Shown: piece by piece, positions 1-64,000 of the stretch
Position numbering within the stretch: the first letter of the stretch is position 1
How the letters are laid out: each line of letters starts with the position of its first letter
From: Scenedesmus sp. PABB004
Lineage: Eukaryota
Assembly (NCBI GenBank): GCA_014905635.1
Contig: JABVCE010000007.1
Coordinates: 372,001 to 436,000, forward strand
DNA: 64,000 nucleotides
Direction of reading: 5' to 3'
Notes under the pieces: model-generated
Told to the model about the DNA's origin: nothing
The model's input: only the letters and a program-made list of their open reading frames with translations
The model's database searches: none
Made by a program: the position numbers and the translations under genes

Positions 1-153
1 GGCGCGGCGCCAGGCGGGGTCGGCGGCAGCGGCGCGGGAGCAGCGCCGGCACCGCGCCCGGCGCGCCGCGCCCGACGGCGCCCGGCCGGCCGCCGCCGCC
101 GGCCGGTTGCGCGGCGGCGCGGTGGGCCCGCCCCCTCGCCGGCGGGCGCGCAC

Positions 154-414
154 CATGGAGGCCTCGCTGACGATCCTGACGCCGTTGGAGAGCGTGGTGA
201 CCTCGGTCGGCGGCTGCTCCCGCGGCGCCGCGAAGCCGGGGCACGCCTCCAGCCCGGGCAGCGGTCGCGTCAGGGGCGTGGCCACGCGCTCGGGGCCGCC
301 CGCCAGCCAGGACGGCCAGGGCGCGGCGCCAGCGGCCGGGCCGGGCGCGCCGCTGCTGCTGTAGCCCCGGCCGGCGCGCAGCAGGCGCGCGCCCGCCGCG
401 GCGAGGCACCGCAT
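154..414 (-). CDS. Mitochondrial processing peptidase alpha-like (M16), first exon; gene runs off the window start
   Basis: Hand translation from the ATG at 414 gives MRCLAAAGARLLRAGRGYSS...TPLTRPLPGL...PTEVTTLSNGVRIVSEASM, followed by a GTGCGC donor at 153. It has an Arg/Ala/Ser-rich presequence and a motif resembling the MPP-alpha N-terminus (TTLxNGxRIxSE). Confidence 0.75.
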
Positions 415-776
415 GGCGGCCGAGCCTGATCCCACACGCGCGGCCCCTGCCGGCACGCGCAGCGGCCGCGGGCGCGCGAAGCGGCCGGCGCCCGACAGGC
501 GCAGCGATCGAGGTCGGCGGGAGACGCGGGACGGCCGATCAAGAGACGCCGCGAGCTGTGACCGAGCGCAGGGGGCACGCGGGTTGTCAGGGCGTCACAT
601 CGCGCCGCGCCGGCGAGCCGTCTCCCCGCCCGCTGGGCGCGTCCATTGCTCCTCCCCGCCATTCCCCGCTCCCGCCGGTGCTCCTGCCAAGTCCCTACGC
701 GCCCGCGCCGCATCGTGCGCGGCCCGCAGCCTCCGGCGCGCGGCGCAGCAGCGGCGGCGGCGCGCCGTCTGGCGCG

Positions 777-2014
777 ATGCCGAACGCCCTGGACTTCATC
801 CAGGGCGTGGCCCTGCTGCCCTGGGAGCTGAACAACCTGGGCGCCGTCTTCGGCGCGCGGCGGGACAAGGCGCAGTGCGTGGCGAGCCGCGCGCGCGTGG
901 TGCTGCGCCGCGGCGGCGGCGACGACGGCGCCGCCGCCGCGCCGCCCGACGGCGGCGGCCCCGCGTACGGCAACGTGATGGAAGCCCTCGGCGACGTGGG
1001 GTTCAACCTGCGCTCCGGCGAGGCGGCGTTCCACGTCGGCGCGTCCAACCTGAGCCTCCGCGCGGGCGCCGACGCGCCGCTGCGCGCGACGTCGGCCGTC
1101 GGCGGCACGCTCGCGAGCCTCAAGCTCGCGTACGCCCAGGAGGTCGCGGAGGACCGCTTCGTGGGCCTCTCCTACGACTTTGGGCAGCGCAAGCCCGAGC
1201 TCAGCCTCGCGTGGGCGGGCGACGCGCTCACGGAGCAGGCGAGCCTCGCGCTCACGCTCGACCCGGTCGACCGCGCGGCGCGGCTGCGCGCGGGCGTGAC
1301 CTTCCCCGGCCCCGAGTGGCGCCGCGACGCGTGGGACCTCGCCAGCCGCAGCCTGCAGCTGGTGCCGGTGCGTGCGCGCGCGGCGCGCGGCGCGCAGCGC
1401 GCGGCGCGGCGCGGCGGGGGGACGGGCGGCGGCGGCGGCCCCGGCGGCGCAGCGGCGGCGGGTGCCGCGCCGCGCCGCCGCTCGCTGCTCAGCGCGCTGA
1501 CCCCGCGCGCGCGCGCGCGGCCCCGCAGGTCGAGCGCGGCAGCCGGCACACGGTGTGGGTGCAGCACGAGGCGCGGCGCGGCGACCTGCTCGCGTCGACG
1601 CAGCTCGGCGCGCGCCTCGACGTCGGGCGGCTCGCCAACCTCGCCGGCGGCTTCGTCGACCGCCAGATCGAGCCGCGCGTGCCGCTGCTGCTGTGGCGGC
1701 TGCCGTTTGCGCAGCGCCTGTACCGCCTGGCCGTGCCGGCGGAGGACGCGGACCAGCTGCGCTACCGGATCAAGGGCTGGGCCGCCGAGCTCAGCCACGA
1801 CTTTGACCGCGCGGGGCCGACGGTCGGGCTGAGCAAGCAGCTCGGCGCCGGCGACACGCGGCTCGCCGCGAGCTACGACACGGCGAGCGCGACCGCGGGC
1901 GTGGAGCTGCGCGGCCGCTGGCTCGCCGCGGCGGCGCGGCTCACGCGGCAGGAGGACGGCGGCTGGCGCAGCCCGAGCGTGCAGCTGCTGGTCCAGCCGC
2001 TCGGCTTCCTGTGA
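777..2014 (+). CDS. Hypothetical protein, possibly an organellar outer-membrane beta-barrel; exons 777-1367 and 1529-2014
   Basis: ATG at 777, GT-AG intron 1368-1528, TGA at 2012-2014. Many alternating polar/hydrophobic strands (LKLAYAQ, VGLSYDF, LAASYDT, VQLLVQP). The function is not recognised. Confidence 0.55.
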
Positions 2015-2861
2015 GCGCGCCTCGTGTCGGCGGGGGCGGCAGCTGCGCGGACGGGGGCTGCTGCTGCTGGGCGCAGGGCGGGGGCAGTGTTGTGTGTGCG
2101 GGCGTCTCTCTCTCTCTCTCTCGTCATGCCGCGGCAGCGGCGGTAATCGGGCCTGCCGCGCACACGCTTACTCGCCCGACACTCGGCCGGCGACAGCGGC
2201 CTCCGGGGCCGGTCCCCAGACCAACGGGCTCTCAAATGCTCAAATGCTCAACCGCCAACCCTGCGCGCGCACGTTGCGGTGGCGCGCCGCCGGGCTGGTT
2301 ATTAAGGCGCGGCGGTCGCAGGACCGCCGCCGCCGCCGCGCGGCGCAGGGCAACATGCGCCTGACACCGCGGGCACGCCGTCGAGCAATGCATCGGTGCA
2401 CAGTGCGCGCGCCTGTTGTTGCTGACGGCGCCGCGGTGCATCTCACGACGTCTGTCTGTCTGTCTGCCTCTGCGTCTGCCTCTGCCTCGCCCCGACCCGC
2501 GCTCCGGGCCACGGCCGCGCCCACAGGAGGCGCGCCGCCGCCCCGCGCACCCACGGCGCCGGCGCCGCGCCACGCACACGCTCTGCCGCACACGCGCGCG
2601 CCGCCCCTCTGCCAGCCTGCACACGCGCCCTGCACACACGCGCCACGACCACGCCAACCCTGCGCACGCCCCGTGTCTAGTGGTACATGCAGCAGCCTCT
2701 TGTGCTGCTGGCACAACTCTGCTGCCTGCCTGGTGTTGGTACATGCGCGGCGGCGAGGGGCAGCGCCCCCGCCGCCGCTTTGATTGGACTCAAGCTAGTC
2801 GGGTGCTGGACCAGCCATCAACGTCAGAACTAACAGGGCCGGGCTCGGCGCGAGGCCGCCC

Positions 2862-5272
2862 TCAGGCGGCGGCAACGGCCGCGGCGACCGCCTCCGCCGC
2901 GGCGGCCGCCGCGCCGTCGTCGGCGGCCGGCGGCGTGCCGGGCTCGCCGCCGCCCTCGCTCAGGAGCTGCGGCGTCGCGGGCGACGGCGGGCGCGACGCA
3001 CCGGCCGCGCCGACCACCGCGACCGCGCGCGCGAGGCGCGCCAGGCCCTCGGCCAGGCCCTCGGGGCTGACCGTGGCAAAGCTTACGCGGAGGAAGGGGC
3101 ACGGCGGCAGCTCGCCGCCGCCCGCGGCGGCGGGGCCGCCGGCGCCGTCCGCGGCGCCGGCGCCGTCGCGCGTCTTGATCGGCGTCACGCTGCCGCACGG
3201 CGGCGCCGCCGCCGCGCCGTCACCGCGCTGCGCCTGGTGCGGCGCCTTGGCGGCGGCGGCGCCGTGCCGCGCCGCCGCGGCGGCGACGAGGTGGGGCACC
3301 GAGATGAGGTGCCCCGGCACCACCATCACGCCCTCCGCCGCGCACGCGTCCAGCAGCGGCCGTGAGTCTGCCCCCGGGGCTGCGGCGGCAGCGGCGGCGC
3401 GGCGGCGGCAGGCGTCAAGGCGCGCGCGCGCGCGCGCGCGCGGGCGGACGGCGGCGCGGCCGCGCAGCCGGCGCAGGTGCCGTGCGGTGCGCCGTGCGGC
3501 TCACCGGTCATGCGCAGCCACAGGAACATGCCCGCCGCGACCGGCCGCCACTCGGCGAGGCCGGCAAGGTGCCGCGCCGCGGCGGCGTCCGCGGCGGCGG
3601 CCTGCTCCGCGTAGCGGCGCTGCAGGCGGCGCACGTACTCCTCGAAGCCGGCGCGGCCCCACCGTTCCAGCAGCTGGTGCACCAGCACCTGCGGCGGCGC
3701 GGCGGGCGCGACGGGCGCGTCGGCGCGGCGCGGCGCGGCAGCGCAGAGTCGCGGGCGGCCGGCCGCGCGCCGCGCCGCGCGCGGCTGCGGCGCCCCGCAC
3801 CTGGCTGAGCATGTTGGCGCCGATGGACGTGCCAGCCGTGTAGAGAGCGAACTTGGCGGCAAACGCCGGCGGACCCGACGCCCAGCCCAGCCTGCAGCGC
3901 AGACGCGCAGGCGGGCGCGTCGGCGGAGCTGGCGCGGCGCGAGCGCAGCCGGCGCGCTGGGGCGGCGGCGCGCCCCGCGGCTGCTGCGCACCTGAAGCCG
4001 GGGCCCAGCAGCTTGGCGAGCGTGTCCAGGCGCACCACGCGGCCCTCCACGTCCAGCGAGAGGAAGCCGGCTGCGCGGCGGCGGCGGGGCGGCGGCGGTG
4101 CAGCCGCGTGAGCGTGAGTGCAGCCTCGGGCGCCGCCGCCGCCGCTGCGGCGGGTCGCCCCGGCACTCACGGCGCAGCGCGAGGCCCGGCACGTCGTGCG
4201 GGCCTGCGGGGTACTGCAGCCAGTAGTAAGCGTCGTCCTCGACCACCACCAGGTCCCACTTGCACGCGAGGCCGTACAGCGCGGCTATGCGCTCGGGGCC
4301 CATCACCGCGCCCGTGGGGTTCTGGCCCGTGGGGATGGTGTAGAGCAGCCGCGGCAGCGCCAGCCCCGCCGCCGCCCGCGCCTCGAGCAGCGCGTCCAGC
4401 GCGGCCGGCACGATGCCGCAGCCGTCCAGCGGCACCGCCAGCGGCTCGCACCTGCGCGCGCGCGGGTGGCAAGCGCAGGCGTCGGCATGGGCGGCGGGCT
4501 CAGGCGGCGGCGCGCGGCGCCGGGCGAGCTGCGCCGCGTGTGGCCATCTGCGCCCCGCGCGCTGCGCCGCGCGCGCGCCGCACCCGAGCGGCAGCAGCGT
4601 GGCCTCCAGCACGTGCGCGTAGGTGTACTCCTCGACCAGCACCGGGTCCCCGGGGTTGAGCAGCATGCGGAACACCGCCTCTAGCGCCGCGCTGCTGCCC
4701 TGGCTGACCACTACGTTCAGCCCCACCGGCGCGGCGCCGCCCGGGCGCGGCGCGAGCGTCGCGGGGCGGTGCAGGTCGGCCACGAGCGCGCGCGCCCAGG
4801 CGACGAGCGGCGCGTGGCCCTCGCTGCACATGTTGTACTGCTGCGCCGCCGCGACGAGGGCGGGGTCGTCCACGCGCAGCGTGTCGCCGTCGGGCTCGCC
4901 TGCGTTGCCCGCCAGGCCCGCGCCGAGCGACGAAAACGGGAACGAGTCCGCCGGCGGCAGGCCCCCGTGCATGCAGATCACGCCCGGGGCGCCGGAGAAG
5001 CGCGACACGATACCTGCGGCCGGCGGCGGCGAGGGCGGCGGCGGAGCGTTGCGAGCTGACCGCGGCGGCGGCCCGTGGCGCCGGCCGCGCTGACCGCGGC
5101 CGCCGGCCGACGGGGCGCCCGCCGAGGGCGCCTGCGACCCCCCGGGCCAGGGCTGGGCGGCGGCGCGCGCCGCGCCGGCGGCTGCGCCGTGCCCACCGTG
5201 CAGCGACGGCAGCTGCTTGAGGCGGGCCTCACGGCTCCAGCGCTCCTCCCAGTCGATCGGCCCGCGATCCAT
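2862..5272 (-). CDS. PLP-dependent aminotransferase class I/II (aromatic / 2-aminoadipate / kynurenine type), multi-exon
   Basis: Motifs across exons: MHGGLPPADSFPF, LYTIPTGQNPTG, EDDAYYWL, DTLAKLLGPGFR-LGW (PLP lysine), AGMFLWL, MVVPG and FLRVSFA. Confidence 0.88.
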
Positions 5273-5881
5273 GGCACGCGGAGGGCACCAAGGGAGGCTC
5301 CTGGGGCCTGCAGCCGGAGCTGCCTCGTTGTGGCGCACAAAGAAATCGCCGGCCGCGCGGCGCGGCAGCGCCCGTGGCGCACGCGCTGGGCGGCCGAAGG
5401 ATCCGCGATGGGGCAGTCCTCTCTGGATGCGCCGGGCGGCACGTCGCGCGCGCAGCGGCGAGCGCCGGCGGGCGTTGAGGCAGGCCGCTCGCTGAGGCTG
5501 GCGCGGCGAGGAGGGTGGACCGCGTGGGTGGCGGGACGTGCGGGCGTGTGTGTGTGTGCGCGGGCGCCGGCGCGGGGGGGGGGGGGGGTGCGCCGCCGTG
5601 CGCGATGGGACTGACGCGGACCGGTCGTCGTCGTTGTCGCGCGGCGCCCGGCGGCGGCGACCGGCGGCGGCGGCAGCGCGCGCCTGGCCCTGTCGCGGCA
5701 GAGCCCTGCCCAGCAGCACGCCGCTGGCGTCGATTGCGATCGAGATCGCGTCGCGGCGGCGGACGCGAGCGAGGCGTTGCATTAAATCACGCGCCCTCCG
5801 CGGCCAGACAATCCGCCGCCGTCATGTACAGGGGGGCAGCAGCAGCAGCAGGCGTGGGGCGCCGCCACGCCGCGTCGCTGC

Positions 5882-6663
5882 CTAGAACTCCTGGCTCACG
5901 CTGCCGATCTTGGCCTTGGCCTTGGGCGGCAGCAGCGAGGTGTGGATGTTGGGCAGCACGCCGCCCGACGCGATGGTCACGCTGCCCAGCAGCTTGGAGA
6001 GCTCCTCGTCGTTGCGCACGGCGAGCTGGATGTGGCGCGGGATGATGCGGTTCTTCTTGTTGTCGCGCGCCGCGTTGCCGGCGAGCTCCAGCAGCTCCGC
6101 ACACAGGTACTCCAGCACCGCGGCCAGGTACACGGGCGCGCCGGCGCCGATGCGCTCGGCGTACCTGCGCGGCGCGCGCGCGGGCAGCGGCAGCGGCGGC
6201 GCGTCGGCGGTCGGCGCGCGGCGGCGCACGCGGCGGCGCGCGCGCCGCCGCCGGCGGCTGGCTCCGGGGCAGGGAGCGTCGGGGGCGGCGCCGGGCGGCC
6301 CGGCGGGCGGGCCGGGGCCGCCTCGGGGCCTGGGGGGCACGCTGCTGCTGCCGGCCCAGGCGCGCGCAACAACGGGCCGCGCAGCTCCCGCGGGGCCGCG
6401 CCCGCCCGGCGAGGCGGGCGCCAGGGGCACGTGCACGCCGGACTCGCGCTCGTGGGGACGATCGCGCGCTGCGTGCGGCGCAGCGCGGGCCAACCCACTC
6501 GCGCCCCGCCCGGGCCGCCCCGCCCCAGCCGCCCGCCGCGCGCGCACCTGCCCTTCTTGAGGTAGCGCGCCAGGCGGCCGACGGGAAACTGCAGGCCGGC
6601 CTTGGCGGACCGGGACACCGCCTTGCCCTTGGCCTTGGTGGCAGCCTTGCCGCGGCCCGACAT
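5882..6663 (-). CDS. H2AX: Histone H2A.X, 132 aa; exons 6548-6663 and 5882-6164
   Basis: MSGRGK...[14 protein letters not shown]...YLAAVLEYL...GGVLPNIH with a C-terminal SQEF motif typical of plant H2A.X. The GT-AG intron 6165-6547 restores the frame. Confidence 0.95.
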
Positions 6664-6891
6664 GTTTGCTTGTGTTTGCTGTGGGGGCCGCGGGGAGGCG
6701 AGGCGGTGGGCGGGTGCGGGGGAGGCGCGGTGGACAGGTGGCGCGCGCGGCTGGTGATGAACGCCGCCCCGGCGCTCAACAACGACGGGGTTCTGCGGCG
6801 CTGCGCCGCCGCCGCGTCGGGTCCGCGCGAGCCGCCGCGAGGCGCCGGCTGCGGGCTGAGGGCTGCGGGCCCTCGCGGTGGCGGTCTGCTG

Positions 6892-7356
6892 CGGCGGTGC
6901 GGGCGGCTGCGGGGAGCGCGGCTGCGGCGCGCCGGTTGGTGGGGGTGTGGGCGGGCGGGCGGGCGCGCGGCCGGCTGTGGTTGCGACCGCCGCCGCCGTG
7001 ACGGCCTCGCTGGCCAACCGACCGCCCGCGCGACTGCCGGCGGCGGCGCGGCTATTGTTCGCGGCGCCGCCAGCCGCGCGGCGCACCGCGACGCGCGCAG
7101 GACGCTTCGGTCACACGGCACGAGCGACCACGCGGGCGGCCGCTGCACCCGCGCGCGCCGCCGCCGCTCGGCCGCTAGCCGGCCCGCGCGCCGGGCCCGC
7201 CGCGCCTGGGCCGCCGTCGCCCTCAGCCGCGCAGGCGGGCGAGGCCGTCCTGCAGCGCGCGCAGGCGGCTCGTCAGGCTCGCGCACGCGCCGCCCAGGCG
7301 CGCGCCCTGGCGGCCGACCGCGGCGACCTCGTCCGGCGCGAGCGCGCGGCCCGCGG
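6892..7356. repeat. Inverted duplication, copy A (partner at 13271-13720)
   Basis: The reverse complement matches 13271-13720 with small indels. Both copies encode GRALAP(P)DEVAAVGRQGARLGGACASLTSRLRALQDGLARLRG*. Confidence 0.92.
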
Positions 7357-10300
7357 CCGCCGCGCCGGCCGCGCCCATCAGGCGCTGCACTGCGCCCTCG
7401 GCGTCGCACAGCGCGCGCTCGACGTCGTCGAGGCCGCCAGACGCGCGCGCCGCAAGCTGCAGCAGCTGCTGCGCCGCCGCGCCGCCGCCGGTGCCGGTGC
7501 CGCTGCCCGGGCGCGGCGGCGCCGGCAGCGTAGCCGCGAGCTCGCGCAGCGCGGCCAGCGCGGGCGCGCCACAGGCGCGCGCGGGGCCGCCCGCATCGGC
7601 GAGGCCGCCCAGCGCGGCGCTGTGCTGCGCCACGAGCTCGTGGTGGCGGCCCTGGAACGCGCGCAGCGCCTGCGAGGGCGGCGGGCGGGGGTTGCGCGGT
7701 TGGGGGACAGCGGCCGCACGCCACGGGCGCAGCGCCGCGCGGGCTGCAGCCGCGCGCCGCGGCCGGGCGCCGCGGCCGCGCGCCTGGGCGTCGGGCTGGC
7801 GGTGGAGGTGCGCCTTGACTGCCTCGATCACGGCGGGCTGCGCCTCGGTCGCGCTGCTGCGCATGCCCGGCGGCAGCAGGCGCACGATGCCGCTGCCGCT
7901 GTAGCTGTTGTGTCGCAACCGCTGCAGCAGGGCCTCCAGCGCGGCGTGGCGCACGGGCCAGTGCGGGCTCGAGAGCAGACCCTGGAAGAGCTCCTGCAGT
8001 CATTGGGGGGGGGCACGGGGGGGGGGGGGGGGGAGGGGACACGCCGGCGCTCAGCGCTGGGCAGGCGGCGGCGACTGCCCAGGCGGCCCTCTCGGGCAGC
8101 AGCCCGCAGTCGCACCTCGTGCAGCGCGTGGCCCGCGGGGACGCCGAGGTTGCCAGCCGTCGCCGCGAGCAGCGCATGCAGCGGCTCGTGCGCTGCGGCC
8201 AGCGCCTGGAGCGCGCGGAGCACGCCGTCGGCGCCCTCGCCAACCGCGACGTGCCCCGCCGCCGCCAGCACGCGCAGCGCGCCCGCCGCGCAGGCCCGCG
8301 TGGTGCCGCAGTGGTCGTCGCTGCCACAGCCGCCGCCGCCGCCGCCGCCGCCGCTGCCGCCCAGCGCCGAGACGACGTCCAGGGCAAACGTCGCGCAGCC
8401 CCGCGTGAGGCTGCCGGCCGCGCCGCCGCCCTGCTCCGCGGCCTGGCGCCGCGCGGCCTGCAGCTGCAGCACCGCAGCCATCGCCTCGAGCAGCCACGCC
8501 AGCTGGTGCGCGAGCAGCGCCCGCTCGCATGCCGCCGGGCCGCCCGCGCCGCCCGGAGCCCGCTGCAGCTGCAGCTGGGGGCGCAGCAGCTCCAGCACCT
8601 GCTGCGCGGTGAGCCAGAGCTGGGTGAGCTGCTCTTCTAGCTGCGTCTGCTGGTGCTGGTGCTGCTGCTGCTGCTGCTGCTGCTGGCCCTGCCACTGGCC
8701 CTGCTGGCCGGCGCCGCCGCGCGCCGGGCACACGCGCAGCAGCACGGCGCAGTGGCAGGCCAGCAGCGAGCACGCGGCCGCGTCCATCCAGCCGCCGCTC
8801 GGGGGCGGCAGCAGGTGCCGGCTGGACCAGGCGGCGGCCGTGGCCTCGTCGCATGCCTGCCGACGGCGGGGGCGGGGCGGCAGGGTGAGGCGGCCGCCCG
8901 GAGCGAGCTGGGCGCCGAGCGGCACGCCTTGCCGGCCCGCCCCGCGCCTGCAGCGCCGCCGTGAGCGTGTCGACCAGGGCGCCAGCAGCGTCCTCGCACG
9001 CCGGCTCGGCCCCCGGCACCGCGCGGCAGGCGGCGGCCGCCGCCAGCAGCTGCAGCAGGCCGTGCAGCTGCTGCGCCGCGGCCTCGCCGCCGCTCGCCGC
9101 TAGCAGGTCCGCCAGCAGCTGCTGCGCCGCAAACGCTACGAGCGGGTGGCGGCAGATGGCTGCGGGCGCGGGCGTCGGCAGGCGGGCAGGCAGGCAGTGG
9201 CTGGCCGCGCTGGCTCGCGCGCTGGCGGCGCTGCCCTGCAGGGCTGGGTTCGAGCGCCGCGCGCCCGCGCGCCGCTCACCCAGCTCCGCGACCGCCGCCA
9301 GCAGCTCCTGCTGCGCGCCCGGTGGCAGCGTGGACATGCAGCCCAGCGCGCACGCGAGGCACGACTGCAGCGCGTGCGCCAGCAGCGCGCCGCCGGCGTC
9401 GTGGGCGAGCACGAACGGCGCGAGCCGCGCGCCCGCGGTGCGCAGCGCCCACGCCAGCAGCTGCGGCGCGGCCTGCGCCACGACCTCGCCCGGCGCGGCG
9501 GGCAGCTGCTGCATGAGGTCAAGGACCACCAGCAGCTGCACCTGCACCTGCAGCTCGCCCCCCTCGTCCGCCGCGCCCGGTGCGCCGCCGGCGCCGGGCG
9601 CGCCGCCGGGCGCGAGCAGCGCCCCGAGCTTGGCCTGCGTCGCGCCGGCGTCGCCCGGGCCGAGGCACAGCAGCGCCGCGAGGCACGCAACGAGGCGCGG
9701 CTGCAGCACGGCAGTCAGGAAGTCCGCCACGTCCGCAAAGTCCTCGCTGCGAGGTGGTGGTGCAAGCGGCGCGCGCAAGTGAACGCGCGGCGGCCGTCAA
9801 CGCGCGGGCGCCCGCCGGCGTCAGGGGCGGCGCGCGCGCGCGCGCAAGCAAACACGCATCGGCGAGGGCGGCGCGGCGGCGCTGCGTCCGCGTCCCGGCT
9901 GCCGCCGCCGCACCTTGGGAAGCAGGCGTGGCGGTACACCGACATCGTCGCCTCGAGCAGCGGGCGCAGCGCGAGCTGCGCCGCGCCCTCCCACGCCGCG
10001 CTGGTCAGGCGCGACACGCTCTGCAGCCAGAAGCGCGCCACGACCTCGCGCCGCTCCGGCGCCTGCGCCGGCAGCTCGCGCACCGCGCGCGCGAGCTGCG
10101 CGAGCGCGCAGCGCAGCCCGTCGAGCAGCGCTGGCGCGGGCAGCACGGCCGGCCGCGCCGCGGGCGGCACCGCGAGCAGCAGGCGCGTGAGGTTGGCCCA
10201 CGCCAGGTTGAGCACCGCCATGCTGCGCATCTCCTTGGGCGCCTGCGAGCCGCCGCCGCCGCCGCCGGCCACGAGCGCCGCGAGCGCGAGCGCCGTGCGC

Positions 10301-11087
10301 AGCAGCGCCGCCGCCGCGTCGCGCGCGCCCGGCAGCAGGCCCGCGAGCGCGCCGCCGGCGGCGTCCTCGCCGGGCTGCCCCGCCGCCTCCAGGCACGCGA
10401 TGAGCAGGCCGGTCCCGTCCTTGACCGCGGGCCTCAGCCGCTCCGTCGCCGCGCCGTACGACCCCGCCACCAGCAGGGCCGCCGCGACGTCGGCGTCGCT
10501 GAACACCGCGGCCGCGAGCTGCGCCGTCGCGCCCGCGAGCGCGCCGAGCGCGGCGCCCGCGAGCGCGCCGAGCGCGGCGGGCGCGGGCGCGCCGCGCGCG
10601 CCTGCGGCGGCGGCGCACGCGGCCGCCGCGCGCGCGCACAGCGCCTGCGGGCGGCGCGGCGCGGTTGGGCGCGGCCCAGAGGTCGCCGGCGGGCAGCGTG
10701 CGCGCGCGAGGGCGCACCTCGTACGCCGGCGCGTCGCTCAGCGGCCGCACGTCGTCCCCGCCCGCGCGCAGCGCCGCGCCGATGTCCTGCGAGCGGCCGC
10801 GGCGGGGGCGCTCAAACCCGGGCGCTCTCGCCGCGATCCCACCCCCGCGGCGCTGCGCTGCGCGTGCCCGGCCTTGCCTGCGCCAGCGCCAGCGCGTCGG
10901 CCGCCCAGCCGCCGCCGAGCGAGCCCTCCAGGCAGGGCTTGCCCGCGGGGCTGGCGAGCGGCTCCGAGCCGCTCAGCGAGCCGAGCTTGTTGTCCTGCAG
11001 CAAGCGCCGGCGCGGCGGCACGTGGGCAGTGGCGCGCCGTGCGGGCAGCGCCACGGCCGCCGGGCGGGCCAGCAGGCGGCGCACCAT
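7223..11087 (-). CDS. Large alpha-helical protein, possibly FIRRM/FLIP (C1orf112/DUF4487)-like; multi-exon
   Basis: Leu/Ala-rich coding blocks in ORFs 9715-10506, 8051-9778, 7828-8925 and 7223-7954, separated by splice sites. Segments MAVLNLAWANLTRLL and ARFWLQSVSRL recall plant FLIP from memory only; the family call is weak. Confidence 0.45.
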
Positions 11088-11411
11088 GACGCGGGCCGCA
11101 GCCAGCGCGCGGCCGGGCCGTCAGGAGCGCGGCGCCGCCAGGACGGCGGCCGCGCGAGCGCGCGAGCGGCGCAAAGCCGGTGCTGCCCGCCGCGTCGCGC
11201 ACGCGCGGCAGGAGGAGGTCCGTGACGCGGGCCGTGCGTGTGGCACGCGAACAGTAGCAGGGCGGCCCGCATCAGCGCGCTCGCAGCGACGGCGGTTCAA
11301 AGTGCGCGCCGCGGCGCCGGCGCAGGAACGCTGTCGCGGCTCGGCGCTCATTGGCTGCCCGCGCACCAAATCGCTGTGGATCTCGCACCAGCTCCCGCGA
11401 GCGCCGGCGCG

Positions 11412-13256
11412 ATGGCGGCGGCGGCCGCGCAGCAGCAGCCGGTCTGGCTGGGCCTGGCGGGCGAGCTGGTGGGCGCGGACGAGCCGGTGGACCACTACAC
11501 CACGCGAGTGGGCGGTCGCGCCGCGTTCCCGGGCGCCGCGCCGCCGGCGGCCGTCGGCGGCGGGGCCGGGCTCGCGTGCGGCGTCTGCGGGCGGCCGTTG
11601 GCGCTGGTGCTGCAGGTGCAGCGGCGGCGCGTGGGCGCGGCGTGCCCGGCGCCTGGCGCGCTCTCTGCTCCGGGCCTCCGCCGGCGCCGCGCCGGGCAGC
11701 GGCGGCGGCGGGCGCGCCGCCGCTGCTGCCGAGCGCCACCGTCGCGCGACGCCGCCCGCAGGCCTACGCGCCGCATCCGGCGGCGCAGGAGCGCACGCTG
11801 ATGGTGTGGGGCTGCGTGCGGCTGGGCTGCGGCAAAGCGCCGGGCGCGTGGCGCGCGCTGCGCTGCCAGCTGCCGGACGCGGCGTCGGCGGACGCGCCGC
11901 CGCTGCCGCAGCAGCCGCAGCAGCGGCAGCAGCAGCAGCACGACCCGCCGCCGTCGCAGCCTGCGCCTGACCCGCCGGCGAGCTCTGACTGCGGGTTCGG
12001 CGCGGCCGGCGACGACTGGGGCGCGCCCGGGCCCGGCGCGGCGGCGGACGACCCGTTTGACTTTTCAGACCTCACCTCCTCGCTGGAGGCCACCGCGGCG
12101 CACCAGCAGGCGGCCGCGGCCGCGAAGCAGGGCCGGGCCCGGCACGCGCAGCCGGGGCCCGCAGCCGACGAGCCGCCGCCTGCGGTGTGCTGCCGGCCGG
12201 CGCTCGGGCCGGCGCTGCCCGAGTTTCACCTCTATTCAGAGCAGGAGCCAGGTGCGGGATGAGGGCGCGGCGGCGCGCACGCGCAGGGCGCGGCGACGCC
12301 GTGGGGGAGCGGCACGGGCCCACAGCCGCACCGCGTGCCGCAGGCGACGTCGGCGGCAGCGCCCCGCTCAGCGGCGCGGAGCTGGCGCACGTGCAGGAGC
12401 TGCTGGCTGCCTATCGAGCTGCCGAGGCGGCCGCGGCGGGCGGCGCGGGCAGCAGCGCCGCCGCCGCCGCGCCCGCGGCGCCCGCCCCGGGCGGCGCCGC
12501 CGGCGCCGGCGGCGGCGAGGGCGGCGGCGAGGAGGCGTGGGGCGGCGAGGGCTACGAGAAGCCGGAGCTGCGCGGCGTGGAGCGGGGGTACCTGAAGTTC
12601 AGCAGGCGCCTCGCGCGCCGCCCGCAGCAGTGCGCGCGGTGAGTGCTCGCGCGCCGCTGTCTGCTGCGCGCGGCGCGCGCGGCGCGGCGCCCGCGCCCGC
12701 ACTTGCGCCCCCGCGGCGCCACGCGCCACACGCACCGCCGGCCGCGCCGCAGGTATGCGCTCGGCGGCGCGCTGCTGTGGCCCAGGGCGGCGCCACCGCG
12801 GCCGGCGCCGTGCGGGCGCTGCGGCGGGCCGCGCGCGTTTGAGCTGCAGCTCACGCCGGCGCTCATCCAGCTCACGATCGAGGCCGCGCACATGGCACAC
12901 GGCGCAGGCCTGCCGGTCGACCGCGACGGTGGGCGGTGGCGCCCGCCGCGCTGGCGGCAGACCGCGGCGGCGACCGGCCGGCGCAGCGGCGCGGGCGCGG
13001 CGCGTCACGCGCCGCCGCGCGCCCCGCCCCGCCCGCAGCCGTCGACGGCGCCGCCAACTGGGACTGGGCCACGGTGGCGGTCTTCACCTGCGCGGCGAGC
13101 TGCGGCGGCGGCGACGCGGCGTGGGAGGAGGTCGCGCTCGTGAACGAGCAGGACTGCCACACCGCGCCGCCGCCGCCGCCGCCGCCGCCGCCCGGCGGCG
13201 GCGGGGACGACGATGACGGCGACGGCGGCAGCGCGGCGCCGGACGCGGGCGCGTGA
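11412..13256 (+). CDS. PDCD2-like / TSR4 family protein, multi-exon
   Basis: Motifs TRVGG, CGVCGRPLALVLQ-AYAP, RTLMVWGC, WRALRCQ, QQCAR-YALGG, CGRCGGPRAFELQLTPAL and WDWATVAVFTCAASC (PDCD2_C). Confidence 0.88.
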
Positions 13257-13270
13257 CCGGCAGCAGCAGA

Positions 13271-13720
13271 CCGCGGGCCGCGCGCTCGCGCCGCCGGACG
13301 AGGTCGCCGCGGTCGGCCGCCAGGGCGCGCGCCTGGGCGGCGCGTGCGCGAGCCTCACGAGCCGCCTGCGCGCGCTGCAGGACGGCCTCGCCCGCCTGCG
13401 CGGCTGACGGGCGACGGCGGCCCAGGCGCGGCGGGCCGGCTAGCGGCCGAGCGGCGGCGCGCGCGAGTGCAGCGGCCGCCCGCGTGGTCGCCCGTGCCGT
13501 GTGACCGAAGCGTCCTGCGCGCCGCGGTGCGCCGCGCGGCTGGCGGCGCCGCGAACAATGGCCGCGCCGCCGCCGGCAGTCGCGCGGGCGGTCGGTTGGC
13601 CAGCGAGGCCGTCACGGCGGCGGCGGTCGCGACCACAGCCGGCCGCGCGCCCGCTGCCCCGCCCACACCGCCACAACCGCCGCGCTGCAGTCGCGCTCCC
13701 CGCAGCCGCCCGCGCCGCCG
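13271..13720. repeat. Inverted duplication, copy B (partner at 6892-7356)
   Basis: Starts about 15 nt after the PDCD2L stop and ends about 50 nt before the thiolase ATG. Confidence 0.92.
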
Positions 13721-13769
13721 ACGCGCGTCCAACTCGCTTGCGAGCTCGTGCGTGCCCCACCCGGCGGCC

Positions 13770-16521
<2,752 letters not shown>

Positions 16522-16640
16522 GGCGGCGGCGGCGCGCAAAGCACGCGCGCGCGGGGCGCGCGCGGCGGCTGTGGCGGCTGCGTGAGCGGGGGGGCGGGCG
16601 GCTCGGACGACTGCGCGTGCGTGGCTCAATTTTGGTGTAT

Positions 16641-16645
16641 TGTAA
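16641..16645 (+). promoter_or_regulatory. TGTAA polyadenylation signal (thiolase)
   Basis: Chlorophyte-type TGTAA in an AT-rich patch 120 nt after the thiolase stop. Confidence 0.65.
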
Positions 16646-16707
16646 TGATGTTATCAGTCGTCGCCCGATCACGATCACGCGAGACGCTGCCCCCTGCTCA
16701 CACTGGG

Positions 16708-19651
16708 TCACGCCCACGCCTGGCCGCCACCGCCCAGCGCCGCGCGCAGCGCGGCCGCCGCCGCCGCGCCCTCGCTGTCGTCTCCGCCGGCAGGGGCGTC
16801 GTCGCCGCCCGCACAGAACGCGGCGGGCTCGCCGTCCAGCACGGGCAGGGCCGGCCCCGTGGGCAGCGGCGCCTCGCCCCAGCTGCCGCGCCGGCGCGCG
16901 CCCGCGCGGCCGCCCGCGGCCGGCGCGCCGCCGACCGCGCGCGCGGCGGGGCGCGGCCGCCCCTGGACATGGGCCTTGTAGTATGCTCCCAGCAGCAGCT
17001 GCGGGCGGCGGTGGCGGTGGCGCGGGCGGGCAGGGCAGGGGTCAGCCCGGCTGGCTGACGGCGGGGCGCACCCCCGCCCCCACCCACCCCTGCAGCCCCG
17101 CCGCACCTCGAGCTGGTCGGGGTTGAGCGCCCGCGGCGCCACGTCGGCGGTGCTCGCGTCGCTGCCCGCGCCGGGCGGCCAGAACGGGCTGCCGATGGGG
17201 CTGCTCGGCAGGTCGAGCGCGAGCGCGAGCGCGCCCTCGCCGCCGTGCGGGCTGCGCGGCGCGGCCGAGCCGGTGGACGCGCTGTACGCGCTGCCGGCGC
17301 CGCCCGCCGCGGCGGCGGCGCTCGCCTCGACCACCCAGCGGCCGAAGCTGTCGCTGGCTGCGAAGGGCGCGGCCTCGCCGCCGCGCGCCGCGCCCGCCGC
17401 AGCGGGCGGCGGCGGCAGCGCGTCGACCCACGGCGTCGTGCTGGCGGTGCCGATGCGGCTGCTCGCGCACGACCCGGCGCCGGCGGGCGCGCGGCGCGCG
17501 CGTAGCGGCGAGCCAATGGCGCCGCCGTGCACGCCGGCGGGCGGCGCCTTCACGTGCAGGCCGGCGAGCACGGGCCACTGCGCCGCGGGGCCGCCGCCCG
17601 CAGCCGCGAGGCCCCGCGCCGCCTCCTCCCGCCGCGCCGCGGCCGCCTGGCGGCGCGCACGCCGGCGCGCGCCGCACGCGCTGAGGCAGCTCGCGACCTG
17701 GCGCCGCGCGCAGAGCAGCAGCATCACCAGCAGCAGCCCGCCGCCGACGCCGCCGGCGATGATTATGCCCGCGAGCGCCGCGTCGGCGCTGGCGCCGCCC
17801 GGCGCCGCGCCGTCCTCGGCGTCGTCGGCGTACGCGGGGCGCACGCTCACGCCGCCCGGCGCGAGCGGCACGCCCGCGCCGGCGAGGCGGTGGCAGAGCT
17901 CCGCGCCCGCGCCGGCGGCGCAGCCGGCGGCCGCGGCCGCGGCGGCGTCGAGCGCGGGCTGGGCGAGCCGCCGCGCGGCGACGCGGGGGTCGGCGGTTGG
18001 CAGGCTGAGCTGCACGTCGACGACCGGCGCCGCCGCCTGGAGCAGCAGGCGGCGCGCGGCGAGCCGGGCCGAGAGGCGCGCGCGCGCCCACTGCTCCGCG
18101 GGCGTGCCGGAGAGCTGCGCGGCGACGCCCGTCGCGGTGGGAAGCCACAGCGCGCGGAACCTGGCCGGCGTCAGCCCTGGCCCTGGCGAGGGGCGGGCGG
18201 GCGCGGCGGCGGGCGCGGTCAGGGTCGCGCCGGAGCAGGCAGAACTTGGCCGCCGGCGGCGGGCGCGCACCGGTTGCAGCGAACGCGACCGTGACAACCT
18301 CAAGCTCGGCCGGCGCCGGCGACGCGGTCGGCGCGCTCGCGGCGGCCGCCGCAGGCGCGGCCGCGGCGGCCGCGGGCGCCGCGACGGCCTCCCGCTCCAC
18401 CACCTGCTCGCTCGCAGGCAGCGCCACGTCGGTCGGCAACGGCCCATCGAGAGGTGCCGCGGGCGCGGCCGGGTCTGCGGCCGACGGCTCCGCGGCGGCG
18501 CCGGTGCCGGCGCCGGGCGCGGCGGCGGCGCCACCGTCGGTGGTGGGCTCCGAGCCCGCGGCGCCCTCGTCGGGCGTGGAGGTGCCCGGGTCGGCGAGCG
18601 GCTCGTCCGCGGCGCCGGGCATGACCGCGGGGGCCGCCGCGGGCGCGGCCGCGGGCGCGGCAGCGGGCACGGCCGTGGGCGCGACCGTGGGCGTCGGGGC
18701 GCCCGGCGCGGCCTTGATGCTGCGGCGCTTCCTGTCGTCCTGTCGCTCGCCCAGCAGCCGGCGCATCACGGCAAAGCCGCCAGCGCGCATGGCCGCGCGG
18801 CCGGCGCCCCACTTGGCGGCGGCGCCGCGCGCCGCCCAGGCGGCGGCGGCGGCGGGCGACGCCTCGGGGCGCTCCGCGAGGGCGTCTGGCGCGGGCGCCC
18901 CCGCCGCGCCGCCCGCACTGACGGCCAGCGCGGCGAGGCCGCCCGGCAGCGCCGCGTCGGCGGCCTCCAGCAGCGCCCCAAGCTCGACCGGGGCGCCGTC
19001 CAGGTCGAGCTCGAGGGCCGAGAGCAGGTCGGCCAGCTCCGCCAGCGCCCCCGCGCCACCACCGGGGGTGGGAGTCGTGGCCGCGGGGGCAGAGCGGCCG
19101 AGCGCCGCCGAGGCGGGCGCGGATGGAGAGGGGGGTGCCCAGGCAAGGCTGAGCAGCGCGGCCGCCGCGTCGAGGCCGTCCGCGCGCTGCACGTCCCCCG
19201 GCGACGCGAGCGGCGCCGGCCACGCGCGGCGCAGCGCCGCGGCCGCGGCCGCGAGCAGGGAGCCGGGGCGCAGCGCGCTCGCGTTGCCGGCGGCGGCGAG
19301 CCCGGCGCGGCCGGCGAGCACAAAGGGCTCCTCGCCCAGCAGCAGCTCGCCGAGCGCAGTGGCGGGGATAGGGACAGCGTCCTGGGCGACCAGGGCCGCG
19401 TCGGCGTCGTCAGCGATCGGCCAGGGATCGACGAAGCCCCAGTCGTAGGTGAGCGGGGCGGTGGCGGCGTCGACGGTGGGGAGGAGGAGCGGCGGGTTCA
19501 TGGCGAGGAGCGCCTCGGGAGCGGCGCCGCGCTGCGCTGGCGCCGCGCTGCCGGTCGCGGCGGCCTCCTCGTCCTCTGCGGGGCTGGCGACGACGGCGTG
19601 AGATGCCAGGAGCAGCGCCAGCAGCGCCAGGGCGCCCAGGGGCGGCCGCAT
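16708..19651 (-). CDS. Unknown type-I membrane protein, multi-exon
   Basis: Signal peptide MRPPLGALALLALLLASHAVVA, a Pro/Ala/Thr-rich linker, and TM segment ALAGIIIAGGVGGGLLLVMLLLC followed by basic residues. Confidence 0.6.
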
Positions 19652-20117
19652 CGCGGCGAACGCCGCTGCGGCGCGGGCGCTGCTGGAGCTGGCCACGAGG
19701 CGGGCGCGGGGGGTCGAGCCTGCGGGATACAGCATGGTACGGGCGCGGCGCGTCAGCTCGCAAGCGCGCGCGGGCGGGCGCGGCGCGGGCGGGGCGCGGG
19801 GAGCTCGCCGGGCGCCCGCCATTGCCGGGCGCCTCGCGCGCGCAGCGCGAGCCGCCAGGCCGCCCCGACCAGCCCCCGAGCGCCTATGAGTGTCTGAGTT
19901 GTAACTACACAGCGCGCGGCCGAAGAGGGCTCACCTGACGAGGGCAGCTGCAGCAGCAGCGCGCGGCCGGCGCGAGGCGTGGAGGGCCGGGGAGGGGGAG
20001 GCGTGGGGAGGTGGCGTGGTGATGAGGAGTGGAGTGGAGCGGCGCCGGGCGCGCGTGGATGCCATGGTGAGCGGCCGCGTCGTTGTCAGAGCTGGGGCGC
20101 CCGGTCGGCTGCCCGCG

Positions 20118-21705
20118 TCAGCCACGCTCGGCGCCGCGCCCCCCGCAGCGCGCCGCGCGCGCCGCCACGGCGCGCGCCACCAGGCGCGGCGTGTCGGTGA
20201 CCACGCCCGCGACGCCCAGGTCCAACAGCCGGCGCAGCTCGGCGGGGCCGTCGGCGCCCCAGGCGAACGCCGACGTGCCGCGCGCCGCGAGCGCGGCAAG
20301 CAGCGGCGGCGACAGCAGGCGGTGGAACACCGCGGCGACCTGGGCAGCGGCGGCCGACGGCAACGCTCGTGGCGCTCCCGCCAGTCGGCCGGCAGGCTTG
20401 CGGGGCCGCGCAGGGGCGCGCGAGCACCGCGCGCCGCGCACACCTCGAGCCCCTCCGTGCCTGGCCGCAGCGCGTCGTCGTACGCGGGCCGCCCGCTGCC
20501 GGCGCCGCCGCCAGACATGACAGCGTAGCCCGCCGCCAGCCGCGGGTTGAGCTGCGCGCGCGTGCGTGCGGGCGGGCGTCGCAGCGCGCGCGGTGCGGCG
20601 GCGCCGAGCAGCCGCGGGCCGCGCGCCTCGGCGCGCGCCGCGCCTGCTTGACGAGCCGCGCCGCGGCGTCAGACTTGCCCCAGACGACGCACTGCGGGCA
20701 GCCGCCAGGCAGTGCGGCCGCGAGCGCCGCGAGCGCCGCCTCGGCCACCGCGGCGTGCTCCGGCGCGCGCGTGCCGTTGGGCAGGCGCGCGAGCTGCGGC
20801 GGCCGGCAGGCGCGCAGCGAGGCGCCGCTCAGCCGACGGACGCAGCAGCGCCGGCTCCTGGCCTTAACAGGCGGTGCGCGCTCAACAAAAGCCACAGCAC
20901 ACGCCGCCGCCGCCGCCGCCGCCGCCGCGGCGCACCTCGCCCGTCGCGCCGGTCTTCAGGTCGATCACGAGCCGGCCGACGCGGCGCGCCACGGCGGCGA
21001 GCGCGGCCGCCGCGCACAGCACGCGCTGCCCGCCCGGCCAGGCCGCCGCCTCGAGCTCCGCGAGCGTCGCGTCGCGCACGCGCGCGCCGCACACGCGCAG
21101 CAGCGCCGCGGCGTCGCGGTCGTGGAGCGCCACGGCGTGGCCGTCTGCGGTAAGGGCGAGGTCGAGCTCCAGGCAGTCGGCGCCGCCCTTGAGGGCTGCC
21201 GCGAACGCGGCCAGCGAGTTGGGCGGCGCGCCGGCGGTCGTGTCGCCGCCGTGCGCGCACACCCAGGGCGGCCGCGCCTGCGCGCGCGGCGGCGGCCAGG
21301 GCATCCGTGTTGCTGGTGCTGGCATTGGACTTGGCACCCCACACTGGCTACCAGGCCTGAGGGGGGGCTGCCAGGGGTCGGGGCGGCAGCACGGGGGCGC
21401 CGCACCAGGGCGCAGAAGGCTCGCGACGGCGGGGCGCGCACGAACGCGAACTCAGCTATCCAGGGGAGCGCCAGCGGGAGCAGGGCCGCTGCGGCCGCGA
21501 TCAGCACGCCCACCAGAGCTGCCGCCGGCCCAGCGCGCGCGCCGGCCCAGCGCGGCCGCCGCTGCTGCTGCCGGCCCAGCTGCTGCCGGCCCAGCGCGGC
21601 CGCCGCTGGGTCAGGCCGCGCGTGCTCGCCACGGGATCGAGTATGGTCCGCTTGCTCGTCCCTGCGCGACGCACGAGCGGCAGCGGGCCCGCGGCGGCGC
21701 TGCAT
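20118..21705 (-). CDS. Glycerophosphodiester phosphodiesterase (GDPD) family protein, multi-exon
   Basis: N-terminal TM, then VCAHGG...PPNSLAAF...ADCLELDLALTADGHAVALHD, VIDLKT and a C-terminal GVAGVVTDTP. Confidence 0.85.
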
Positions 21706-21849
21706 CGCCGCTGCCGCGTCGACGAGCCGCAGCGCCGCGGAGCGCTGATGCCCCGGTGCATCGGCTGCTTGTGGGGGCCGCCCAGCGGGCGCAACGCCAG
21801 AGGCCCTTGACATTACCAGCGCGGCGCCCCAGCGCCGAGACCCTGCGGT

Positions 21850-23529
21850 TCAGCGCAGCAGCGCGTGCTTGCCGGCCGACGCGCCCCCGCCGCCGCCGCC
21901 GGCGCCGCCGGGGCGCCGCGCCTCCTCGACGTCGCGCAGCGCGAGCTGCAGCTGCACGCCCGCGAAGCACGCGAGCAGCACGGTGCCCGCGAAGTGGGGC
22001 GTGCCGAGGAGCTGCGCGACAAAGGGGCGCACGCCGTCGAGGCCGAGGACAAAGCCGACCATGTTGGCGGCGATGAGCAGCACCACGTTGGCCGCCGCCG
22101 CGGCCGCCGCCGCGTAGCGGAACGCGCGGCCGCGCTTGTCGGGGAAGCACCAGCGCTGCGCGCCGAGCCACTTGACCGCCATCTCCGGCGCAAACGCGGC
22201 GGCCATGAGCCACGCCCAGCCGAGCAGGCGGGGCTCGAGGTCGTGCCACGCGGCGACAAACGTGAAGATCGGCCACACGTTGACCGCGCGCCAGCGCGCG
22301 CCGCCGAGCGGGAGGTACAGGTAGCGCACGAGCCACTGGTTGAACGACGCGTGCCAGTGGCGCCAAAAGCCCATGATGTCGTGGTTGTTGCAGATGCAGC
22401 GCTCCATGTTCTCGGGCGCGTCCACGCCGTCGGCGAGGGCCGCGAGGCGGAAGAAGCGCCATATCGCGGCGAACTTGAGCCAGAACAAAATCATGGCCCA
22501 CCAGGGCACGAGGACCATGTCGAGCGGCGGCAGCGCGGCCACGCCCTCGGCCGCCGCGAGCGGCGCCCACAGGCGGCCGCGCACGACGGCCATGAACCAG
22601 AGCCGCGACGAGAGCGCCTCGAGGCACGCCCACACGCCCGCCGCGCGCGCGGCGTAGCGCAGGACCGCGCGTGCGTCGAGCCACGCCGCGGGCGCGGACA
22701 GCTGGCTCGCCCACGCGTTGAAGGGCAGCGTGGGGCCCGCGATGTACAGGGGCGGGTAGAGGCAGTACGCCAGGTAGGAAGCCAGGCAGTACGCTCCAGG
22801 CGGCTGCCACAGCTCCGACCGCGTGCGCAGGTCCTGCCCCGGCGACGGCGGCGCGTCGGGCGGCAGCCCGCGCGCGCGCCCCGGCGCGCGCGTCGCCGCC
22901 CAGCGCAGGTCGGCGGCGTAGCTGATCATGCGCAGGAGCAGCAGGTTGTAGTGGATGTGCCAGCGCAGCAGGCCGCGGTGCGCGTCGAGCGGCGCGAGCG
23001 CCGGCGACAGCGAGCCAAAGGGCAGGCCCTCGGTCACGCGCACGGCGAGGAAGGTCCCGCAGTGCCACGCCCACACGAGCGCGAGGCCGTGGCGCCAGCG
23101 CACGCTCACGCGCGCGAGGGCGTAGCCCGCGAGCGACAGCGCAAGCACGTAGGCCGCCGCGACGCCGTGCAGCGCGGCCTGGAAGGCGAGCCCGGCGGCG
23201 ACGTAGAAGCCCAGCCGCGCGCGCGGCGCAAACGCGCGCACCGCGCGCGACGCGGCGACGAAGCCGCCGAGCGCCGCCGCGAGCAGCGGCGCGGAGCCGC
23301 GGAAGTCTCGCCACTGCGCGTCCGAGAGGTCGACGGCGCCGCCCCACCACGCGGGCCGCACGCCCGGCACCGGCACGCGCGCCGCGACGAGGCGGTCACA
23401 GAAGCGCGCGCCCTGGAGCGTGAGGACGGCCAGGAAGTAGAGCACGAGCGCCAGGTAGGCCCCCAGCTCGACCGGGTGCAGCACGGTGCGCCGCTGCTGC
23501 GCGGCCATCGCGGCGGCCTTGCTGCCCAT
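21850..23529 (-). CDS. MBOAT O-acyltransferase, GUP1/HHAT-like; single exon
   Basis: 559-aa ORF with DLSDAQWRDFR, LRMISY, YPPLYIAGP, PENM, FWRHWHASFNQWLVRYLYLPLGG and FTFVAAWHD. Confidence 0.93.
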   Translation of the reverse strand: MGSKAAAMAAQQRRTVLHPVELGAYLALVLYFLAVLTLQGARFCDRLVAARVPVPGVRPAWWGGAVDLSDAQWRDFRGSAPLLAAALGGFVAASRAVRAFAPRARLGFYVAAGLAFQAALHGVAAAYVLALSLAGYALARVSVRWRHGLALVWAWHCGTFLAVRVTEGLPFGSLSPALAPLDAHRGLLRWHIHYNLLLLRMISYAADLRWAATRAPGRARGLPPDAPPSPGQDLRTRSELWQPPGAYCLASYLAYCLYPPLYIAGPTLPFNAWASQLSAPAAWLDARAVLRYAARAAGVWACLEALSSRLWFMAVVRGRLWAPLAAAEGVAALPPLDMVLVPWWAMILFWLKFAAIWRFFRLAALADGVDAPENMERCICNNHDIMGFWRHWHASFNQWLVRYLYLPLGGARWRAVNVWPIFTFVAAWHDLEPRLLGWAWLMAAAFAPEMAVKWLGAQRWCFPDKRGRAFRYAAAAAAAANVVLLIAANMVGFVLGLDGVRPFVAQLLGTPHFAGTVLLACFAGVQLQLALRDVEEARRPGGAGGGGGGASAGKHALLR

Positions 23530-23911
23530 CGCCGCGCCCGGCGGACACCCTCACATGCTGACCCTCGCGGCTCCGGCGCTGGCCGGGGCAGGCGCCGCGG
23601 CCAGCAGGGCGCGGCGGCGTGCGACCAGCGGCGGCGCAGCTGCTGACGGCAGCGCTTCGACCGCACGGCGCGTGCGCAGGCGGGGCGACCTGGCGAGCGG
23701 GTTGCGGGCTGCGTGTGCGGTGGCCGATCGCACTGGGCCGGGCAAAGCAGTCGCGTGGCGCGCCCGCCAACCGCCGCGCCCGTCACATCGTCAAGTGACG
23801 GCGCCGTCCGCGAAATCGCGCCTTGCGCCACCGCCGCCCGAATAAATCGCTGCCGGCGCCGGCGGCCCAATGCGGGCCGGCGCGGTGCCCCCGGCCCAGC
23901 GCGGGCAGCCC

Positions 23912-27892
<3,981 letters not shown>

Positions 27893-28407
27893 GGCCAGCG
27901 CGCCGGCGGGCGCGGGCCGCGCGCGGCGGGCGCGCGCCGGCGGCGCAGCAGCGGCGCGTGCGGCGGCGGGCGCCGCGCGGCGCGCGCAGGCGGGGCCGCC
28001 GCGGCGGTGGCTCAGGCGCTCGGCGGGCACGGCGTGCATCCAGGCGCGCCCATGGCCGGGGCGCGGGCGGGCGGGCGGGGGCCTGGCGGGCGCTGGCGGG
28101 CGGGTGGCAGCAGGCCCGCTCCCGGCGCGTGGTGGGGCTGTCGGACCGGGCTGTGACACAGCTGGGTGGAGCGACCGGATCGCGCTGAAAGCCTGTGTGC
28201 ACGCACGGGCGCTGGCGAGGGCTGTGCTGGGCGTGGCGGGGGCGATCGTGTTGTTGTCGCGGTGCTGTTCTCCCGCGGTTTTATGCGTGCCCTCCTGCGT
28301 CCGCCGCCGGTCGCGCAGAGCCACTGCGCGACGCCCGCACCTGCCACCAGCTGCACCGCCCAGGAGCGCCCGGGGCAGGCCGCCACCAGCCCCGGCCACG
28401 CGCGACG

Positions 28408-29140
28408 ATGCTGCTGCCGACGCTGCGGGCGTCGCTGCGGCACCGGCTGCCCCTGGCGGCCCTGCTGGAGGGCAGCGCGGCGCTGCCGGCGGGCGCTGCC
28501 GCCGCGCGGGCCGGGGGCGCGGCGACGCCCACTGCTGCTGCTGCTGCCGCCAGCGGCGCGGCCGCGGCGGGCGGCGGCGCGCTTCAATTGCTGGCCCAGC
28601 CGGGCGCCTGGCCAGCGCAGCTGCTGGGGCCGCTGGCCCTCGCCCTGCGCGGCGAGGCCGCGGCGGTGCCGGCGGGTGCGGCGGAGCAGCAGCAGGCGCT
28701 GCGGCGGCACCTGGACGCGCTGCAGCGGCAGCTCCTGTCGTCCGCTCCGCTGGGCCAGCCGCGAGAGCAGCCGCACGGGCAGCCGCTGGGGCAGCCGCCG
28801 GCGCCGGCGCCGGAGCCAGGCGCGGCGCTGCCGCCGGCCGGCGCGTCGCTGCCGCTGCCGCTGCTGTGCATCAAGCGGACGTACCAGCCGCACCCACGGC
28901 GCTACAAGCGCAAGCACGGCTTCCTCAAGCGGTGCGCGCGCGCTGCCGCGGGCGCCGGGCGCTGCCGCGGGCGCCGCGCGCTGCGGCCGGCGGGCCGGCG
29001 GCGCGCCCGCGCACGCGCCCCCGCTGGGCGCTCAGCGCGCTGCCGCCGCCGCCCGGCCGGCGCGCAGGATGTCGACGCGCAGCGGCCGCGACATCATTCG
29101 GCGGCGCATGGCCAAGGGCCGGCAGCGGCTCAGCGCGTGA
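28408..29140 (+). CDS. Organellar (probably mitochondrial) ribosomal protein bL34 with a long N-terminal extension; exons 28408-28931 and 29068-29140
   Basis: [43 protein letters not shown] is the L34 signature. Confidence 0.92.
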
Positions 29141-29191
29141 GCGGCGTGCGCCGGTAACAACGCCAGGCCCGCGCGCCCCCGCGCCGCCGCG

Positions 29192-30051
29192 CTAGCCGCC
29201 CCTGGGCGCCGCGCCGCGCGCCGCGCGCGGGTCGCGGCTGCCGCCCTGCGCGCGCAGCGCGCGCACGTACGCCCTGCCGCGGCTGAGCCGCGTGCGCGCG
29301 AGCTCGTGGAGGTAGGCCCACGTGTAGAGCCCGGTCGAGTGCAGGTCGTCAAAGCTTATCCTGCAAGGCACAGGGCCGGCCGGCCGGCGCGGGTGGGCGG
29401 CGCTCCGCAGCGCGGCGCAGCGCCGCGCCGCGCCGCGCGGCGCCCCGCACCGCACGGCGTAGCTGCCCACGAGCTCCAGGCCCATGATGCCGACATGCCG
29501 CCGCCCCGCCGGAACCTGGGGCGAGCGCGGGTCGGTGGGGCGCCGCGGCGCGTGCGGCTGCCGGCGCGCGCGTGTGCGCGCTGCCCGCCGCCGCGCCTTT
29601 GCGTTGCTGCCGGGCGAGCAGTTCTCGGCCGACGGGCTGCACACGCGCAGCAGCTCCGCCGAGAAGCGGCGCGTCGAGCCGTCCGAGAAGTCCACCTCCA
29701 GCACCTGCGGCGGCGGGAGAGGGGTGGACGGCGGTCTCGCGGCAGCGGTGGCGGCGCCGCGCGGCAGCAGCAGCCCGCCCCGCCGACACGCCGCTGCCGC
29801 GCTGCTGCCAGCCCTCTGACGCGCCCACGAGCCTCTCGCCGCGCCTTTTCTTTCCGGTGGAGGTGCAGCGCCGTGACCGCGATCGCCGCCGGCGCCGCTG
29901 GTGGCCGCTGCACCGCTGCTGCTGCTGGTGCGCCCGCCGCCGGGTGCTGCTGCTGCTCCGCTGCGGTCGAGAGGCCCGCCAGCAGCTGCCGCACAGCAGG
30001 GACGTGCCGCAGCGGCGCCAGGGCCGCGCGGGCTGCAGCGAGTAGGGCCAT
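29192..30051 (-). CDS. DUF971 / GBBH-like N-terminal domain protein, 4 exons
   Basis: LEVDFSDG...FSAELLRVCSPSAE, VGSYAVR-ISFDDLHSTGLYTWAYL, and an organellar presequence. Confidence 0.88.
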
Positions 30052-30210
30052 CCGGCGCAGACCGGCGCGGGACGGGCTGCGGACTGCGCTGCGACTCCTG
30101 GGACGCTGGGTGTGTGTGCAGCCCTCAACAAATTACAGTCCCACAACCAGTTTTGATCAGGGCTGACGTTTTGCGCGCGCTGGACCCTGAACCGCCCCGA
30201 ACCAGCCCGC

Positions 30211-33200
30211 TCACCAGGGCTGCTGCGCCGCCGCCCTGAGCGGCACGACGCGCCGCCGCCGCCGGCCGCCGTGCGCGAGCGCGCTCGCCGCCGACGCAAG
30301 CAGCACGCACGCGCGCGCCGCCTGCACGGCGGCGAGCAGCAGCACGAGCCCGCCCGCCGTGCCGAGCGCGACGAGGCTCGCCTTGTCCCGCGTCGCGGGC
30401 AGCGCGTCGCTCCAGCTCGCAACAATTGCGGCCATGGCCAGCAGCACCTGCCCGCTCGCGAGCGCGCCCTCGACCACGGTGACGCCGACGTCAGCAAAGG
30501 GCAGCGCGCCGACCACAAACATCAGCCACGCCACGCACGCCACGCCGACGCTCCAGATCTGCGCCTCGCCGCGCCCGTGCGGCCCGGGGCCGATGCTGCC
30601 GAGCGCCGCCGCCGCGGCGCCCGCGAGGCCGGCCCACGCGACGTTGGCGAGCAGCAGGCCGGGGCGCGCGCCCAGCTGCAGGTCAGCCTCCTCCTGGAAG
30701 CTGGCCATGCCGGCGCCGCCGACGACGTCCCACAGCACCGGGCCCCAGCGGCCGAGGAAGGCCAGCCGCGCCGCGACGCGCTCGCAGACCACGACGCCGC
30801 CGCCGCCCTGCAGCACGCCGGCCAGCGCAGCCACCTGACCAGCCCCCCACCCTCGTCGTCGCTGCCGCCGGCGGCGGCGGCGGCGGCGGCCGCGCCACCC
30901 GGCGCGGGCACGCCGCCCGCCAAGAGCTGGGCGTCACCCGCGGACAGGCCCCAGCCCGCGCACGCGCGCGAGCCGGGCTCCGTGCGCGCGCCAGCCGGCG
31001 CCGCCACGGCTAGCGCTGGCAGCGCCGGCTCGGGCGGCAGCGGGCGCGGCGGGATGACCGCGTCCGGGCGCAGCCGCTGCCGGCGCAGCGCGCGCAGCAC
31101 GCGCGCGCGCCGCCGCGCCTCCTGGATCTCAGCGAGCGCCTCCTGGTGCTGCAGCTCCTCTACCTCGCTCCACGCCTGCTCATAGGCGTCGCTTGCGCCC
31201 TCGCCCGCCTCGCGCAGCGGCTGCGGCCCCAGGCGGCGCGCGGGGCTGCGATCATCGCCGCCCGCGCCCGAGGCGGCGCCGCCGGGCCGGCCGCCGCCGC
31301 TGCCGGGCCGGCTGGCGGCGTGGCCCAGCTGCAGCAGGCGCGCGCGGTGGCCTGCCATGGTGGCCGCCACGGCCGCCGCGAGGCCGCCGTCATCAGTGCC
31401 GTCCCCTGTCCCTGCTGCCCCTGCTGCCCCTGCTGCCCCTGCGTTGCGCCCGGTGCCGGGCCGGCTGCGGCCCGACCGCGACCCCTCAGCCAGCGGCGCG
31501 CCCGACGCCCTCCCGCTGCGCAGCTGCCGCAAGTCGTAAAGCTGCTGCTGCTGCTCGTACGTGCCGCCTGGCGCCGCGCCCGCCGCGCCCGACGCCGCCA
31601 GGCTGCCCCGCGCGCTGCGCGTCGCCGTGCACGCCAGCGCCGCGGGGCCGCCTGGCCGCGGCTCGTCCCCGTCGCGTGCCCCGCGGCTGCGCGATCGCTG
31701 CGTGAGGAACGCTGGCTGCGGCGGCCCCGGCGGCCCCGGCGGCCCCGCCGGCGGCGGGCCTGCCGGCTCGCCGCCACGTGCCGCCGCCGGCGGCGCGTCC
31801 GCCTCGGCGCCCAGCAGCGCCTCCTCTGCGTTGCCTAGAACTTGCTGCGCCAGGAAGATGCAGAGCGCTGCCGCGAGGCTGGCAGAACACGCCAGTGCAA
31901 TGGAGCCGTGCCACGCGGGCTGCTGCGCAGCCAGCAGCGCGCCCGACGCCGCCAGCACCGGCGGCAGCACGAGCAGCGCGCCCGTCAGCAGCAGCGCCGG
32001 CGCCTGCACCGGCGGCGGCATCACGACCAGCCCGGGGCGGGGCGGCGGCGCCGCCGGGCTAGCAGCCCAGAGCGCGGCGTGCGCGAGGCCGGCGACCACC
32101 AACACCGCGACCGCGACCGCGCAGCTCGCCAGCAGCCCGCGCCAGGCCGCCAGGCCGAGCGAGCCGAGGTCGGGCGGCATGGTCAGAGCGTCCGGCAGCT
32201 GCTGCGCCGCGCGGGCCGGCAGTGGCACGCGCGCAAGCGCGGGTGCCTTGGCGGGCGTGGCCACGTCGGCGACCGTGATCAGCGCGCTCCCAGCCTGCAG
32301 CTCCGCGAGCCACGCGTCCACCGCGCGGCCGTCGGGCGGCGCCGGCGCCCAGGGCGGCGCGCCCCGGCGGCGGCGGCGCCGCGATCCGCGCGGCCACGCG
32401 CTCCAGCTTCGCCGCCGCCCAGCTGCCGGGCGCGGCGGCGGGCCAGTCGAGCAGCGTCCAGCGCAGCTCGCTCACAGCCTCCCCGTACGCGGCGCCGAGG
32501 CCCGTCCAGGTCAGGGCGCCCGACGCCGCGAGCAGCTGGAGGTGGTTGACCGACCTCACCAGCGCGGGCACGCAGCCAGGCAGCGCCGAGCCTGCGACGC
32601 GCGCAGCGGGCGGGCACGGCAGCTCAGCGCAAACAAGGCTTGGGAAGCGAGGGCCCCGCGCACTGCGCGCACTGCCAGCGCCCACCTGGCGCCGCCGCCA
32701 CGGACAGTCCGCAGGCTGCGCCTGCGAGCCCCAGCAGGCCCGGCAGCGCCTTGCTCGCCAGGTCAGCGTAGCCGGGCAGGGCCTCGGCCAGCCCCGGCAC
32801 AGCGACGCGCATCTCGTTGGAGGCCGCGCAGGGCTGGTAAGCGGCGCCGAGGCAGCCGCCCGTCTGCGAGCGCGGCGCAAAGAGGTCGGCGCCGGGCCCC
32901 GGCTGCCGGCCGCCAGGCGCGCCCGGGCCCGCCCGCGCCTGCACCGCGCGCACCAGCAGCGCCACGCTCGCCGTGCGCCCGGGCGCGCCCGCCAGGGTGA
33001 GCACCAGCTCCGTGTCGCCGAGGCGTGCCACGCCCGTGAGCGCGGCGCCGGCCAGCGCCAGGCGCGACACGTCGACCGCCCCGCCCGGGCTGCTGAGCGT
33101 GACACCGACCTCAAACACGCTGCGCTGCAGGCTCGGCAGCGACAGCACGCGCAGCGTCGGCCGCGGTCCCTCGGCGGTGAGGCTGACCCGGATGACGTGG

Positions 33201-33675
33201 GCGACGGACGCCGCCGGGCTGCAGGGGTCGGCCGGCACCGTGAGCGACAGCACGCCCCCGGCCGCCGCGCCCGCCGGCAGCTCCACGCGCAGCCTCGCCA
33301 CGTCGCCGGCCAGTTCCAGGCTGCCCGGCGCGACGCGTGCGGGCGCGGGCGCCAAGAGCAGGCACGCGCCGTCGACGCCGCAGGTGGCGTTGCCGCCGCC
33401 GGCGACCAGGCGCTGCAGCTCGCCCGGCGCGGACGGCGCGAGCTCAAAGATCATCGGGAAGGCAGCCGCCTGTCCGGGCGCACCGCGACGGCCGCCGGCG
33501 CAAACACGCGCATCGCCGCGCGCGGCGCCCGGCCGCCGCAGGCGCCCGCCTGCAGCAGGGCCCGGCCGCGCGCGAGCGCCGCCGCCGTGCTGCCGTCGTC
33601 GCCGCGCTCCTGCCAGCCGCGCGCGCGCCGTGGCGACTCCGCGGCCAGCAGCAGCAGCGCCAGCGCCAGCGCCAT
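30211..33675 (-). CDS. Unknown multi-pass membrane protein with a signal peptide and beta-rich ectodomain, multi-exon
   Basis: Hydrophobic N-terminus, coding-like ORF 32624-33454, and several TM segments in ORFs 30522-32321 and 30211-30834. TGTAA on the minus strand at 30133-30137. Confidence 0.55.
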
Positions 33676-34080
33676 CCGTGGCGGGCGGCCGGGCCGCCCC
33701 GACGCGCCGGCATCGCGCGGCGGGCGGTCAGCGGATGCGCTTGCTGCTGGCGGCCGTCTCGCGTGGCCCCATGGCCGAGCCGTGAGCGTGTCGCTCGGGC
33801 CGGGAGTGGCGGGCGTGGCGCCTCTGGCGGCGCGTGGACGAAGTCAGCGGCACCGGCGGCGCTCGTTCACACGTCGGCGCAGAGGCCGAGCGACGAGCCC
33901 GGAGGCGCAGAAGGGCGAGCAGCTCACGGGCCGGGCATCACGATTACATTAACGGGGCCTGCCGACAGCGGCGGTTCTGCGGTTCACGCCCAGACCCGCG
34001 CCGAGGCCCGCCGCGCGCCAGCCGCACGCGCGCTCTGGCGGCGGTCGGGAGCCCCGCTGTCCGCCCAGCGCCAGCCGGCT

Positions 34081-36175
34081 TCACTCCTCCTTCAAGAAGC
34101 GGTCCTTACGGGCGCCCGTGAGCACGCGCTGCGCGCGCACGTGCGGCGGCAGCGGCGGTCGCGCGCGCCGTGCGGCCGGGCAGCCGCGTGCTGGCTGCAG
34201 CGGCGCACCCCACCGCCGCGCGCCGCGCCGCGCGCACCGCGATGATCTGGCTGAACGCCTTGGGGCGGGTGAGGAACTGGATGTACTGCTGGCTCGCGAC
34301 GCCGCCGCCGAGCGTCGCCGCGCGGCCCGGCAGCTCGCGGATGCGCGGCACCAGGAACGCGGCGACGTCGCCCGCCTCCTCCGCTGCGCGGCGGCGGCGG
34401 TGGCGCAGGCGTCGCGGGCGCGCGGCCGCGGCGGGGGGGCCCGGCCCGCTGGGCACGCCCAGCGCGCGGCCCAACATGACGGCCCGCCCGCGCCGCCCGC
34501 CGCCCGCCCGCCCGCCCGCGCCCGCCCGCCCGCGCTGCCCGCCGCCCGGCCATTTGCCGCGGCGGGCGCACCGAGGCAGTTGATGAAGAACTTGGCGGTC
34601 GGCGTGTTGGCGCCGCTCATGAGCAGCTCCGTCGTGACCATGCCGGGGCTCAAGTTGTGCACGCCAACGTTCGAGATGCCGGCCATCTTCAGCTCCGCCG
34701 CCAGCGACTTGCCCAGCTGCGGGCCGCGCGGCGGCGGCGCGTCACGCGCAGCGCGAGGGTGCACAGGGGCCGGCGGCGCGCGCGCGGCGCCGCCGCGGCC
34801 GCCGCGCCTGCTGCAGGCTGCGCTTGGTCGCGCCGTACGCGGCGAAGCGCGGCGTCGCGTTGCCGTCGGCGCCGGCGCCGTCCATGTTGAACACGTGACC
34901 GCCGGCGGGCTGCGCCTTCATGCGCACGATGGCCTGCGCGGCACGGCGCGGCGACGCGCGCTGGGCGCGGTGCGCGGCGACGCGTGGCGCGGTGCGCGGC
35001 GACGCGTGGCGCGGGGCGCGGCGCGGCGCGGGGCGCGCGCCTCCTTGCAGCAGAGCATCACTCCCAGCACGTTGGTGTCCACGATCGCCTCCAGGTCCTC
35101 GTCGTCGCTCTCGAGCAGCGGGCCGTACTTGTAGGCGTTGGTGCCGGCGTTGTTGATCCTGGCAGCGTCGACGCGCGGCGTGGCGAGGGGCGGGGAGGGG
35201 AGGGGAGGGTCAGCCACGGTCGCGGTGGGCGGCGTGGCGGGCGGCGCGCCGCTGTGTGCGTGCCCACGCGCGCACCAGAGGTCGATGGTCCCGAGCTGCT
35301 GCTGCGCGTGCTCGGCCAGCGCCCTGACCTCGTCAGCCTTGGCCACGTTGCACGCCTTGCCCTGCGCGGCGGCGGCGGCGGTGGGGTGCGCTCGGCGCCG
35401 GCCCCCGCGCCAAGCACGCGGCGCGGCGCGCTGCACAGCTCAGGAGGCCCCGGCGCTCACCACCACGCGCTCCTTGCCGTGCTGCGCCTGCAGCTCGCGC
35501 ACCGCCTCGGCCACCTGCTGCTCTGCGCGGCGCGCCGCGCGCAGCGCGCCGCGTCGGCCGCTCCGGGCCTCGCCCCCGCCCGCCCGCCTGCTCAGCCGCT
35601 CCAACTGCCCTGCCCCGCAGGCTGGCCTGCGCCACAGGGCTGGCTGGCCGGCGCGGCCGCTCACCGTTGCGCGCGCAGATGACCACGCTGTCGCCCGCCT
35701 CCAAAAAGTCCTCCGCCAGCGCGCGGCCCACGCCTGCGACCGCGGCGGGCGGCGGCGGCCGCGTCGGCGCGCGGCGCCGGCGCCCTCGTGCGCGCGCGCG
35801 CGTCGGCCAGGGGCTCAGGCCGGGTGGCACGGCCCGCAGCGTGGCAGCACGCACCCTTGGTGGAGCCGGTGATGAGGACGTTGAAGGGCGGAGCCATCAC
35901 CGTCTTCTGCGCCGTGCTCCGCTCCGCCCGCGCAGCCGCAGCGGGCACGGCGGCGGCCCCGCGGCGCGCTGCGTTGGGTGGCGGCGGGAGCGGGGAGGGT
36001 CAGCGCGGGCCCCGGCCGGGGCGGCGGCGCGCCGGCTGCGCGCGGGCGCGCTCGTGCGGCAGCGGCGCTGCTCGCCTGCACTGCCCGCCGGCCGTGCGCC
36101 GGGCCAGCGCTGCCGCGCAGGCGCCGCCACCGTCGCCATGCCCCGGCCGCTCGTGCTCGCCGCCGCTGCCGCCAT
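34081..36175 (-). CDS. NOL: Chlorophyll(ide) b reductase NOL (NYC1-like SDR), multi-exon
   Basis: PPFNVLITGSTKG-VG, INNAGTNAYKYGPL, GHVFNMDGAGADGNATPRFAAYGATKRS and VHNLSPGMVTTELLMSGA. TGTAA on the minus strand at 33944-33948. The start codon is uncertain. Confidence 0.9.
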
Positions 36176-36490
36176 GTGAGCAAAGCTGGCTGGCACCCGC
36201 CGCTGCTGGCGCCTGCGCTGTGCTCGAGGGCTCTCGCACGCGCGGCGAGATGAACAGGTGGTGACGTGTGCGCCAACGCGACGCGCGTCGGCGCACGGGC
36301 CCCTGAGGCCCGGCGCCGGGGCTCAAGGCGCACTCGCCGCGCCCACGCCGCGCGAGCGCAGGGCGCCCGGGTGCTCACTGCCTCCCCATTGCTTCATCCT
36401 TGCCGGCTGCCTCCACACGCGTGCCGCCGCAGCCCTACGTCCGCGCGTTTGCCGCCGCCGCCACACAGCAGCGCGCCATTCACTGGCGCC

Positions 36491-38221
36491 ATGCTCTCGG
36501 CCCGCCCCACCGCCGGCCGCGCCGCCGGCCTGGCCGGTCGCAGTGCAGCACGTGTCCCTCCACGCAGCGCCGGCGTGGCGTGCGCCGCGGCCGGGTGCGG
36601 CGGCGCGCTGTGGGGTGTGGCCGCGCACGCGCCAGCACTGCGCCCGTGCACGGCAACCAGCGCCCGGCCGCCGCCGCCGCCGGCACCGCAGGCGGCAGCA
36701 GCAGCAGCAGGGCGCCGCCTCCCCGCTGGCGGCGGGCGTTCTCGCGGCGCTGCTGCTCGGCAGCGGCGCGCCGGCCGTCGCCGCAGCACCCGACGCGGCC
36801 GGGCCCTCCACCTCGGGCGGCGGCGCCGTTCCCACCGTCTACTTCGGTGCGCCGCCGCCGCCCGTGCCGCGCGCCCCGGGCAGCCTGGCTGCCCGCGCGC
36901 CGCCGCCGCGCCGCGCCCGCACGCCCCGCGCGCGGCCGGGCGCCAACGGCCCGCGCGCCCCCGTGCCCCGCTGCCCTGCGCCTGGCGCTGCCCGGACGTT
37001 CAGGCAACGGCTGCTTCTGGGGGCGCCAGAAGGAGTTTGTGGACGCCGAGCGCACCCTCGGCCGCACCGACCCCGCCGCCATCAGCGCACTCGTAGGCTA
37101 CGCCGGCGGCCGCCAGGCGCGCGGCGCGGCGCGGCGCGGCCTGCCGCGCGGCGCGGCGCAGCGCGGCGCGACGCGGCCTGCCGCGCGGCGCGGCGCGGCG
37201 CGGCGCGCGGCCCGCCGCCGCGGCGCGGCCCGCGCACGGCCGCCGGCGCGGGCGCGCCGCGCAGGTCGGGCCCGACGGCAAGGTCTGCTACTATTACAAC
37301 GGCGACCCGCGGACGATCTACGAGCGCCTGGGGCACGCCGAGGTGGTGCAGGTCGCGCTCAGCGACGAGGACGCGGCCGCGCAGCAGGAGTTCAGGTGCG
37401 CGGGCCGCGCGCCCCGCCCCGGGCGCGCGCGCGCCGACCCCGGCCCCGGGCGTGGGCCGACGTGCGGCGCCCGCGCGCCCGCCCGGCCGCCGCCGCGGCG
37501 CGCGCAGGCAGTTTGCGCGGACCTACTTTGACCAGTTCCAGGCCGCGCCACGGGGGCGGGGCATGATGCGGCTGGACCCGCAGGACGCGGGCCCGGGCTA
37601 CCGCAACGTCGTCGGCCTGCCCGGCGGCGTGGCGAGCCCGCTGTTCCCGCTGCTGCGCGAGGCCAACGTGCACGGCATGGAGCTGCGCGAGGGTGCGCCG
37701 CCGCCGCCGCCTCCGCCGCCGTGTGCGGCGACCCGCCGCGCGCGGCGGCCGCCCCTTTCGCCGCCGCGGCGAGCGCTCGCTGGCCGGGGCGCCCCGCGAG
37801 CGGTGCCCCACGTGCATGCACGCGCGCCCGCCGCCGCCGCCGGGACAGGCCAGGGCAACCTGTACGCGGCGGGGCGCCCCGTGGAGGGCGATGAGATCAA
37901 CGTGGTGTGGGTGGTCGACAGCGCGCAGCTGCCCTTCTACCGGTGAGGACCCACCACCGCCCAGCGCGCCCGCGCCGCGCGCCTGCGCGCCCCCGGCGCC
38001 CAGCGGCGCGGCCGGTGACGCCGGTGACGCCGGCGCAGCTCCTCACGTGACGCCGGCCTGCCGCGCGCCGCGCGCCGCGCGCCGCCAGCGCCGAGGCGTA
38101 CCACCAGTTCCACAACGGCCTGGGCAAGGCCTTCCCGGCCGCGTACACGCGTGACCTCAAGGCCGCCGTCGCGGCGGCGGGCAAGATCGGGCCGACCGGC
38201 TGCCTCGAGGTGCCCTTCTGA
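36491..38221 (+). CDS. MsrA-like peptide methionine sulfoxide reductase with a bipartite plastid/lumen-type presequence, multi-exon
   Basis: VYFG-NGCFWG, VGYAGG, GHAEVVQV, DPQDAGPGYR, FYR-AEAYHQF and a C-terminal Cys (GPTGCLEVPF). Confidence 0.82.
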
Positions 38222-38807
38222 GCGCGGCGCCGGGGTGCGGTGTTGTTTGGGTGGGGCGCCGCAGCGCCGGCGGCGGCGCGGCCGCCGGCGCTGGCACACG
38301 GCGGCGTGCACGCGGCGGCAGCGGCGCGTGCGGCATCGCCGCGGACGGCCGCGCGCGCCGATGCGCGCGCCCAGCCTGCCGCACGGACCGAGCCGACGCT
38401 AGATACGCCTGAAAAGTGCAAGAAGTGCTTGCACCAACTGCTGCGCTTTTGCGCGGCCCCGCCCGTGCGCGCACGCGTGGGCGGGGAGCGGTTTGGGCCG
38501 CCGGCGTGCGCCAGGGCGTGCCAGGGTGGGCGGCGCTGCGGGCTTCAGCGCCGAGGGGGCCGGCTTTGTGACAGGGCCCGGCCCGTCGCGCACGAGCCTC
38601 CGCCGCCCCGCCGCGCCGGCCCCCGCACTTCCCCGCGGTCCGGTGGAGCTCACTTCAGTTCAGCTCAGCTCACTTCAGTTCAGCCGAAGCATAATGATTG
38701 CGATCCATTTCAGTCTCTCTCAAACTAACAGAGTTTAGGAATAACAACTCGTCGGCCCTCAAGGGACCACCTGATCTCCCTCATCGATCGATGCTGGCAC
38801 CACCGCC

Positions 38808-39110
38808 GCCTGCTGCTGCTCCTGCTGCCACGCCAGCGCGGCCTGCTCCTGCTGCCACGCCAGCGCGGCCGCCGCCGCCTGCTGCTGCTCCTGCTGCCAC
38901 GCCAGCGCGGCCTGCTCCTGCTGCCACGCCAGCGCGGCCTGCTCCTGCTGCCACACCAGCGCGGCCTGCTCCTGCTGCCACGCCAGCGCGGCCTGCTGCT
39001 GCTGCCACGCCAGCGCGGCCGCCGCCGGTGGGTCGTGCTGCTGCTGCTGCTCCTGCTGCCACTCCATTGTGGCCTGCTGCTCCCACGCCAGCGTGGCCTG
39101 CTGCCGCTGG
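38808..39110. repeat. Tandem minisatellite, ~27-bp core (CCTGCTCCTGCTGCCACGCCAGCGCGG), about 8-9 degenerate units
   Basis: Directly visible; translates as APAATPARP, WQQEQAALA or SRPRWRGSR repeats depending on frame. Confidence 0.9.
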
Positions 39111-39161
39111 GCCTGCCGCCGCGCGAGCCTCGCCGCCGTGCTGGCCGAGCTGGAGCGGCAG

Positions 39162-39748
39162 CGGCGTGGCCGTCTGCGGTGAGGGCGAGGTCGAGCTCCA
39201 GGCAGTCGGCGCCGCCCTCGAGGGCTGCCGCGAACGCGGCCAGCGAGTTGGGCGGCGCGCCGGCGGTCGTGTCGCCGCCGTGCGCGCACACCCAGGGCGG
39301 CCGCGCCTGCGCGCGCGGCGGCGGCCAGGGCATCCGTGTTGCTGGTGCTGGCATTGGACTTGGCACCCCCCACTGGCTACCAGGCCTGAGGGGGGGCTGC
39401 CAGGGGCGGCAGCACGCGGGCGCCGCACCAGGGCGCAGAAGGCTCGCGACGGCGGGGCGTGCACGAACGCGAACTCCAGCGCCCGCGGGAGCAGGGCCGC
39501 TGCGGCCGTGATCAGCACGCCCACCAGAGCTGCCGCCGCTGCCGGCCCAGCGCGCGCGCCGGCCCAGCGCGGCCGCCGCTGCTGCCGGCCCAGCTGCTGC
39601 CGGCCCAGCTGCTGCCGGCCCAGCGCGGCCGCCGCTGGGTTAGGCCGCGCCTGCTCGCCACGGGATCGAGGAAGGCCCGCTTGCTCGTCCCTGGGCGACG
39701 CACGAGCGGCAGCGGGCGTGCGGCGGCGCTGCATCGCCGCTGCCGCGT
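39162..39748 (-). pseudogene. Partial duplicate of the GDPD 5' region (source 21133-21719)
   Basis: High identity with small indels. It keeps the ATG and the source intron, and is truncated after LTADGHA. Confidence 0.88.
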
Positions 39749-40634
39749 TCGGCCACGGCGGCGGTGAGCGTTGCTGCGCCGGCCAGTCTTGCGCACGCCG
39801 GCGGCCCAAACCGCTCCCCGCCCACGCGTGCGCGCACGGGCGGGGCCGCGCAAAAGCGCAGCAGTTGGTGCAGGCACTTCTTGCACTTTTCAGGCGTATC
39901 TAGCGTCGGCTCGGTCCGCGCGGCCCGCTCACGAAGCAAGAAGCTGCTCCGCGACATTTTCGATAGCGTGCCGGCGCCCGGGCGCTAGCGTGGCGTGCTC
40001 GGCCATCCCACGAGCGGTGCGCTGGGCGCACACAGGCGCCCCCTGACCTCGGGCTTGCCAATGCGGGCCCGTGTCATGCGCGGGAATCGGGGAGCGCCCC
40101 GCTGCGAGCTGCGGCACCTGGATCAGGCGGCGGCGGCGATTGGCTGGGCCAGGCGCCCCTGACGCTCAGGCGCCATTGCACGTCGTGCCGCCCCGCCCCC
40201 GACCGCACCCTGCCACTCTGACGCACCTCCCACGCCTTCCGCGCGCAGATATTGCAGTAAAAAGAAAAGAACGCATCAGATGTGCTCCGGCCAGGATTTC
40301 CTGCGCCACTCGCGCGCGTAGGCCCCGCCCGGCCCGCGACCTGCGACCCTGTGACGTCGGCGGGACCGTTGAGCGAGCCCGCGCCCGGGCGCTAGCGCCG
40401 CGCAGTCGGCCATCCTCCCCCGGTGCGCGCGGCGCCGCACGCAGGCCGGGGCCACCCCGGCCTGGCGCCACGGGCCCTGGCGATGCGCGCGAGCTGCCGC
40501 GCCTGGATCAGGCAGCGGCGGCGGCGGCCCACGCGGCCCACCGCTGGGCGCGCGGCTGCGCATCGCATGCAGGGCCGCCCCACCCTGGCCCCACCTCCCC
40601 ACCCTGACGCCCCTGCCACGCCTGCCGCGCGCAG

Positions 40635-43600
40635 ATGTCGCAGCACGCGCCGGCCGCCGGCCGCGAGGGCGGCGGCTCGCCCGCGCCCGCGCCCATGCCT
40701 GCGCGCCCCGATCCGGCCGCCCTCGCGGTGGCGCGGCAGCCGCTGGAGCACGCGGCAGCCGGCCCTTGCGTGCCCGCGCTCGCGTCGGTCGCCACGCGCC
40801 GCCTGGCCTGCGACGCGCCCTGCGACGACCTCGAGCCGCTCAATCGCGAGCGCGGCGCGCGCGGCGGCGGGCGGCGCCGCAGCAGCGGCCGCAGCAGCTG
40901 CAGCAGCGCCGGCGCCGAGGGCGGCGGCAGCAGCTGCCTGAGCAGCAGCAGCAGCCCCGCCAAGCCGGCCTGGGAGTGCGCCTCGCCCGGGGCGCTCGAG
41001 GCGGGCCGCCACCCGGCGCAGAGCGCCGCCGATGTGCACGCGGCCACGGGCGGCGCGCCGGCGAGCGCCGTGGGCAGCTACGCCAGCCCCCTGGCGCGGC
41101 GCTTTGTCGCCGTCAAGCTCCAAGAGCCGCCCAACCACGGTGAGCGGCGCACGCTCCGCGCCGGGGCGCGCGCGCGCGCGCGCCGCCCAGCTGCGCCCCC
41201 GCTGCGCCGGGCCGCACGCCGCCGCGCCGCGCCGCGCCGCGCCGCAGCCCCCGACGCGCTGGAGGGCGTGCGCAACCTGCTGGCGGCGGGCCTCACCCTC
41301 GGCGCCGCGCCCGGCACCGGCGCGGTGGTGAGCCAGTCGACCGGCTTCTCGGGCTGCTACCAGCTGGTGTTTGAAATAGTGATCCCGGAGCAGGAGGCGC
41401 GCGCGGGCGGCGCCGCCACCGCCGCGACCGCCGCGCAGCTGGCGCAGCTGCAGCGCTCGGTCGAGCAGCAGGTGCGCGACTGGCTGCCGCGCGGCTGGGA
41501 GCTGCGCGGCGTGCAGCTCGGGCACAAGCGGGCGAGCGACGGCGGCGGCGCCGGCGGCGCCGGCGGCCGGCCCGGCGGCGCCGGCGGCGACGCGTCGGGC
41601 GGCGACGACCCGCCCCCACGCCCGACCCGGCGGCGCCCGACGCGCCGGGCGTCGCGCCGGGCGTCGCGCCGGGCGACGACGGCGACGGCCTCGCGGCCGC
41701 GCTCGCGGGCCTGTGGAGCAAGGGCGGCGAGCGGGGCGTCAACCTGGACCCCCTCGGCCTCGCGCTGCCCGCGCTGCGGCTGCCCGGGTCGCCTGCGGCA
41801 GCCACGGGCAGCAGCCCGCGCGGCGGCGGCACCGCCATCGCCGAGCTCGGCATCTCCAAGGCCGTTGTCGGCCAGCTGCTCTGCGGCGGGCACGACAGCG
41901 TGCGCGTGGTGGTCGCGGCGCAGCCGAGCGGCACGGCGCTGCTGGACGAGACCTGGCTGCTGCCGCCCGACGCGGGCGCCGACAAGCACCTCACCCTCGC
42001 GTTCAGCGCCGAGGCCGCGCTGCAGCTCACGGCGCGCGGCGGCGACGGCGGGCCGCCCGTGCGCGTGCTGTCGGTCGTGGCACTGGCCGGCGCGCGGCGC
42101 CGCCGCGGCCCGCCGGCCGGCGGCGAGGCGGCCGACGGCGCCGCCGGCTGCGGCGGCGGCGGCGGCAGGGGCCCTGCGGCCTCGCGCGCGAGCAGCGCCA
42201 GCAGCAGCAGCAACAGCCTCGCGGCGCGCCCGAGCGACGGCGCGCCGCCCGCGTCGCCGGCGTTGGCGGCCCCCGGCGTGGTGGCGCACCTGCCGCTGCT
42301 GCTGCTGCCCGCCGCGGCGCAGCGCGAGCTGCAGCAGCTGCTCGCGGCCGCGGTCGCCGGCGGCATGTACCCACGCCAGGCCAACCAGCAGGTCCTGCTG
42401 CCCCTCGTTCAGGACTGGGCGCTCCTGCTGCTCTGGGGCGACGGCAACGGCGCCGCCGCCGCGGCCGCCGCGGCCGCCGCGGCCGCCGCCGGCGCGCCGT
42501 CGCAGCCCGCGCACATGCAGGCTGCGCTCACGTCCTCCCTCGCCGCATACTTCAGCCAGCACGGCATGGCCGAGTGCGCGCGCCTGCTCAACCACGGCGC
42601 GGGCCGGCCGCCGCCGCGCGGCGGCGAGCCCGGCGCCGCCGCCGCCGGGCCGGGCGCGGGGCCCGCGGCGCGCGAGCCCGGCGCCGCCGGCGGCGACGCG
42701 GGCGCCGTGTTTGGCGCGAACGGGCCCGGCAACATCGTGCAGCGCTACCCCGCCGAGTTCTACCTCTACTCATTCAAAATCGTGCCCTGCGCGCAGCAGT
42801 TCTCACACGACTGGTGCGCGCGCCGCGCCGCCGCGCCGCGCCGCGTCGCGTGTGCGCACCGCGCGCGCGCGCGCCGGCCCCGCGCCGACCCTGCGCCCGC
42901 GCCTGCCCGCCACAGGAGCCTGTGTCCGTTTGTACACCAGAATGAGAAGGCGCGGCGGCGCGACCCGCGGCTGCACAGCTACGAGCCGCTGCTCTGCCCC
43001 GACGACCGCAAGGTGCCCCGGGGGCGGCGCGGGCGGCGCGCACCGACACGGGGGGTGCAAAGCGGAGCAGCGCAGCGCGCGCGCCGCGCGCGCGCGCGCC
43101 GCTCACGCCGCTCGCGGCCGCGCGCGCAGGGCACGCACTGCCCGCGCGGCGACGCCTGCCCCTACACCCACAACGTCTATGAGTACTGGCTGCACCCCAA
43201 GCGCTTCAGGACAAAGGCGCGCCGCGCCGCGCCGCGCTGGGGGCCGAGCGGCCGCCGGGCCGCCGTCGAGCCCCGCCGCCGTCGAGCCTCGCCGCCGACC
43301 CCCACCTCCACGACCGCCCGCGCGCGCAGATGTGCCAGCAGGGCGCGGCCTGCCGCCGGCCGCTGTGCTTCTTCGCGCACAGCCTGCAGGAGCTGCGCTA
43401 CCCGGACCAGCAGGAGGCGCCCGCGGACCCGCCCGCCGCGGCGGCGCCGCCCCCCAGCGGCGGCGCCGCGGCCGCGCCCCCAGCGGCGGCGCCGCGGGCG
43501 GCGGCGGCAGCGCGCCGCGCCCCGCGCAGTCAGCGGCGGCGCAGCAGGCGCAGCAGGCGCAGCAGGCGCAGCAGGCGCAGCAGGCGCAGCAGGCGCAGCA

Positions 43601-44467
43601 GGCGCAGCAGGCGCAGCAGGCGCAGCAGGCGCAGCAGGCGCAGCAGGCGCAGCAGGCGCAGCAGGCGCAGCAGGCGCAGCAGGCGCAGCTGCTCAGCGCG
43701 GCCGCGATGTACCAGGCCGCCTCGGGCTCGCTGCCCTGGTCGCTGCTGGACGCGGGCGCGGGCGCTGGCGGCGCCGCGGGCGGCCAGGCCGGCCTGTTCA
43801 AGCCGGGCGCGGCCGCGGCGGCGGTGGCTGCCATGGGCGGGTTTGGCGCTGGCGCCGGCGGCGCCTTTCCCACCAACGAGCAGCTCCTGCTGCTGCAGCA
43901 GGGCGGCGCCGGCGGCGCCGGCGGCGCGGCGTGGGCTCCGGCAGCCTGCTGCAGGACGGCATGCTCCTCGGCGCCGCCGGCCTGCAGGCAGAGCAGCACC
44001 CTGCCAGCTACCTGCTCCCGCCGGCGGGGCAGCCCGGCGGCGACGCCGCGGCGCAGCGCCTCGCGGAGCTGATGGCGGGGCTCCGCGGCTTTGGCGGCGA
44101 CGACGCGGCGCTGCCGGATAGCCTCATGTATGGCGGCGGCGGCATCGCGCAGCAGGCCGGCGGCGGCGAGCCGCCGGGCCTGATTGAGCGCGGCGCGGCC
44201 ACCCAGCCGCGCCAGCTGAGCTCGGACGCGCTCAGCCAGGAGCTGCTGGCGGGCGCGAGCCTGCAGCAGCTCTGGCAGCAGCAGCAGCAGCAGCAGCAGC
44301 ACCAGCAGCAGCAGCACCAGCACCAGCAGCAGCAGCTCTGGCAGACACAGCAGGGCGAGGCGCAGCAGGTGCCGCGCGCCTACCAGGCGCCCAGCAGCCA
44401 GGCCATGGCGCTCGACGCGCTGCAGGCGGCGATGCAGCAGATGCAGTGGCCGCCGCGCCAGCAGTGA
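40635..44467 (+). CDS. Tandem CCCH zinc-finger (RR-TZF/Unkempt-type) protein with a long N-terminal region and Q-rich tail
   Basis: FYLYSFKIVPC...HDW-SLCPFVHQNEKARRRDPR, CPRGDACPYTHNVYEYWLHPKRFRT and CRRPLCFFAH. Apparent single-base frameshifts near 41615, 43485 and 43935. Confidence 0.82.
43539..43689 (+). repeat. (GCGCAGCAG)n coding repeat, about 16-17 units (AQQ)
   Basis: Directly visible perfect 9-mer array. Confidence 0.95.
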
Positions 44468-45872
44468 GGGCTGGCCGCGCCGGCGGCGCGCGAGGCGGCG
44501 CCCGCGGCGCGCTCATCACACACGCAGCGCAGGGACTAGACCGTCAGAGGGGGGTCAGGAGACACTGGCGGCGCAGCTTGCGCCTGGCTGCTGAGACGTG
44601 TGGGTCAGACGGCGCCGCGATGTGGCAGTCCCTGGGGGGGGGGCTAGTTGTGTCCCGTGCGAGCGCACGTGCTCGCCTGCCACACACCAGCAGGGTGAGG
44701 GTTTTACTGTTTTGAATTCCAATCAAAAGGCGCGCCCGGCGCGCCTGCACCTCGCCAGCTTTATTGCTGCGGGCCACCAATCGTGTGCCGTCGGACCTCG
44801 CACTGCGCGCACGTGGCATGCACGGCGCACCTCTCCGCCTCCTGCGCGCCAGGGGCCGGCGCCGCGCCCGCGCGGCGCTGCTGCTGCCGTGCGCGGCGGC
44901 GGGCGGGACGGGGATCATTGCTGCAAGAGTGCGGCATGCTCAGGCGGGTGCATTCGCCCCCGGCCCCAGGCGCGGGGGCTCTGGCGCTCGCCGCTGGCGC
45001 GTGCGATCGATCGGCGGCAGCGCGCGACCGCGCGGCCAGGGCCGGCCAACGGCGGCCTGCGCCCGCGCCCCGCGCGCCCGCGTGGGCGCCGCGCTGCCCC
45101 TCTTTCTTGCCTTTGGTCGTGTGCTGATCGGCGCCGACCCCTTTGCGTGTGTTTGTGCGGCCGGCGCCCCGCGCGCTGGCTGCCCGACTGCGGACGCGCG
45201 GCCGCCTGCCCACAGGCCGCCACACGCCCCCGCGGGCCGCGCGGCGCTTGGCGCCGCCGCGCGCGCGCGCTGGGGCGTGTGGCGGCCGCAGGCGCCCAGG
45301 AACGCACGCCCCGCTCTCCCGCATGCGGGAGGCAGCCGCGCGGCTGCCACGGCGCTGCCTTGTCGGCGCACGCGCCCCCGCGCGTGCCCGGCCCTTCCCC
45401 AAAGCTTCTGCCTGCTCGGTCGGTGTCTCGTGATGCGCATCGGATCTGGTCATCATCGCGCGCCGCCGCGTGCGGCTCACCAGAGCCGCGCGGCGCGCCG
45501 CTCTTGCCTGTACTCGCACGAGCCCCCTGGCGCGCACGCCCCGGGGCCCCGTTGAGTGCGCGCGCCACGGCCGCGGGCGCGCGCTGTTGGTCGGTGGTGG
45601 TTGCTTGGTGGCCGGCGCGCCGCGGGCGGGTGGTGGTGCTTGGGCATCTGCCGCCCGATGGCGGCCCTTCCCGCGCGTCGGTGACAGCCGCACACGTCAC
45701 GCATTGCACAGGCGGCTGCCCGCCTCTGCCCTTTGCTCGCGTGGGACCGCGGTCCCGCGCTTTGGTGGTCGCGTGCGCCGTGACTTGACTGAACCTTGTA
45801 GGTATGTGATCGCGACACAGTTAACTCGCGACACATGTGAACCCGCGCGCCTGCCGCGCCCTAAGCCGCGCG

Positions 45873-47067
45873 TCACGCGTCCTCGTCCGTCTCGTACTCG
45901 CTGCTGCTGCCCTCCAGCGCGGAGAGCAGCCCGCCGTCGCCGTCGCCGTCGTCGTCGTCGTCGTCCTCGCCGTCGGGCTCGTCGTCGTCGCTGTCCACGC
46001 TGATGTCCAGCTCCTCGGGGTCGAGCCCCGCCGCGAGCGCCTCCTCGTACATGTCCGCCAGCGCGTCCTCCAGGCTCATGCCCTCGCCCAGCCCCAGCTC
46101 GTCGTCGCCGTCGTCGCCGTCGTCGCCCTCGCCGTCGCTGCCCGCGCTGCCGCTGCCGGGGTCGCCGGCGTCCAGCCCGCCCAGCAGCGCGGCGAGGCCG
46201 CCGCCGCCGGCGCCGTCGGCGCCGTGCTCGCCGCCCTCGTCGTCCTCGTCCTCCTCCTCCGACTCGTCGCCGCCGCCGTCGCTCTCGTCGTCGCCGTCGC
46301 CCGCGGCGGGGCGGCAGCGCCCGACCTCGTACAGGCGCACGCTGCTGCTCACGCTGCCCTCCAGCCCAGCGCCGATGTCCACCGCGACGGCGGCGAGGTA
46401 CGAGTCGCTCGGGTCGAGGCACAGGTCCAGCACCGCGCGCTCGACCTGGCGCGGCGTGGCGGCGCGGGTGCCGGGCCTCAGGGTTTAGGTTGTGGCTGCA
46501 ATCGCGCGCGAGCGGCGCGGCGCGCGCGCGTGTGCGCGCGCGCGACGACGCTCGCCGCACACCTGCACGCTGCCAATCTCTGCGTAGCTCCGCGCGTCCA
46601 GGCTGGTGAAGCTGGTCGCGAGCGCGTGGCGCCGCCGCTTGGCCTGCAGCAGCGCGGCCATGCTGTCGTCGGGCGGGCGGCGCAGCCACGCGCACAGCAC
46701 GTCGCCGCCTGCCGCGGCGGGGCGGCGGCGGCGCGGCGCGGCGCGGGGGCGGGCCGCGCGTCAGCGTCTGGGGCGGCGTTTGTCGAACGGCGACGCGCGG
46801 CGGCGCGGCGCGCGCGCCCGCCCCCGCCCCCCCCCCCCCCCCCCCCCCCCCCGCGTTGAAGGCGATCGAGGTGCCGTCCAGCAGCGGCACGCTGCGCAGC
46901 AGCTTGCGCGTGCGCAGGTCCCAGACCTCGCTGTTTAGTATGATCTCGGCGCCGCCCGGGTGGAAGCAGCCGCCCGCGCCGCCCGCGGAGAGCTGGTCAA
47001 ACGTGTGCAGCGGCGCGGGCACGCGCGGGTCCCACAGCGTCGCGCCCCACAGCACCAGCTCGCCTGC

Positions 47068-47102
<35 letters not shown>

Positions 47103-47233
47103 AGGAGGGCGGGCGGGCGCTCAGGGGCGGCCCAGGCGGTGGCGAGGCGCCGCAGCGAGCGCGGCGCGGCGGGCGGCGCCAGCGCACCCGACGGGCTGAA
47201 GCACGCCGCCGCCGCGCCGCGCACAAATTCGCC

Positions 47234-47264
<31 letters not shown>

Positions 47265-48925
47265 CCGCGCCGCCGGCGCCGGCGCCGGCGCCGCCGCCGC
47301 CGCCGCGCGCTGCCGCGCTGCCTCGTCGAGCGTCGCGACCACCTCGCCGGTGCTGGCGTCGTAGACGCGCGCCTGCCGCGGCGAGCCGCCGACGGCGACG
47401 CCGACCAGCTGCAGGCGCGGCGCGGGGCGGGGTGAGCGCGGCGTGCGCCGCGTGCCGCGCGCGTCTGTGCAGCGCGGCGGCGCGCCGAGTGCGGGTACCT
47501 GGCTGGCGGTGGGGTTGAAGCGCCCGCGGCTGAGCCCCGGCCAGCTGAAGAGCGGGCCGGTGTCAAACCCGTCTGCGCGCCACAGCAGCACCTCGCTGCG
47601 GCTGCTGCTCAGCAGCAGCTGGTCGCCGGGCGCGCCGCCGGCCCAGTTGGAGGCCTGCGCGTGTGTGCGCCGCGCGCGTGCGCGCGAGTGCGCGTGCGGC
47701 GCGCGCGGACGCCCGCGCGCCGCCGCGCCGCCGAGCCGCCGCGCCGCCGCGCCGCCGCGCCTGCAGCAGGTTGATGGGCGCCGAGTGCGCCTCGACCAGC
47801 TCCACGCTCTCCCCGCTGTACGCGTCGTGCAGCCGCAGCTCCCCGCCGGCCGTGCCGGCGACGAGCACCTCGAAGCCCCGCAGGAAGGCGCACGCGGTGA
47901 GCAGCGGCCCGTCGTCGCGCAGCGTCTGCGTGAGCCGGAAGCGGCTCCACACGAGGCGCCGCGTCGCGGCGGCGCCGCCTGGCGGCGCGCGGGCGGGCGG
48001 CGCGCGGGCGGCGAGCACGGCGTCAGCGCGGCGCGGCGCGGCGCGGCGTCGCCACCTGCGGGCGCGGCGGCGGCGCGCGCGCCGCCGCCGCGCGGCGAGC
48101 GGCGCGGCGCCGGGGCCGCGCGGCGAGCGGCGCGGCGCCGGGGCGGCGCCCACCGCGGCCGCCGAAGCCGCCCCAGAGCTCCTGCCGCGCGCGGCGCAGC
48201 GCCACGTTGGCGGGCGCCTGCAGCGGCCGGCTGGCCACGGGCAGGGCGTAGGGCTTGAGCAGCGACACGGGCGGCACCACCGACACGGGCTGCGCCGACG
48301 CGAGGCACGCGGCGCGGTGCTGCTGGCGCAGGTACGCCGTGACGATGGCGCCCAGCCGGCTGTTCACGGGCGGGCCTGCGCGGCGCGGCGCCGGCGCGGT
48401 CGGCGGGGCGCAGCGGGCGGCGCGGCGGCCCGCGGCGCGCGGCAGCCTGTGGCGGTCTGGTCCGCGCCGGCGGCGGCGGCGGCGGCCTTGGCGGCAGCGG
48501 CGGCGGCGCGCCGCACCGGTCATGACCTCGCGCGCCGCGACCTGCACGTGCAGCGGCAGCGCCTTGGGCTCCGGCACGGCCTCGGCGATGGGCGTCATTC
48601 GCTGCGGCCCGTCCACGCCGCCCGACAGCCGGCGCTGCAGGCCGCCGCCCGCGCGGCCGGCCTGCCACCGGCACGGCAGGTTGGTCAGCAGCGGGTTGAC
48701 GCCGCTCGGCACGGCCGCGGCGGCGGCGGCCGCCGCGGCGCCGCCGCCGGGGCCGCCGCCGGGCTCGGCATGGCCGGCAGGCCGGGCGTGGCGCCCGGGG
48801 CGGCGCCGGGGCCCGACGTGTCCAGCGGCGCGAACCCCGCCCACACGCCCGGGGAGGGCTGGGGACGAACCCAAAGCCGCCGCCGCCGCCGGGGCCCGGC
48901 GCCGGGGGTGCGGGCTGCGCAGCGC

Positions 48926-48956
<31 letters not shown>

Positions 48957-51900
48957 GCGCCGGGCGGCGCGGGCGTGGCGGGCGGCGCCTGGGTGTGGAA
49001 CACCTCCAGCTGCTGCAGCTGCAGCTGCTGCTGCTGTTCCTGCTGCTGTCCGGGCTGCTGTCCGAGCTGCGTCTGCTGCCACTGCTGCGTCTGCTGCCAC
49101 TGCTGCTGCTGCTGCTGCTGTCCCAGGCCGTGCACGTACTCTGCGTCGCTGCCTGCCAGCCCCGCCGCCGTGGACTTGACCGCCGACCGGCTGCCGCGCT
49201 TGCCGCCGCTTGGCGCCGTCCCAGCGCGCGGCGACGCGGGCAGCTCGTCGCCCGCGCCGGCAGGCCCCTGCTCGGCGGCGAGCGCCTCGCCCAGCGCCTG
49301 GCGCTTTGGCGCGGGCGTCTCAAAGCCGCCGACGCCGGCGCCGGCCGCGCCGGCGCCCGCGCGCCGCTTGACGCCCGCCGCCAGCGCCGGCGGCGGCGGC
49401 GGCGACATGCCGCCGGGTGCGGCCTTGCCGGGCTGCTGGTGCTGCTGGTGCTGCAGGTGCTGCTGGTGCTGCTGCTGCTGCTGCTGCTGACCGTCCGAGT
49501 GCTGCGGCTGCTCGCCGTCGGCCGCCGCGCCGTCCTTGCCTCCCAGGTGCTGCAGCAGCCCCGGCCCCAGGCTCAGCGTGCGCCGCCGCTCCGCCGCGGC
49601 CTTGGCGCCCACGGCCGCCGCCGGCGTGAGCGCCAGCACGCCCGGCGGCGGGCTGAGCCCCCGCACGTCCGGCGCGGCGCCGGCGGCGCCGCCGCCGCCC
49701 GGCGCGCCGCCGCCCGCCGGCGACGCGCAGCCCGCGAGAAGCAGCGCGGCCGGGTGCGGTGCGGCCGCGGCGGCCGCGGCCGCGGCCGCCGCCGCCGCGG
49801 CGGCCGCCGCCGCGTGCGGGCGGCTGCCGGAGAGGCCCGCCTCCTTGGCGAGCGCCGCGGCCGCGGCGTGGAGGCCCGAGGCCTTGAGGTGCTCGTACAC
49901 GAGCAGCAGCAGCTCCTGGGGCTGGTAGCTGATCGGCGTCGCCGCCGCGATCGCGGCGCGCTCAATCTTGAGCAGCGCCGGCGCCGCCGCGTCGGTCGCG
50001 GCCGCCGCGGCGAGGCGCTGCTCGCGCCCGCCGCCGCCGCCGGCGCCGCCGGTCGTCACGGCGATGAGCTCCAGCGCCACGCGGTGGAAGCGCTCCTGCC
50101 ACACCGCGCCTGCGCGCGCGCGCGTGCGAGGGGGCGCGAATGAGCGACTGAGCGGATCGCGCGCGCGCAGTCGGCGGCGGCGGGCTAGGAGTAGGCACAG
50201 GTTGGTCTCTCGCGATTTACAGAGACAGTCTGCCTGTCCCCTCCCGTTTGCGTGGTACGTGTTTTTATTCTGCCCTCTCTCCTCTCGCTCGCTCTTTATT
50301 GTGTGGCCGCAATTGCGGCGGCGCAACCAACAAACCACGCTCACAACATTGCAGGTGGGGGACAAACACACATATCGTACAGCCGCTGACTGGCGAACCA
50401 CTCAAGAGCTCAGGCCTGCCCGCCCTGCAGCGCGGCAGCCACGCGCTGCTTCACGGTCTTGCCCGCCTTGCTGCCGCCGGTGTCGGCGCTGCTCTTCTTG
50501 CCCACCAGGCTGTCCACGGCGGTGCAGGCCATGAGCCCCGCCCACGCGGCGAGCGCGGCGGCGAGCGAGGCCACGGGCACGCCCGTCTCGGCGCTAAGCT
50601 GCGCCAGCGGGCCGAGCCCGGTTGCGGCCTCGCCGAGCAGCGCCGCCGCAAAGCCGAGCTGCGCGAGCCGGCCGGCAAAGAGCTCGTTCTGCGCGGTGAA
50701 GCCCCAGTCGGTCACGCCGAGCGTCTGCTTCAACGGCCCCGCCGCCTCGGGCGGCGGCGGCGACCGCGCCTCGGCGGCGAGGCGGGCCCACGTCTCGCGC
50801 TTGAACGTGCCCGACCCGGGCGCGAGCCCGGCGAGGAGGTTGAAGCCGACCAGGCCGGAGAGGAAGACCCCGACCTGGGCGGCGTCGAGGCCAAACGTGT
50901 ACCCCATCTGCGCGAGCGGGCCCTGGCCGCCAGACAGCAGCTGCGCGCGGCGAGCGAGGCGGGGGAGGGCGGCGGCGGGCGGGCGGGGGGGGTAGGGCGT
51001 CCGGCCGAGGGGGAGCGGGGGCCGCGCGCGCGCGCGCATCGTGTGGCTGTCGCGCGCCAGCCGCGGCGGCGCGTGCCCGCGCAGCCGGCGGCAGCGCACC
51101 TCGCCGACGACGCTCGCGGCAAAGCCGGCCATCGCGAGGCGGCCGACAAAGACCTCGTTGTCGCGGGTGAAGCCGAGCTCAAACGGCTGCTTCGCGCCGC
51201 CCGTGCGCTGCGCCGGCGCGGGCTGCTGCTGCTGCACGGGCGCGGCCGAGCTGGCTGCGCTCGCCGAGGCAGCAGACGGCGACGCGCGGCGGGCCACGAG
51301 CTGTGGTGGGGGGCGGCGGGGGACGGGCGCGGCGGGCATGAGAGCAGGGCGCGACTCGTGGGGCTGCATGCGCGGCCGCGCATGCACGGCTGTCTGGCCC
51401 GACCCGCGGCGTGCTGTGGCCGGCAGCGTGCACACACACCTGCTTCACATCCTTGACGAACGCGGCGCGGGGCACCACGGCGCGAGAGCGGGAGGGCTTG
51501 GACGCGACCGCGGGCGCGGAGGCGGCGCGCTTGGAGAGGAGCGTGGCGGCCATGGTCGCGGCGGGGTGTCGACGGCGGCGAGTGTGTGGGCGCTGGGCTG
51601 CGCGGTGTCACGGCTGCAGGTCGACAGGCTGGCGGAGGTCCTTGATTGTGACCGGGTGGCAGGCGCGCGCGTTTTATGCGCGCGCGCACCGCGGGAGTCG
51701 GGCAGGCGCCCGCGCCCCGGCCACTCGCTCGCGTGCGGTCGGCGCGTTTGTGTGGTTGATACGGTCCCGGACACCCTGTCCACGCCCGCGCCGGGCCGTG
51801 CGCGCCTCACGCGCGGTGGAGCCACCGTGTCCCACCGTGTCCGGCTTCGCGAGGCCCCCGCACGGCATGCCGTGCGGTCGCGGTCCCCCGCGCGCCGTGA

Positions 51901-53211
51901 TTGTGGGCCGCCCGACCTATGCCACCGACTGAACGTGTTTGCTGCGTCCCGCAGCGGCTGGGCAGCGCGCGCCGGGCGCGCCCCCCGCGTGTGGCGGCAG
52001 CTCCGCATGCGCATGCGCGCGCGCTCGCCAGCGCTCCGGCCTCCCCGCAAACGCCCCAAACCCAAACGCCACACACAAACAAACACACGCAGCCCGCCCA
52101 AACCGGGCTCACCTCCGGCTGCGCCGGGCGCCGCGCCCTCGCCGCCCGCGTTGGCCTCGCCGCGCCGGCTCGACGCCCCGCCGGCCACGCCCGGCGCGAC
52201 CGGCTCGCGCACGAGCTCCGCCAGCAGCTTCCCCACCTGCGCGCACGGACGGTCGCGGCGGGCGCGCCGCGTGAGGGGCGCCGCGCCGGGGGGCGCGAGG
52301 GACATGCGTGCGCCTCGTCCGCCGCGCTCCGCCGCGCCGCGCGCGCGCGCCTGGAGCTTGGTGAGGATGTGTCGTATCGGCGCGTCCCGCGCCAGGCCCA
52401 GCACCGCGCTGCACGCGAGCGCGCGCACGCGGTCCGCCGCCGCGGGCGCGAGGTGCTGCCGGCTCTGCGCACGAGAGGCGGAGGGCGAGAGCGTCCATGC
52501 GCGCCCACGCGGCGGCGCAGCTGACAGCGCCGGCGGGGCCTCCCCGGCGCGCCGCGCACCTGCAGCAGCATGAGCAGCACGCGGATGCCGTTGCTGCTGC
52601 GCACCGCCTGCCGCGCAGCGGCGTAGCCCGCCTCCAGCGCGTCGCCGAGCGAGGGCCAGCTGCGGCTCGTCACCGCCGAGGGCCCGAGCTCCAGCGCCGG
52701 CGGCGCCTGCGCGGCGCCGGCGCCACCCCCGGCGCCGCGGTCGGGCGGGGGCGGAGGGCCGCGCCAGCGCGCGCGCACGCGCGCGCCCGGCCGACCGCCC
52801 GCCCGGCTGCGGCGCGCGCCGGCCGGCCCCGCACCGTGAGGTCGGCCGCGGAGGGCGGCCCGCCTGGCTGCGGCGTTTGGTGCGCCTCGAGCGGCTTGTC
52901 AGCGGCCGGCGCCGCGGCGCTGCCGGTGCTGCCCGTCGCGGGCAGCAGGTAGGCCAGCGACGGCGGCGCGGTCACACAGTTGCAGATCACCTGCAGCGCC
53001 GTCGCGATCACCTGCGGCGCAGAGCGGCGCGCAGCAGCGGGCGCGATGGGCCCACGGCGGCGGCGGCGCCGCGGCGCACCAGCCCGCGGCGCGGCGCGGC
53101 GGCCGGCGCCTCGGGGCGGCGCGGGCGCGGCACCTCGGGGTCTGCCAGGCCGTAGAACGGCGTCGCGTTGCCCGTGCTCGCGGCGTGCAGCAGCGTCGCC
53201 ATGCCGCTGCG

Positions 53212-53242
<31 letters not shown>

Positions 53243-56200
53243 CCGGCGCGCGCGCGGCTGGGCGGCGCCGACGCGGCGATGATGTCGCGGCGGGGCAGCG
53301 GGGAGAGGGTGATGAGCTGGAGGACCTCCAGGGAATAGAGGCAGATGTCACTGAAGTACCTGTGCTCAGTTCAATTCAAGTCAAAACGTCCAAGTGGCAG
53401 TCGGCGCCCGATTGGCATGCATGAATTGGAAGCGGCGGGGCGGGCGGGCGGGTCTGAGAAACTGCCGCGGCCCCCGCGGGCGCGCGGGCGGGCCGCGCGG
53501 GCGCGCGGGCGGGCGGGCGGGCGGCCCGCCCGCCGCCGCGGGGCCCGGGCCCGGGGGGGCGCACCGCTCCTCGCCGGGCATCGCGCGCACGAGCTCCAGG
53601 ATGAGTCCGACAAGGCCCTGCTCAGACAGGCGCTCGAGCAGCGGCCACCTGCGCGCGGCACACGCGGGCGCCGCTCGCCGGCGCGCGCCTGGCGCGGCGC
53701 GGTCGCGCGCCGCGTCCCCCCGCGGCGTCGCCCCGGCGCGCGCGCGCCGCCCCGGCGCCGCGCACCGCGTGCGCACAAACGCCTCGGCCAGCTTCGCGTC
53801 GGCCGCGAGCGCGGCGATGAGCTCCGTGACCGCCGCGGCGCTCGTGTTGAGCGCCTTGTGCGGTGCCGGCGGCGCGGACGGCGCCTGGCAGTGGCAGTGG
53901 CGGCGGCGGCGGCGGCGTCGGGGGGTGGGGCGGGGCCGAGTCGCCCCCGCCCCCGCCCCGCCCCCGCCCCCGCCCCCCCCGCCCCCGCCCCCGCCCCGCC
54001 CCCCCGCCCCCGCCCCCGCCCCCCCCCGCCCCCCGCCCCCGCCCCCGCCCCCGCCCCCGCCCCCGCCCCCGCCCCCGCCCCCGCCCCCGCCCCCGCCCCC
54101 GCCCCCGCCCCCGCCCCCGCCCGCCCCCGCCCCCGCCCCCGCCCCCGCCCCCGCCCCCGCCCCCGCCCCCCCCCGCCCCCGCCCCGCCCCCGCCCCCGCC
54201 CCCGCCCCCGCCCCGCCCCCGCCCCCGCCCCCGCCCCGCCGAGCGGGCGCGCCTGGCCGTCGCGCAGGCGGCGCTGCAGGGAGGCCATGTGCGCGACGAG
54301 GTGGGCGCGCACGTATTGCAGCAGCGCCCGGCTGGCGTGGTAGGCGACCTGAGGCAGCAGGCGCGACGGGCGGGCGTCGCCGTCGACCGCAGCCCCTGCC
54401 GCGCGCGCTCGCCGCCACGCTCGCCGCCGCCGCGGCGGCGCCACGCCGCGCCGCGCCGCGCCGGCCCGCGCCTGCTTCTCGGCGCGCAGCTCCGCAGGGC
54501 CGCCCTCCTGCAGCAGCTGCACGACGTGGCGCAGCGGGTACAGCAGGCGGTGGAGGCCCTCCTGCGCGTCAAAGGCCTCGAGCAGCACCGGGAAGTGCAC
54601 CGCGGCGTCAAAGAACAGCGCCGCGTTCTTGCGCGCCGCGTCGCTGCTCGCCGCGAGCAGCGACAGCCCCGCGCCGACGAGCCCCGCCGGCACGGGCGGC
54701 GGCAGCGCGCACGCGCGCTCAAACGCGAGCGGCAGGCTGGAGAGACCAAACAGCGCGAGCGAGAGACCCATCGCGGTGTGCGCGGTCCTGCGCCGGCGGC
54801 AGCGGCGGCGGCGACGGGGGGGGGGGGGGGGGGGTGTCAGCGGCGCCGGCTGGGGTGCGTCTGCGGCGGCGGCCCCCGCCCGCGCCCTGCGTCCGCGCCC
54901 CCAGCAGCACGCACCGCGGCACCCCCAGCAGCAGCTGCACGCCGCCCTGCTCCACCAGCAGCTCGCCGAAGCGCCGGTGCGCGAGCAGGCTGCACACGAG
55001 CTGCATGACCTCGTTCAGCAGCACGCCGCTGCCCTGCCACGCGGTGAGCAGCGCGCAGCAGCACTCCACGCCCTGCGCCGCGAGGAAGGGCCCCAGCGCC
55101 TCCACGTACTCGCCCGTGCACGTGAGGCAGCGCACGACGCCGAGCAGGCGCTTCACGCGCAGCGCCGCGACGTCCGAGCCAAAGCCCTCGGCCGCCGCCG
55201 CCGCGGCCTCCGCGAGCAGCGGCGCCGCGCCGGCCGCCTGCCCCGCGCCGCCGCCGCCGTCGCCCTGGCTGCCGCCGGCGCCTTGGCTGCCGCCGGGCGC
55301 CGGCGCCGCCGCGGCCGGCTGCTGCTGCGGGCCGCGGTGCGAGAGCACCGCGCGGCGCAGGTAGGCGCAGCAGGCGGCCACGATCGGCGTGCGCACCGCC
55401 TCGTCAGCGTACTCCTCGTTCGCCAGCGCGATGGCCAGCAGGCCTGCGGCGCGGCGCGGCAGCGGCAGCGCGTCTGCCTGCCTGCCTGCTCCCGCCCGCG
55501 CGGCGGCCAGCGCGTGCGGCGGCGGCGGCGGCGGCTCGCACCGAGCGCGTAGGTGTCGCGCGCCTCCTCCAGCAGCGCGGTGAGCGTCGCCGGCGGCGCG
55601 TCGCCGAGCAGCGGCGCGCGGTCGAGGCCGTCGAGCGCCCAGCGCCCGAGCCGCTCCACCAGGCCCTCCTCAGTCAGGGGGTACTGGAAGAGCCAGCAGT
55701 CGAGGCACGCGAGCAGCAGCCGCAGCGCCGCGACCTGCTGCTCCAGCGACGCGGACCGCCCCAGGACCCAGCCGTCGACGAGCGCGTCCTGCAGCTCCTC
55801 CGCGTCCTGCGCGCGCGGACGGCGGCGGAGCAGCGGCGCGTCGAGGCGTCGCGGCGCGGCTGGCGGCGGCGGGCCGGCCCCGCGGCCTGCCGGGCGCCGG
55901 CGCGCGCCTTGATCGCCGCGAGCAGCTTTCCGATGGTGTAGTGCCCCCGCAGGCTGGGGCTGGCGTGCGGGTCGCCCACGAGCGCGCGGAAGCGGCCCTC
56001 CTCCGCCTCGACCAGCGCGGCGAGCTGGTGCACCGCCAGCACGCGGTCCTCGACCGGCCCCGCCTCCGCGCGGCGCAGCAGCGCGCCGATGGCCTGCGCG
56101 CGGCGGCCGCGGGCACGGGAGCGCGGGCGGCGACGTGCGCGGCGGGCGGCGGCGCGCGGCGGGGCGCGCTGCTGCCGCGGTCCGCAGCGGCGCCGCGCGC

Positions 56201-56254
56201 CTCGCGGTCCAGCGCCGGCGGCGCCGGCGGCAGCGGCCGGCCGGCCAGCCACAT
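45873..56254 (-). CDS. DCAF1: DDB1- and CUL4-associated factor 1 (DCAF1/VprBP), many exons
   Basis: ARKNAALFF, EAFDAQEGL, AVRSSNGIRVLL, RALACSAVLGLARD..IRHILTKLQ, KIERAAIAAATPISY plus LisH (ELLLLVYEHLKASGL), IVTAYLRQQH, WSRFR, WD40 repeats (GCFHPGGAEIILNSEVWDLR) and an acidic tail. The start codon is tentative. Confidence 0.93.
50217..50221 (-). promoter_or_regulatory. TGTAA polyadenylation signal (PsbS), inside the DCAF1 intron
   Basis: TTACA on the plus strand, about 190 nt downstream of the PsbS stop in an AT-richer segment. Confidence 0.6.
50410..51553 (-). CDS. PSBS: Photosystem II subunit S (PsbS), 281 aa; exons 51440-51553, 51100-51300, 50410-50940; nested in a DCAF1 intron
   Basis: Transit peptide plus two LHC-like halves: LGFTRDNEVFVGRLAMAGFAASVVGE-LLSGGQGPLAQ and WGFTAQNELFAGRLAQLGFAAALLGEAATGLGPLAQLSAETGVP. 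Both introns are GT-AG, phase 0; the CDS totals 846 nt. Confidence 0.92.
53943..54239 (-). repeat. (GGGGGC)n array, about 300 bp, in a DCAF1 intron
   Basis: CCCCCG units are directly visible on the plus strand. Confidence 0.92.
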
Positions 56255-56599
56255 CTCGGGGAGCGCCCACGCGGCGGGCGCGGCGGTCAGGGCGCCGCGC
56301 GGCGCATCCGCGACGGCCGTCGCCCGCCGCCGCTGCTGCTGCTGCTGCGCGCGCCCGGGCGCGGCGGTGGCGCGCCTCGCGGGGCCGCGTCTGCTGGAGC
56401 CGGTCTGGGAGGGCCGGCCGGGGCCTGGGGCTGGTCCCTGGTAGCAGCAGCATTTTTAACAGGTCGCAGTGGCCCAGCCGCGCGACGAGAGCACCCCGCA
56501 CACTCCCCGCTGCGCCCCGCCCGCCTGATCAAAGCACAGCGCGGCCCCCGCGCCCCCGCCTTGGCGCGCAGCGCAGCTCCTCGTCCAGCGCAGCGCAGC

Positions 56600-57311
56600 A
56601 TGGGCGGCGGGGGCGACAGCTACCACCCCAAGGGGCACCACACCTTCAAGGGTGCGCCGGCCAGGGCGCTGCGGGCCAGGGGCGCCGTGCGAGGGCGGCC
56701 TGATCGCAGCGCCCTCCCCGGCGCCGGAGGCCCCGCATTCCAGGCCGCCGCGTCGGCAGGGACCGCGCCAGGGCCCGGCCGGCCAGCACCGCGGCGGCCG
56801 GCGCCCGCGCCGCCGCACGCCGGCCGCGCCGCGCCGCGCGCCGAGCGCCGAGCGCCGCCGCTGCTGCTCCGCGCGAGCGCGCGCCCGCAGAGGTGTGGAG
56901 CCCGTCGGGCGGCTGGTGGTGCGACCCCAAGGGCTGGCGCCGCAACACCGCGCTCGCGGTGGGCGTGTACATGGTCGCCTCGTACTTCATCTTCTCGTAC
57001 AGCGCCGAGAACGAGGTGAGGCACCGCCCCGCAGCAGCGGCGGCAGTGGCGGCAGCGCCGGCAGCAGCAGCGGCGGCAGCGGCTGTGCGCCCGGCAGCGG
57101 CTGTGCGCCCGGCAGCAGCGGCGGCGGCTGTGCGCCCGGCAGCGGCGGCGGAGGCAGCACCGGCTGCGCCCGACGCCGACGCCGCGCCGACGGCGTGCCG
57201 CCCGCGCTGCTGCTGCGCGCGCAGCGGCGCTACACGTACCCCAAGAACTGGGTGCCCAGCATGCTCTACGCGAAGCACTTCCCGCCCAAGCCCGAGGGCG
57301 CGCCAGAGTGA
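56600..57311 (+). CDS. Small mitochondrial complex I accessory subunit (plant KFYI/NDUFC1-like, fungal NUUM-like), 87 aa; exons 56600-56651, 56891-57015, 57225-57311
   Basis: MGGGGD...VWSPSGGWWCDPKGWRRNTA, one TM segment, then RRYTYPKNWVPS. Confidence 0.78.
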
Positions 57312-57862
57312 GCGCGGCCAGCAGCAGCAGCAGCAGCAGCAGCAGGAGCAGCAGCGGCGGGCGCGGGCGCGGGAGCGGGCGCCCGGGCGCCTGCCGGGGC
57401 GGCGGCGCGGCGCGGGGCAGCCGCGCGCCGCCGCGGCGCGGCTGTACTACTAGGTAGGCCACCGAGGCGGCGCCGGCGCTGCAGGAGCAGCGCCGGCGCC
57501 CGCGGTGGCGGGCACGGCGACGGACGCGGCGGCGGCAGCGCCAGGGCGCGCGCCGGCAGCCGGGGGCTGCGGGCTGGGAGGGCGGGCGGGAGGGCGATGG
57601 CTGGCAGGGCGGGGCGGGCGCGGCGCGGCCGCGGGGATGAGAGCAACGTGACGTGCCGTCGAGCGCCGTGCGTGGGTCCGGCCTCAGTCCCTGCCTCGAC
57701 CACAGCTGGTCGACATCACCCCGCCCGTCTGCCCGCGCTCGCTGCACAGCCTTCACACCCGGCCCCGCCAGCCACAGCCCGCGGCGGCGCCTCTGCGCCG
57801 CGCGCGTCCTACCCGCCCCGCCCCTGCGCCAGCCCAGAGCGCCCGGGGATCACCGCCGCGCC

Positions 57863-58011
57863 TCACAGCTCGTCGTGCCCGCCGTCGCCCTGGATCTTGG
57901 CGCGCAGGCCCGCCAGGTCCTGCTGGCGCTGCGCCTCCTCCGCCGCAATCTCGGCCGCCAGCGCCGCCTCCTCCGCGAGCAGCGCCGCCATGCTCGCCTC
58001 CAGCTCCTGCA

Positions 58012-58054
<43 letters not shown>

Positions 58055-61000
58055 GGCGGCGGCGCGGGCGGCGCGGGGGGGGCGCGTCGGCGGCCCGCGC
58101 TGCGCAGTCCCCTGCCCAGGAAGGGCTCGCCGGCGGCGCCGGCGGCGGCGCCGCCGGCGGCGCCGCCGGCGCCCCGCCCCCCCCCCCCCCCCCCACCTCC
58201 AGCTTCTCCTTCTTGCAGGCCGCGGGCGTCGCCGCGTGCACGACGTAGGTGCAGACCTCGGGCTCGCTCGCCTCCCACGCGCGCTCGGCCGGCCCGCACT
58301 CGATGCGCACGCGCAGCGAGCGCGCGGGCGCTTTGTGGCAGTAGTCCCCGCCGTCAAAGAGCGCCTCGCTGCCGCCCTTCTCAAAGCCCTTCCACACGCC
58401 GAGGCTCGTCTCGTGCCCGCCGCCGTTGTCGACCTGCACCGCCTTGTCAAAGAAGCAAAACCTGGTTGGTGTGGTTGGTGGGGTTAAGCGCCGCGGCGGC
58501 AGGGGTGCGAAGCAGCGGAGCCGCGTCGGCGGCGCGCGGGGCACGCGGGCCGCGGCGCGGGCGGGGCCAACTGGCGGGGCCTGCGGCGGGGCGCGGCGCG
58601 GGCGGCGCCAGGTGGCTCACTTGTAGGTGAACTGCGGCATGCGTGCCTCGAGGCACTTGTTCATGAGCCCCGCCCACGCGTCGTTGAAGGTCACGCCGAC
58701 CTGGGGCGCCGCGGCGGCGGCGGCGGCGGCGGTCGGCGGTCGGCGGTCGGCGCGCGCGGCAGGCGCGCCTGGGCCAGCGCGCGCGCCGCGGCGCGGCGCT
58801 CTGGGCCCACCTGGCGCCCGACCCGCTCCTTCTCGGCGCGCAGCTCACTCAGCTTGCGCTCCGCGGCGGCGTGGTCGCTGCGCACCTTGCGCAGCTCGCT
58901 CTCTGCGGCGGCCGCGCGGCGGGCGGCGGCGGGCGCAGCGCGTGGGTGCGCGCACGCGCCGCCGCCGCCGTCGGCTGCAGCCTCGCGCGCCGTGCCGGCC
59001 GCCGCCGGCAGCGCTGCGCGGGGCGTGGGGCGCGGGCGCGCTGCTGCTGCGCACCGTCGAAAGGCACATACTCGGGGTCGTGCGCTGCGCCCGCCGGCGC
59101 GTGCCAGCTCGGGTCCTCCTCCTCGGGCGGCGCCTCGTCCTCGCCGTCGTACGGCGTGGGCGGCTCGTCGTCCTCGGGCAGCGGCCCGTCGCCCTCCTCG
59201 CCCTCGGGCGGCGGCGCTGCGGGCACGGGCGCGGGCGTGTGGGGGGGGGGGGCTTGGGCGCGCCGGCCGGGCGGCGCGCCGCGCGCGGCCGGCGCGGGTG
59301 GCCGTGGGTTGCGCGAGGCTTGAGCGCCAGCTTGCCCGCACCTGTGCCGGTGGGTGTGATGATCTTAGCGACGGTCTCCTTGGCCTTGGACAGCACGCCG
59401 CTCAGCGACCAGCCGCCTGGCGCGCGGCGGCGGCAGGCGCGCGGCGGCGCTGTCAGGCGGGGCGCCCCCCCCCCCCCCCGCGAGGCATGGGCCGGGTCGC
59501 TGGCCTGGCCCTGCCCTCGCGCGGCGCCGCCGCGACTCACTGTCGGCCTTCACGTCCGCCGCTGGCTCACCGGCAGCCGCATCCCCCGCTCCGTCCGCTG
59601 ACTCCTGCGGCGGCGGCGCGGCGGCGGCGGCGGCGGCCGCGCGGGTCGGGCGCCATCGCGGGCCTGGCAACAAACACGCCACGCAAGGGAGCGGCCGGGG
59701 GCAGCCAGCACGGAGGCAGCGAGCATGCGGGGGCACGCCGCCGCCACCGCCGCGCCCTCGCCGTCCGGCGCCGCTGCGGGCGCCGCCGTGGCACGGCGGC
59801 CCGGCGCCACCGCGGCGTGGCGTGGCGTGGCGTGGTCACCTCAGCGCCCTCGCCAGCAGCCGCCCGCCGCCCAGCACCACACAGCCAGCTGCCAGCACGA
59901 TCCACAGCACCGCGTTGGCCCAGCGGGACACCGCCACGCCGGCGGCGGCGCGGCTCGCCAGCGCGTCCGCCGCCGGCGCGTGGCGGCGCCGCAGGCGCGC
60001 TAACCGCGGCGCGCTGCCGCTGGCGCTGCCGGCGCGCGGCGCGGCGCGGAGGTGCGGCACACGCACCGATCCGGCGGGGCCGGCCGCCGCAGGGTCGTTG
60101 GTCCACTGAGCCGCGATGCGCCGGCCGCGCTCCTCGTCGGTCTGCGAACAGGCAGGCCGGCGGCGGGCGCGTCGGCGGCGGCGGCCGCGCGCCGAGGCGC
60201 CCCGCCGCTGCTGGGCGCCCGCCGTCCGCGCTGCCGGGCGGCCGCGCGGCCGCGCCCCGCACCTCCTCCTGCTCGCCGGCCGCGGCCTGCTCTGCCGCCA
60301 CCGCCTCTGCCTGCGTCGCCTCCGCGCCGTCCTGGCCCGCCGCCGCCGCCGCGGCCGCCGCCGCGTCCGCCGCCGCCGCCTGCTCCGCCGCCGCCGCGTC
60401 GGCGGCCGCCTTGGCCGCGGCCTCCTCCGCCGCCTTGGCCGCCGCGGCCTCGCGCTCCGCCTTGCGCTGCGCGGCGAGCGCGTCCTGCTCCTTCTTGTGC
60501 GCGGCACGCTTCACCTCCGTCTCCTCCTCCACGCGCTTCTTGTCAGCTGCGCGGCGCGCACGCGCGCGGCGCAGGCGGCGCGGCTGCTCGGCGCCGCGCC
60601 GTCACCCGCCGCGCCACGCCGCGTCGCGCCGCCCCGCGCCCCGCGCACCCGTGAGCTTCTCGAGCTCCGCCTCGGCGCGCGCGATGTCGCCGTCGACGTT
60701 GGCGTGGCGCTGCTTGATGTTCTCGCGCACGCCCGCCGCCGACGCCGCGTACGCGGCCTTCTTCTCCAGGCTGGCCTTGTACTCGCCGATGCGCGCGCGC
60801 AGCGCGTCGCGCGTCGCGCTGTTCTTCTCGATGCACGTGTTCTTGCAGCCGCTCAGCTCGTCGCTGCCGTCGCAGCAGTCTGCGGCGAGCAGGCGGCGAC
60901 GCGACGCGCGGCGCGGCGCGGCGGGTCGGCCGCGGGACTCCCGGGCGGCGCCCAGGGCGGGCGGCACGGCTGCGCGCGCCGCGGTCGGCGGCCCGCGCCG

Positions 61001-61493
61001 CGCGGAACGCGCCGGAGCAGCGGCGGCGCGTGCGGCGCGGCGCGCACCGCACACGCCGTCGTCCACGAAGGAACTGGACAGCAGCTTGGGCTCGTGGCCG
61101 CGGTTGCGGCAGTAGAACACGCCGGGGCAGGCGGAGGTGCCTGTCGGGCGCGGGGGGCGGCCTTGATCGCCCGGCACGCCCATCTCGCGGCCGGTTTGCC
61201 CTGCCCGAGGCGCGCGCGCCCGCGGCGGCGCGTCTGCGCCCACGTGCCGCGGCGCCGGGCGCACCCGGCTCGTCGCTGCCGTCGGGGCAGTCGCAAAAGT
61301 TGTCGTTCACGGCGCCAAAGTCGATGCTCCTGCTGCCGTCGAAGCACGCGAACCGGCCGTCCACGGGCTGGTACTTCTCGACCTGCTCCGGCCTCACGCC
61401 ACGGATCAGGCTGGACGCGGCCGCGCCGCGCGCCGCGCCGGCCGCCGCCAGCGCGAGCAGCAGCGGCAGCAGCGCGCGCCGACCCGCCGCCAT
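57863..61493 (-). CDS. Glucosidase II beta subunit (PRKCSH), multi-exon
   Basis: Signal peptide, VNDNFCDCPDGSDEPG-TSAC, FYCRNRGH, VDDGVC-DCCDGSDE, a coiled coil, the MRH domain (FDGGDYC...RSLRV...EPEVCTY) and C-terminal HDEL. Confidence 0.95.
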
Positions 61494-61993
61494 GCTGCCT
61501 GCCCCCTGCCTGTGCGTGCCTGGCGCCCTGAGTGAGTGACTGAGACGAGTGTGGGCCGGCCGGCGGCGAACGGCGCGAGGGGACCGGCCGCCGACCGTCG
61601 CCCGACCGTCGCGGCGCTTCTGCGGGACGACGGCGCGCGCTGCAACCGCCGGCGAAGACGGACCGCCACGGCCGGCCGAGCTCCTCCTCGATCACCGGCG
61701 GCGCGGCGGCGGCGCTCCTCGCGTCCCGCGCTGCCGGCAGCGCGCGGCAACAGCGCTGCGCCGCGCCGCAGCGCTTAGCCGGGCCGGCCTGGGCGGCGTC
61801 CGGTTCCCAGAACTTGCGCTGCGGCCACTGGCACGCTGCCAGGCGGGCGGCGGCGCGGCCGCAAGCTCGCGCGGCGGCGGCGCGCGGGGCATCTGCTGCG
61901 CCGTTCGTGCGCCGGAGGGCTGAAAGAGAGAGCCTTCTCGCCCCTGTTATGCGATGACTCTGGCCACGGCATCGCACTGAGCGTGCGCCCGAC

Positions 61994-64000
61994 ATGGAGG
62001 AGGCGCCGGCGGGCGCGGGGGAGCAGCAGCAGCAGCAGGCGCCCGCCGCCGGCGCGGCCGAGGTGCGCAGCGCCCGCCGCCGCCGCCGCCGCCGCCGCGC
62101 GCTCTGCACGGGGGCGTCCTGCCCACGCTGACGGACGCGTGCGCCGCCGCACGGGCGGGCCGCGCTGGCCCTGCCGCCGCGGCTCGCGCGGCGCGGCGCG
62201 GCTTCCAACCGCGCCAACCGCCGCCGCCCGGGGCCGCGCAGGTGGACGCGGGGGAGCTCTATTTCCTGGTCCTGCGCTGGCTGGCGGCGGGGCCCTGCGC
62301 CGGCGCGGCGGCGGCGCTCGCGGCCGACGTTGAGGCGCGGGGGCTGCTGCCGCCGGTGCACGACGTGCGCGGCGGCGCGCGGCCGGCGCGGCTCGACGAG
62401 CTGTCGCGCCGGCACGCGGGCGTGCCCGCCGACGCGCTGCCGCAGCTGCTCGGCGCGGCGCTGGCCGGCGTGCGCGCGCGCGGTGCGCCCGGCGCGGACG
62501 GCCTCGCCACGCTGCTCGCGGGCGGCCCGCTCGCCGCGCTGCCGGCGCTCGCCGGCGCGCCGCGCCGCGGCGCGCGCCCCGACTGGCTGCGCGCGCCCGG
62601 CGCGCCGCCGCCGGGCGCGCCCGCGCTGCTCGCGCTGCAGCAGGCGGGGCTCGCGGGCGGCCGCGCCGCGTGCGCGGCGCGGCTCCCGCTCTCGCTCGTC
62701 GCCGCGCGGCTCTGCCACCACGCCACGTTCCGGGGGCACGGCTACCCTGTTTTCTCACTCATCTTTGACCACACAGGCGCCCGCGCCATCACCGGCGCAG
62801 ACGACGGCCTCGTCAAGGTACGTACGCACCTCGACGCCGCCGCCGGCCGCCGCGCCCCCCGGCCGCGCGGCCAGGCGGCGGGGCCCGAACCCGGCCCTCA
62901 CGCGGGGCGTGCGCCGCCGCCCCCGCCGCGCCGCGCCGCGTCGCGCCGCGCCGCGCCGCGCCGCGCCGCGCCGCGCGCAGATCTGGTGCCTGACCACGGG
63001 CCTGCTGCAGGCGACCTGCCCCGGGCACCTGAGCGAGGTGTCAGACCTCGCCCTCTCCGCCGACGGCGCGCTCGTCGCGTCCGGCAGCACCGACGGCGAC
63101 GTGCGCGTGTGGAGCATGCAGGCGCGCCGCGCGGCGGGGCGCCGTGCAGCGCGCGCGTGCGGCCGCGCGCGCGCACAAACTCGCCGCGGCCGCGCGTGAC
63201 GGAGGGGGCGCCCGCCGCCGCCGGCGCGTGCGCCGCCGCCCGCCGCAGCCCGAGAGCCTCGGCCAGAACCTGGCGGTGCTGCGGGGCCACGGCGGCAGCA
63301 TCACGCTGGTGAAGTTTCACCCGCGCGTCCCGGCGGCGCTGCTCTCGGCGTCGCAGGACGGCAGCGTGCGGCTGTGGGACGCGCGCGACGGCCACCACGC
63401 GCCGCTCGTGCTGCGGCCGGGCGAGGGCTTTGGCGCGCACGCCGGCGCGGCGGCGGCCGCGGCGGTGCCGGCGGTGCCGGCGGTGCCGGCGGCTGCAGAC
63501 GCGGCGGCCGGCGGCGCCGGCGGGGGGCAGCCGCACGCTGGCGGCGTGGCGGGGGCGGCCGGTGCGCAGCAGGAGGTGCGAGCTCGCTGCTGCCGCGGGG
63601 GCGCCTCCACCTGCAGCACTCGCGACAGCCGGCAGGTCGCTCACGCGCCGCCGCGCGCGCCTGCGGCCGCGCGCAGGCGGCGCCGGCGATGCTGGGCTGC
63701 AGCTGGAGCCCCGACGGGGCATTCATTGTTGGGAACAGTGAGGACTGCAGCGTCTACGTCTGGCACTGGGACCTCGCAGCAGCGCAGCCGGCGCAGGCGC
63801 CGCAGCGGCGCGGCAGCCTCGGCCTCGGTCGCGCGGCGTCGGGCCAGCCGCCGGGCGAGGCGGGGCCGTCCGCCGCGGCCGAGGCGGGGCCGTCCGCCGC
63901 GGCCGGCGGCCAGCAGCAGCAGCTCGGACAGCAGCAGCGCCGGCGCAGCGGGCAGCTGTCGCCGCGGCTGAGGCGGCACAGCAGCGGCGCCGCGCCGCTG
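61994..64000 (+). CDS. PHIP/BRWD-family WD40 protein, 5' part; runs off the window end
   Basis: ELYFLVLRWLAAGPC, RGHGYPVFSLIFDHTGARAITGADDGLVK-IW, CPGHLSEVSDLA and LRGHGGSITLVKFHP. Confidence 0.88.

What the first reader, a model, noticed from the sequence alone, without database searches (positions are those of the whole stretch)
50110..52112. Complete PsbS photoprotection gene nested on the same strand inside a 2-kb intron of DCAF1
Seen: the DCAF1 exon ending ...VGKLLAELVRE...GAAG has a GTGAGC donor at 52112 and joins in phase (G|GC) to the CAG acceptor at 50110, continuing AVWQERFHRVALELI...LisH. The host is therefore one continuous gene. This 2003-nt intron is roughly ten times the local norm and holds an intact 3-exon PsbS plus about 560 nt of upstream spacer. 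Established: nested genes are more often antisense; green-algal PsbS is strongly high-light/UV inducible; CUL4-DDB1 ligases (DET1, COP1/SPA) control algal photoprotection genes; DCAF1 is a CUL4-DDB1 substrate receptor. Inference: PsbS induction could interfere with DCAF1 transcription or splicing, coupling a stress gene to a component of the ligase family that regulates it.
Basis: partly seen in the sequence, partly recalled or inferred. Interest (0 to 1): 0.85.

Follow-up and report, generated by a model that had tools for sequence, protein, structure and literature searches.

The report
PsbS gene nested in DCAF1 intron
A complete light-stress gene (PsbS) sits, in the same direction, inside one oversized intron of a ubiquitin-ligase receptor gene (DCAF1) in a very GC-rich green alga; a Scenedesmus genome appears to share the layout, so it is a real but fairly ordinary nested gene whose proposed regulatory role is untested.

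Summary
On the minus strand a GTGAGC donor at 52112 and a CAG acceptor ending at 50110 bound a 2003-nt intron. It is about 17 times the median (~115 nt) of 18 other inferred host introns. Inside lie a 559-nt promoter-like spacer, an intact three-exon PsbS (281 aa, best solved relative spinach PsbS, E 3.7e-29), an AT-richer 3' UTR and a TGTAA poly(A) signal.

The host is DCAF1/VprBP: four exons hit human DCAF1 in collinear order. The phase-1 join gives an open frame. In 9 of 9 green-lineage DCAF1 proteins tested, a single alignment crosses the join. The downstream LisH exon has no in-frame ATG, so it must be spliced to something upstream.

Scenedesmus sp. NREL 46B-D3 appears to share the layout. 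One public model ends at the same exon. The next fuses PsbS directly to the LisH exon. Both sit on one contig with consecutive accessions.

No RNA read tests the 52113^50109 junction. Only short metagenome contigs were available; they cover PsbS exon 3 and its 3' UTR.

The idea that PsbS induction tunes DCAF1 is plausible but untested.

Verdict: a same-strand, intron-containing nested gene, a new member of a known kind. Interest is moderate to low.

The parts
45873..56254 (-). Host gene, a DCAF1/VprBP homologue. The CDS is inferred from ATG 56254 to the stop at 45875-45873, with about 21 exons.
   Evidence: Four exons hit human DCAF1 collinearly: residues 330-405, 750-779, 828-880 and 1235-1304 (13 of 13 hits are DCAF1/VprBP). 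Blocks are 57-100% identical to Scenedesmus models P0025 and P0030. The acidic tail is visible in the ORF 45873-46484.
52113..52236 (-). Host exon 12 (VGKLLAELVRE...GAAG plus one base). It ends in phase 1.
   Evidence: It is 124 nt, so one base is carried over the intron.
50110..52112 (-). The 2003-nt host intron that holds PsbS. Donor gag|GTGAGCCC, acceptor GCGCGCGCAG|g.
   Evidence: Both ends match the local splice pattern of the other host introns.
51554..52112 (-). The 559-nt spacer, the likely PsbS promoter and 5' UTR. It has a TATA-like CATAAAA at 51678 and CCACA cores at 51994, 51906, 51755 and 51589 (sense) and 52073 (antisense).
   Evidence: There are 5 CCACA/TGTGG cores against a mean of 1.74 in 2000 dinucleotide shuffles; 2.05% of shuffles reach 5. 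No 559-nt window of the 64 kb reaches 5; the maximum is 4. The CCACA core was reported in Chlamydomonas qE gene promoters (PMC6717296, passage).
51440..51553 (-). PsbS exon 1 (38 codons, transit-peptide region).
   Evidence: The spliced protein aligns from residue 3 with homologues.
51100..51300 (-). PsbS exon 2 (67 codons, ending with helix 1 ...FAASVVGE).
50410..50940 (-). PsbS exon 3 (176 codons plus the TGA stop at 50412-50410).
   Evidence: Spinach PsbS 4RI2, E 3.7e-29. There are 24 homologues, the best at E 4.3e-57.
50200..50409 (-). PsbS 3' UTR (55% GC in an ~80% GC window), with TGTAA at 50221-50217.
   Evidence: TGTAA occurs only 4 times on the minus strand of the window. Contigs of 151 nt from an RNA library (X3: 50252-50399) and from a run guessed to be DNA (X1: 50217-50367) lie here with 2 differences each.
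48517..50109 (-). Host exon 13, starting AVWQERFHRVALELI. The LisH motif is at about 49918-49838, followed by a long low-complexity stretch.
   Evidence: There is no in-frame ATG between the stop at 50404-50402 and 49408.
47230..47322 (-). A place in the host where the frame shifts by one base inside a GGC-repeat linker and no canonical intron fits.
   Evidence: Exons downstream remain 76-100% identical to the Scenedesmus protein.

Best explanation
PsbS is an independent, intact, three-exon nuclear gene lying in the same orientation inside intron 12 of a single DCAF1/VprBP gene. PsbS has its own promoter-like spacer, transit peptide, stop codon, AT-richer 3' UTR and TGTAA poly(A) signal.

Full-length DCAF1 mRNA must be made by polymerases that run through the PsbS promoter and poly(A) site, followed by splicing of exon 12 (donor at 52112) to exon 13 (acceptor at 50110) across 2 kb.

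Shown here: the anatomy, the identity of both genes, the collinearity of the host with orthologues across the join, phase compatibility, and the apparent presence of the same layout in Scenedesmus sp. NREL 46B-D3. Inferred: that the junction is used in vivo, that PsbS is transcribed from its own start site, and any cross-talk between the two genes.

The layout is most likely a tolerated, inherited insertion or duplication of PsbS into an intron. Any cross-splicing would be harmless because every chimeric join is out of frame.
For: Identity of PsbS:
- spinach PsbS 4RI2, E 3.7e-29.
- 24 homologues; the best named ones are from Tetradesmus and Scenedesmus.
- the spliced 281-aa protein aligns over residues 3-273 with P0001 (54% identity, E 1.3e-90) and has four hydrophobic segments.

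Identity of the host:
- four exons hit human DCAF1 at 330-405, 750-779, 828-880 and 1235-1304, in order.
- named plant 'DDB1- and CUL4-associated factor homolog 1' proteins.

Continuity of the host:
- exons 1-16 joined give 1514 aa without a stop. The join is at residue 785, and 9 of 9 DCAF1 proteins tested give one BLASTP HSP across it (for example P0134, query 664-857, E 2.6e-20).
- plant-like P0027, Volvox P0033 and Astrephomene P0034 read straight through the equivalent point.
- exon 13 has no in-frame ATG for 331 codons after the upstream stop, and only a phase-1 join is open. The phase-0 join stops after 17 codons and the phase-2 join after 48.
- the donor GTGAG and acceptor GCGCAG|G fit the other host introns.

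Conservation:
- Scenedesmus sp. NREL 46B-D3 model KAF6254729.1 (770 aa) ends right after the homologous exon with a 26-aa unrelated tail.
- KAF6254728.1 (1143 aa) starts as PsbS and runs directly into AVWQERFHRAALELI.
- Both, and a second PsbS (KAF6254731.1), list one contig of 236,950 nt.

PsbS signals:
- TGTAA 189 nt after the stop, a 55% GC 3' UTR, a TATA-like box and enriched CCACA cores.
- near-identical 151-nt contigs of an RNA library on exon 3 and the 3' UTR.
Against: - No RNA read or contig shows the 52113^50109 junction, a PsbS start site or a poly(A) site. The only runs found were three freshwater metagenome or metatranscriptome runs holding 5-7% of the sampled words, and none bridges either intron boundary.
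- RNA libraries can carry DNA, so PsbS expression is only hinted at.
- The Scenedesmus evidence is indirect: gene models, one shared contig length and consecutive accessions. I could not read that contig.
- The host frame cannot be kept with canonical introns at 47322-47230. Either the assembly has an indel there or the host is damaged downstream.
- The host's own 3' end has no TGTAA on the minus strand, so TGTAA is not the only signal this organism uses.
- The CCACA enrichment is modest (about 2% of shuffles reach it).
Confidence: 0.8

Rival explanations
1. DCAF1 has been split by PsbS into two separately expressed genes: an Arm-like N-half ending after exon 12, and a LisH-WD40 C-half. This is how the public Scenedesmus annotation models it.
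For: The Scenedesmus sp. NREL 46B-D3 annotation has separate N-half (770 aa) and C-half models. No RNA evidence for the junction was obtained.
Against: - Exon 13 has no in-frame ATG upstream of or within the conserved LisH region; the first Met is 331 codons in.
- Conserved coding starts exactly at the acceptor.
- The N-half has no conserved terminal exon or stop. Read-through runs 222 codons in the window, against a 26-aa unrelated tail in Scenedesmus.
- The Scenedesmus C-half model only gets a start codon by borrowing PsbS exons and skipping 21 conserved PsbS residues, which looks like an ab initio artefact.
- The phase and the orthologue alignment fit one gene.
Confidence: 0.08
2. The nesting acts as a regulatory device. 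Strong light or UV induction of PsbS lowers full-length DCAF1 output, or host read-through damps PsbS in low light. The route would be promoter occlusion, premature polyadenylation at the PsbS TGTAA, or mis-splicing to out-of-frame, decay-prone chimeras.
For: - The same-strand layout forces host polymerases through a promoter and a poly(A) signal.
- All four cross-splices give early stops.
- The layout appears to be kept in another genus.
- Chlamydomonas PSBS1 and PSBS2 are strongly high-light induced (log2FC 6.5 and 10.5; supplement of PMC11313482).
- Transcriptional interference in nested pairs is documented in other organisms (PMC3192792 and PMC5174743; listings and abstracts only).
Against: - No expression data exist for this organism.
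- Conservation between two fairly close genera is also expected for a neutral arrangement.
- DCAF1 has no shown role in photoprotection in the papers searched.
- Drosophila data suggest that same-strand nesting with introns is selected against rather than exploited (PMC3814207).
Confidence: 0.1
3. Assembly artefact: PsbS was wrongly placed between two halves of DCAF1.
For: No genomic read spanning both boundaries was available. The assembly may have an indel at 47.3 kb.
Against: An independently assembled and annotated genome (Scenedesmus sp. NREL 46B-D3) shows PsbS directly upstream of the LisH exon and the N-half as the adjacent model on the same contig. Contigs of a ~95%-identical relative in run X2 cover parts of the spacer, PsbS and the 3' UTR without rearrangement beyond small indels.
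Confidence: 0.02

Closest known systems
Host/nested gene pairs in eukaryotic introns (for example Drosophila melanogaster, PMC3814207; mammalian pairs, PMC11694760)
   Same: A complete protein-coding gene with its own promoter and terminator lies wholly inside an intron of another gene, and the coding sequences do not overlap.
   Different: This case is the rarer configuration. It is same-strand (28.7% of Drosophila nested genes) and the nested gene has two introns (72.5% of same-strand nested genes in Drosophila are single-exon). The host intron is only 2 kb in a compact genome with ~115-nt introns. I found no description of this pair in print.
PsbS, the photosystem II 22-kDa protein (spinach structure 4RI2; Chlamydomonas PSBS1/PSBS2)
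   Same: A four-helix LHC-superfamily protein with an internal repeat. Spinach PsbS is the best solved relative. The conserved repeat motif FT..NE(L/V)F.GR.A..GF is present twice. The second lumenal glutamate (spinach E173) is kept.
   Different: The position of the first lumenal glutamate (spinach E69) is Thr here. It is Asn or Leu in the two closest full-length relatives, P0001 and T. obliquus P0003. The transit or N-terminal region is longer (281 aa). The role of E69 and E173 as pH sensors is recalled, not taken from a call.
DCAF1/VprBP, substrate receptor of CRL4 (human structures 7V7B and 7OKQ; plant DCAF1)
   Same: An Arm-like N-terminal region, a LisH motif, a WD40 propeller and an acidic tail, in the same order.
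   Different: There are long low-complexity Ala/Gly/Gln inserts. One intron is expanded to 2 kb by a resident gene. The frame may be broken at 47.3 kb in this assembly.

Membership tests
PsbS (LHC superfamily) | Sequence relationship to solved or known PsbS rather than to other LHC or LHC-like proteins | tested here: met
   spinach PsbS 4RI2, E 3.7e-29. The next best hit is an LHCI chain at 3.7e-05; homologues named 'photosystem II 22kDa protein'. Pfam PF00504 is only sub-threshold on single exons (20.3 and 16.4 bits against a cut-off of 22.3).
PsbS (LHC superfamily) | Four transmembrane helices arising from an internal duplication | tested here: met
   four hydrophobic segments at about 88-108, 120-149, 197-218 and 223-252; the second half of exon 3 aligns to both halves of 4RI2.
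PsbS (LHC superfamily) | Two lumenal glutamates (spinach E69 and E173) | tested here: not met
   The E173 equivalent is present (LSAETG). The E69 column holds Thr in the window. Among the 12 other sequences in the alignment it holds Asn (P0001), Leu (P0003), Asp (P0008), a gap (P0005) and Glu in the other 8. Only one of the two is kept. The functional meaning is recalled, not tested.
PsbS (LHC superfamily) | Intact gene: ATG, canonical introns, one terminal stop, full-length match | tested here: met
DCAF1/VprBP | WD40 propeller of DCAF1 type | tested here: met
   13 of 13 PDB hits are DCAF1/VprBP, the best at E 3.6e-15, for a single 74-aa exon.
DCAF1/VprBP | LisH motif between the N-terminal region and the WD40 domain | tested here: met
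   (PF08513, 25.9 bits against a cut-off of 21.6); aligns to human DCAF1 828-880.
DCAF1/VprBP | Arm-like N-terminal region collinear with DCAF1 | tested here: met
   human 330-405, E 0.0016; 750-779, E 0.012; HSPs with 9 green DCAF1 proteins along the whole model. The PDB E-values are weak; the support comes from collinearity and the green-lineage hits.
DCAF1/VprBP | Acidic C-terminal tail | tested here: met
   the ORF 45873-46484 ends in a D/E-rich run. It aligns with the P0030 tail.
DCAF1/VprBP | Binding to DDB1 (H-box / WDxR) | not tested
   No motif scan or complex prediction was run.
Nested (host/guest) gene pair | The guest lies wholly within one host intron and host exons on both sides belong to one transcript | tested here: inconclusive
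   The position and the homology-level continuity are met. The single transcript was not seen: no junction reads.
Nested (host/guest) gene pair | The guest has its own promoter and terminator | tested here: inconclusive
   Motif-level only: a TATA-like box, CCACA cores, TGTAA and an AT-richer UTR. RNA-library contigs cover exon 3 and the UTR but show no ends.

The most novel reading that the evidence does not exclude
The same-strand nesting of a strongly light-induced PsbS inside DCAF1 is kept by selection across Scenedesmaceae-like algae. It would work as a light-dependent switch: when the PsbS promoter fires, host transcripts are terminated at the PsbS poly(A) site or mis-spliced into out-of-frame, decay-prone chimeras. 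High light would then lower the level of a CRL4 substrate receptor, or shift it to an N-terminal-only form.
Probability: 0.08. Interest if true: 0.7.

Novelty: new member of a known kind. Interest (0 to 1): 0.35.

Why it matters
Three things follow if the structural reading is right.

1. It gives a clean, compact example of the rarer kind of nested gene: same strand, with introns, in a genome with very short introns. The layout appears to be kept in at least one other genus. That makes it a convenient natural test of how a host gene copes with an internal promoter, two extra splice-site pairs and a poly(A) signal.

2. It flags a probable annotation error in a public genome. In Scenedesmus sp. 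NREL 46B-D3, DCAF1 is split into a truncated N-half and a PsbS::DCAF1 chimera. Gene finders are likely to repeat this in related algae.

3. If expression of the two genes proved to be coupled, it would link photoprotection to a CRL4 receptor. Nothing here shows that.

Tried and rejected
- RNA and DNA read evidence. The one run search found three freshwater metagenome or metatranscriptome runs holding 5-7% of the sampled words. Laid at 90% likeness on 47000-55000, they gave only short pieces. The listed 'joints' have 20-26-nt sides, lie in repeats and do not match any splice site. None bridges 52112 or 50110. This says nothing for or against the junction.
- Own genome: none is held.
- Synteny in metagenome contigs. 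A PsbS profile scan gave 80 loci. Only L001 carries a convincing PsbS exon, and no locus has a DCAF1 match. Most hits are short LHC-helix look-alikes.
- Representative-library search with the Scenedesmus chimera (150 listed, 15 fetched). I found no further PsbS::DCAF1 chimera. P0203 is a tandem PsbS-PsbS protein. The other 135 were not inspected.
- Tetradesmus obliquus DCAF1 was not retrieved by either length-limited search (upper limit 2000 aa). So the meaning of its two PsbS genes lying three locus tags apart (OEZ86_014147/014150 and OEZ85_013888/013891) is untested.
- Chlamydomonas. I could not find what lies between PSBS1 (Cre01.g016600) and PSBS2 (Cre01.g016750). The neighbouring IDs I tried (guessed from the numbering) did not turn up in the main-text search (one unrelated hit for Cre01.g016800) or in the supplements I could search. 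One supplement was too large to read.
- Rfam found nothing in 49900-52400 at E up to 1.
- The local Pfam copy lacks the newer DCAF1 families listed for the homologues.
- Earlier scan notes: nothing relevant.
- PsbS-to-DCAF1 fusion protein or polycistronic reading: rejected. PsbS donors are phase 0 and give a stop after 17 codons of exon 13, and exon 13 has no start codon.
Full report
Setting. The window is about 75-83% GC throughout. The best PsbS and DCAF1 relatives are from Tetradesmus and Scenedesmus, so the source is a chlorophycean alga near the Scenedesmaceae. No whole genome is held for it. No protein from the same organism appeared in the protein searches; the best identity over the LisH exon was 79%.

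Check of the observation. On the minus strand, the exon 52236-52113 reads VGKLLAELVRE...GAAG plus one extra base. It is followed by GTGAGC, with the G at 52112. The run ...GCGCGCGCAG ends at 50110, and the next exon begins at 50109. G|GC makes Gly, followed by AVWQERFHRVALELI and, 63 codons on, a LisH motif (PF08513, 25.9 bits, above the cut-off of 21.6). The intron is 2003 nt.

Within it, PsbS runs from ATG 51553. Its exons are 51553-51440, 51300-51100 and 50940-50410, its GT-AG introns are 139 and 159 nt, and it has a single terminal TGA, giving 281 aa. The upstream spacer is 559 nt.

I inferred 18 other host introns with the Scenedesmus proteins as guides: 17, and the first one from the sequence and splice sites printed, compared by eye with the Monoraphidium N-terminus (P0026). 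They are 90-352 nt with a median of about 115, so the PsbS-bearing intron is about 17 times the median.

What the two genes are. PsbS exon 3 alone hits spinach PsbS (4RI2) at E 3.7e-29, while the next hit, an LHCI chain, is at 3.7e-05. It has 24 homologues at E of 0.001 or better, several of them named photosystem II 22-kDa protein. The spliced protein aligns over residues 3-273 with P0001 (54% identity, E 1.3e-90) and over 3-256 with T. obliquus P0003. It shows four hydrophobic segments.

One detail departs from the textbook protein. The column of spinach E69 holds Thr here (Asn and Leu in the two closest full-length relatives, Glu in 8 of the 12 other aligned sequences), whereas the E173 equivalent is kept.

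The host is DCAF1/VprBP. Single exons hit human DCAF1 at residues 330-405 (E 0.0016), 750-779 (E 0.012), 828-880 (E 0.00091) and 1235-1304 (E 2.5e-14 for the full-length chain, and 13 of 13 hits are DCAF1/VprBP). These hits follow the order of the exons on the minus strand. Named plant 'DDB1- and CUL4-associated factor homolog 1' proteins match the LisH exon at about 1e-15. An acidic tail ends the last ORF.

Is the host one gene? Four lines of evidence say yes.

1. Collinearity. With exons 1-16 joined, the model is 1514 aa without a stop and the join falls at residue 785. For 9 of 9 green-lineage DCAF1 proteins tested (P0134, P0136, P0137, P0027, P0140, P0033, P0175, P0031, P0182), one BLASTP HSP crosses the join. 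The sequences of P0027, Volvox P0033 and Astrephomene P0034 read straight through the equivalent point.

2. No start codon. Exon 13 lies in an ORF that opens at the stop at 50404-50402, and the first Met is 331 codons in, beyond the LisH motif. The conserved coding sequence that begins exactly at the acceptor must therefore be spliced to an upstream exon.

3. Phase. Only a phase-1 donor keeps exon 13 open. Phase 0 stops after 17 codons and phase 2 after 48. Exon 12 ends in phase 1, whereas both PsbS donors are phase 0.

4. Splice motifs. The donor gag|GTGAG and the acceptor GCGCAG|g look like the other host sites.

Against this, I have no RNA evidence. The single run search returned three freshwater metagenome or metatranscriptome runs with small shares. 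When laid, they gave 151-nt contigs on PsbS exon 3 (50485-50635 and 50533-50683) and on its 3' UTR (50217-50367 and 50252-50399) with 1-2 differences, including in the RNA library X3. A relative about 95% identical (X2) covers parts of the spacer and PsbS. Nothing bridges either intron boundary.

Conservation. Scenedesmus sp. NREL 46B-D3 has three relevant models, each listing a single contig of 236,950 nt.
- KAF6254729.1 (P0025, 770 aa) is the DCAF1 N-half. It ends directly after the exon homologous to exon 12, with a 26-residue unrelated tail.
- KAF6254728.1 (P0030, 1143 aa) begins as PsbS. Its residues 2-187 match the window's PsbS at E 1.1e-58. It then passes directly into AVWQERFHRAALELI and the rest of the DCAF1 C-half.
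- KAF6254731.1 (P0005) is a second PsbS.

A gene finder could only build the chimera if a PsbS copy lies immediately upstream of the LisH exon on the same strand. The consecutive accessions place the N-half next to it. I read this as the same nesting, mis-modelled. It also argues strongly against a misassembly in the window.

T. obliquus has two PsbS genes three locus tags apart in two assemblies. That is compatible with the same neighbourhood, but I could not retrieve its DCAF1. Only one PsbS copy lies in this window.

How it probably works. PsbS carries what an independent gene needs:
- a spacer with one TATA-like CATAAAA 125 nt before the ATG;
- five CCACA cores, against 1.74 expected from shuffles, with 2% of shuffles reaching five. 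This core was reported in Chlamydomonas qE gene promoters (PMC6717296, passage);
- a 55% GC 3' UTR in an ~80% GC setting;
- a TGTAA 189 nt after the stop, one of only four on this strand in 64 kb. TGTAA as the Chlamydomonas poly(A) signal is recalled; one search was a listing only.

About 107 nt remain between that signal and the host acceptor. Full-length DCAF1 mRNA therefore requires read-through of an internal promoter and poly(A) site, and correct pairing of splice sites across two extra donor-acceptor pairs.

All four possible cross-splices are out of frame with early stops. Exon 12 joined to PsbS exon 2 stops after 40 codons, exon 12 joined to PsbS exon 3 stops after 115, and PsbS exon 1 or exon 2 joined to host exon 13 stops after 17. 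Mistakes would therefore give decay-prone RNAs, not fusion proteins.

Whether PsbS activity changes DCAF1 output is open. It is mechanistically reasonable, since transcriptional interference in nested pairs is documented elsewhere (abstracts of PMC3192792 and PMC5174743). But nothing here tests it. The ligase receptors tied to algal photoprotection in what I read are COP1-SPA1 and DET1, not DCAF1.

Comparison and novelty. Nested genes are common in animals. In Drosophila 71.27% are antisense, and same-strand ones are mostly intronless (PMC3814207). A same-strand, two-intron guest is therefore the rarer form, but not a new kind. I found no mention of a PsbS-DCAF1 pair in six searches. The supplements of the large Chlamydomonas data sets could not all be read.

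I rate this a new member of a known kind, with interest 0.35. The structural reading has confidence 0.8. The regulatory reading has a probability of about 0.1.

Noticed in passing
window 46446-56200, minus strand (host introns): 7 of the 18 small host introns inferred from homology start with GC instead of GT (donors at 56200, 55907, 54471, 54234, 52350, 47760 and 46817). The one at 52350 is hard to avoid, because TKLQ|VGKLL is contiguous in all orthologues and no GT is nearby. GC-AG introns may be unusually common in this 80% GC genome.
   Followed up: partly
window 47230-47322, minus strand: Between two conserved WD40 exons the host frame shifts by one base inside a GGC-repeat linker, and no GT/GC...AG intron of 40 nt or more fits. 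Downstream exons stay 76-100% identical to Scenedesmus, so an assembly indel seems likelier than a dead gene.
   Followed up: partly
window 50940-50800, minus strand (start of PsbS exon 3): The position of spinach PsbS E69, the first lumenal glutamate, is Thr here (MGYTFG). It is Asn or Leu in the two closest full-length relatives, while 8 of the 12 other aligned PsbS sequences keep Glu. The second glutamate (E173 equivalent) is conserved.
   Followed up: partly
Scenedesmus sp. NREL 46B-D3 proteins P0025, P0030, P0005: The public models KAF6254729.1 (a DCAF1 N-half with an unrelated tail) and KAF6254728.1 (a PsbS::DCAF1 C-half chimera that skips 21 conserved PsbS residues) look like mis-annotations of one DCAF1 gene with a nested PsbS. 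A second PsbS (KAF6254731.1) lies two models further on.
   Followed up: partly
Tetradesmus obliquus proteins P0128/P0003 and P0130/P0129: There are two >90% identical PsbS genes three locus tags apart in each of two assemblies (OEZ86_014147/014150 and OEZ85_013888/013891). This is the same spacing as the two PsbS-bearing models in Scenedesmus sp. NREL 46B-D3.
   Followed up: no
window 50217-50683: Freshwater metagenome runs (X1, guessed DNA; X3, RNA library) hold 151-nt contigs with 1-2 differences on PsbS exon 3 and its 3' UTR. Run X2 holds a relative about 95% identical. The alga or a close relative therefore seems to occur in fresh water.
   Followed up: partly
window 41375-44467, plus strand: A long ORF with CCCH zinc-finger-like motifs (C-x-C-x-H spacing, 'CPFVHQNEKARRRDP', 'CPRGDACPYTHNVYEYWLHP') followed by a long CAG/Gln repeat. 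This is probably a separate gene downstream of the host's 3' end.
   Followed up: no
window 57753-58616, minus strand: Upstream of the DCAF1 start there is an ORF piece that resembles, from recall and untested by any tool, a glucosidase II beta / MRH-domain protein ('GDYCHKAPARSLRVRIECG...CTYVVHAATPAAC'). No second PsbS copy lies in the window.
   Followed up: no
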